Assembly (NCBI GenBank): GCA_964442205.1
Contig: CAYTYF010000002.1
Coordinates: forward strand, 19,336-47,001
Origin: an uncultured Candidatus Saccharibacteria bacterium
Lineage (GTDB): Bacteria > Patescibacteriota > Minisyncoccia > Phycocordibacterales > UBA918
Direction: 5' to 3'
Length of the DNA: 27,666 nucleotides
Shown here: in pieces, positions 1 to 27,666 of the stretch
Layout of the letters: every line of letters starts with the position of its first letter
How positions within the stretch are numbered: the stretch's first letter is position 1
Notes under the pieces: model-generated
The model's input: only the letters and a program-made list of their open reading frames with translations
Told to the model about the DNA's origin: nothing
The model's database searches: none
Made by a program: the position numbers and the translations under genes

Positions 1-2
1 TC

Positions 3-227
3 AATGTTGCAGAAAGTGATGGCTCAACACCGTTCGCGACCCTCAACGTCGTAATGAACTTCGAAGGTAGTGCAAAGGATGCTGAGCGATTCTTGACCCT
101 GCTCGAGGCTCTGCCGTACGCGAGTAGCATCGAAATGTTCTCATACAGCGTGCAGGGAAGAGGCGACGGATTGTCGACGGTAGCTGGTTCGGTGTCATTG
201 CTCGTGAGCGTGCAAACCTATGAGTAG
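3..227 (+). CDS. 3' end of a probable type IV pilus PilO-like inner-membrane protein (5' end outside the window)
   Basis: Open frame from position 3 to TAG at 225-227: ...LNVVMNFEGSAKDAERFLTLLEALPYASSIEMFSY..., which resembles the PilO/GspM ferredoxin-like C-terminus. Overlaps the next ATG by 8 nt. Confidence 0.5.
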   Translation, partial: NVAESDGSTPFATLNVVMNFEGSAKDAERFLTLLEALPYASSIEMFSYSVQGRGDGLSTVAGSVSLLVSVQTYE

Positions 228-636
228 CTTTAACAACATCTTTTCAAAATTCGGTCGGAAAGGTCGCGGTGGTGCGAACCGTTTCAAACCGCGCCCGATG
301 CGACCTGGCCGCGACTGGCTCTTTGGCATCTTTTTCTTCACCGTGATCGTTGCGTGCGGCAGTGTTGCGAGCGGACTCATGTTCATGCGGTACAGTTCGA
401 CCACCATCGAGAGCGCGTCCACCGACATCACCATGCCTCGGTACAACCAAAAACAGGTGGATGATGCACTCACTAAATTCAAAGGCCGAACAGCCACCTT
501 CAAACATATCCTCAGCACTGGTGCACCGTTGCCAACAGAGCCGGTAGCGCCAGCTACAACAACTGCGCCGGTATCACTCCCAACACCAGAACCCGAGCCA
601 ACACCGGCAGTAGAGGGAGCAATGCAGGTGGAGTAG
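220..636 (+). CDS. Single-pass membrane protein with Pro/Thr-rich tail, probably pil-operon associated
   Basis: 138 aa. Basic N-terminus, one TM helix (WLFGIFFFTVIVACGSVASGLMFM), PTPEPEPTP tail. Translationally coupled to the upstream gene. Confidence 0.7.
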   Translation: MSSFNNIFSKFGRKGRGGANRFKPRPMRPGRDWLFGIFFFTVIVACGSVASGLMFMRYSSTTIESASTDITMPRYNQKQVDDALTKFKGRTATFKHILSTGAPLPTEPVAPATTTAPVSLPTPEPEPTPAVEGAMQVE

Positions 637-650
637 ATCTGTAATGTATA

Positions 651-687
651 AAAAATGCCGTTGCTCGAATTGTGTCGAGCAACGGCA
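651..687 (-). terminator. Intrinsic terminator for the 700-1011 gene
   Basis: 13-bp perfect stem TGCCGTTGCTCGA/TCGAGCAACGGCA (656-668/675-687), followed by T5 on the minus strand. Confidence 0.75.
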
Positions 688-699
688 GTTGCAAGAGGT

Positions 700-1011
700 T
701 CAGCCGAATGCGTAGGCCCCGAGGGCGGCTTTGAGTCGAGGTGCTTTAGTAACACCCTCCCACTTCCCATCCAGTCCGAGCACTTCGATGTCGATGAGTC
801 GCCCCATGAGGTCGAACTTTTGGGTTCGTACTCGAACGTGCACCCAATCGACTTCTCTCGATTCCGCCACGCTGAGTTGAACGCGTTTGAGCCAAGCTCG
901 AGCGCATGCATCGCAGAGCCCGACATCCTTCAGTGTCTGATGCTTCACGCGCGCAGGCTGCTTCCTGCTACAGCAGGGGTGCCCGTCCATTCCTTCGCAA
1001 TAAATGGTCAC
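700..1011 (-). CDS. Small Cys-rich orphan protein, possible zinc finger (103 aa, GTG start)
   Basis: GAGGAG lies 7 nt before the GTG at 1011. Sequence YCEGMDGHPCC...LCDACARAW. Has its own promoter and terminator. Confidence 0.6.
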   Translation of the reverse strand: MTIYCEGMDGHPCCSRKQPARVKHQTLKDVGLCDACARAWLKRVQLSVAESREVDWVHVRVRTQKFDLMGRLIDIEVLGLDGKWEGVTKAPRLKAALGAYAFG

Positions 1012-1046
1012 CTTTTGTCTCCTCAACGTACGTTGATGCTGCATTA

Positions 1047-1075
1047 TTTATACTATATTTTGGGTAAAAAGTCAA
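1047..1075 (-). promoter_or_regulatory. Sigma70-type promoter for the 700-1011 gene
   Basis: Minus-strand TTGACT (1075-1070), 17-nt spacer, TATAAA (1052-1047). Confidence 0.55.
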
Positions 1076-1090
1076 TGAAGCTGAGGTAAA

Positions 1091-1155
1091 GAAAAAGGAG
1101 GCCGTGGGGCCTCCGTAGTTTTGAACTGGGCGGGGTCCGCCCAGTTCGTTTTTGG
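1091..1155. terminator. Two adjacent GC-rich hairpins. The 1097-1114 hairpin followed by T5 on the minus strand is the likely terminator of the large gene.
   Basis: GGAGGCC/GGCCTCC (1097-1114) with an A-run at 1092-1096; GAACTGGGCGG/CCGCCCAGTTC (1123-1147) with a T-run after it on the plus strand. Confidence 0.7.
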
Positions 1156-1157
1156 TT

Positions 1158-3629
1158 TTAGAAGAGTCCGAACAGACCGCTTCCTTCGTCGATGACGTGG
1201 GGTTTGATGTCCCACATGACCGGCTCTTGAGCCTCGTGGTCCACGTCGTCGAGGTAGTCCTCGATAGCGTTTCTGTCTAGGCCGTTCGGTGCGGCGGGCT
1301 CGATGTCCCACATGACCGGACCGCCATCGTCCTGGTTGAAGCTGATCGGCGCTTGACCAGGACGGTTCAAGAGACCTTCGTTCGCGGTCGCCTTACCGGC
1401 GTTGTGGTCCTCCATCTGCTCGAGCAGGTCCTGGCGGTCGTTATGTTCGCGAACTTGAGCCGGCGTCATGTTGTCGAGCGTGTTTTTGACGTCGGCGGGA
1501 TCGTTGATGTCATAGAAACCATTACGTATCGCTGTATCCACGTACGTAAAGGTTTCAGACGAGACAGCCGCTCCGCCGACCAAAGCGGCACCAGTCACAG
1601 CTGCCGGTGGAACAGAGACACCGAGAAGAGCTGCGCCAGCGGGAATGCCCGCTCTGATGAGGGCGCCGGTGCCCATAGCAGCTGCTGTACTTGCAGCACC
1701 CGGCACAACATCGCCTGGTACGTTGTCGAGCGTAAAGATGCCCGGCGCCCTATCGACGATGGGGACGTCGAGACCGTAGTAGACAGTGTCGGAGACTGCC
1801 ATTGCTGGCGGGGTAGTTCCGCGACTGAGCATTGTGCCAGTGAAGATGTCGGTCCCAGCCTTGAGGAAGGGATTTGCGACCAGTCCGGGCGCATACTCCC
1901 TTATCGCGCCACTTATGTACGGAGTAACTTGCAGTGAGAGCATCGTTGACGCCATGCCTGGAGCGTACCGCTCCATGGCCTGCAGTCGATGTGCTTGTTC
2001 TGGGGTCAGGTCGTCGAGACGAGGATCTTCAGGGATCTCACCGCCGACCAGTGCGCGAACTACAATGTTACCGAACTTGACCGGATCAGATGGATTGAGA
2101 TGCTCTTCAAGAGCCGCTTTCGCCTGGTCCGCATTATACTGTGCGTAGACAACATCACTATTAAGGGAAGGTCTACCATCCGCAACGCCTGCTGCATACT
2201 CCGCAGCGTTCACCGCCTCACCCACCAAACGCTTGGTATCGGCGATGTCGTCATCCCGTTCCGTACGGAGTTGCTCCGCGAGGCTCGGACTGTTGACGAC
2301 AGCCTGTACCGCAGCGTCGAGGATCTGCACTCCAACCAGATTGGCGTGCGCGTCGTCGATACCTTTTGCACCGAGCTCAGCTCGGTACTCGGGCAAGCCG
2401 TAGGCATTGCCGTAAGGCTCAGTTGACGGCTGAGTAAGCTGGAGGTTCCTGGTGGCCGCGCGGTCAATGTCGCCGACCGCCATCTTCTCCAGGTTATCGA
2501 GCTCGCCCGGTGCAAGCGGGCGATCAAGCAGATCGCCCGCTTCGATTTCGGTAGCAGGGTCGGGCATGAATCCTGGCCGTGCCATCGGTCGAAGGGGACC
2601 GGCATCAACTGCGTCGGTAGAAGGTCCGTCGACCGGCCGTTGCAGGCTCGCCATGACTTGATTCATGACGAGTTGTTCCGGCGCGGGCCGTGGTTCTGGC
2701 CTGGTGACCATTTCTCCGCCGAAGCCCAGAGGACCAGTATTGGGCAGGTCGAGCGCATCTCCGAGCGATTGCTCGTCCGGAACGAAGCTGCCCGTGACCG
2801 GTGAGTCGAGAGGTGGGCGCGCCATCGTGACCCCGTCCAACCCCTGACCGGGGTCGAGCGAGAATGACGCATTAGGCGCGAGACTGGCGAGCGTGAGCTT
2901 CGAAGTGTCGTCGTAGGAGACGGTCACTTCTGGTCGAGCACGAGGCCCGTCGACCATCTGCCCGACGGTGTACCCGAGTGGGCCGTCTGTCGAAGCCGGC
3001 AGGTCGAGTACCCCCGCAAGCGACATGATGCCTCCCGAAGAGGAGGACTCATTGCCGAAGTCGGGGTGAGTGATGCCGTCGATGGTTCCCAGGTTGGTCG
3101 GAAGTGGCGAAAGACCGAGCGCATGCTCGGCTGCACCTTCGACCGTCATTGGGCTGCCCAATCCAGCACTCAGAGCGCCTGTTGAAACGCTCCCCATCAG
3201 GTCGCCGAGCTTGAAGTCGCTCGGAGGATTGCTCAGCTCAATAGCGACTTTCGACGGAGTGACCGTCGCTGTCGGACGCGGTTCTGGCCGTGAGACGATG
3301 CCGCCGGTCGGGTAACCGTACGATGACCCGTTGCCGTTGTCCGTAACGCCGGCACTGCCGAAGCTGTTGCCTTGGGGGCTGTGATCCGAGCTGCCTGAGC
3401 TGCTCGGTGACGATACGGGTGATCCGGCATTGGGTGAATACGAACTGGGATCGCTGTAACCGGGAGTGGTTTGACCCCCGTAGCCGTTACCAAGAGAATC
3501 ACTGTGGTCGTAGCCTCCGCTTCCGCCGAGACTGTAGCTGTCGCTACCGTAACTGTTATTGCCGAGGGAGTTACTGTGGTCGTAACCACCGGATCCCCCA
3601 AGGTCCGAACTAAAGCCTGCTGCAGGCAT
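1158..3629 (-). CDS. Large acidic, low-complexity repeat protein of unknown function (~823 aa)
   Basis: Long ORF. AGAAGGAAG SD-like sequence precedes the ATG at 3629. Internal repeats GGSGGYDHSxSLGN x2, RPEPRP/RARP/RPMARP motifs, PVMWDIxP x2. Gly/Ala-rich hydrophobic stretch near the C-terminus. Confidence 0.8.
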   Translation of the reverse strand: MPAAGFSSDLGGSGGYDHSNSLGNNSYGSDSYSLGGSGGYDHSDSLGNGYGGQTTPGYSDPSSYSPNAGSPVSSPSSSGSSDHSPQGNSFGSAGVTDNGNGSSYGYPTGGIVSRPEPRPTATVTPSKVAIELSNPPSDFKLGDLMGSVSTGALSAGLGSPMTVEGAAEHALGLSPLPTNLGTIDGITHPDFGNESSSSGGIMSLAGVLDLPASTDGPLGYTVGQMVDGPRARPEVTVSYDDTSKLTLASLAPNASFSLDPGQGLDGVTMARPPLDSPVTGSFVPDEQSLGDALDLPNTGPLGFGGEMVTRPEPRPAPEQLVMNQVMASLQRPVDGPSTDAVDAGPLRPMARPGFMPDPATEIEAGDLLDRPLAPGELDNLEKMAVGDIDRAATRNLQLTQPSTEPYGNAYGLPEYRAELGAKGIDDAHANLVGVQILDAAVQAVVNSPSLAEQLRTERDDDIADTKRLVGEAVNAAEYAAGVADGRPSLNSDVVYAQYNADQAKAALEEHLNPSDPVKFGNIVVRALVGGEIPEDPRLDDLTPEQAHRLQAMERYAPGMASTMLSLQVTPYISGAIREYAPGLVANPFLKAGTDIFTGTMLSRGTTPPAMAVSDTVYYGLDVPIVDRAPGIFTLDNVPGDVVPGAASTAAAMGTGALIRAGIPAGAALLGVSVPPAAVTGAALVGGAAVSSETFTYVDTAIRNGFYDINDPADVKNTLDNMTPAQVREHNDRQDLLEQMEDHNAGKATANEGLLNRPGQAPISFNQDDGGPVMWDIEPAAPNGLDRNAIEDYLDDVDHEAQEPVMWDIKPHVIDEGSGLFGLF

Positions 3630-3649
3630 GCTGCACTTCCTTCTTATCA

Positions 3650-3667
3650 GCGGCAATTAATTGCCGC
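3650..3667. repeat. Perfect 18-bp palindrome upstream of the large gene
   Basis: GCGGCAATTAATTGCCGC, about 20 nt upstream of the start at 3629. Confidence 0.7.
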
Positions 3668-3944
3668 GCGAGTTACACTGTAGTCCGCAGTTGCCAAAGC
3701 AACCCCGGACATAGTTCACCGCTGTAGCTGTTGGTATCCTCCTTATGTTATTGCTGTCTGTGGAGCAGGGAAGCCCGCTCCATGTTCTAGAAAGTTCTGT
3801 CAAGGAACAGGTTGAGCTGGCATACATGTGCCGCACAACATTTTCGGTATAGTAGCAAATTAGTTAAAAAATATAGGCTCTGCACCAACACATACCTCAG
3901 ATTTGACGAAGTGTAAAGAAAGGGGTGGAAATGGAAATAGAACC

Positions 3945-4143
3945 GTCCCCGGAATCCTAAGCAAAATTTACACTACGTTCAATTTTGCTAAGGTTCCTGG
4001 ACGGCCGCTCGCATCGCGGGCATTAGGAATAGCCAGCGATATGCTGCGCGGCTTCGATTCCTGACGTACGCAACGAGGTTGCGTACTCTGGGGGCACACA
4101 TGACAAAAGACGGCTTGAGCCGTCTTTTGTCATGTGTGCCCCC
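3945..4143. mobile_element. tRNA-3'-end-associated structured element, tRNA-Arg-matched copy
   Basis: Hairpin 3956-3993 with loop TACACTACGTTC. GGCATTAGGAATAGCC hairpin at 4019-4034. Inverted tRNA-Arg 3' copy TTCGATTCCTG[AC GTACGCAAC GAG GTTGCGTAC T]CTGGGGGCAC at 4053-4097. Perfect 25-bp inverted repeat 4090-4114/4119-4143. The distal direct repeat (3945-3956) is degenerate. Confidence 0.75.
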
Positions 4144-4365
4144 GTGGCGTTGCGGAAAAATACCCATCAAGCCCTGTAAGCGTTTCTTGGTGACTGAAAT
4201 CAGTCTTTCCTGACCCCTCTCGGTAGGGCCTGTTTAAAGCCAGATGTTACAAATCTGACACCCAAACGGCCATTTAATAGGCAACGAATGAGCGATTTTT
4301 TAAAACGGATATGGCTCAAAATAAGGGTATTATCGCTAAAAAAGCCGGTAGTATAATAGAGGTAT

Positions 4366-5082
4366 ATGGACACAAGAAATACACTCTCTGCGCTCCGCCA
4401 AGCTCTCGTACGACGTAAAGCTATCGAGGATCAGGTACGGCAAGCGATAGAACCAATAAAACCAACGCTTCGCTTTATCGCTGAACTTCAGGCTATTTAT
4501 CAGGAAGTATACGGCGCTGAGCCAGTTGCTGAGATATCAGCGGAACCAGCTCTAGAGCCAGTGAAGCAGGTAAAGCCAAAGACCAAGAAGGAGGTCTTAT
4601 TCACTGAGGCGATAGTAAAACTCCCACTTAACGCTAAATGGGAGAAACTCACCATCAGTTTCATCAGTAGCCAAGATATTAAGGTGAAATACGGAGACAC
4701 AACCATCGGTGAGTATTCACACGAGGACTTAGGCTTTGCTCAAGATAATACTGAGTGGAAAAAACCAGACCGACGCTGGGCTCTTTTAACAGTACTGGCA
4801 GTCGCTAGTAAGTTTGAGCCAAAGATGGTGATGACGAAGGATCATCTAATGAACGTCTGCGGAGTGAAATCCCAGAATGCAGTTGAAAAACAAAAGAGTG
4901 ATCTAGCTAAAGGGCTACGCCTTGCGTTTGGCATCCAAGAAGATCCGTTTGAGCGATATACACACGAAACTGGCTACCAGCCCAAGTTCACCCTTCTGCC
5001 TGAAAAAGAGATGCGTGGCGATGGTGAACTACATCATTCAGGAGCGGTAGACTTTGAGGACGTAATATACCAAGACGACTAG
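4366..5082 (+). CDS. Hypothetical protein, possible C-terminal winged-helix DNA-binding domain
   Basis: 238 aa. TATAAT and AGAGG just upstream. C-terminal segment WALLTVLA...NAVEKQKSDLAKGLRLAFGIQEDPF...GY resembles a wHTH (pattern only). Confidence 0.6.
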   Translation: MDTRNTLSALRQALVRRKAIEDQVRQAIEPIKPTLRFIAELQAIYQEVYGAEPVAEISAEPALEPVKQVKPKTKKEVLFTEAIVKLPLNAKWEKLTISFISSQDIKVKYGDTTIGEYSHEDLGFAQDNTEWKKPDRRWALLTVLAVASKFEPKMVMTKDHLMNVCGVKSQNAVEKQKSDLAKGLRLAFGIQEDPFERYTHETGYQPKFTLLPEKEMRGDGELHHSGAVDFEDVIYQDD

Positions 5083-5131
5083 CTTTATAGTGCCCATATA
5101 AATAAGGGTTTACTGTGATAAAATAGGTTTT

Positions 5132-6838
5132 ATGTCAATCGAACGAGGAATTCGGCAAGATGAAACGTGGATCACATCTGATCCAGTAGTTGGGTGTGCT
5201 AAAAACTGCAACTACTGTTTTCTTCAAGGTTATGACAAGACTCAGAAACCAGGTATGCCGATTATGTCGACAGAAAAGGCTGTTGACCAGATTATTTCGT
5301 TCGAAAATTACAGAGAGGATAGTCCAATCATGGTTGGTAGCGAGACTGATGCTTTTATGAATCGGTCAAACATCGACTATTTCACAGAGCTGTTTAAAAC
5401 TTACGCCGAACGAGAGTTGCCAAATCCACTTGTGTTCTCGACTAAGTGCAAAATTCCAGATGAATTCATTGAACTTATAAAGGCAAATGAAGCAATTAAA
5501 ACAGTTTTTTATTTGAGCTACTCAGGTTTGCCACAGACACTGGAACCTGGAATAAAAGGAGATCAGATTAGAAGTAACTTTGAGAGACTCAAAGACGCGG
5601 AGATTCCAACTATCCATTACTGGCGACCGTTTCTCCCACAGAATTCTCATCGTGAAAAGATTCGAGAGATTATTGATTATGTGGCAGAACAAGCTACATG
5701 TAGTGTAGCAGTTGGTCTAAAGAGTAATGATGAAATCATTAAGCACTTGATAGCAGCGTGGCCTGAGCTTGGTGAAAATGCTGATCTGGCAAATCAGTCC
5801 GCTGATGTCTGGCCTGAAGGCGTGAGAGATTATGTAGAGCAGTATACGAGTGAGCGACATCCAGACTATCCGTTGTTTTGGGTGAATTCGTGCGCATTAG
5901 CTTATGCACTGCAACGACCTGATTTCAATGCCATGTTTGAAGGAACGGTATGTGCCGAAAATCATTGCCCTCCAGAACAACGAGAACGATGCGCTATTAA
6001 TCTTCTTGGATATAAGCCGACGAACGATGCCGTACAGGAAGCCTTAGATCAAATGGATTTAGATTACACTTTTGATCTAAACGAAGAAGAGAAGATGATT
6101 TATGTTGACGGTGATGTTAGTCACGGACAACTTATCTACCTGAGACAGAAACTTAACTATCCAATCAAAACACGTGGTGATTTTTCGAGCACCAATGAAT
6201 GGGCTGGTCAAGCATCAAACAGGGAATCAATGCACCTACCGTATGCTTCAGAAAATTTTGATATTGATGTTATCTGGGAACGTGCCCAGTATACTCGCAA
6301 TCTGTTTCGCTCAGTAGAAAGAATTCAGTGGGGTGCTGAACAGTACGCACTTGAGTTAATGGTGCAGGTTGGACACCTTTCTGATTTAGTGTTGCGACAA
6401 GAGCACAAACTTAACAAGCGTTCTGAAGAGGAAAACGCTGATGCTTTGGCTGATGAAATTAGCGATGTGATATTAAATATATTTTCAATTGCCGACGAAT
6501 TTTCTTTGTCGTTGCCGAACTTACTTCGGGATGAAATGGGTTTAAAGCGAACGGAAATAGTAGACAGTGCGCAGTTGGTTGAGGGAAAGCGAATTGAGTC
6601 TGAAGAACAGATTAGTCAGGCAATGCTTGAGCTGTCAAAACAGTCTGCCTTACTTGCGAGCATGGTTACTGAAGTGGTGGAAGATAAAGCAAAGAAAGAA
6701 GACTTAAAGAAAGTTCTCCTAGAAGCGTTTGACGCTGCTATGGCAGTGCTTGATTTCTATAAGGTCAATTTGCATAAAGCTTTCGACAAAATGATCCTAG
6801 AGTCAGAAGCCTTTGTAGAGAAGAATAAGCTTGAATAA
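5132..6838 (+). CDS. Radical SAM enzyme (spore-photoproduct-lyase-like clade) fused to tandem MazG-like NTP pyrophosphatase-fold domains
   Basis: CxxxCxxC motif GCAKNCNYC near the N-terminus; LSYSGL..EP and HYWRP motifs. C-terminal ELMVQVGHL...LADEISDVILNIFSIAD and AMLELSKQSALL repeats have the MazG/dUTPase all-alpha pattern. Confidence 0.75.
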   Translation: MSIERGIRQDETWITSDPVVGCAKNCNYCFLQGYDKTQKPGMPIMSTEKAVDQIISFENYREDSPIMVGSETDAFMNRSNIDYFTELFKTYAERELPNPLVFSTKCKIPDEFIELIKANEAIKTVFYLSYSGLPQTLEPGIKGDQIRSNFERLKDAEIPTIHYWRPFLPQNSHREKIREIIDYVAEQATCSVAVGLKSNDEIIKHLIAAWPELGENADLANQSADVWPEGVRDYVEQYTSERHPDYPLFWVNSCALAYALQRPDFNAMFEGTVCAENHCPPEQRERCAINLLGYKPTNDAVQEALDQMDLDYTFDLNEEEKMIYVDGDVSHGQLIYLRQKLNYPIKTRGDFSSTNEWAGQASNRESMHLPYASENFDIDVIWERAQYTRNLFRSVERIQWGAEQYALELMVQVGHLSDLVLRQEHKLNKRSEEENADALADEISDVILNIFSIADEFSLSLPNLLRDEMGLKRTEIVDSAQLVEGKRIESEEQISQAMLELSKQSALLASMVTEVVEDKAKKEDLKKVLLEAFDAAMAVLDFYKVNLHKAFDKMILESEAFVEKNKLE

Positions 6839-6843
6839 TTAGT

Positions 6844-7488
6844 ATGGAAAATGAACAATTAACCACTTACAACGCCTTCAATCAGCCCATTGGGAAAGCT
6901 GATCGATCTGAAGTGCATAAAAACGGTTTATGGCACCGGTCAGTGAACTACTTAGTTCTCGATCAGCAAAAGCGGACTCTAATCTTTCAAGATTCAAAGA
7001 CTCTAGATCAATTCGATAAGGACACCTTTTTTATCAAGATGAATGGTGGTCATGTTCAGGGTGATGATATGAAAAGTGAGATGGCTCGCGAACTGCATGA
7101 AGAGCTCGGTTTGGAAGCATCTCAAGCGTTGAACATACATTTTCTAGGTGTGTATCAAGTATCGTTCGAGCCAACGGAGGATTTTGTAAACCGTGAGTTC
7201 ATGTATTTTTATCTAGTGAGTTTTGAGAACGTACTACAAAATGTTGGTATGGATGATGCTGAAGTGAAGACAGTTTTAGAAATCCCGATTGATGACACAG
7301 TCGATTTGTTAACTGGTGGGAGAGTGGAAGTTGAGGTGTCTGCAAAAGATGTAAATAGTACAGAAATGAATCTGACTCTCACAAACGAGGCATTCAAGAA
7401 TTTTACCGACGATGCATTGTACTTGAGACTTTTCTTGGCAGCGCAAGATTTTTGCAACGGTAGAGATCCTAAACACATTGTAATTTAG
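6844..7488 (+). CDS. Nudix hydrolase, IPP-isomerase-like subfamily
   Basis: R.EVHKNGLWHRSV N-terminus; Nudix box GGHVQGDDMKSEMARELHEELGL. Starts 5 nt after the radical SAM stop. Confidence 0.85.
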   Translation: MENEQLTTYNAFNQPIGKADRSEVHKNGLWHRSVNYLVLDQQKRTLIFQDSKTLDQFDKDTFFIKMNGGHVQGDDMKSEMARELHEELGLEASQALNIHFLGVYQVSFEPTEDFVNREFMYFYLVSFENVLQNVGMDDAEVKTVLEIPIDDTVDLLTGGRVEVEVSAKDVNSTEMNLTLTNEAFKNFTDDALYLRLFLAAQDFCNGRDPKHIVI

Positions 7489-7520
7489 AACACCCTCGAC
7501 CGGACATGGTCGAGGGTGTT
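7489..7520. terminator. Hairpin between convergent Nudix and NDK genes
   Basis: 13-bp perfect stem AACACCCTCGACC/GGTCGAGGGTGTT with a 6-nt loop. No clear U-tract. Confidence 0.65.
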
Positions 7521-7541
7521 GGTTATGGAGCGTGTTTCGTA

Positions 7542-7961
7542 TCAGAATAGTGACATAACTCGCTCCTTCGAGAAAAAGATCACAGCTTCTCGGAAGAACT
7601 GGTCGAAGTTCATGCTCGAATGTGCGAGGTTGTTGGCTATGTCGGTCCCCATCTTCCGAATGGTTCCCGGCGGACTGAGCTGCGGTTCGTTGATGCCGAC
7701 CAGAAAGTTCAGGCGATCAACTGCTCTGCGGCCGGTGACGATTATTCCGTGACACTCGCCAGAAGTGATGTGCCGGCAGAGGTCTGCGAAGTAGGCTTCC
7801 TCGGCACATTGTTGATAGAACAGCCTCGCCTCAGGAAGAGTGAGACTGCGACGGTCTTGCATAACGATCTCCAACCCGCTGTTGGTGATCATTTCAAGAC
7901 ACTGCTCGACGAGTTCGCGCTCGACACAGTCAGGTTTCAGAAGACACATTGAGTAGATCAT
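7542..7961 (-). CDS. ndk: Nucleoside diphosphate kinase (divergent)
   Basis: LLKPDCVER, PGTIR and NLAHSS (catalytic His). GGAGGT SD precedes the ATG at 7961. 139 aa. Confidence 0.85.
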   Translation of the reverse strand: MIYSMCLLKPDCVERELVEQCLEMITNSGLEIVMQDRRSLTLPEARLFYQQCAEEAYFADLCRHITSGECHGIIVTGRRAVDRLNFLVGINEPQLSPPGTIRKMGTDIANNLAHSSMNFDQFFREAVIFFSKERVMSLF

Positions 7962-8098
7962 TGAACCACCTCCATTGGTGCGAAAATTGGTGTCTGGCTG
8001 CATAATGCCATTATTTTGATAAAAAGCAAGGTTTTCGCTGAAATCTCAGCAGTAGATGGTAGAGGGACCATTAATATAAAACACCCTCGCAATCTACT

Positions 8099-9373
8099 AT
8101 GAGTAATAAAATTACTTGGCACACCGAGACTCGCAAAGTCGATGATCTCGTGCCATACGACAAGAACCCTCGCACCTTGTCGGACAAACAACGTAAAGAC
8201 CTTGAAGCGAGCATTATCAAGTTCTCTCTAGCGGAGATTCCTGCGATCAACACCGATAACACTATCGTGGCAGGGCACGCCAGACTGAAGGTAATGCAAC
8301 TACTCGGTCGCGGGCAAGAAAAAATTGACGTGCGAGTACCAAACCGCACCCTTACCAAAAAAGAGTTCGAGGAATACCTCCTGCGTTCCAATAAGAATAC
8401 CGGCTCGTGGGACTACGAGCTCTTGCAAGGCTTCGATACTGAATTCCTCTTGGATATCGGATTCGATGACGGCGACCTCTCTGACATCTGGGACGATGTG
8501 CTCGAGATTGATGACGATGAGTTCAATCCAGAGAAGGAGCTGAAGAAAGCTGAGAAAACTGACATTAAGTCTGGTGACTTCTTCAAGCTCGGTAGCCACT
8601 ATCTCATCTGTGGTGACAGCACGAACCCCGAGACAGTGAAGCGACTCGTTGGTGATACCAAGATCGACATGTCATATGTAGATATTCCGTACAATATCGG
8701 ACTTTCGTACGATAAAGGCATCGGTGGCAAGAAGAGCTACGGCGGTGTCGTTGACGATAAGAAGACAGACGCTGAGTACCGCACCTTTGTACGTACACTA
8801 ATGCAAAATGCGGTGGACGTTTCTGCTAAGGACTCGCACCACATCTGGTACTGCGATTCAGCGTATGTAGGCATGCTTCAAAACCTATTCGTTGAGGCAG
8901 GTATCGCATACAAACGCACTGCACTTTGGATCAAAAACGGTATCAATCCAACGCCACAAGTAGCGTTCTCGAAAATCTACGAGCCTGCGCTCTACGGCAC
9001 GATTGGTAAACCGTACCTCTCTAAGAAACACACCAAGCTCGCCGAGATTCTGAATAAAGATATCGGTATTGGTAACGCTACCATCGATGATGTCACTGAC
9101 ATGATCGATATCTGGCTCGCTAAGCGTGACGCAGGTCAATCCTACGATCACCCAACGCAGAAACCGCTGTCTCTGCATGAGCGACCACTTAACCGTTGCA
9201 CCAAGATCGGTGATAACGTACTCGATCTCTGTGGTGGTTCAGGTTCAACCCTCCTTGCGTGTGAGCAAATGAAACGTAATGCGTTTCTGGTCGAGCTCAA
9301 CCCCGTCTTTGTTCAGGTAATCATCAACCGCTATGAAAAATTCACTGGCACCAAAGCTACCAAGATCAATTAA
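8099..9373 (+). CDS. ParB/Srx-N domain fused to an N6/N4 DNA methyltransferase (beta arrangement)
   Basis: LVPYDKNPR...IVAGHARL (ParB-like). DIPY catalytic motif variant, HPTQKP, and VLDLCGGSGSTL SAM-binding motif. Confidence 0.85.
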   Translation: MSNKITWHTETRKVDDLVPYDKNPRTLSDKQRKDLEASIIKFSLAEIPAINTDNTIVAGHARLKVMQLLGRGQEKIDVRVPNRTLTKKEFEEYLLRSNKNTGSWDYELLQGFDTEFLLDIGFDDGDLSDIWDDVLEIDDDEFNPEKELKKAEKTDIKSGDFFKLGSHYLICGDSTNPETVKRLVGDTKIDMSYVDIPYNIGLSYDKGIGGKKSYGGVVDDKKTDAEYRTFVRTLMQNAVDVSAKDSHHIWYCDSAYVGMLQNLFVEAGIAYKRTALWIKNGINPTPQVAFSKIYEPALYGTIGKPYLSKKHTKLAEILNKDIGIGNATIDDVTDMIDIWLAKRDAGQSYDHPTQKPLSLHERPLNRCTKIGDNVLDLCGGSGSTLLACEQMKRNAFLVELNPVFVQVIINRYEKFTGTKATKIN

Positions 9374-10148
9374 GACGGGGGACATCATCTGTCTTGGTGA
9401 GCACGTCCTTATCTGCGGTGATTCTTCCAAGGTAGACCTCTCTGTCTACGGGAACATCGACCTCTTGCTGACCGACCCGCCGTACGGCGTGGACTACGCT
9501 GAAAGCAAGCGTGGCATCGGCAAGATTGCCAAGGATAAAGACATCTCTAATGACGGATTTATGTCCGACCAACAGTACGTTGAGTTCACGAAGAGCTGGC
9601 TTTCTCCAGCACTGGTGAAGCTGTCCAAGAAAAACAGCATCTACATCTTCAATTCCGACAAGATGATCTTCGCTCTCCGTCAGGCCTGCCTTGAGGCAGG
9701 TATGAAAATTGCCCAACTTATCGTCTGGGTGAAGGATCGAGCGATTGTCGGGAGACTCGACTACCTGCCGCAACACGAACTCATTCTCTACGGCTGGAAA
9801 GGTACGCACGACTTCAAGCGTGGCAAAGACAAGTCAGTCGCGTTCTACCCAAAGCCTTCGCAAAGCAAACTCCACCCGACGATGAAACCAGTCGGACTAC
9901 TCCGCAGACTGATTCTTAACAGTACGAAGGTTGGTGACACCGTCTATGACCCATTTGGTGGCAGTGGCTCAACCTTGATTGCCTGCGAGCATACGAAGCG
10001 TAAGTGTATTACGGTCGAGATGGATCCAGAATATTGCGAAACCATCGTTGCTCGCTGGCTAAAACTCACTGGTAATGGACAAGCGCGAGAAGCGGATACA
10101 GGAGCGGATCCTGAAACAGCAAGAGAAAGTACTCCAGTCTCTGCGTGA
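9333..10148 (+). CDS. Second N6/N4 DNA methyltransferase
   Basis: LTDPPYG, HPTMKPVGL and DPFGGSGST motifs. Overlaps both neighbours. Confidence 0.9.
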   Translation: MKNSLAPKLPRSIKTGDIICLGEHVLICGDSSKVDLSVYGNIDLLLTDPPYGVDYAESKRGIGKIAKDKDISNDGFMSDQQYVEFTKSWLSPALVKLSKKNSIYIFNSDKMIFALRQACLEAGMKIAQLIVWVKDRAIVGRLDYLPQHELILYGWKGTHDFKRGKDKSVAFYPKPSQSKLHPTMKPVGLLRRLILNSTKVGDTVYDPFGGSGSTLIACEHTKRKCITVEMDPEYCETIVARWLKLTGNGQAREADTGADPETARESTPVSA

Positions 10149-10515
10149 ATCGGGTAACGTGAGCTTTGCGTGCAAGAAGGCTGGTCTCAGTCGAGAGACG
10201 TACTATCGCTGGATGAAGGAGGATGAAGACTTTGCAGTACAGGCTGATAAAGCGATTGGTGACGGCAAGAGTTATGTAAATGACTTGGCGCATAATCAGC
10301 TTATGCGAAGTATCAGTGAAGGCTACTTTCCAGCCATCAAGTTTCAGTTGAGTAACTGTCACGATGATTATCATCCGAAGAAGACCACTTCACCGTACCG
10401 TCTTGAAGAGATGACACCACCAATCACGATTACCTCCATTCCAACTATCGCTCGCCTTGAGCGATATCGAGAGTTTATCGAGAATGGAGGTCACCCCGAC
10501 GATTGGGAAGGATAA
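10075..10515 (+). CDS. Phage terminase-small-subunit-like HTH protein (phBC6A51-like)
   Basis: LQSLRESGNVSFACKKAGLSRETYYRWMKEDEDF HTH pattern, located immediately after a ParB-MTase as in phage packaging modules. Confidence 0.7.
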   Translation: MDKREKRIQERILKQQEKVLQSLRESGNVSFACKKAGLSRETYYRWMKEDEDFAVQADKAIGDGKSYVNDLAHNQLMRSISEGYFPAIKFQLSNCHDDYHPKKTTSPYRLEEMTPPITITSIPTIARLERYREFIENGGHPDDWEG

Positions 10516-10549
10516 AAAATAAACCACTGTACGTCAGTGGTTTATTTTT
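10514..10549. terminator. Bidirectional terminator
   Basis: AAAAATAAACCACTG-TACGT-CAGTGGTTTATTTTT inverted repeat between convergent reading frames. Confidence 0.75.
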
Positions 10550-10760
10550 ACATTCCCGCCCTCGCGCAGTCTGCTTTCTCAATATCTTTCCACTTAAGGT
10601 AGTTTGGCTGGTCTTCGGCTTGCAGATAGGCGGCTGTGACCATTCCTGCTTGTACGCATATTTCAATTGCGTCACCACCTTGTTTGGCAAGGTTGTATTG
10701 TCGGACAGAATCAGCTGCGACTTGGTCTTCAATTTTATTGAGGTCATTAGCCGCCAGGTC
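10548..10760 (-). pseudogene. 5'-truncated gene fragment (70 codons) starting right after the tRNA-Arg 3' end
   Basis: Frame not in the ORF track: DLAANDLNKIEDQVAADSVRQYNLAKQGGDAIEICVQAGMVTAAYLQAEDQPNYLKWKDIEKADCARAGM*. Protein-like, has no N-terminal start, and ends at the terminator. Confidence 0.6.
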
Positions 10761-10771
10761 TCACTATTGGG

Positions 10772-10843
10772 TGCCCCCAGCAGGAATCGAACCTACATCA
10801 AGAGCTTAGAAGTCTCCTGTTCTATCCATTGAACTATGGGGAC
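10772..10843 (-). tRNA. tRNA-Arg(UCU)
   Basis: Cloverleaf: acceptor GTCCCCA/TGGGGGC, anticodon loop CTTCTAA, T-loop TTCGATT. No encoded CCA. Confidence 0.95.
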
Positions 10844-10960
10844 GGGCGCTACCACAATACCAAATATCTAAGGTGGGGGAAACGAAAGAAAACAAAGGCG
10901 TCCACAACAGTGGGCGCCCTACGTTATGTACATACACCTTTGCGTTGCGTGCGAACGGGG

Positions 10961-11176
10961 TCAGATGTCAGCCCAGTCAGTGAAACGCATGGGTTTCTGA
11001 GGCCTTACTGTGAGCAACAGATTAGCAGTGCCTGGTCCGTCCTTCTTGGGCGTTTGTGCTTGCATGTGTCGCTCACGGTCATCGGAATCGCCTTGCTGTC
11101 TCCTGTCCTGGTACCCGCCATCCCCATGCTGCTGTCCTGGATGGGGATAGATGTGGTTTGATGTGTCTTGTGCCAT
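10961..11176 (-). CDS. Small hydrophilic orphan protein ending in RFTDWADI (71 aa)
   Basis: Strong SD (GGAGGTG / GGGAG) upstream, and an AT-rich promoter-like region (TTGCTT...TATAAG) before it. Confidence 0.6.
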   Translation of the reverse strand: MAQDTSNHIYPHPGQQHGDGGYQDRRQQGDSDDRERHMQAQTPKKDGPGTANLLLTVRPQKPMRFTDWADI

Positions 11177-11259
11177 TTCTCCCTTCCTTCACCTCCGTCT
11201 ACTTATAACACCACATAATTTTTAAAAAAGCAATTTTTATCAATCTGTACCTGTGTATA

Positions 11260-11287
11260 AAAAAGAAGGCGCCGCTTAATGCGGCGC
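11260..11287 (-). terminator. Intrinsic terminator for the 11295-11486 gene
   Basis: GCGCCGC-TTAAT-GCGGCGC (11269-11287), followed by CTTCTTTTTT on the minus strand. Confidence 0.7.
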
Positions 11288-11294
11288 TGTATAT

Positions 11295-11486
11295 TCACCA
11301 ATCTCGTTCACGATAGCGAGGCGGTGAAACTGGGCCTAGATCGCGGTTAGCCCGTGCGGCATCCCGTTCTCGGAGTGTACGGATCTCCGCTTCGTCGTCC
11401 GGATGCTCATTATCGTGCACAGGCTCGAGCTTCGCATCGAAATCAAGGCGCGGCTTCAGCGGCTCGTCTTCATCAGGGTTAGCCAT
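11295..11486 (-). CDS. Small charged orphan protein (63 aa, MANPDEDE...)
   Basis: GAGGA SD before the ATG at 11486, with a terminator downstream. Confidence 0.55.
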   Translation of the reverse strand: MANPDEDEPLKPRLDFDAKLEPVHDNEHPDDEAEIRTLRERDAARANRDLGPVSPPRYRERDW

Positions 11487-11607
11487 TTGAGCGTTCCTCT
11501 TTCCTCGTCCGAAATAGAGCGAGGATAAAAGTACGATACGCTGAAATTTTAATTTGTAAACGGTGTGGTGAGACTTGGTCACTCTCATGGATCTTTTCTG
11601 ATAAATA

Positions 11608-11802
11608 ATGAGAGATTTGTCCCGCTTTTTCTAAACTCACTACGTTCGCTAAGAATGCTGGACGCAGCCCACTCGTTTTGGCATTAAGATAGCCAAAACA
11701 TCCTTCCGCTGTTCAAGTCTCTACGGAAAGCACGCAGGTGCTTTCCTCATCGTGCACGAATAAAAAATCGCCCACACAAAGGTGAGCTGATTTTTATACT
11801 CG
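11608..11802. mobile_element. tRNA-3'-end-associated structured element, tRNA-Val-matched copy, directly abutting the tRNA
   Basis: Direct repeat ATGAGAGATTTG (11608-11619) vs tRNA 11809-11820, 1 mismatch. CACTACGTTC loop. TTTTGGCATTAAGATAGCCAAAA hairpin. Inverted tRNA copy GTTCAAGTCTCT[AC GGAAAGCAC GCAG GTGCTTTCC T]CATCGTGCAC at 11711-11757. Spacer hairpin. Confidence 0.8.
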
Positions 11803-11875
11803 TGCGCGATGAGAGACTTGAACTCCCGACCTTCTCGGTGTAAACGAGCTGCTCTACCAACTGAGCTAATCGCGC
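11803..11875 (-). tRNA. tRNA-Val(UAC)
   Basis: Acceptor GCGCGAT/ATCGCGC, anticodon loop TTTACAC, T-loop TTCAAGT. No CCA. Confidence 0.95.
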
Positions 11876-11938
11876 AAATTTAGTACGCATCATAGTACTG
11901 GTTTTTGAGAATTATTCAATCTCAACTATACTTGCGCC

Positions 11939-12211
11939 ATGGTAGAGATACAATGCGTCATTTCAGGGAAGGTGCAGGGCGTTCGGTATCGCGATTTTGT
12001 GCAGGTGTCGGCGACCGAGCTTGGAGTTGTGGGGTACGTAAGAAATGTGGAAGATGGTACCGTGCTCGTGTGCGCTCAGGCTTTACCCGATATACTTAAA
12101 GAATTCATTGAATATCTCCACGAGGGATCGCTCTTGGCCCGGGTCGATGCGGTCTCCGTCGACTGGAAGTCACCAAAGGTAACATTTGATGATTTTTCAA
12201 TTCATCACTGA
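11939..12211 (+). CDS. acyP: Acylphosphatase
   Basis: ISGKVQGVRYR...GYVRNVEDGTV signature. Confidence 0.9.
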   Translation: MVEIQCVISGKVQGVRYRDFVQVSATELGVVGYVRNVEDGTVLVCAQALPDILKEFIEYLHEGSLLARVDAVSVDWKSPKVTFDDFSIHH

Positions 12212-12212
12212 C

Positions 12213-12959
12213 ATGCATACAGAACCAACGATCATATATGAGGATGAAGCGATGGTGGCGATCAACAAACCAGCCGGTTTGCTCGTGCACGCTGATGGTC
12301 GCAGCAATGAAACTACCGTGGTCGACTGGTTCGAGTCTCGCTGTCCGACTGCCATCGGGGTGGGTGAACCTCAGCGTGGCGATGATGGGAAAGAGCTCAA
12401 GCGTTCGGGAGTGGTACACCGTTTGGACCGTGAGACCTCAGGCATCATGGTGCTCGCCAAGACACAGGATGCATTCACGCACCTCAAAGCACAGTTTCAT
12501 GATCGGTTAGCACAGAAGGAGTACCGTGCCTTCGTGTACGGCGCAATGCGTGAACGCTGGGGGACCATTGATCGCCAGATCGGTAGGAGTGCTTCTGATT
12601 TCCGTCTTCGTTCGGCGCAAAAGGGAGCAAAGGGAACTATGCGTGATGCGGTAACGGACTGGGAACGCATTGCTGCTGGTCAGTACCAAGGTGAACTGTT
12701 CTCGTACGTGAAGCTTAAGCCGAAGACAGGACGGACCCACCAGCTGCGAGTACACTTGAAAGCTATCGATCGGCCGATCGTCGGTGATGCTTTGTATGCT
12801 CCATCTTTCGTCGAACGTTCCTCGAATCTGGGGCTGGAACGCTTGGCACTCCACGCGCATTTGCTCGAATTGACCTTGCCAAATGGCTCACTCGAGCGCC
12901 TGATCGCACCTTTGCCGCCCGTATTTGAGGAGGCTGCAGAACGCATTGCAGAGCAGTAA
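12213..12959 (+). CDS. RluA-family RNA pseudouridine synthase
   Basis: INKPAGLLVH, VHRLDRETSG (catalytic Asp), TGRTHQLRVH and LHA motifs. Start placed at ATG 12213, just after the acyP stop. Confidence 0.92.
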   Translation: MHTEPTIIYEDEAMVAINKPAGLLVHADGRSNETTVVDWFESRCPTAIGVGEPQRGDDGKELKRSGVVHRLDRETSGIMVLAKTQDAFTHLKAQFHDRLAQKEYRAFVYGAMRERWGTIDRQIGRSASDFRLRSAQKGAKGTMRDAVTDWERIAAGQYQGELFSYVKLKPKTGRTHQLRVHLKAIDRPIVGDALYAPSFVERSSNLGLERLALHAHLLELTLPNGSLERLIAPLPPVFEEAAERIAEQ

Positions 12960-13011
12960 TTGGTGTGGTAGAGTACCCGAGCTTTTAAAGCGCTATTTTA
13001 TTATCTATTAT

Positions 13012-13614
13012 ATGAACACGACACTCACAGGCATCGCCATCTCTCCGGTCGCGATGGATAACCGCAAGGAGCTCGGCCTCAAGGCTGGCGATACCGTGCG
13101 CGTTCACCAGAAGATCCAGGATAAGGGCAAGACCCGTATCCAGGTGTTCGAGGGCATTGTCCTCGCTCGCAAGCACGGCACAGAGCCGGGCGCTACGTTC
13201 ACTGTTCGCAAGGTAGCGAGCGGTGTCGGCGTAGAAAAGATCTACCCACTCTACTCACCGAACATCGATAAGATCGAGATCGTGAAGCGCGCCAAGGTTC
13301 GTCGTGCCAAGCTCTACTTCATCCGTGAGAAGGTTGCTCGCGAGATCAAGCGTCAGATGCGTCGCATGAGCCTGCTCTCTGTTACCTCACTCTCTGAGGC
13401 AGAAGAAGCAAACCGTATCGAGGCTGAAGCGAAGGCTGCTGAGGCAGCAGAGAAGCTCGCACTCGAGGAGGCTGAACTCAAGGAGAAGGAAGCTGCTGAT
13501 GCCAAGGCTGCTGCTGAAGCAGCTGCTGCACCTGAACCAGCACCGGAAGCAGAAGTTGCAGAACCCGAAGCTCCCGAAGCAGCTGTTGAAGAAGAAAAGA
13601 AGGAGGAGGCATAA
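13012..13614 (+). CDS. rplS: 50S ribosomal protein L19 with long acidic Ala/Glu C-terminal extension
   Basis: GDTVRVHQKI..K.RIQVFEGIV...FTVRK..SGVGVEKIYPLYSP.I.KIE...KVRRAKLYF signature. Confidence 0.95.
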   Translation: MNTTLTGIAISPVAMDNRKELGLKAGDTVRVHQKIQDKGKTRIQVFEGIVLARKHGTEPGATFTVRKVASGVGVEKIYPLYSPNIDKIEIVKRAKVRRAKLYFIREKVAREIKRQMRRMSLLSVTSLSEAEEANRIEAEAKAAEAAEKLALEEAELKEKEAADAKAAAEAAAAPEPAPEAEVAEPEAPEAAVEEEKKEEA

Positions 13615-13618
13615 AGCC

Positions 13619-13658
13619 GCACGAAAAAGGCCGACCTTCAGTCTGGCCTTTTTCGTGC
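13619..13658 (+). terminator. rplS terminator
   Basis: GCACGAAAAAGGCC.../...GGCCTTTTTCGTGC inverted repeat containing a U-tract. Confidence 0.75.
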
Positions 13659-13720
13659 CACATTATCTTGAATTAGCAACAACTCTAGTGCATAATGGCC
13701 CAGCCGCGAAAACGCGATCT

Positions 13721-13804
13721 GTCCAGGTGGCGAAATTGGTAGACGCGCTACCTTGAGGGGGTAGTGGGAGTTATCCCGTGCTGGTTCAAATCCAGTCCTG
13801 GACA
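13721..13804 (+). tRNA. tRNA-Leu(GAG)
   Basis: Acceptor GTCCAGG/CCTGGAC, anticodon loop TTGAGGG, long variable arm, T-loop TTCAAAT. No CCA. Confidence 0.95.
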
Positions 13805-13973
13805 CATGCAATATAAGGACGCGCTTAGGCGCGTCTTTTGCATGTGCCCAGGACTGGATTTAGAAGGCGAGCGACGTGAGGGGCAATTCTTAATGCCCCG
13901 AGCCAGTGATGCCTGGGCAGGTAACTCTTATGAGCGTAGCGAATTAGAGTTGGACGCCAAATCCAGTCTTGAC
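13805..13973. mobile_element. tRNA-3'-end-associated structured element, tRNA-Leu-matched copy (more diverged, opposite orientation)
   Basis: Spacer hairpin, then inverted tRNA copy GTGCCCAGGACTGGATTT (13844-13861). GGGGCAATTCTTAATGCCCC hairpin (13880-13899). AACTCT...GAGCGTAGCGA...AGAGTT hairpin (13923-13951). Direct repeat AAATCCAGTCTTGAC (13959-13973). Confidence 0.75.
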
Positions 13974-14040
13974 CGATTCGTGATCAAAAGTTCTGTGTGA
14001 CCTGATCCAGTCATTGCATCAAGCCTGCTATACTACTGCC

Positions 14041-14478
14041 ATGGAAACAAAACAAGAGGAAGGGTTCGGTATCATTCCGGTCGCCAAGATCGACGGAGTG
14101 TGGAAGGTGTTCCTCATCCACCAGATAAGTCGTCATGGTGATTCCTTCTGGGCCTTCCCTAAGGGTCATGCGGAAGGGGAAGAAGGAGGACTAGAAACAG
14201 CTGAGCGCGAACTAAAAGAGGAGACCGGCCTCGTGGCATCGAGCATAGATAGCCATTGCGTCTTCACCGAGTACTACGCTTTCAAAGAAGGCGACACAGA
14301 GATCGAAAAGACTGTTACCTACTACTTAGGTTACATCGAAGATCTAGAAAGTACGCTGCAGGAAAAAGAGGTCAGTGAAGCTGGCTGGTTCGAACTTGAG
14401 GATGCGCGCGAAAAACTGACCCACGAATCGAAGCGAGAGCTGATCGAAGAGCTGCAGACTCAATTACGCAAGGTTTAG
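14041..14478 (+). CDS. Nudix hydrolase, Ap4A-hydrolase-like
   Basis: WAFPKGHAEGEEGGLETAERELKEETGL Nudix box; EKTVTYYLG; ..QEKEVSEAGW. Confidence 0.88.
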   Translation: METKQEEGFGIIPVAKIDGVWKVFLIHQISRHGDSFWAFPKGHAEGEEGGLETAERELKEETGLVASSIDSHCVFTEYYAFKEGDTEIEKTVTYYLGYIEDLESTLQEKEVSEAGWFELEDAREKLTHESKRELIEELQTQLRKV

Positions 14479-14522
14479 AGCTACAAATAAAGCTAAAATT
14501 AGCTTTGTGATACACTACGCCC

Positions 14523-15350
14523 ATGTTCAAAAAGGCGATATTGGGTGTGGTGCTTGGACTTATCCTGGTGCCGAACGTGAGTTTGGCGGCGAACGTAGAG
14601 CGGCAAGCGCTACTTAAGCAAATAGAAGTGCTCACCAAGGAAGTTGCTCGATTGCAGGCTTTGCTCGCGGAGCGGTTGAAGGACGACGATACTTTTTACT
14701 CCAGTACCGCCGAAACAAGGTACACCGTTGTCGACGGTCAGCTCGTGCGTGGTCGAGCTGAACCACGATCTACCCACCAAGAACTTTTCACGGAGCTGAA
14801 AGAAGTGATAGGCAGGTCGGCAGTGGAGCAGTACATTGGAGAGTTTCGAGTCGGTCATGTTCGCGATAGTTCGCAGGAGAACTACATCGAGGGGTACGTA
14901 GAAATGCTGTCTGATTCAAACCAGTGGGTGCTCACCTTGCGGCGCGATGGCACCAAGCCGCTCAACGACGAGGAGCGGGAGCTATTCAAAGAATTGTTTG
15001 TGCACGAATATGCGCACATACTCCTCGATGCTGAACCCACCTTCACCGCTGCATACACGAATCGTTTTTGGGGTGATGGCACGTACCGTGAGAGTGCTCG
15101 CGCCAAGCGTCTCTATGAGCGAGGGGGCTACGGTGCACTAGAAGATGCCCATGAAGGTCTAGGTGGTCAGTTTGCCAGCGGTTACGCTATGCTGAATCCG
15201 AATGAAGACATGGCTGAGACCTTCGGATTGTTCGTAGAAGAAGGGTACCCTGACGGCAACTCCACCATCGAGAACAAGCTCCGTTTTTTCTACGCCGATA
15301 CCTCACTCGTATCCGAGCGTGATCGCCTGCGCGCCAACTTAGGACTCTAG
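14523..15350 (+). CDS. Secreted putative zinc metallopeptidase
   Basis: Signal peptide ending SLA-A, short coiled coil, HEYAH (HExxH) and downstream YAMLNPNEDMAETF. Confidence 0.75.
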   Translation: MFKKAILGVVLGLILVPNVSLAANVERQALLKQIEVLTKEVARLQALLAERLKDDDTFYSSTAETRYTVVDGQLVRGRAEPRSTHQELFTELKEVIGRSAVEQYIGEFRVGHVRDSSQENYIEGYVEMLSDSNQWVLTLRRDGTKPLNDEERELFKELFVHEYAHILLDAEPTFTAAYTNRFWGDGTYRESARAKRLYERGGYGALEDAHEGLGGQFASGYAMLNPNEDMAETFGLFVEEGYPDGNSTIENKLRFFYADTSLVSERDRLRANLGL

Positions 15351-15444
15351 TGAAATCTACATGAAGGTTTTTTACATCTCTGTTTGACAAGCAGGGTGGT
15401 AGGAGTATCGTGTCCGTATCAGGGAGTTTCTCCCGTGCTTTATT

Positions 15445-17169
15445 GTGTCGCGAACCTACCTACAACTCGTAGTGCTTATCGCCGTTGCAGCTTTTTCGTA
15501 TGTGCTTCCCGGCACTGTGAGTGCGCAGAACGCCGGGTACGCAGTTTCTTTTTCTGACACTACCGTCGAGGCGGGTGATGCTGTCGCGGTCAGCTGGCAA
15601 GCGCCGGGAGGAACGCGCTCTCATGATTGGGTCGGGATATATCGACCAGGAAGCGGCAACAGCGCCTTCGTGGCTTGGAAGTATATTCCAGACACAGGTA
15701 CTTCTGGCACGCTCTCGTTCACGCTCAATACTCCCGGTGAGTATGAGGCCCGACTACTTACCAACAATGCGTACACGCTGGCGGCAACAGCTGCCGGCAA
15801 CCTCACTGTGGCGCCAGCTCAAGGTGGTGGCGGAGGGGGAGGGGGAGGTGGCGGGGGTGGTGCATACACAGTGTCGGTTGCCGCAGGCACCTATGCTCCA
15901 AATGCTCCGGTCACGGTCTCTTTCACTGTCCCGTCTCCGCGTACAACGAGTAGCGATTGGGTTGGTATCTATCCTGCGAACGCTAGCGATCGGGCGTTCG
16001 TAGCGTGGAAATATATTCCGAATAGCGCAGGAAACGGTACGCTGACGTTCAACATATCACGAGAAGGAACGTATCAGGCGCGTGTATTCACAAGCAATGG
16101 CTTCACAAAAGTCGCTACTTCTCCAAACACCTTTACGGTAGCTGTGAATGGTGGCGGAGGGGGAGGGGGAGGTGGCGGGGGTGGTGGCACGACCACCTCC
16201 TCATATTCGCTTGCTGTCTCTCCAACGTCAGCTGCTCCAGGCCAAACAATAACAGTCTCATACGCAGCTCCTGGTGGGGTGAATCGAGTGAGTGATTGGG
16301 TCGGCATGTATCGCGTTGGTGAATCTGATCGAGCTTATGTCGATTGGGAATACATTGGCTCGGGCAGTTCAGGTTCTCTTAGTTTTGTTCCGGCAGCGGC
16401 TGGCACGTACGAATTTCGATACTTTAAGAACAACGGCTTCACAAAAGTTGCCACTTCACCGCGGGTCACTGTTGCCGGAAGCGGTGGCGGTGGAGGCGGC
16501 GGTCAGTGTACTGTGGCCGACCTCGATCAGGTCACTAACTTCCCACCTGAAGCAGGACCGATCGTTGCCTTTGGCGACAGCCTGACCGCTGGCGTGGGTG
16601 CTACGGCAAACCAAGACTACGTGAGTCAACTCGAGCGCAAGGCTGGGGTGACCATCATCAATGAGGGTGTGTCTGGCGACACTACTGAAGAAGCGCTCGA
16701 TCGACTCCAGAGCGATGTACTCGCTCGTGATCCATCAGTAGTGATCGTTTGGCTCGGCGGCAATGACATCATTGGTCGTTTCTACGAGCGTGTCGAAGAT
16801 GGTCTAGAAAATGTGAGCACCATCGATTGGCTGAAGCTCCTCGCGTTGCGTCTCACTGGCAAGATACCAGACACCACGGGCATCACAGAAGACGAGACAT
16901 TCGCGAACCTGACCGAGATCATAGAGCGCATCCAGGCTGGCGGAGCCGTTACCATCGTGGTCGGTTTCAGCGGAGGCGTCATTGATGAGGATCTCGAAAC
17001 ACGTTACCAGGCAGTTGCTGAGGAGACCGGCTCATTGTATGTGCCTGACGCACTCAATAACATCATTGGCCGACCGTCGCTGATGAGCGACCTCGTGCAT
17101 CCTGACAACGAAGGCTACGCTATCGTAGCTGATAGGGTGTTGCCGTACCTCCAGTGCGCCATCCCGTAG
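15445..17169 (+). CDS. Secreted protein with three Ig-like repeats joined by poly-Gly linkers and a C-terminal SGNH/GDSL hydrolase
   Basis: Signal peptide. Three DWVG(I/M)Y...Y(E/Q)(A/F)R...N repeats. SGNH blocks FGDSLTAG, GVSGDTT, GGND and DLVHP. Confidence 0.85.
   Translation: MSRTYLQLVVLIAVAAFSYVLPGTVSAQNAGYAVSFSDTTVEAGDAVAVSWQAPGGTRSHDWVGIYRPGSGNSAFVAWKYIPDTGTSGTLSFTLNTPGEYEARLLTNNAYTLAATAAGNLTVAPAQGGGGGGGGGGGGGAYTVSVAAGTYAPNAPVTVSFTVPSPRTTSSDWVGIYPANASDRAFVAWKYIPNSAGNGTLTFNISREGTYQARVFTSNGFTKVATSPNTFTVAVNGGGGGGGGGGGGGTTTSSYSLAVSPTSAAPGQTITVSYAAPGGVNRVSDWVGMYRVGESDRAYVDWEYIGSGSSGSLSFVPAAAGTYEFRYFKNNGFTKVATSPRVTVAGSGGGGGGGQCTVADLDQVTNFPPEAGPIVAFGDSLTAGVGATANQDYVSQLERKAGVTIINEGVSGDTTEEALDRLQSDVLARDPSVVIVWLGGNDIIGRFYERVEDGLENVSTIDWLKLLALRLTGKIPDTTGITEDETFANLTEIIERIQAGGAVTIVVGFSGGVIDEDLETRYQAVAEETGSLYVPDALNNIIGRPSLMSDLVHPDNEGYAIVADRVLPYLQCAIP
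15826..16186 (+). repeat. Two identical 37-nt poly-Gly-coding direct repeats (15826-15862 and 16150-16186)
   Basis: GGTGGCGGAGGGGGAGGGGGAGGTGGCGGGGGTGGTG is identical in both linkers. Confidence 0.85.
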
Positions 17170-17273
17170 AGCCCGCCAAAATGACCTCATACATTGCAGA
17201 ATGTTGGGATTTTCAGAAACGCAGCGTCGATCTCGGTGCTATCATTTAAGGATACTAGCGTAACTTCGTTCGC

Positions 17274-18344
17274 ATGAACCCTCAAACTCTTTTTACAAGA
17301 CTGACGCAGACCCAGAAATACTTCGTCTTTTCGATCTTCGGCTTGGCAGCCGCGGCGCTCGTACTGGTGGTGCTTCTCACCGCTGCCGGTGGTGCTCCCG
17401 GTGGACATCGAAACTCAAATTCATACGGTGAAGGAGTATCGGTTGGGATGGCCCCAATGCCTCCTATGGCCGATCGCGACATGGGTATGGGCTACAGTAC
17501 CGATGGCTTCGCTACCCAAGAAGCAGCTGATGAATCGTATCGTGCAGGCAAGGTCAGCATCTCTCCGACGATGCCCGCTCCGATGCAGCCGTACGTACCG
17601 AACCTCGAAGCGTACGAAACGACCGACTATCGAGCGACCGCGCTTACCAACGCTTTCGATCCGGCATGTGGACTCTTGCGTGAGATGAAAGCCGACAGCG
17701 CCATCCACTACCGTTCATTCTCAGAAGATCTGAATCACTGCTCGGCAGTGTTCTTCGTGGACGAAGGGCAGGCAAACAATGTGCGCGATCGTTTGTCAGG
17801 AATTGAAAACATTGTCATTGAGCGTAGTACCGTATCGGTGACCCGGGCGAGGGAAGATATTCTCGACCAGGTCGATGTGCTTCGAGCGCAACTTGCCCAC
17901 ACCGAAGCCACCTTGGCCACGGTCACCAGGCAATACGAAGATATCGTAAAGCTTGCTTACCAGGAGGGTGAACCGACAGCTCTCAATCGTGCCATCCAGA
18001 GCCAGTATGAGATACTCGATCAGCTCAATCAGCGTCGATTGAACGAAGCCAACCAACTACGCTGGCTATTGCAGCAGTCGACAGACCTTGAGGAGCGCAT
18101 CGGCAAGGTGCAGTTCTCGGTCGACGTACGCCGCACCACCGAGATCGCTCCTGATCGCTTCGATCGTGCATGGGCAGGTGCCTTTGAAGACCTCAAGGAC
18201 AATTTCATTCAGACGCTCATCAGTCTCACGATCGGCCTTGGTATGTTCGCACTCTGGCTCGTGCAGCTCGTTGTCTACGGAGGACTACTCCTCCTCATCG
18301 GCCGCTTCCTCTACCGCTTCTTGCGCCGAAACTGGCAGCGTTAG
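17274..18344 (+). CDS. Membrane protein, DUF4349-like
   Basis: N-terminal TM, APM-rich linker, alpha/beta core, coiled coil and C-terminal TM. Confidence 0.6.
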   Translation: MNPQTLFTRLTQTQKYFVFSIFGLAAAALVLVVLLTAAGGAPGGHRNSNSYGEGVSVGMAPMPPMADRDMGMGYSTDGFATQEAADESYRAGKVSISPTMPAPMQPYVPNLEAYETTDYRATALTNAFDPACGLLREMKADSAIHYRSFSEDLNHCSAVFFVDEGQANNVRDRLSGIENIVIERSTVSVTRAREDILDQVDVLRAQLAHTEATLATVTRQYEDIVKLAYQEGEPTALNRAIQSQYEILDQLNQRRLNEANQLRWLLQQSTDLEERIGKVQFSVDVRRTTEIAPDRFDRAWAGAFEDLKDNFIQTLISLTIGLGMFALWLVQLVVYGGLLLLIGRFLYRFLRRNWQR

Positions 18345-18354
18345 TCTAATGCCG

Positions 18355-18392
18355 AAATAGCGCGGCCAGCATTCATGCTGGCCGCGCTATTT
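18355..18392. terminator. Long perfect hairpin downstream of the 17274-18344 gene
   Basis: 18-bp inverted repeat AAATAGCGCGGCCAGCAT/ATGCTGGCCGCGCTATTT. Confidence 0.7.
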
Positions 18393-18414
18393 CCTTGCCA
18401 AGAGAGGGTGAGGG

Positions 18415-18442
18415 TGTAACAGTGGAGCATGTCAGTCGTTAT
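18415..18442 (+). promoter_or_regulatory. Candidate ECF-sigma (autoregulatory) promoter
   Basis: TGTAAC-N16-CGTTAT directly before the sigma gene, matching the AAC/CGT pattern of ECF promoters. Confidence 0.45.
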
Positions 18443-18946
18443 ATGGGTCTGAACACTCTTGAAACAGCGTTCATCGAAAGCTTCGACGCCTACGGCGACG
18501 CCATTTTCCGATTCTGCCTCGTCAAAGTATCGAACGTAGAGTTAGCTGAAGACATGACGCAAGAAACGTTCACCCGGTACTGGCAGTCGCTTCGGGAAGG
18601 GAAAGAAATGACCAACACCCGCTCCTACCTCTACACCATCGCCAATAACTTGGCCAAGGACTGGTACAAGAAAAAGAAGTCCGATTCACTCGACGCCAAG
18701 ATGGAAAGCGGCTTCGAACCGAGGGATCTGCAGCTTAGCAGTCCAGAGCTCAACGCAAGCTACCAGGAAGTGCTCGATTCTCTCGAGGAGCTGGAAGTTG
18801 AAGACAGAGAGGTGCTCATGCTTCGGCACATTGATGGGTTGGAACCGAAGGATATTGCCGCCATACTCGGAGGAACACCAAACGCCATCTCGGTCCGCTT
18901 GAACCGAGCGATGGAGCGGCTCAAAAAGCACCTGCACGCAACATAA
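18443..18946 (+). CDS. ECF sigma-70 factor
   Basis: Region 2 AEDMTQETF.RYW...YLYTIANNLAKD; region 4 DREVLMLRHIDGL..KDIAAILG.T.NAISVRLNRA. Start codon uncertain. Confidence 0.92.
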   Translation: MGLNTLETAFIESFDAYGDAIFRFCLVKVSNVELAEDMTQETFTRYWQSLREGKEMTNTRSYLYTIANNLAKDWYKKKKSDSLDAKMESGFEPRDLQLSSPELNASYQEVLDSLEELEVEDREVLMLRHIDGLEPKDIAAILGGTPNAISVRLNRAMERLKKHLHAT

Positions 18947-18951
18947 CGCAT

Positions 18952-20175
18952 ATGGAACCAGACACTCGCACAAAAGAATATCTCGAAAAGTTGGGCTCAG
19001 TGAGGCTCTCGGAGACTTCCCGTGCCCGGATGCGCGACGAGCTTGCTGCGTACGCCCATTTTCATACGGCAGGGGAGGGTGTAAGAGCAGGGGTGGAAGG
19101 TCGTTCTATAGAGCGAGTACCACAAGGTGCTTCACTATTTAGACGAATCTATAACACGACACTGAAACCTATGAACGCTCTAATTATCATCGCACTCGTG
19201 CTTAGTGGCGGAACCTCGTTCGCGGCTGCAGGCAGCGTTCCCGGCGACCTTCTCTATCCTGTAAAGGTAGAAGTGAACGAGAACGTCAAAAGCGCTTTCG
19301 CCATTACCACTAGTGCCGAAGCTGCACTTCAGGCCGAACTCGCCAAGGAACGCCTTGAGGAAGCTGAGACCCTCGCCCTTCGCGGCGAACTCGGCGCCGA
19401 CGCTTCAGCGCAGCTTGCTACTCACCTCAAGGAACACGTGGACGCAGCGCTGGCATACAGCAGTGAGGCAGAAGCGGCTGGCGACCTCGAGACCGCTGCC
19501 TCAGTCCGCGCCGAACTTGCTGGAACACTCTCGACGTACGCAAGTATCCTCGTTCGTCTCTCCGGAGAAGTGGAGGGTAACGACAGTACCTCCTTGCTCA
19601 GCGGTATCGACGGCTTCACGAACTTGATCGCGACCACCGATGCTACCGCGACCGCTCGGGTATCTGCCGAACACCGAACCGCTATCGAGGCTGCAATTGT
19701 GAACACTGATCAGCTCATCGCGACGGTTGAAGCAAAGCTCGGTCGCGCTGAAACCAAGCTCTCCAACGAAACGCATGCCTGGGTGGACGCTCGTCTCGAC
19801 GCTGCTGTGAAAGCCCAAGCTGACGCACGCGTTAAACTTCAGTCAGAACTCTACAGCCAGTCGTACACTGCGGTTCAGGAGGCTATCCGCATCGCGAACG
19901 AAGCTGAGGCCATGATCGACAGCGCACTGCGCATCGAGACTAAGGTGAACATCAAGGCTGGTGATCTCTTCGAGGGCGTGCTCAACACGAACACGAGTAC
20001 CAACAGTAAGACCTCAAACGGAGACCAGACAGCTACCTCGACCGAAAAGGAAGAGCGGAAAGATGTTGACCTCAAGGTAGATGCAGGTGCCAACGTGGAC
20101 GTAGATACCGACATCATCGATACGAATGTACAGACAAATACTGCCGTCGACGCTGTAACAGATCTCGGCTTATAA
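18952..20175 (+). CDS. Putative anti-sigma factor, DUF5667-like
   Basis: Follows the ECF sigma gene. One TM, then AGSVPGDLLYPVKVEVNE...ERLEEA, with a helical C-terminus. Confidence 0.75.
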   Translation: MEPDTRTKEYLEKLGSVRLSETSRARMRDELAAYAHFHTAGEGVRAGVEGRSIERVPQGASLFRRIYNTTLKPMNALIIIALVLSGGTSFAAAGSVPGDLLYPVKVEVNENVKSAFAITTSAEAALQAELAKERLEEAETLALRGELGADASAQLATHLKEHVDAALAYSSEAEAAGDLETAASVRAELAGTLSTYASILVRLSGEVEGNDSTSLLSGIDGFTNLIATTDATATARVSAEHRTAIEAAIVNTDQLIATVEAKLGRAETKLSNETHAWVDARLDAAVKAQADARVKLQSELYSQSYTAVQEAIRIANEAEAMIDSALRIETKVNIKAGDLFEGVLNTNTSTNSKTSNGDQTATSTEKEERKDVDLKVDAGANVDVDTDIIDTNVQTNTAVDAVTDLGL

Positions 20176-20182
20176 GCTAAAA

Positions 20183-20208
20183 CAAAAACCGCCGTCAGGC
20201 GGTTTTTG
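20183..20208. terminator. Bidirectional terminator
   Basis: CAAAAACCGCC-GTCA-GGCGGTTTTTG between convergent genes. Confidence 0.8.
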
Positions 20209-20232
20209 CTATGGACAGACACACTGAACATT

Positions 20233-22308
20233 TTATTGACGAAATTCCTCCTTGAGCGTCACAAAGAGTTTCGGGGTAATCAGTTGGCGCTCGAACAGTT
20301 CTTCAAGTAAGTTTTCTTCTATAGTGGCAACGGCGCGCTGCGCAAGTAGGCGAGCAAGTTCCGTATAGCGATCTTCGTGCGACGCTGCTACTTCACGCAT
20401 TTTTGCTTCCGAACGTTCCTGGAATGCTCGATAGAGCTGGGTGACGCGGTCGTGGGCACCAGGTGTAAAAATATGCTCCACGTGCTCATTGCCGATAGTC
20501 CCAAGCTCCTTGAGTACTTTGCGTGAGATGATGCTCTGCGCTCGGTAGTACATAAAGAGGTGGTCGATGCGTTCTTGCTCGGTCTCAGGTTTGAGAAAAT
20601 GTCGAAGCAGGTTAGCGAGGTGTTCAAAAACGTCCTTACCATCGCTGTGCACTGACATGTCAGGCTGCAGGTTGCCGTTCTCGATAGCCTCAAGCTGGAG
20701 CTGCAATTTGCCGTTCAAATGTTTGAAGACAGCTTCACTCACTTCACCGTGCTGGTAGAGTTCCTTCAGGTGGCGCTTCTCTATTCCAATGGCAAAGATG
20801 CGCAACACGCGCTCGGGAAGGTTGCCAGCATTTCCTGTTTGAAGTGCAGCGCAATTTCGCCGGTACTCAGTCTCGTGCGCTGTGAGGAGTTCGTCGGCCA
20901 CCCCTCCATCAATGTAACCGCGCTCTCGGTAGCGTTTGAGCCTCTCGGTCACTTCGCTGTGAATGAGGGCGCGTGCTTCAAGCGACTCGACCGCCTCTAT
21001 CGGTGTCAGCACATCGAGCTGTAAGCGGCGCATGAGCGTCTGCATGGTAGGCGCCTTGATGAACAGAGTGGCGCTTATGCAGCCGATGGTTATTGCGAGA
21101 AGGAAATCCTTTGGAGAGGTGGCGTAGGTCCAACCAGCAACTGCAAGATCATCTGGGATGAGAAGTACCATCGTTACCGCGAGTGCACCTCGCAGTGATC
21201 CCCACGAGAGCAAGTGCTGCCATGCACGCGGTATACGTTTTTTCTCACCGGCGAAAACATTGAACATCTCTACGACCGGATATATTGAAAGGGCGCGAGC
21301 GACCGCCACTACGAAGATGGTGATGGCAATAGTGCTGACCATTGAAGCACTCAGCTCGATGACCGAGGCAACAATTGCACCCATCAGGATGAAAATGAGT
21401 GAGTTGGCGAGAAATGCTAGCTGTCCCCATAATTTCTCTACGAATTCTTCTGTTTTCGGATCGAGCTTACTGCGACCGTAGTTGCCCATGAGGAGGGCAG
21501 CGATGGTGGTGGCGATGATCGGAGAAAGGGGGAAGTGAAGCGAACCGAAGTGTAGGTAGTGCGATGCCACTTCTGCGCCAATGAAGGTGATGTGCGCCAG
21601 TACAATGGTGAGAGTAATGCTTGCAGTTTCATTCTCACGCGCGAGGCCCACCAGTTTTGCGAAGATGCCTCCGACCACGACGCCGAAGAGCGTACCGCCG
21701 ATCATCATCGAGAGGAAGCCCATAGAGCCCTCGATGAAGCTCGTGGCGCCGTGTGCGCCGTAGAGAGCCACATCGAGGATGACGAGAAAGAGCGCAACCG
21801 CAGTGGCATCGTTGAAGAGGCTCTCGCCTTCGAATATGAGCGAGAGGCGCCGCGGAGCACCGTATTCCTTGAAGAGTGCGAGCACTGCGACCGGGTCGGT
21901 GGCAGAAATGAGCGCTCCAAAAAGTAACGCCACCATGAAAGGTATTCCGATGCCAAAGAGATCAAGTATGAAGTAGAGACCGGCCGCGATGGCGATGGTC
22001 GATACGAGAAGGCTCACGACCGAGAGAACGATAATGATCCAAGATTCTTCGACCATCCGACGTACATTTATGTTGTACGCCGACTCGAAGATGAGCGTCG
22101 GCAAAAGGAGATAGAAAAGCAAGCCGGGGGTAAGGTGAAATTCACCAAAAAAGTGAAGTGCAGGGAAGTGCGAGAGGAGACCGATGACGAGGCCAATGAT
22201 GACGAGAAAGACGGTGTGGGGCAACCGTACACGCTTTGCCCAGAAAATCGCAAGGCTCGAGATGCCGAGCATGGTGAAGATGGCAAGTGTCGCGTTTGCT
22301 GTCAGCAT
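20233..22308 (-). CDS. CPA1-family Na+/H+ antiporter with cytoplasmic C-terminal domain
   Basis: LLPTLIFESA, GALISATDPVAVL, GESLFNDATAV and LRGALAV motifs; about 12 TM helices. Confidence 0.92.
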   Translation of the reverse strand: MLTANATLAIFTMLGISSLAIFWAKRVRLPHTVFLVIIGLVIGLLSHFPALHFFGEFHLTPGLLFYLLLPTLIFESAYNINVRRMVEESWIIIVLSVVSLLVSTIAIAAGLYFILDLFGIGIPFMVALLFGALISATDPVAVLALFKEYGAPRRLSLIFEGESLFNDATAVALFLVILDVALYGAHGATSFIEGSMGFLSMMIGGTLFGVVVGGIFAKLVGLARENETASITLTIVLAHITFIGAEVASHYLHFGSLHFPLSPIIATTIAALLMGNYGRSKLDPKTEEFVEKLWGQLAFLANSLIFILMGAIVASVIELSASMVSTIAITIFVVAVARALSIYPVVEMFNVFAGEKKRIPRAWQHLLSWGSLRGALAVTMVLLIPDDLAVAGWTYATSPKDFLLAITIGCISATLFIKAPTMQTLMRRLQLDVLTPIEAVESLEARALIHSEVTERLKRYRERGYIDGGVADELLTAHETEYRRNCAALQTGNAGNLPERVLRIFAIGIEKRHLKELYQHGEVSEAVFKHLNGKLQLQLEAIENGNLQPDMSVHSDGKDVFEHLANLLRHFLKPETEQERIDHLFMYYRAQSIISRKVLKELGTIGNEHVEHIFTPGAHDRVTQLYRAFQERSEAKMREVAASHEDRYTELARLLAQRAVATIEENLLEELFERQLITPKLFVTLKEEFRQ

Positions 22309-22378
22309 AGTGCTTAGTGGTCGTTATCAATAAAAAACAGACAGGCACTATACTCCCCGCGCCACACCTCGGCAAGCG

Positions 22379-23371
22379 TCATGCATTCTTTCCCTCTCTT
22401 AGCGAGGTGTAGTAGGCGAGGAGTACAAACCCGAGACCAATGAGACCGGTGAAGGTTTCCGGCACGTGCGCGACCAGGTTTGCCAACATGGCCACCGAGA
22501 GACCGAGTATCGCCCAGTGCGCGCCGTGTTCGAGGTAGACGAGCTCGCTTAGGGTGTTGCGGCGAACGAAGTGAAGGGTGATGGCGCGCACGAAGTAGGC
22601 GCCGATACCAAGGCCCACCATGATGATTATGAGATTGTTAGTGAGAGCGAATGCTCCAATGACGCCATCGAGTGAGAACGCTGAGTCGAGCACGTTGAGG
22701 TAGATGAAGAGGGTAGCTCCGGTCGCCGCTACCTCGGTGCTCTCGATGGAGAGGCTGCCAGCGACACCCTCCATGATGATGAAAAGAATAAGTCCAAAGA
22801 GTCCTGCTACCAGGATCTCAGATTGATCGTAGGCGGTGAAGTACGAGAGTCCTACGAGTACGGTGAGTGCGAGCGCTATCTCAATCGCCTCGATGTGGCC
22901 CCAGCGCACCAAGTGCTGTTCTATCACGTGTATCCAATGAACCGATTTTGCTTTATTGAAGAAGTACTTAAGCGACACCATGAGGAGGAACACGCCGCCG
23001 AAGGCAGTTATGGTTCCGTGCACTGCTTCTAGCAAGTGGCTGTATTCGACAGGGTCGTTGAAGACCAGGGAAGTGATGTAGAAGGGAGAAGCGGCCACCG
23101 CAATGCTCACGATCACTATCGGCAGCACGAAGCGAGTACCGAAGACCGCGAGCAGAATACCCCAGGTAAGAAAGCGCTTCTGCCACACAGGACTCATACG
23201 CTTCAGAATACGCGCGTTAACCACAGCGTTGTCGAAGGACAGCGTGACCTCAAGTGCGGTCAGTATCGCAACGAGCAAAAATGCGTTGAAGCCGAGCTCG
23301 TACCAGATACCTAGAAAAATACTAAAGCAGAGAATTGATGGCCAAAAGAAGGTGTTGCGTATCAGAGACAT
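22379..23371 (-). CDS. DUF475/TerC-like membrane protein
   Basis: LEVTLSFDNAVVNA, LDSAFSLDGVIGAFA and YLEHGAHWAI motifs. Start uncertain (23371 or 23383). Confidence 0.85.
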   Translation of the reverse strand: MSLIRNTFFWPSILCFSIFLGIWYELGFNAFLLVAILTALEVTLSFDNAVVNARILKRMSPVWQKRFLTWGILLAVFGTRFVLPIVIVSIAVAASPFYITSLVFNDPVEYSHLLEAVHGTITAFGGVFLLMVSLKYFFNKAKSVHWIHVIEQHLVRWGHIEAIEIALALTVLVGLSYFTAYDQSEILVAGLFGLILFIIMEGVAGSLSIESTEVAATGATLFIYLNVLDSAFSLDGVIGAFALTNNLIIIMVGLGIGAYFVRAITLHFVRRNTLSELVYLEHGAHWAILGLSVAMLANLVAHVPETFTGLIGLGFVLLAYYTSLREGKNA

Positions 23372-23637
23372 GGCGACAAGCATACCGTGTCGGTCTGTGG
23401 TCAGCAAAGGATAAATCTTGGTCCCCTGCTCTACATGACCATAACTCACACCTAAGTCTCAAATGTAACTGGAGCGGCATGGCGTGAAGGTCTAGTTTCC
23501 AACGCTTTTGACCAATTAAAATAGGCTTTTTCCTAGATTCGGGAGCTGTCAAAACAAGGTATTTTAGAAGAAACCATGGATACTCAATTTATATTTGGTA
23601 GGTATACTATGGATTAACTAAATAGTAAGCAACAATT

Positions 23638-23859
23638 ATGGAACATAAAGTGATACCTTTTCATCCAACAGTGACAGACAAAGCTGGCTTTTCACAAGCC
23701 GCTAAAGAGTTAGAGGACATCATTAAAACCCAGAGCAGTCAGGGTTGGCGATTCGTCTCATTGCAGTCAATGTCAACCACAGTGAAGCCGACTGGCTGTG
23801 CGTCAATTGGTGGCAAAGAGGAAGTAAAAACATTCCAACTCGTCATCTTCGAAAAATAG
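23638..23859 (+). CDS. Small protein, DUF4177-like
   Basis: 73 aa: EHKVIP...ELEDII...QGWRFVSL...LVIFEK. Confidence 0.6.
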   Translation: MEHKVIPFHPTVTDKAGFSQAAKELEDIIKTQSSQGWRFVSLQSMSTTVKPTGCASIGGKEEVKTFQLVIFEK

Positions 23860-23862
23860 TTT

Positions 23863-24165
23863 ATGTTAGCGTCCTTGTGTAAAGCGGTGATACGACTCTA
23901 CTGGTACGCAATCCCAAAGGAGAACCGTATTGTCTGTCTCTACAAAGATCATTGCTCACAGCACGTATACAACGCTTTTGACCGTGAGGGCTTTGTTGCC
24001 GGAATGAAGGCATTTTTGAAGCGATACAAAAACTGCAATAATAACTATACCTGTGAACTTCATGATGGTTCAGTAACTGTAAAGACGGCGACAGGAGAAG
24101 TCATTAATGAAACTGAAATAAGTGATTTAGTGCTTTCGGGTTGTCGGGTGGTCCTAAATAAATAA
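23863..24165 (+). CDS. YidD-like (membrane protein insertion efficiency factor / haemolytic domain) protein
   Basis: IRLYW.AIP...CLYKDHCSQHV...GF..G...F..RY..C cysteine pattern. Confidence 0.7.
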   Translation: MLASLCKAVIRLYWYAIPKENRIVCLYKDHCSQHVYNAFDREGFVAGMKAFLKRYKNCNNNYTCELHDGSVTVKTATGEVINETEISDLVLSGCRVVLNK

Positions 24166-24375
24166 ATTTACATTCGATAAGAGAACCGCAAAGCACTTTC
24201 ATTTCAATAGCAATTACATTGTCGATACCCACGAAGAGGAAGGTTTCAACCAAGAGGGGCGGCTCTCAGTCCTCGAGTGGGAACTGTGCCTTGCTTGATT
24301 AAGCGAGACAAGGGTTTGTTTCCGGTGATAGGGGAGAAAGTGGTTCCTCTGGGTTGGTAAGGAGATGCGTGTAGA

Positions 24376-24636
24376 CTATCCGTACAGCTCACTATGTGAA
24401 CCAATAGCAACAAATCTCACGATATTATTATCGATAACAAAATACACAGCTCGGGTGTCTCCAGTAACGTTGATACTAAAGTGGTCTTTCCATTTACCAG
24501 AAAGACGATGATTGCGCAGAGTGGGATTTTGTGGATTCTTCACAAATTTTTCCAAAGTAGCAACAGCTTTCTCTTTGGTTGCTTTCGATAATTTAGCAAA
24601 ATCTTTCTCAAATCGCTTTGAAAGAACGTATTGCAT
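24376..24636 (-). CDS. YafQ/RelE-family type II toxin
   Basis: KRFEKDF.KL...LRNHRLSGKWKDHFSINVTGD.RAVY...IGSHSELY. Confidence 0.9.
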   Translation of the reverse strand: MQYVLSKRFEKDFAKLSKATKEKAVATLEKFVKNPQNPTLRNHRLSGKWKDHFSINVTGDTRAVYFVIDNNIVRFVAIGSHSELYG

Positions 24637-24637
24637 A

Positions 24638-24919
24638 TCACAGAGACTTCAGGTGAGCAATAAAATCCTCTCCAGTTTTGAACGGACCAACGAAATCACC
24701 AGCTTCGTATTCAGCCTGAGCTTGCTCAAGAATACTCTCCAGATACGGAGTAGGGCGGTATTGGTTGGCAGAAAGAGTGATTTCTTTATCACGCACAAAC
24801 TGCTTAAGGAATGCATTAATGACGGTACTCAAAGGCACACCCAATTCCTCTGACACTTTCTTAGCTTCAGCTTTTAGTTTTTTGTCAGTTTTGATATTTA
24901 AAATAGTGTGTGTATTCAT
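24638..24919 (-). CDS. RelB/DinJ-family antitoxin
   Basis: RHH pattern LNIKTDKKLKAEAKKVSEELGVPLSTVINAFLKQFVR; ends 1 nt before the toxin start. Confidence 0.9.
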   Translation of the reverse strand: MNTHTILNIKTDKKLKAEAKKVSEELGVPLSTVINAFLKQFVRDKEITLSANQYRPTPYLESILEQAQAEYEAGDFVGPFKTGEDFIAHLKSL

Positions 24920-24920
24920 A

Positions 24921-24955
24921 TACCAAAGTATATATTTTGGTATTATTTATGTCAA
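24921..24955 (-). promoter_or_regulatory. TA operon promoter with overlapping operator palindrome
   Basis: TTGACA (24955-24950), 17-nt spacer, TATACT (24932-24927). TACCAAA-N8-TTTGGTA palindrome at 24921-24942. Confidence 0.7.
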
Positions 24956-24975
24956 TTACTCAATCTGCTCAATCT

Positions 24976-27666: not shown

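Follow-up and report, generated by a model that had tools for sequence, protein, structure and literature searches.

The window analysed here, a stretch of 27,666 nucleotides, comes from a tiny-genome Saccharibacteria bacterium and holds a tRNA-Arg(tct) gene that is separated from its matching element by an island of ~6.6 kb. The island (4144-10770) is horizontally acquired and decayed. With good though not complete confidence, we assign it to a family of small integrative islands in Saccharibacteria, as a degenerate copy without an integrase that inserted at the tail of tRNA-Arg(tct), the recombinase most likely being of the large serine type. The insertion explains why the Arg-matched element lies 6.6 kb from its tRNA, and resident tRNA-linked elements can now be told apart from the family of islands at tRNA tails, whereas the first reading, made from the sequence only, had merged the two.

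Organization of the tRNA-Arg(tct) locus

The locus comprises the following features, in window coordinates.

3945-4135 (to 4143 including the core), plus strand: resident element matched to tRNA-Arg(tct) (fold z-score -11; family membership)
4136-4143, plus strand: distal core copy GTGCCCCC, the final 8 nt of the element hairpin arm, at the element/L-arm boundary
4144-10770: island, ~6.6 kb, between tRNA-Arg(tct) and its element
4144-4262, plus strand: L-arm, the conserved distal island end (84% identity to L098, 76% to G125; found at no fewer than, i.e. at least, 10 loci)
4366-5082, plus strand: i238, a 238-aa protein with no assigned family (protein identity 81% to G114, 73% to G125, 55% to G064)
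5132-8003, mixed strands: low-GC inserted module of radical-SAM, NUDIX and nucleoside diphosphate kinase genes (Pfam)
5132-6838, plus strand: radical-SAM protein, 568 aa (Pfam)
6844-7488, plus strand: NUDIX (Pfam)
7542-8003, minus strand: nucleoside diphosphate kinase, NDK (Pfam)
8099-9373, plus strand: ParB-like plus N6/N4 DNA methylase (Pfam, PADLOC, PHROGs)
9333-10148, plus strand: second DNA methylase (Pfam, PADLOC, PHROGs)
10075-10515, plus strand: hth146, HTH protein resembling a small terminase subunit (Pfam, PADLOC, PHROGs)
10475-10747, minus strand: o90, short ORF with its 5' part missing (homology to G125 ends at 10754)
10756-10770, plus strand: R-arm remnant (AGGTCTCACTATTGG), 15 nt, retaining most of the family's invariant block
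10771-10778 (plus-strand numbering): proximal core copy GTGCCCCC, within the 3' terminus of tRNA-Arg(tct)
10770-10843, minus strand: tRNA-Arg(tct), intact (60.9 bits, full-length model match)

The element is composed of a 5' stem-loop domain, a core (GGCATTAGGAATAGCC, 4019-4034), a split 3' arm and a bidirectional terminator hairpin. Its 3' arm consists of TTCGATTCCTG (4053-4063), an AC-9bp-stem-T hairpin (4064-4087) and CTGGGGGCAC (4088-4097), and once this hairpin is taken out the arm equals the 3' end of tRNA-Arg at 21/21 bases. The terminal hairpin, whose 26-nt arms (4090-4115 and 4118-4143) are 100% complementary, ends in GTGCCCCC. That these same 8 nt also form the tRNA terminus had been noticed in the sequence-only reading, and both copies were located; its further observations, that the hairpin passes directly into the tRNA at tRNA-Val and tRNA-Leu and that the His copies retain just GGGC or GGGCG at the core position, were seen again. 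Counting both strands of the window, GTGCCCCC occurs 3 times where 0.55 would be expected, and a count of 3 was reached in none of 100 shuffles. Read in the tRNA sense, the tRNA side of the island runs ...CTGGGGGCAC followed by CCAATAGTGAGACC, and the far side runs ...CCGCAACGCCAC, then GGGGGCAC, then ACATGACAAAAG. The repeat between the two junctions is 8 nt only, and no tRNA 3' repeat of 15-50 nt or longer was present distally. In Rfam neither the element nor the L-arm nor the joint of the two island arms described below has a family, the sole match being a sub-threshold one to RNAI on the terminator. A DNA search of 60 relatives with the element and its left flank was uninformative, the flanks lacking conservation, and the proteins of the left flank (832 aa and 243 aa) had no tblastn match in the loci fetched from relatives.

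The island itself is a mosaic. Its L-arm contains (G/T)TGGCGTTGCGGAAAAATACCC and a GACCCC..GGTAGGG hairpin, followed by TTACAAATCTGACACCC before the first gene. That gene, i238, is the first past the L-arm in four genomes (in G125 another gene, int468, intervenes); it belongs to no Pfam, PADLOC or PHROG family, and Atlas gives hypothetical proteins only. The radical-SAM/NUDIX/NDK module is missing from the G125 island and is found in three other Saccharibacteria without a nearby tRNA, at 59-80% protein identity over the three genes and 75-78% for the radical-SAM protein, the start of which is 98% identical in G114. The genome averages 51.9% GC (sd 2.6%, 3-kb windows), but the island has 45.5% and its part at 5083-8034 has 42.7%. 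Two of the eight island ORFs lack any family, and searches of Pfam, PADLOC and PHROGs assigned none of the eight a catalytic domain of recombinases or transposases; matches of that type were confined to weak ones, under the Pfam cut-offs, on the helix-turn-helix domain of hth146. The early statement that the island has no recombinase gene is therefore true of the window copy, though its sister copy in G125 has one.

Comparison with relatives

In the complete relative G125 (L099), tRNA-Arg is followed by 17.7 kb and then by the element hairpin, GTGCCCCC and the L-arm. Beside the L-arm lies int468, a 468-aa protein with Resolvase, Recombinase and Zn-ribbon (Zn_ribbon_recom) domains, and after it come homologues of i238, both methylases, hth146 and o90. 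Both methylases and hth146 share 97-98% protein identity with the window copies, with 92% nucleotide identity across 2721 nt, whereas the core gene o257 is only 66% identical between the genome of the window (G000) and G125. This contrast in protein identity, together with the low GC, indicates that the cargo was transferred horizontally. Relative to the G125 island, the window copy is missing the integrase, carries the radical-SAM/NUDIX/NDK module in addition and has its right arm down to 15 nt. We infer that the integrase was removed by deletion, the comparison with the sister copy being one of loss or absence; an integrase is absent from three of the four L-arm/i238 islands, and the ancestral form could therefore have been one without it.

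Unoccupied sites, which the sequence-only reading had proposed to look for, are found in 13 of 50 distinct tRNA-Arg(tct) loci, a set gathered in part by searching for island arms; here the element stands directly behind the tRNA. The tRNA tail of L106 is identical. Behind tRNA-Arg, 18 genus relatives carry none of the island genes. The order is tRNA, element, island in both G170 and G159, the G170 island being placed at the element's copy of the tRNA tail.

Conserved ends of the island family

The ends of the island recur in many genomes of the same family, with the R-arm abutting the tRNA and the L-arm at the far end. These islands measure 1.5-18 kb and their conserved arms ~100 nt; in the tRNA sense the invariant block of the R-arm reads TAGYGAGACCTA. 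Among loci that were in part chosen by searching for arms, the R-arm adjoins tRNA-Arg(tct) in 14 distinct loci and also adjoins Arg(gcg), Lys(ttt) and Gly(tcc), with GTGC at every R-arm/tRNA junction. At the other end, GTGCCCCC directly precedes the L-arm in the window, G125, G021, G169, G118, L046 and L110, and at the G114 junction. From the comparison, the portion of the 8-mer common to all targets seems to be GTGC alone, so the crossover probably takes place inside GTGC (GCAC in the tRNA sense). RNAalifold on 12 R-arms supported the terminator stem only; covariation in the inner hairpin was seen by eye only.

In three genomes (G114, G027 and G064) the R-arm, a GTGCCCCC-type core and the L-arm are contiguous, forming an attP-like joint. 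At the joint in G114 (L098:3617-3666), ...CCGCAACGCCAA is followed by GGGGGCAC and CCAATAGTGAGACC without a gap, and further joints lie at L101:139-200 and in L102. Terminal overlap, looked for as a sign of circularity in the joint-bearing contigs, was absent. The three joints, inside linear chromosomal contigs, are probably island-to-island junctions and not circles.

Recombinases linked to the islands

The R-arm islands of G114, G125, G163, G063 and G111 contain related large serine recombinases. Only in G125 is an integrase immediately beside the L-arm; the other integrases of the int468 clade are at far ends without a recognisable L-arm. The clade is present in 21 of 36 arm-bearing genomes against 30 of 129 arm-less ones; related genomes in this count are not independent, so that it supports the serine-recombinase reading weakly. 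The closest int468 relative in the source genome is a fragment of 118 residues (65% identity) that lies at the end of contig C72, and int449, located at tRNA-Arg(gcg), is 48% identical to int468. Most arm-bounded islands have no serine recombinase, and G021 has an island and no Resolvase-domain gene anywhere in its genome. Across the six genomes searched for Phage_integrase-family (tyrosine recombinase) matches, each has one, away from the islands, and no tyrosine integrase is found at an island end; judging by size, we take this single match to be Xer-like.

Proposed route of insertion

We propose that site-specific recombination places the islands at the very 3' end of tRNA genes whose sequence ends in ...GCAC. 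In the window the point of entry would have been tRNA-Arg(tct), with the island coming to lie between the tRNA and the resident element; the element hairpin now abuts the L-arm, the tRNA abuts the R-arm, and both junctions carry the common core. The enzyme is most likely a large serine recombinase, a gene for which stands between the L-arm and i238 in the G125 sister island at the same site. Since relatives have the same type of island with a large serine integrase, it would be ordinary mobile DNA with an unusual pairing of enzyme and target. Having a full L-arm and a 15-nt R-arm with most of the invariant block, the window copy could still be mobilised in trans; equally, it may be fixed in place.

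Alternative explanations

Two models had been offered at the outset: cargo that came in at the final ~8 nt of the tRNA, displacing the element, or cargo and Arg-matched element as one mobile unit, integron-cassette-like, with the element as its distal end. The attP-like joint, the G125 island, the transfer and the unoccupied sites favour the former. The one-unit model can point to elements that also punctuate stacked units at tRNA-His in the window, to a stack of Val-armed element halves in G002 and to the L-arm adjoining the element hairpin in the window and G125. It is nevertheless unsupported, because island ends lie next to other islands in G114, G027 and G064, where the L-arm adjoins another island's R-arm and the element is absent, and because the island in G170 lies beyond the element, which stands between tRNA and island in G159 as well. 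Moreover, members of the element family sit behind most tRNAs of the source genome without cargo, and the core of the Arg element is nearest to two other elements of the same genome (96% and 88% identity), while the cargo is nearest to the G114 and G125 islands. We regard this model as very improbable. Site-specific integration by another enzyme, namely the single tyrosine recombinase or an unrecognised protein such as i238, is unlikely but deserves some weight: i238 is the one gene always near the L-arm and is familyless, serine recombinases are missing from most arm-bounded islands and from G021 altogether, and an 8-bp shared core fits tyrosine recombinases too. Against it, i238 has no recombinase features in any library, the tyrosine recombinase is single-copy and unlinked to the islands in six genomes, and serine recombinases occur within arm-bounded islands in at least five genomes.

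Both remaining explanations we consider scarcely credible. If there had been no insertion, the region would be ancestral and the 8-nt match would be the arm of a local hairpin only, in keeping with the pairing of the 8-mer inside the hairpin and with an interval from tRNA-Arg(tct) to tRNA-Ser/Arg(gcg) that varies in all relatives. This explanation is contradicted by the absence of every island gene behind tRNA-Arg in the 18 genus relatives, by cargo at 97% protein identity with G125 against 66% for the core gene, and by conserved island ends joined elsewhere, as in G114; the low GC also speaks against it. A transposon with an 8-bp target-site duplication would account for the 8-bp direct repeats at both ends, and hth146 is weakly similar to a transposase HTH domain, but a search for terminal inverted repeats at 4144 and 10770 found none and the island encodes no transposase. 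Many genomes share this core and these arms at the same tRNA position, a pattern that indicates site-specific recombination and not duplication.

Wider reading and comparison with known systems

The preferred reading, insertion at the tRNA tail by a large serine recombinase, can be extended to a broader proposal that we hold tentatively and think more doubtful than not. A clade of serine recombinases in Saccharibacteria might hold the niche of tyrosine integrases, reading the GCAC terminus and T-arm of several tRNAs and moving, largely in trans, a pool of tiny cassette-like islands recognised solely by two conserved arms of ~100 nt, as an integron-like exchange system built from different parts. 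Resident elements, which carry a second copy of the tRNA tail, would then act as extra landing pads, as in G170. The accessory genes in these units include methylases, Fic proteins and nucleotide-modifying modules, and the family, with its clear ends, can serve to map how genes move in ultra-small bacteria that depend on hosts. Should the tRNA terminus truly be the site used by the linked serine recombinases, these would be compact site-specific integrases whose natural sites are now definable.

SCCmec and pseudo-SCC composite islands of staphylococci occupy the 3' end of rlmH (orfX) and employ the large serine recombinases CcrAB/CcrC. Like them, the present islands sit at the very 3' terminus of a conserved housekeeping gene that is left intact, with short direct repeats, tandem accretion, many recombinase-less units, varied cargo and, as the linked genes suggest, the same class of enzyme. 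They differ in targeting a tRNA terminus (GCAC plus T-arm) of several tRNA identities, in their size of 1.5-18 kb, in their conserved arms of ~100 nt and in their ultra-small CPR host.

For islands and prophages that target tRNA genes with tyrosine integrases (P4/lambda-like), Williams reportedly defined sublocation classes in 2002. The Saccharibacteria islands resemble these classical ones in integrating at the 3' part of a tRNA, in restoring a complete tRNA, in their foreign GC and in decaying into integrase-less remnants. However, no tyrosine integrase lies in or near them, the linked enzyme being a serine recombinase, and their core is at most 8 nt instead of a long copy of the tRNA 3' part. 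In mycobacterial prophages, tyrosine integrases are usually found at tRNA genes and serine integrases elsewhere (PMC10654092). The surveys of mobile elements consulted report no serine integrases at tRNA genes, and a limited literature search turned up no account of Saccharibacteria islands with serine recombinases at tRNA ends.

The literature on streptococcal ICEs and IMEs describes CIMEs, integrase-less cis-mobilizable elements flanked by att sites, and defective IMEs (PMC7168690). The window island likewise keeps att-like ends and has no integrase, so that its mobility would be possible only via a related element in trans; unlike a CIME, it has a right arm of only 15 nt. Integron cassettes, finally, resemble the islands in their small size, frequently just one or two genes, in stacking at a single site and in having no recombinase of their own. 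With one tyrosine recombinase match per genome, unlinked to islands, the six genomes searched show no IntI candidate at the islands. The Saccharibacteria islands, by contrast with integron cassettes, have no attC, their tRNA-linked element is separable from the cargo and the linked enzyme is a serine recombinase.

Composition of the island and its flanking element

The source genome (G000) is 929 kb in 76 contigs and 98% complete, and the window corresponds to C2:19336-47001 in it. ARAGORN and Rfam identified the following tRNAs in the window:

10770–10843, minus strand, tRNA-Arg(tct)
11802–11875, minus strand, tRNA-Val(tac)
13721–13805, plus strand, tRNA-Leu(gag)
right edge of the window, truncated tRNA

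Between tRNA-Arg(tct) and the Arg-matched element (3945–4143) lies an island (4144–10770) with eight ORFs:

i238, 238 aa, unknown
radical-SAM protein, 568 aa
NUDIX protein
NDK
ParB-like protein with N6/N4 methylase
second methylase
HTH protein (hth146), resembling a small terminase subunit
o90, 90 aa, unknown

None of the eight matched a recombinase or transposase catalytic domain, in line with the sequence-only reading, which had reported no recombinase gene in the island. The island has a GC content of 45.5%, falling to 42.7% in 5083–8034, against a genome mean of 51.9% (sd 2.6%), and only 0.6% of 3-kb genome windows fall below 43%.

The element terminates in a hairpin whose 26-nt arms are 100% complementary. 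The same reading had noticed that the hairpin end matches the tRNA terminus over 8 nt and that the Val and Leu hairpins run straight into their tRNAs, and both points hold: GTGCCCCC forms the final 8 nt of the hairpin (4136–4143) and recurs within the tRNA terminus (10771–10778), with three copies in the window against 0.55 expected. The 3' arm of the element consists of TTCGATTCCTG, an AC-9bp-T hairpin and CTGGGGGCAC, and without the AC-9bp-T hairpin it equals the tRNA-Arg 3' end at 21 of 21 bases. An nhmmer profile from the five window copies matched sites next to numerous other tRNA genes in G000. For tRNA-Gln, Asp, Gly, Phe, Leu(caa) and Pro, the tail of the tRNA recurs in direct orientation as a perfect 18-nt copy 125–200 nt downstream, and several further tRNAs are followed by near-perfect copies. 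The element is resident at tRNA genes and does not belong to the island.

Over its 5' and core region (3945–4060), the Arg(tct) element shares 96% identity with the one behind tRNA-Arg(tcg) (G000:C65:1-72) and 88% with the one behind tRNA-Gly(tcc) (G000:C34:2422-2540); the tRNA-matching arms of the three differ, and the Arg(tct) 5' arm is a poor copy of its tRNA tail. In the relative G002 (C29 and C7, locus L029), at least five Val-armed 3' halves stand downstream of tRNA-Val at 1.5–3.3 kb spacing, resembling the tRNA-His stack of the window. That tRNA-His is the endpoint of two contigs (window 27613–27666 and G000:C24:14667-14739), both ending inside the gene; the break possibly reflects alternative arrangements of stacked units within the population. 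Between tRNA-Arg and the Val element (10844–11600) we saw by eye two small acidic minus-strand ORFs of ~57 and ~65 aa, each with a ribosome-binding site and terminator, for which the mechanical ORF list gives different starts or frames.

Conserved arms and the contiguous joint

A search with the cargo retrieved relatives labelled Candidatus Saccharibacteria, among them contig L098 (the entire G114:C24), which encodes i238 at 81% protein identity and the radical-SAM start at 98%. At L098:3617-3666 the window right end GGTCTCACTATTGG, the 8-mer and the window left end TGGCGTTGCGGAAAAATACCC are contiguous.

Junctions in tRNA sense (slashes separate blocks)
Window, tRNA side: CTGGGGGCAC / CCAATAGTGAGACC
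Window, far side: CCGCAACGCCAC / GGGGGCAC / ACATGACAAAAG
G114 joint: CCGCAACGCCAA / GGGGGCAC / CCAATAGTGAGACC

The reconstructed empty site has the Val/Leu-type layout, with the hairpin continuing into the tRNA. Judged by their sequences, the two window junctions, the G114 joint and this empty site appear to behave as a set of attB, attL, attR and attP. One and the same 8-mer closes the local hairpin and serves as common core of the site-specific insertion.

With the 201-nt joint as query, matches were found in 36 of 165 same-family genomes. The arm abutting the tRNA (R-arm) spans ~100 nt, with a terminator followed by or combined with a structured part, and closes, in tRNA sense, with an invariant TAGYGAGACCTA block, 4–5 variable bases and GCAC. 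It adjoins tRNA-Arg(tct) in 14 distinct loci and also Arg(gcg), Lys(ttt) and Gly(tcc), with the far arm (L-arm) 1.5–18 kb away. GTGCCCCC precedes the L-arm in the window, G125, G021, G169, G118, L046, L110 and the G114 joint. R-arm, core and L-arm are likewise contiguous in G027:C51 and G064:C83. No joint-bearing contig of the three is circular, and each has genes flanking the joint, which makes junctions between tandem islands the simplest reading; in sequence the joints match the expectation for an attP.

Behind tRNAs (e.g. L002:878-983, L100:1366-1470) the R-arm forms a nested hairpin in which some changes appear to be compensatory (CTGAGA..TCTCAG vs TCGAGA..TCTCGA; GGGG..CCCC vs GAGGC..GCCTC). 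Once inserted, the R-arm serves as the 3' trailer of the tRNA, and it may therefore play a part in tRNA processing or termination.

Entry at the tRNA tail versus a joint unit

Two readings had been offered: that cargo entered at the tRNA tail and displaced a resident element, or that cargo and element form one mobile unit. For comparison we took 50 distinct tRNA-Arg(tct) loci, drawn from metagenome contigs and from relatives within the genus; some had been selected by their arms, and the counts are therefore not frequencies. Relatives with tRNA-Arg joined directly to the element, which the sequence-only reading had proposed to look for, do exist: in 13 of the 50 loci the tRNA is followed immediately by an element that includes an antisense T-loop copy. 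The R-arm occupies that position in 14, and the rest show other arrangements, including hairpin-type elements. In G170 a tRNA tail identical to that of the window runs into its element, while the island lies beyond the elements, its R-arm abutting a 19-nt tRNA-tail copy; whichever event came first, this arrangement shows that element and island are separate entities. The joint-unit reading is therefore not borne out, the element being resident at many tRNAs and the G170 island lying beyond its elements. Entry at the tRNA tail is borne out by the conserved arms, the contiguous joints, the unoccupied sites and a sister island in G125.

In G125 (complete genome, L099), tRNA-Arg(tct) is followed by the R-arm, 17.7 kb, the L-arm, GTGCCCCC and an element hairpin, which has its own AC-9bp-T hairpin. 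Adjoining the L-arm is a 468-aa protein (int468) with Resolvase, Recombinase and Zn-ribbon-recombinase domains, followed by homologues of i238 (73% protein identity), the ParB-methylase (97.4%), the second methylase (97.8%), the HTH protein (97.2%) and o90 (59%). Nucleotide identity between the islands is 92.4% over 2721 nt, whereas a core gene (12186–12959) is only 66% identical between the two genomes; exchange of the G125-like part of the island was therefore recent. On the right, homology ends at 10754, inside o90, and the last 15 nt of the R-arm follow four bases on. The radical-SAM/NUDIX/NDK module is missing from the G125 island; the trio occurs as a unit in three other Saccharibacteria (L095, L096 at G026:C2:148985-151820, and L097; 59–80% protein identity), with no tRNA, arm or integrase within the fetched flanks. 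At the G125 integrase position, the L-arm hairpin and i238 promoter region are contiguous in the window; G064 also lacks an integrase there, and in G114 the position is taken by an unrelated 224-aa gene with a duplicated hairpin on its flanks. This makes the window island a mosaic, its left part nearest G114 and its right part nearest G125; a deletion has taken out everything between o90 and the terminal R-arm block, and the island has no integrase.

The G114 ORF (L098:3700-4470, between L-arm and i238) is membrane-anchored and flanked by two CCCCTTTSGGTAGG hairpin copies, which would fit the insertion of a single-gene cassette at this hairpin.

Cargo of other family members is varied and usually without integrase: Fic/DOC proteins (G019, G013), a STAND-like ATPase (G170), a methyltransferase with a MazG-like protein (G169), and an IS30-like transposase, YecM, guanylate kinase and DegT aminotransferase (G118).

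Candidate enzyme and probable crossover point

In the six genomes searched there is a single tyrosine recombinase frame per genome (~315–430 aa); it is unlinked to the islands, and from its size we take it to be Xer-like. R-arm islands in G114:C9, G125 (the proximal island), G163:C3, G063:C1 and G111:C5, the last at tRNA-Gly, contain large serine recombinases of the int468 clade, at 45–53% identity to int468. At E<=1e-90 the clade occurs in 21 of 36 genomes with arms versus 30 of 129 without; related genomes are not independent, and the enrichment is only supportive.

The source genome itself holds an intact small island of the same build at tRNA-Arg(gcg) (G000:C2:~11950-14953, ~4.4–7.4 kb left of the window start), ordered as element, GAGTGCCCCG, diverged L-arm, 449-aa large serine recombinase, 297-aa ORF and tRNA-Arg(gcg), whose terminus reads GTGCTCTC. 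Its far junction has CCCC where the tRNA has TCTC, which would place the exchange point within or just after GTGC. All targeted tRNAs end in GCAC, and GGG-TG-CCC in the joint is a short inverted repeat centred on TG, presumably the layout expected around a serine-recombinase crossover dinucleotide, as in Bxb1 and phiC31 sites. A serine recombinase most likely acts on these sites; the window copy may still be mobilised in trans or may equally well be a fixed remnant.

Within the source genome, the nearest candidate for a trans-acting enzyme is a serine recombinase encoded on a short contig (G000:C72:1-2208). The contig ends within the gene, leaving its first 118 residues, which share 65% identity with int468. 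The same contig encodes a DNA methylase and an HTH protein with 32% identity to hth146.

Comparison with known systems

A limited literature search found no published description of this Saccharibacteria island family. An integrative island with integrase-less remnants is of a kind already known; less usual are a serine recombinase paired with a tRNA terminus and units of small size with conserved arms. In mycobacteria, tyrosine integrases use tRNA sites and serine integrases insert elsewhere (PMC10654092).

Follow-up and report, generated by a model that had tools for sequence, protein, structure and literature searches.

Nucleotide-remodelling radical-SAM enzymes, viperin and the thionucleoside synthases among them, yield chain terminators and antibiotics. 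Genome-reduced CPR bacteria have no de novo nucleotide synthesis. A three-gene unit of Photorhabdus asymbiotica, thmABC, combines a radical-SAM enzyme with a nucleoside/nucleotide kinase and a nucleoside triphosphatase to make 4'-thiothymidine; the triphosphatase shields the producer from its own nucleotide analogue, and the unit moves between unrelated contexts (PMC12691670).

Here we describe a 2.9-kb locus in the tiny genome of a member of the Saccharibacteria. It encodes a radical-SAM protein with a fused helical domain, a Nudix hydrolase, and a nucleoside diphosphate kinase (NDK), and it lies in a window (the whole stretch of DNA that was analysed) of 27,666 nucleotides. We give about an even chance to the reading that the three genes form a single accessory cassette, mobile by horizontal transfer, for making or processing a modified nucleotide. 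The coordinates of its features are collected in Table 1.

Table 1. Features of the three-gene cassette, in positions of the window
Feature	Position	Strand	Basis
Whole three-gene cassette	5113..7974		Homology block common to relatives with unrelated flanks
Radical-SAM domain, residues 1-372	5132..6247	+	Motifs, AF2 model, VIA, ESM Atlas
All-alpha NTP-pyrophosphatase-like (helical) domain, residues 373-568 (196 aa)	6248..6838	+	Alignment, AF2, VIA, Foldseek
YfcD/IDI-like Nudix hydrolase, 214 aa	6844..7488	+	Pfam, alignment, profile vs. PDB
Hairpin, 13-bp perfect stem	7490..7521		Between the convergent Nudix and NDK genes; read from the sequence
Accessory nucleoside diphosphate kinase (NDK), 139 aa from the probable ATG at 7961	7542..7961	-	Pfam, aligned His

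A Discrete Block in Unrelated Contexts

How far does the cassette extend, and does it travel? The radical-SAM ORF (5132-6838, + strand, 568 aa) is followed across a 5-nt gap (6839-6843) by the Nudix ORF, and the NDK gene converges on this pair; gene order and coordinates are as given in an initial annotation made from the sequence alone, which had ended the module at the NDK start. By blastn, the window matches four relatives (L001, L064, L013, and L015) at 69-71% identity and only within 5113/5116-7811/7974, the homology to L013 ending earlier than that to the others, at 7811. The radical-SAM, Nudix, and NDK genes are one discrete block, which is a new observation. This block is found in four unrelated genomic contexts, and the relatives' flanks differ: EF-P and RecA in L001, an ordinary chromosomal place; a PemK toxin-antitoxin pair on one side and serine recombinase, NOV_C, and SLFN/AlbA_2 genes on the other in another relative; or RarA and orf241. 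GC content is 40-41.5% in the radical-SAM and Nudix genes, 52% in the NDK gene, and 51-58% in the flanks. The module is also rare and patchy, occurring in 3 of 41 relatives and in 3 of 400 other genomes of the phylum. The restriction of homology to three genes in four unrelated contexts thus argues for a mobile cassette, as do the atypical GC of the radical-SAM and Nudix genes, the extra NDK (see below), and the scattered occurrence of the module.

The copy in the window adjoins orphan ParB-DNA methyltransferases and a terS-like gene. It had also been placed on a tRNA island. A tRNA-Arg does lie 2.8 kb from the cassette, and an Rfam search returned three tRNAs and nothing else; the search for an att-like direct repeat of the tRNA-Arg end gave an 11-nt match only, no integrase was found, and elsewhere the cassette occurs without any tRNA. 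Lacking repeat and integrase, tRNA-linked integration was rejected, and we regard the setting as incidental. A phage origin was rejected as well, because neither tblastn against 50,697 phage genomes nor a pattern scan of IMG/VR found a copy. The hairpin is likely to be a bidirectional terminator, judging from its sequence; a simple terminator scan, which requires a T run, missed it.

A Divergent Radical-SAM Domain

Which radical-SAM enzymes does the first protein resemble? Its motifs comprise C22xxxC26xxC29, HYWRP (H162, R165, and P166), and a second four-Cys site (C254, C274, C279, and C287), after which a small alpha/beta extension closes the domain. These residues are nearly invariant in 100 homologues and invariant in 20, with C22, C26, and C29 at least 90% conserved in the larger set. 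This second site probably holds an auxiliary Fe-S cluster with a part in the reaction. Because the Pfam model PF04055 scores 23.5 bits, below its cut-off of 29.5 (which some relatives pass), the protein is best seen as a divergent member of the superfamily. The family is small, making up 373 clusters when 1.84 billion proteins are grouped at 50% identity, and our searches found no characterised member, a point that weighs against the modified-nucleotide reading.

The AF2 model (pLDDT 95.2) has a partial TIM-barrel radical-SAM fold, and over residues ~4-252 it aligns to more than 40 solved radical-SAM enzymes at Z 13-16.5. SPL is its top structural match (VIA Z 16.5, rmsd 3.3 A, 240 residues, over residues 4-252), which agrees with the earlier description of an SPL-like enzyme with a CxxxCxxC motif, and PFL-AE reaches VIA Z 16.2. 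Many families fit the core with little to choose between them (Z 14-16.5), which also counts against our preferred reading; since PFL-AE, RlmN, and SuiB all lie within 1.5 Z units of SPL, kinship with SPL holds at the superfamily level only. The nearest named clusters in the ESM Atlas are DUF1848/SPL radical SAMs, and in JGI relatives bear the name “DNA repair photolyase.” No Pfam or NCBIfam SPL model matched at E <= 0.1, and comparison of the fusion protein with the PDB by sequence returned noise only (troponin C and similar). Weak radical-SAM matches in relatives G004 and G027 proved to be distant paralogues beside AlaRS-like and aldo-keto reductase genes and were set aside as not belonging to this module.

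The Fused Helical Domain

The rest of the protein had been described as two MazG-like repeats with altered metal-binding motifs. The fold in that description is borne out by structure comparison: the modelled domain (AF2, pLDDT 90) has a dimeric-dUTPase-like build, dimeric dUTPases being the top three of 48,161 chains by VIA (Z 11.2, 9.6, and 8.9), followed by RS21-C6 (Z 7.5), MazG 1vmg (Z 6.5), YpjD, and HisE, values that are modest for helical bundles yet consistent and covering the domain. Foldseek gave no match at E <= 0.001; its rows are mostly generic helical bundles at TM ~0.2, and only dUTPases reach TM ~0.5-0.6. A sequence profile matched only MazG-like structures, weakly (E 0.01-0.6), and the Pfam MazG/MazG-like score of 15.5 bits falls below the cut-off of 27. 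The second repeat was not recovered: an internal repeat was rejected because the similarity of the two halves is not significant (hhalign E 0.037), and no acidic residue of the second half is invariant.

Invariant residues of the domain are F392, E396, W400, E408, Q412, H415, D441, E442, and D445. The second motif, D441-E442-x-x-D445, is canonical and aligns to the EExxD of MazG chains, and the first acidic motif, E-x-x-E, is replaced by Q412-x-x-H415; among the four acidic metal ligands, the second pair (E442 and D445) is present and the first pair absent. Of the two altered motifs named initially, VQVGH does lie where the first acidic motif belongs, and KQSAL was unconfirmed as a motif. All 18 diverse homologues compared keep both Q412 and H415. 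This marks an altered site and not a decayed one, and the domain is not a degenerate MazG. With Gln and His in place of two metal-binding Glu, it could bind its ligand and not hydrolyse it, which would weigh against the reading of the cassette given at the outset.

The Nudix and NDK Partners

The Nudix protein matches PF00293 (35.3 bits, cut-off 21.1) and carries an intact Nudix box, G-x5-D-x7-RELHEELGL, in which R82, E83, E86, and E87 vary little or not at all. Its closest solved relatives by profile search against the PDB are YfcD (1e-11) and IDI2 (2e-10), which upholds the description of an Idi-like Nudix. His25, His31, and His70 are conserved; the position of the IDI catalytic Cys holds Gly, and NCBIfam Idi/YfcD models match far under their cut-offs (NF002995, 33 bits vs. 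127). A type-1 isopentenyl-diphosphate isomerase was rejected on these grounds, the motif aligned with IDI2 being G-G-H and not C-x-H. With Gly at the catalytic Cys and the Nudix box intact, a hydrolase is expected rather than an isomerase.

The longest NDK ORF spans 7542-8003 (- strand), and its real start is probably the one in Table 1, which gives the same length as in the relatives. It matches PF00334 (90.2 bits, cut-off 27) and keeps the catalytic His, “NLAHSS” aligning with “NACHGS” of solved NDKs, as had been claimed for it. The NCBIfam equivalog score of 86 bits is under the cut-off of 155, so we take the cassette NDK to be a divergent paralogue. A second, lineage-typical NDK is encoded on another contig of the genome (C43), and the lineage's own insert-bearing NDK is the only type in 40 of 40 relatives searched; by sequence, the cassette NDK is an extra copy. 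It accompanies the cassette in all 4 contexts.

Recurrence across Homologous Loci

Do these genes keep the same company elsewhere? A search for related loci, run with a 20-sequence alignment, shows that the triad of radical SAM, helical domain, and Nudix recurs in CPR, Bacillota, and Alphaproteobacteria. The helical domain is present in 31 of 44 loci (fused N-terminally, fused C-terminally, or adjacent), as is the Nudix gene (31/44), and the tree indicates that the radical SAM-helical fusion arose several times. A kinase slot is filled by four folds, namely NDK (4 of the 44 loci), dNK/TMK-like, APH-like, and P-loop HprK-like. The radical-SAM family is further fused to NTP_transferase, nucleoside-deoxyribosyltransferase-like, TIR, HD, and calcineurin-like domains, and its sister clades have TIR fusions or operons of radical SAM, RNase_T (exonuclease), AAA_28 (nucleoside-kinase-like), and HD beside CBASS.

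The initial annotation had proposed nucleotide modification or defence and had named homologues unlinked to nucleotide enzymes as one finding that would speak against it. The linkage of the radical SAM to Nudix, MazG-like, and kinase partners recurs widely and does not refute the proposal. Its defence part found no matching model: PADLOC 2.0 gave no match for four window proteins at E <= 0.1, and in the relatives TIR, DUF4062, and Metallophos parts match but the radical-SAM domain never does. The link, no less recurrent, to sugar-nucleotidyltransferase, GT2, and UDP-GlcNAc 2-epimerase genes, taken up below, had not been foreseen.

Proposed Function and Alternatives

What might the cassette do? 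The recurrence of the triad with a kinase slot, within a family-wide theme of nucleotide enzymes, argues for a modified nucleotide, and the active sites look intact, since the CxxxCxxC motif and four further Cys, the helical E/Q/H/DE/D set, the Nudix box, and the NDK His are all kept. A precedent for such a gene combination is thmABC. From the domain identities and genetic linkage described above, we infer the following chemistry. The extra NDK would lift a nucleoside diphosphate to the triphosphate, and the dUTPase/MazG-like domain would hold the nucleotide via a metal-phosphate site altered to Glu/Gln/His plus Asp-Glu/Asp. The radical-SAM domain would abstract a hydrogen atom from the bound nucleotide, with the probable auxiliary Fe-S cluster taking part. 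The helical domain and the Nudix protein would then cut pyrophosphate or phosphoanhydride bonds, so that the product is matured to a mono- or diphosphate, or the analogue triphosphate is kept from the producer's own polymerases (self-protection). Our guess at the substrate would be a pyrimidine (deoxy)nucleotide, because dUTPases and the dCTPase RS21-C6 come closest to the helical domain in structure, because SPL is the top radical-SAM neighbour, and because other versions carry TMK/dNK-like kinases. The role is most likely conflict-related, the product being a putative antiviral or antibacterial antimetabolite; the sole grounds for the putative defence role are the TIR fusions of sister clades and some island-like contexts. 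The ordinary chromosomal site in L001 weighs against the modified-nucleotide reading.

The loci with sugar enzymes fit a nucleotide-sugar substrate at least as well. NTP_transferase occurs in 13 of the 44 loci, and P0061 has it as a fusion with the radical SAM; in L044 the helical domain carries a GT2 fusion; 6 loci have GT2 neighbours and UDP-GlcNAc 2-epimerase; P0032 lies inside a cluster of GT2, HAD, hexapeptide-transferase, and NTP_transferase genes; and the P0016 locus holds GT1, pyruvyl transferase, and GT2. On that account the radical SAM would modify the sugar of an NDP-sugar gripped by the nucleotide handle in the helical domain, the Nudix and helical domains would hydrolyse NDP-sugar by-products (NDP-sugars are commonly hydrolysed by Nudix enzymes), the product would pass to glycosyltransferases that decorate the envelope, and Saccharibacteria would keep the core and NDK only. 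We nevertheless consider this unlikely, because no sugar enzyme accompanies the cassette in the window or in the four syntenic relatives and the three genes alone move, because the exonuclease, AAA_28, HD, and TIR partners of sister branches are not glycan logic, and because the substrates of dNK/TMK-like kinases and NDK are nucleotides, not sugars. The NDK itself might be a passenger by chance adjacency, the radical SAM-helical fusion and the Nudix alone being the functional unit: its GC is host-like, it is convergent and so not co-transcribed, and few of the 44 loci have it. This is very unlikely given that the NDK falls within the homology block in all four contexts, that 40 relatives lack this additional copy, and that a different kinase fills the same place in other versions of the module.

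Phage-host conflict is known to involve MazG-type and dNTP-degrading enzymes, and the helical domain and Nudix could instead destroy (d)NTPs on infection or sanitise the pool, with the radical SAM as a sensor or regulator and not a synthase. The relative with PemK and SLFN/AlbA_2 neighbours, the methyltransferases and terS-like gene beside the window copy, and the sister-clade members fused to TIR or next to CBASS all suit such an anti-phage role. It is distinctly unlikely, however, since no PADLOC model fits the three proteins or the relatives' radical-SAM domain, an NDK makes NTPs and fits poorly with their depletion, the invariance of the radical-SAM and auxiliary Cys sites points to catalysis, and the changed metal site speaks against a plain NTPase of high turnover. 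Repair or salvage, with an SPL-like radical SAM reversing a pyrimidine lesion while pool-cleaning hydrolases and the NDK recycle products in a salvage-dependent organism, draws on the structural rank of SPL, the named Atlas clusters, the JGI label, the RecA gene adjoining the L001 cassette, and the RNase_T exonuclease partners in other branches. We judge it the least probable of all: a housekeeping role clashes with the rarity, atypical GC, and mobility of the module; SPL itself is without the auxiliary Cys site or NTP-PPase fusion; PFL-AE, RlmN, and SuiB come close to it in score; and no NCBIfam SPL model matches.

Returning to the modified-nucleotide reading, we think a fuller form of it possible but doubtful. 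The cassette would then encode a member of a wholly uncharacterised, non-viperin family of radical-SAM nucleotide-analogue synthases, equipped with an auxiliary Fe-S site and with a captive dUTPase-like domain that holds the nucleotide, and carried in a mobile conflict cassette with a kinase and detoxifying hydrolases. If this is true, an episymbiotic Saccharibacterium would be supplied with an antimetabolite of new chemistry, directed against viruses or against the host. The genetics of the family consistently indicate nucleotide chemistry, with kinases of four folds, hydrolases of several (Nudix, all-alpha NTP-PPase-like, calcineurin-like, and HD), and TIR fusions in sister clades. A compact cassette of three genes is an easy starting point from which to look for a nucleotide analogue and a radical-SAM reaction that are both new, and it may show how CPR bacteria turn scavenged nucleotides into weapons or shields.

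Comparison with Known Systems

How does the cassette compare with systems already described? The SPL/DUF1848 group (COG1533 “SplB”) shares the CxxxCxxC core and supplies the best solved structural match, but sequence identity to SPL is ~13%, and the cassette family adds four invariant Cys, a 120-residue C-terminal extension, and fused or linked nucleotide hydrolases. The all-alpha NTP pyrophosphohydrolases (dimeric dUTPases, MazG, DCTPP1/RS21-C6, and HisE) share the fold (Z 11.2-6.5) and the second motif, E-x-x-D, whereas the helical domain differs in Q412-x-x-H415, in the extra invariant E408, in its sub-cut-off Pfam MazG score, and in always being fused or adjacent to a radical SAM. The Nudix protein has its best sequence relatives in Escherichia coli YfcD and type-1 IPP isomerase and conserves the three His of the IDI metal site, but it departs from them in the Gly for the catalytic Cys, in a ~60-residue C-terminal extension, and in its low equivalog score.

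Prokaryotic viperins, which carry out ddh-nucleotide synthesis, likewise link a radical SAM to a nucleotide kinase, plausibly act on an NTP, and are accessory and patchy. They nonetheless differ: neither PADLOC, whose library is expected to include pVip models, nor NCBIfam gave a viperin match, viperin (Z ~14) ranks under SPL and PFL-AE structurally, and viperin systems are without the auxiliary Cys site, the fused NTP-PPase-like domain, and the obligatory Nudix partner of the cassette family. That the enzyme is not a viperin was already the view of the initial annotation. Ophion (rSAM + PHP + PRTase) was judged a different, viperin-related system, and the only radical SAM mentioned in the 2020 conflict-systems paper of Aravind is an unrelated peptide-modifying one. 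Compared with thmABC, the kinase differs, ThmB being of the AbmG/dNK type and that of the cassette an NDK, and the N terminus of ThmC (MRQRIIVC, translated from a primer) is unlike the helical domain; no match from Enterobacterales appeared among the plasmid or named database matches. What thmABC and the cassette share is a mobile three-gene make-up of radical SAM, kinase, and NTPase, a likeness of gene type.

Results

Is the cassette a single unit, and how is it set into its genome? Re-reading of the ORFs reproduced exactly the layout of the initial annotation, which had placed the genes at 5132-7961, with a 5-nt gap and a convergent NDK. Pfam matches to NDK (90 bits) and NUDIX (35.3 bits) lie well over and over their cut-offs, respectively, and the Radical_SAM match of the fusion protein (23.5 bits) lies under its cut-off of 29.5. 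NCBIfam yielded only Idi/YfcD and NDK matches, all sub-threshold, and the window cassette proteins have no match in PADLOC.

Features of the window and of related loci
Feature	Position	Strand	Remarks
832-aa ORF	window 1158-3656	-	
Perfect inverted repeat, ~22 bp	window 4091-4150		long hairpin
Radical SAM-helical fusion ORF, 568 aa	window 5132-6838	+	ORF reading
Nudix ORF, 214 aa	window 6844-7488	+	starts 5 nt past fusion ORF end
18-nt direct repeat, copies	window 7481-7498, 8072-8089		
Perfect 13-bp hairpin	window 7490-7521		between converging Nudix and NDK genes
NDK ORF	window 7542-8003	-	start more likely 7961; convergent to Nudix gene
Two DNA methyltransferase genes	window 8099-10515		overlapping
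tRNA-Arg	window 10770-10843		
Second GC dip	window 23000-26000		
Lineage's ordinary NDK	G000 (same genome), contig C43:4996-5514		~30-residue insert splits Pfam match at model positions ~52/~53
Locus with second NDK	L062 (G031:C2) 1813-6997		another Saccharibacteria-order genome
Radical SAM-RNase_T-AAA_28-HD operon	L057, S. meliloti pSymA, 6938-10725		
Same operon	L058, Labrenzia pBCL1, 7112-10731		
Same operon	L056, Streptomyces plasmid		
Clade-II radical SAM locus	L066/L067 7001-10105		

Together the three genes make up a single mobile unit. In blastn, homology with four relatives (69-71% nucleotide identity) is confined to 5113/5116-7811/7974, the match to locus L013 being the one that stops at 7811, and the flanks are unlike in every context: EF-P and RecA in one; in a second, a PhD/PemK pair at one end, with a large serine recombinase, two NOV_C proteins and a Schlafen/AlbA_2 protein at the opposite end; RarA and a 241-aa ORF in a third, where the homology is longer (4136-8071); and, for the window copy, a 238-aa ORF at one end and, at the opposite end, two ParB-type DNA methyltransferases followed in the list of neighbours by a terS-like HTH and a tRNA-Arg. 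GC content is 40-41.5% in the radical SAM and Nudix genes versus 51-58% around them, a dip repeated in the related locus L001. The host is a Saccharibacteria-type CPR bacterium with a 929-kb genome, and the loci closest to this one carry the label Candidatus Saccharibacteria. The radical-SAM family is rare in this lineage, occurring in 3 of 41 relatives (two of these being distant paralogues) and, elsewhere in the phylum, in 3 of 400 genomes. Phage searches turned up no copy. The "tRNA island" setting first proposed is the wrong frame, because an att repeat and an integrase were sought and neither was found.

An 18-nt direct repeat, TAAT.TA.AACACCCTCG (16/18 identical), lies either side of the NDK gene; its first copy doubles as the left arm of the Nudix/NDK hairpin, and its second sits where homology with the 82%-identical locus L063 stops (8071). 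At the start of that homology (4136) is the inverted repeat, possibly a terminator or else the boundary of an element. Between cassette and tRNA-Arg, the methyltransferase genes encode a ParB-N-domain-fused N6/N4 methylase (424 aa) and an N6_N4 methylase (271 aa), the end of the latter overlapped by a terminase-small-subunit-like HTH ORF; this segment looks like a phage or mobile-element remnant without an integrase. The 832-aa ORF, whose N-terminal region is long, repetitive and Ser/Gly/Asp-rich and which also has a hydrophobic Ala/Gly-rich stretch, probably encodes a surface or secreted protein, and the low GC of the second dip (40-46% vs. ~54%) suggests another foreign segment.

What kind of radical SAM enzyme is this? 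A search of 1.84 billion representatives returned 373 relatives of the domain at E ≤ 1e-3. Across 100 homologues, C22, C26, C29, C254, C274, C279 and C287 are each at least 90% conserved, as are H162, R165, P166, K105, E138, T72 and D73; the cluster and extra Cys are invariant in a 20-sequence set. The invariance of the four extra Cys suggests an auxiliary Fe-S cluster or other metal site. In the very confident AF2 model (pLDDT 95.2, pTM 0.92), the core (residues 4-252) best matches spore photoproduct lyase (SPL; Z 16.5), closely followed by PFL-AE (Z 16.2), RlmN, SuiB and SkfB (~15) and viperin (~14). The nearest ESM Atlas clusters are unnamed actinobacterial radical-SAM proteins sharing the whole 370-residue domain (TM 0.8-0.89), and the nearest labelled ones are DUF1848/SPL. 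With these neighbours and runners-up, the label "SPL-like" is apt at the superfamily level but not beyond it. The enzyme is not a viperin, in keeping with the original remark that it is not obviously one.

The helical domain (residues 373-568), predicted alone by AF2 with a pLDDT of 90, was compared with 48,161 chains. Dimeric dUTPases take the first three places (Z 11.2, 9.6 and 8.9) with full-domain coverage, followed by RS21-C6/DCTPP1 (Z 7.5), MazG, YpjD, AF1178 and HisE, each over its first half; its sequence profile matches MazG-like chains only, weakly. By these matches, the C-terminus is a member of the all-alpha NTP-pyrophosphatase superfamily, and the MazG-type fold first proposed stands. 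E408, Q412, H415, D441, E442 and D445 are invariant in 18 homologues, spanning C-terminal fusions, N-terminal fusions and free-standing helical proteins, and the domain is not degenerate. In the profile, the MazG metal motif EExxD lines up with E442/D445, and we infer from spacing and helix periodicity that Q412/H415 replace the first E-x-x-E pair. Of the two MazG-like repeats with altered motifs in the initial annotation, the altered first motif survives and the second repeat is not confirmed: conserved motifs are absent from the second half, and no sequence similarity between the halves is detectable.

The Nudix protein is Idi-like as claimed, its closest profile relatives being E. coli YfcD (1e-11), then human IDI2 and IDI1. 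It would be expected to act as a hydrolase, since Gly replaces the IDI catalytic Cys and the Nudix box is intact; H25, W30, H31, G68-G69-H70, R82, E83, E86, E87 and E118 are conserved in module-linked Nudix proteins. The NDK, which does have its catalytic His, is an additional copy: the genome encodes another, of an insert-bearing type that is the sole NDK in all 40 relatives searched and whose ~30-residue insert is conserved throughout the genus and order sample. L062 has a second, uninterrupted NDK with a class I/II aminotransferase, an ATP-grasp gene and a small Nudix nearby and no radical SAM.

How widely does the association recur? We compiled 44 loci from Saccharibacteria, Shapirobacteria, Gracilibacteria, Clostridia, Bacilli, Alphaproteobacteria, Streptomyces and others. 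The helical domain is present in 31/44, as an N-terminal fusion, C-terminal fusion or neighbouring gene, and a Nudix lies within 5 kb in 31/44; loci lacking either are mostly from the Streptomyces/Kitasatospora group or truncated contigs. Kinases are common but not orthologous between loci (NDK in 4, dNK/TMK-like in 10, a P-loop protein weakly HPr kinase-like in 7, and APH-like). Calcineurin-like phosphoesterases are also frequent neighbours.

In a FastTree tree of 137 radical-SAM domains, the window protein falls in a well-supported clade of 81 together with the NTP_transferase fusions and nearly all helical-domain fusions. Its sister clade of 33 holds TIR fusions, a nucleoside-deoxyribosyltransferase-like fusion and, by best BLAST hits, Rhizobiales plasmid genes, whose operons combine radical SAM, an RNase_T-type 3'-5' exonuclease, an AAA_28 kinase-like protein and an HD phosphohydrolase. 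The pSymA operon (Sinorhizobium) directly follows a patatin/DncV-like/ThiF CBASS locus, and the conserved operon is a candidate for an as yet uncharacterised system of defence or antimetabolite type. At L066/L067, a clade-II radical SAM, widely sampled (cluster of 148 members), precedes a small methyltransferase, guanylate kinase and DUF402 protein and adjoins rpsF-ssb-rpsR.

Discussion

The observation of a radical SAM fusion, a Nudix and an NDK holds as a whole, and its interpretation is supported in part. The cassette is best read as accessory and mobile, serving to make or handle a modified nucleotide: the radical SAM would perform the chemistry, the fused dUTPase-like domain would hold the nucleotide and perhaps hydrolyse it too, the Nudix would be a second hydrolase, and the NDK would supply the triphosphate; the hydrolases could serve either product maturation or host protection.

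A nucleotide-sugar pathway competes seriously with this reading, given that homologous loci have transferase and epimerase neighbours: sugar-nucleotidyltransferases are present in 13 loci, UDP-GlcNAc 2-epimerase occurs in six, and GT2 glycosyltransferases are frequent, one being fused to the helical domain. The evidence for a conflict system is real, but mostly one clade off the window protein, since the TIR fusions and the CBASS-adjacent pSymA operon belong to the sister clade; the exonuclease and AAA_28 protein also accompany Streptomyces members of the window protein's own clade.

Our literature search found no paper describing this radical-SAM family. The cassette, read as nucleotide-modifying, is a variation on the theme of radical SAM plus nucleotide kinase/hydrolase. 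In the thmABC cluster of Photorhabdus asymbiotica, a comparable trio makes a nucleoside antibiotic, and the NTPase is the resistance gene (PMC12691670); the likeness to our cassette is confirmed at the level of analogy.

Follow-up and report, generated by a model that had tools for sequence, protein, structure and literature searches.

The DNA analysed here (the window, 27,666 nt) belongs to a genome of 0.93 Mb that is 98% complete and contains 33 tRNA genes. Five copies of a non-coding module lie in the window, and the originally predicted positions and order of parts were confirmed for all five. Read in the sense of the tRNA, its 3' end is followed by a terminator hairpin (T1), an inverted copy of tRNA nt ~53-74 (I), two hairpins (hp2 and then hp1), and a direct repeat that starts in the T-loop (D). 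In antisense orientation, the hp2 loop reads ATTAGGAAT and the hp1 loop CACTACGYTC. The idea that these loop motifs are common to the copies holds in part; they are not universal, as the hp1 tip of the Gly-TCC copy on contig C34 differs.

A perfect hairpin of 9-11 bp (hpX) interrupts I in four of the five window copies, its place being exactly the junction of acceptor and T stem; the Leu copy has no hpX. On the inverted strand, hpX lies exactly between tRNA positions 65 and 66, the site where nt 8-48 leave a real tRNA, and this arrangement is tRNA-like on the sense strand only. The modules, their tRNA genes and the associated island are located as follows (R1, covariance model).

3933-4143, minus strand: Arg-TCT-matched copy (R1, 71.9 bits), with T1 4090-4143, I_A 4088-4097, hpX 4064-4087, I_T 4053-4063, hp2 4011-4044, hp1 3956-3993 and a D remnant at 3933-3944
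4144-10769, minus strand: accessory island of 6.6 kb between tRNA-Arg-TCT and its module (Pfam scan)
10770-10843, minus strand: tRNA-Arg(TCT), cognate of the copy at 3933-4143 (ARAGORN and Rfam)
11604-11618, minus strand: D of the Val copy, decayed, derived from the tRNA-Val 3' end (10/18 identity)
11619-11699, minus strand: core of the Val copy, with P1-hp1-P1 at 11619-11664 and hp2 at 11675-11699 (R1, 81.6 bits; covarying helices)
11711-11757, minus strand: I of the Val copy (I_A 11746-11757, I_T 11711-11722), agreeing at 19/20 positions with the reverse-complemented tRNA-Val 3' end
11726-11745, minus strand: hpX of the Val copy, splitting I
11758-11801, minus strand: T1 of the Val copy, a bidirectional terminator hairpin in the gap between tRNA-Val and the module, terminator-like on both strands
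11802-11875, minus strand: tRNA-Val(TAC), host gene of the Val copy (ARAGORN and Rfam)
13721-13805, plus strand: tRNA-Leu(GAG), host gene of the Leu copy (ARAGORN and Rfam)
13806-13974, plus strand: Leu copy (R1, 58.9 bits), with T1 13806-13843, I 13844-13865, hp2 13873-13908, hp1 13923-13951 and D 13959-13974
24976-25168, minus strand: first His copy, His1 (R1, 92 bits), with T1 25133-25168, I_A 25123-25132, hpX 25098-25122, I_T 25086-25097, hp2 25044-25077, hp1 region 24992-25038 and D 24976-24992
25906-26100, minus strand: second His copy, His2 (R1, 92 bits), whose core equals that of His1; hpX (26030-26055) and T1 (26061-26100) differ in sequence, with the pairing kept
27612-27666, minus strand: 3' part of tRNA-His(GTG), cut by the contig end, identical once reverse-complemented to the tRNA-His 3' end of contig C24

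An older D-like remnant is seen beyond the D of the Val copy (~11565-11590), and the partial tRNA-His gene was missed by ARAGORN. The expectation that the copies adjoin their tRNA genes proved right for the Val and Leu copies only; the Arg copy lies 6.6 kb downstream of tRNA-Arg-TCT, and the two His copies are found 1.5 and 2.4 kb downstream of tRNA-His.

The helices of the modules covary, with compensatory changes in 19 of 27 and 13 of 19 predicted pairs, and folding z-scores are around -5. The tip motif is G(N)NA, occurring as GTAG, GGAG, GAAG, GTCAG and other variants. The tRNA-sense strand displays stable, purine-rich G(N)NA tips together with tandem G.A pairs, and its composition is rRNA-like (G 0.31, C 0.24). 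Two indicators of the active strand were tried, and neither singled out one strand. Folding energy was better for the sense strand in 16 of 18 copies, but since the z-scores obtained with shuffled sequences were -5.2 versus -4.9, this stability of the sense strand is compositional. RNAalifold and G.U counts gave no clear preference either, and the RNAalifold folds were equally good on both strands.

Match of the arms to the cognate tRNA

As proposed in the original prediction, the arms track the cognate tRNA, which was found for all 18 curated copies at 16 tRNA genes; in the window, the tRNAs concerned are Arg-TCT, Val-TAC, Leu-GAG and His. The mean identity to the cognate tRNA across the curated copies is 89% for I and 86% for D. 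Within the window, I matches at 19/20 positions in the Val, Arg and His2 copies, at 17/20 in the Leu copy and at 20/20 in His1, and the respective values for D are 10/18 (Val and Arg), 16/18 (His2), 12/18 (Leu) and 17/18 (His1). A D of 17/18 or 18/18 is present in 9 of the 18 curated copies. In a chance control, I or D with at most one mismatch was found at 16 of 29 tRNAs, and for mismatched tRNA/flank pairs at 7/810 (I) and 2/810 (D).

In five old copies, I has accumulated 7 mismatches in 100 nt, compared with 35 in 90 nt for D. I stays complementary to the 3' end of the living tRNA, while D is a fresh copy of the local target that subsequently decays. The persistence of I could be due to hairpin-templated correction rather than to selection. 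D is usually 15-20 nt long and reaches 46 nt at Phe, where it includes the terminator, and a fixed staggered cut does not account for this range of 15-46 nt, nor does a single crossover point. The copy at Pro-GGG has a perfect D (18/18), and its inverted acceptor arm (I_A) fits tRNA-Leu-TAG and not tRNA-Pro. Because this copy bears the inverted arm of another tRNA, the strict base-pairing guide that had been suggested is disfavoured.

Load, turnover and cargo of the modules

Modules are present at about 20 of the 33 tRNA genes (~60%), some of them in tandem (Leu-CAA, Glu-CTC, Lys and Ser-TGA). They lie directly downstream and in the same orientation at Val, Leu, Gly-TCC, Arg-TCG and about 16 more tRNAs; the tmRNA gene of the genome carries no module. 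At many loci, D is followed by the original terminator (T2). At least four core families occur in the genome, with 8 copies of the R1 subfamily and ~40 module-like stretches of all families. Motif counts were dismissed as a proxy for module load, their specificity being too low. Near-identical cores are found at Gly-TCC, Arg-TCG and Arg-TCT with different arms, each matched to its own tRNA, and cores are thus exchanged between tRNA loci.

The covariance model R1 matches 81 of 101 genomes of the genus, with 1-10 matches each and a patchy distribution; in 150 genomes that belong to other genera of the phylum, it has no match. A spread across classes of Patescibacteria, considered on the basis of a 16-mer scan of named genomes, was rejected. 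Since several of these MAGs belong to the same GTDB genus and R1 finds 0/150 outside it, our claim is kept to a genus-wide presence of the core family. A search of Rfam 15 at gathering and permissive thresholds returned no match to the modules; only tRNAs reach gathering, and the best other hits have E values of at least 0.3.

The anticipated presence/absence variation is borne out at the orthologous tRNA-Val site and between two DNA runs (X1 and X2). Among 20 relatives, the tRNA-Val site is empty in 7 and filled in 13. The filled sites hold cores of families A, B, C and D, and the arms are always matched to Val; in one relative (G071), T1 and I are common with this genome and the core is different. 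Run X2 lacks 931 bp that are present in run X1 and correspond to one cassette plus one module, a deletion that may be plain homologous recombination between two repeats. In the same run, cassettes are joined by GGGCG alone, without a module between them. We saw neither excision products nor circular junctions, nor an isogenic pair of empty and filled sites, and no near-isogenic contigs were found by exact-protein look-up. New modules enter beside the intact tRNA, and older ones are displaced outward.

The space between the tRNA end and T1 can be occupied by cassettes of accessory genes. The Arg island encodes a radical SAM protein, a Nudix protein, an NDK, two DNA methylases and an HTH protein, and the 8-nt GGGGGCAC found at the tRNA end delimits it. 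At the other end of the window, tRNA-His (27612-27666) heads a cassette array that is punctuated by the His2 and His1 modules. Contigs C24 and C65 as well as the contig of the window itself end in or beside a module repeat; module repeats break assemblies at tRNA genes.

Mobility and alternative explanations

The view of the module as a non-coding, non-autonomous, tRNA-associated element is supported by our analysis. No recombinase was found in or beside the modules, including the Arg island (Pfam scan) and the His array. The only PF00589 member of the genome is a single Xer-like gene on contig C46, which scores below integron-integrase cut-offs. The suggested link to IS110 was not substantiated, as no DEDD recombinase (PF01548) was found in this 98% complete genome; reverse transcriptase and CsrA were likewise not found in it, and the genome, like many relatives, lacks canonical TnpA.

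Two RAYT-like HUH (Y1) genes are encoded in the genome, yet an enzyme of this kind was rejected as the mover, being dispensable across the genus. Family A occurs in 18 of 28 genomes free of Y1 and in 30 of 33 with Y1, which are raw counts from related genomes. One genome (G080) has 10 family-A copies and no Y1 gene, and the closed genome G062 carries fresh copies of other core families, also without a Y1 gene. Family E in G062 sits in a T-loop without a duplication. The proposed connection between GTAG and RAYT enzymes is therefore not supported, since the tip is G(N)NA and not a fixed GTAG, and 18 family-carrying genomes plus G062 lack Y1.

We favour, with about an even chance of being right, a gene-less, highly folded insertion module that colonises tRNA 3' ends and is a patescibacterial counterpart of the tRNA-linked repeats of E. 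coli. Such a module consists of T1, I (from the T-loop to just past the discriminator), a core of a mosaic family and D (from the T-loop to the tRNA end), with hpX as a hairpin of constant geometry that usually breaks I at the acceptor/T junction. Entry would proceed by Campbell-type or short-homology recombination with a crossover in the near-universal T-loop sequence. As a crossover in a non-cognate T-loop would give a chimeric, dead tRNA, moves between different tRNAs would need an extra repair step. Catalysis would be provided in trans and not by the module, by the single Xer-like recombinase, an outside enzyme or replication template switching, the latter acting at the T-arm and the terminator palindromes. 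On the tRNA-sense strand, I with its hpX may pair with the tRNA 3' end or with D. This pairing would rebuild a tRNA-like acceptor/T helix with a stand-in body, which may be recognised or processed as single-stranded DNA or as read-through RNA.

Alternatively, the modules could be RNA genes of the tRNA-linked-repeat type that are co-transcribed through T1 read-through, with mobility being secondary. I and D would then mimic the acceptor/T stack and hpX the body, and a stable small RNA resembling a tRNA would be set free by RNase P, 3' trimming and CCA addition. There is a precedent in E. coli (PMC8144298): flanked by two terminators, the repeats there are transcribed by read-through, and processing takes place at the 3' end that is repeated. 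The presence of T2 after D at many loci, the rRNA-like composition of the tRNA-sense strand and the position of hpX, tRNA-like on this strand only, are consistent with this explanation. The same is true of a metatranscriptome contig that covers exactly the Val module (11559-11797), although this contig is unstranded, has a depth of 2.3 and may stem from DNA carry-over. However, the Leu and His copies are not among the RNA contigs listed for two RNA runs, a strong terminator stands ahead of every module, and the decay of D in older copies means that the closing helix is not kept up. On balance, we regard RNA genes as an unlikely explanation.

A folded single-strand attachment site comparable to integron attC or CTX phage attP, used by the host Xer-like tyrosine recombinase, would let modules and cassettes stack as in an integron. 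The partner of I would be the tRNA 3' end as copied in the module itself, T1 would form the variable tip and hpX the asymmetric marker, so that single-stranded DNA, incoming or extruded, would offer the recombinase a copy of the tRNA target in double-stranded form. In line with this, I tracks the tRNA-proximal copy and not D, the sequence is variable while the geometry is constant and the hpX stems are perfect, and the G(N)NA tips and tandem G.A pairs are found on the tRNA-sense strand. The punctuated cassette array at tRNA-His, the presence or absence of one cassette between populations and the fact that the sole tyrosine recombinase is the single Xer-like protein also fit. On the other hand, there is no integron-type integrase and the role of Xer is only putative, the terminator stems contain no dif-like sequence obvious by eye, cassettes in run X2 are joined by GGGCG without a module, and the I of the Pro copy is mismatched. 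We consider an attachment site of this kind quite unlikely. Equally slim, in our estimate, is the chance of the most far-reaching reading, in which the module is a mobile element that has no recombinase and uses a copy of its target, folded into the shape of a tRNA, as attachment site. I and hpX would pair with the tRNA 3' end and thereby imitate the acceptor/T arm and the body, so that a housekeeping enzyme (the single Xer-like protein or one that recognises tRNA) could insert modules and cassettes at any tRNA gene, and the address would be rewritten after each move by hairpin-templated copying. If true, tRNA genes would be the anchor points of an integron-like cassette system, in bacteria seemingly devoid of mobile-element machinery.

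The originally proposed guide model is very unlikely; in it, I would pair, in the form of DNA or RNA, with the tRNA gene and bring a recombinase or HUH transposase acting in trans to this gene, similar to a bridge RNA or the guide sequences of IS608. I is indeed complementary to the target at nearly every locus and maintained, two RAYT-like Y1 proteins are available, and Y1 and family A are loosely associated in the raw counts from related genomes given above. These points are set against the Pro-GGG copy, with its perfect D and an I_A that fits tRNA-Leu-TAG, the 18 family-A genomes without Y1 (including G080 with its 10 copies) and the likewise Y1-free G062, and the negative searches for an IS110 DEDD enzyme and a reverse transcriptase. 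Moreover, I and its partner are fully self-complementary and would therefore pair in cis. Finally, it is highly improbable that the module encodes an antisense small RNA that starts near 11559, runs in the direction of the tRNA up to the bidirectional terminator and carries a tRNA 3'-end mimic (in young copies also a 5' segment antisense to that end), for although the RNA contig ends in the T-tract of the plus-strand terminator and begins 6 nt after a TTTAAT box, a consensus scan finds no promoter near 11559, the contig is a single unstranded one of low depth, and the purine-rich tips and tandem G.A pairs lie on the opposite strand.

Significance and comparison with known systems

Patescibacteria have tiny genomes in which only a few mobile-element enzymes can be recognised, and yet over half of the tRNA genes here bear a structured insert. 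The accessory genes in the module-held arrays comprise DNA methylases, Nudix and radical-SAM enzymes and a toxin-antitoxin pair, and identifying the mover would explain gene gain and loss in Patescibacteria. A compact principle for targeting tRNA genes might come to light as well.

Elements with tyrosine integrases that use T-loop and 3'-end sublocations of tRNA genes are reportedly among those surveyed by Williams in 2002. With such tRNA-targeting integrative elements, the modules have in common a direct repeat of the tRNA that covers its 3' part from the T-loop onwards or else its final 5-8 nt, an intact tRNA, tandem stacking with the newest element next to the tRNA, and accessory cargo; an attL/attR-like direct repeat of the tRNA 3' part beside an intact tRNA is seen in the modules as well. 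In contrast to these elements, no integrase is found in or near any unit, the units measure 100-200 nt, one core family serves many tRNAs, and an inverted copy of the target and a conserved fold are present.

Integron attC and CTX attP sites resemble the modules in their imperfect palindromes of variable sequence, conserved geometry and asymmetric protrusion, and in arrays of promoter-less cassettes with such sites between them. The modules differ from attC in that there is no IntI, no R/L box consensus is seen, and the palindrome comes from the 3' end of the host tRNA. Similarly, REP/REPIN sequences (RAYT) and IS200/IS605 palindromes are non-autonomous, hairpin-rich and intergenic, and some module tips contain GTAG. 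However, REP/REPINs are dispersed palindromes of 20-40 nt with a fixed 5' GTAG, whereas the modules are multi-helix folds of 100-200 nt at tRNA ends, and elements derived from IS200/IS605 make no target duplication, as opposed to 15-46 nt here.

The assumption that the modules are not a described family is right inasmuch as they have no Rfam match, and we found no description of such elements in Patescibacteria in the literature; it is too strong in that the tRNA-linked repeats (TLRs) of E. coli (Egan and Landy, 1978; Rudd, 1999; RrA/RrB/RrF and RttR, PMC8144298) have the same architecture. Like the modules, TLRs are units of ~100-180 nt that directly follow a tRNA or 5S gene, share its orientation and often occur in tandem; the final 18-19 nt of the gene are repeated at the end of each unit, which is often flanked by two terminators. 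In the tyrT/tyrV unit, we found an inverted 10-mer whose pairing with the repeat encloses a multibranch fold, in the same way as in the modules. A blastn search of a family-B unit against 5,426 E. coli genomes revealed no sequence link at E values up to 10. Unlike in the modules, the repeat of the TLRs takes in the encoded CCA, the inverted copy is shorter, hpX is missing, and there is no terminator inside the tyrT array. TLRs amount to 22 copies at 10 loci with presence/absence dynamics unreported, compared with ~60% of the tRNA genes and mosaic cores here. The E. coli TLRs are the closest described kind of element, common in architecture and not in sequence, and identifying the mover of the modules would give a rationale for these repeats, which have been known since 1978 and are unexplained.

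Modules in the window and across the source genome

All five copies were found where the original prediction had placed them, and reading the sequence bore out the predicted layout. In tRNA sense, every copy runs from a terminator hairpin (T1) through an inverted copy of the tRNA 3' end (I) and the core hairpins hp2 and hp1 to a direct repeat of the tRNA 3' end (D). I extends from just beyond the discriminator back into the T-loop of the tRNA, and D starts within the T-loop. The proposal that the arms track the cognate tRNA also held, as 17-20 of 20 positions of I and 10-17 of 18 positions of D are identical in the window copies. Three complete tRNA genes were identified in the window, while a partial tRNA-His, reported by neither ARAGORN nor Rfam, is truncated by the contig end. 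The assembly breaks at this gene, contig C24 stopping at the same tRNA as the window's contig.

tRNA genes in the window
10770-10843, minus strand: tRNA-Arg-TCT (ARAGORN and Rfam)
11802-11875, minus strand: tRNA-Val-TAC (ARAGORN and Rfam)
13721-13805, plus strand: tRNA-Leu-GAG (ARAGORN and Rfam)
27612-27666, minus strand: tRNA-His, final 55 nt only (exact reverse complement of the tRNA-His 3' end on C24)

The observation is confirmed and is a genome-wide feature that goes beyond these five copies. When the 3' flanks of all 33 tRNA genes of the source genome G000 (0.93 Mb, 76 contigs, 98% complete; the window is G000:C2:19336-47001) were read out, the module layout was present behind about 20. 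Under a strict rule allowing at most one mismatch, I or D was present at 16 of 29 testable tRNAs, compared with 7 (I) and 2 (D) of 810 mismatched tRNA/flank pairs used as a chance control. BLAST with 18 curated modules returned about 40 module-like stretches, some of them orphans whose arms suit distant or unassembled tRNAs.

The genome holds at least four core families, and relatives carry additional core types. A covariance model of the originally described family A core (R1) recovered exactly eight copies: the five in the window and those at Gly-TCC (C34), Arg-TCG (C65, truncated by the contig end) and Gln (C22). Reduced versions of family A are found at Gln, Met and Glu. Family B is hosted by Phe, Thr-GGT, Leu-CAA, Lys, Trp and Ser-CGA, and family C by Asp, Pro, Asn and Leu-TAG, the latter family also being a component of the Ser-TGA and Lys arrays. 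Leu-CAA, Glu-CTC, Lys and Ser-TGA have more than one module in tandem.

Two further arrangements were noted. Upstream of the intact tRNA-Glu-CTC (C13, ~4980-5225), a partial tRNA-Glu copy ending in the T-loop is followed by a family B core and a short T-loop/T-stem remnant; this looks like a tRNA copy disrupted by insertion into the T-loop. On C44 (1-430), the stretch of tRNA-Leu-TAG from variable arm to 3' end is repeated behind the gene, with a family C module next in line; here the duplicated part of the tRNA 3' half is larger.

Structure of the modules and fate of the arms

The cores of the two His copies, His1 and His2, are identical, while the sequences of T1 and of hpX, a hairpin splitting I, are unrelated with pairing kept. 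Likewise, the cores of the Gly-TCC, Arg-TCG and Arg-TCT copies are nearly identical, and the differences lie in hp1 tip, hpX, T1 and the arms. Each module is therefore a mosaic in which constant segments are combined with exchangeable hairpins. The modularity of the parts also follows from the tRNA-Val locus of a relative (G071), where T1 and I are common to G000 and the core belongs to family B. Compensatory double changes were found in 19 of 27 predicted pairs in a ten-copy alignment and in 13 of 19 in a 14-copy core alignment, and folding z-scores were about -5 on either strand.

In the Val, His1, His2 and Arg copies, I is split by hpX, a perfect hairpin of 9-11 bp. Among 11 curated copies with a full hpX, it lies at the acceptor/T-stem junction (tRNA positions 65/66), exactly or at most one base off, in ten; the exception is Val, where it lies about 3 bases within the T-stem. 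D is commonly followed by the apparent original tRNA terminator (T2), and the Phe repeat spans 46 nt including the terminator.

For five old copies (Val, Leu-GAG, Glu, Met and Arg), mismatches amount to 7/100 nt in I and 35/90 nt in D. The complementarity of I to the living tRNA end is thus preserved, and D decays freely. The match of I may be kept up by selection or by hairpin-templated correction across T1. Young copies show the opposite pattern, with a perfect D and a poorer I (15/20 for Asp, 16/20 for Leu-CAA). The Pro-GGG copy has a D of 18/18, yet its acceptor-side I matches tRNA-Leu-TAG, which hosts the same core family. It follows that I moves together with the module, that the local target serves as template or supplier of D, and that entry does not depend on a matched I. 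A strict base-pairing guide, as originally proposed, is at odds with this non-cognate arm.

In 16 of 18 copies, folding is better on the tRNA-sense strand. However, this advantage arises because the strand is G-rich (G 0.31 vs. C 0.24), z-scores being equal under dinucleotide shuffles, and folding energy was rejected as a strand indicator. In RNAalifold, the two strands were comparable in structure and G.U counts. Pointers toward the sense strand are the G(N)NA tips with flanking tandem G.A pairs and the tandem G.A pairs of hp2 variants that it carries, and hpX, which lies at the site corresponding to the tRNA body on this strand only. As single-stranded DNA, mini-hairpins of the GCGNAGC type have unusual stability.

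A metatranscriptome contig (run X7, 241 nt, depth 2.3), unstranded and possibly due to DNA carry-over, spans 11559-11797 and with it the Val module, from 45 nt past D to the T-tract of T1, ending 4 nt before the tRNA. Its right end agrees with a plus-strand (antisense) RNA terminating there and also with a sense RNA freed at the tRNA 3' end; a consensus scan found no plus-strand promoter upstream.

Of the RNA-library contigs listed for the window, the one with the greatest depth (27.6, run X8) covers 11035-11187, between tRNA-Arg-TCT and the next gene, with no convincing ORF or Rfam match. Apart from the modules, a second repeated RNA-like motif combines the same 16-nt hairpin (GGCTATTCCTAATGCC) with a GCGTAGC-type tip and has no Rfam match. 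It is not tRNA-adjacent and, in L008 at least, directly follows the stop codon of a protein gene.

Loci with the second RNA-like motif
L003, L008 (G007)
L004, L009 (G030)
L005, L010 (G025)
L116, L161, L187

Variation among relatives, cargo and candidate movers

Presence/absence variation at orthologous sites was borne out at tRNA-Val-TAC, where 7 of 20 genomes of the genus are empty, a plain terminator or a gene coming after the tRNA, and 13 are filled. The filled sites carry a core of family A, B, C or a fourth family, D, with both arms fitting tRNA-Val in 13/13. An older remnant resembling the direct repeat lies beyond the Val copy in G000, and hence the newest insertion is the tRNA-adjacent one. 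R1 matched 81 of 101 genomes of the genus (1-10 matches each). Across 130 further genera of the phylum, a search of 150 genomes, run under stricter filters and scoring part of the candidates, gave no match.

The closed relative G062 (951,832 bp) has modules at only about 8 of 39 tRNAs. It also contains family E (75 nt, CACCACAAGAG...CTAGGTC), which is embedded, in either orientation, in the T-loop of a duplicated, incomplete tRNA 3' part and has neither inverted arm nor terminator.

Family E sites in G062 (loci L041-L088)
518383: tRNA-Ile-TAT
151490: tRNA-Thr-TGT
615552: tRNA-Val-GAC

Where cargo is present, it occupies the interval from the tRNA end to T1. On a contig of DNA run X2, the end of the His cargo connects through one GGGCG to a second, diverged copy of the cargo's start. 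These boundaries and this junction indicate that cassettes use the last 5-8 nt of the tRNA, unlike the modules with their T-loop boundary.

Cargo in the window
Arg-TCT cargo: 6.6 kb, bounded by GGGGGCAC
26101-27612: His cargo, 1.5 kb, TauD-like and Nudix, adjoining tRNA-His, with the final 5 nt of the tRNA (GGGCG) at either end

An ORF (25781-25903 and 26101-26178) enters the His2 module and seems to resume beyond it, with ...RRIVE before and VVEDVRTVFEQ... after; the module is flanked by ATTGTAGA and GTTGTAGA. Either a small gene has been interrupted here or the two parts are homologous ends of cassettes.

In public reads, a contig of run X2 fuses 24992 to 25924 with zero depth in between, while run X1 has the intervening 931 bp, corresponding to one cassette and one His module. 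In both runs other DNA adjoins tRNA-His at 27612. This variation is at the population level and is compatible with insertion or with deletion between repeats.

The genome encodes one tyrosine recombinase, a 305-aa Xer-like protein above the XerA model cut-off, and two RAYT-like Y1 HUH proteins (222 and 230 aa), both under the NCBIfam cut-off. Neither an RVT_1 reverse transcriptase nor an IS110 DEDD enzyme was found in the genome, nor any recombinase in the accessory islands, and the suggested IS110 link is not supported. Y1 genes occur in 33 of 61 genomes of the genus; in counts that ignore relatedness, family A is present in 30 of the 33 Y1-carrying and 18 of the 28 Y1-free genomes. The association is loose and Y1 is clearly no requirement. 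G080 has ten family A copies and closed G062 has perfect-repeat copies of other core families, both without a Y1 gene, and the proposed HUH/RAYT transposase link was abandoned.

Interpretation and known systems

With moderate confidence, we read the modules as non-autonomous structured insertion modules of tRNA 3' ends, moved in trans, in which the inverted arm would be a structural partner of the tRNA 3' end and not a strict targeting guide. Less likely readings are read-through RNAs, i.e., RNA genes of the tRNA-linked-repeat type, and, with slightly lower probability, folded single-strand attachment sites resembling attC or CTX attP; these two readings are mutually compatible. A tyrosine-integrase island was rejected in view of the missing integrase, and by their defining tests the modules are not REP/REPIN-RAYT elements, IS200/IS605 derivatives, IS110 bridge-RNA elements or integron cassettes.

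The view that they belong to no described family stands in part: the modules have no match in Rfam 15 and no description of such elements was found in the literature on Patescibacteria, but the tRNA-linked repeats of E. coli share their plan. These comprise 22 units at ten loci, the function of most being unknown; those of the rrn loci, flanked by terminators T1 and T2, arise by read-through of T1 and undergo processing near the repeated end (PMC8144298). In the tyrT/tyrV array of E. coli K-12 (L095, tyrV-rttR region), every 178-nt unit contains GGGGAAGGAT, an inverted 10-mer of the T-stem/acceptor segment of tRNA-Tyr, which goes unmentioned in PMC8144298. The predicted fold has this 10-mer base-paired to the terminal repeat, which closes a multibranch structure. 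The tyrT/tyrV unit plan, with inverted and direct copy and multibranch closure, is that of the modules described here, although there is no sequence similarity. The modules are thus classed as working and built like tRNA-linked repeats, but not as their homologues.
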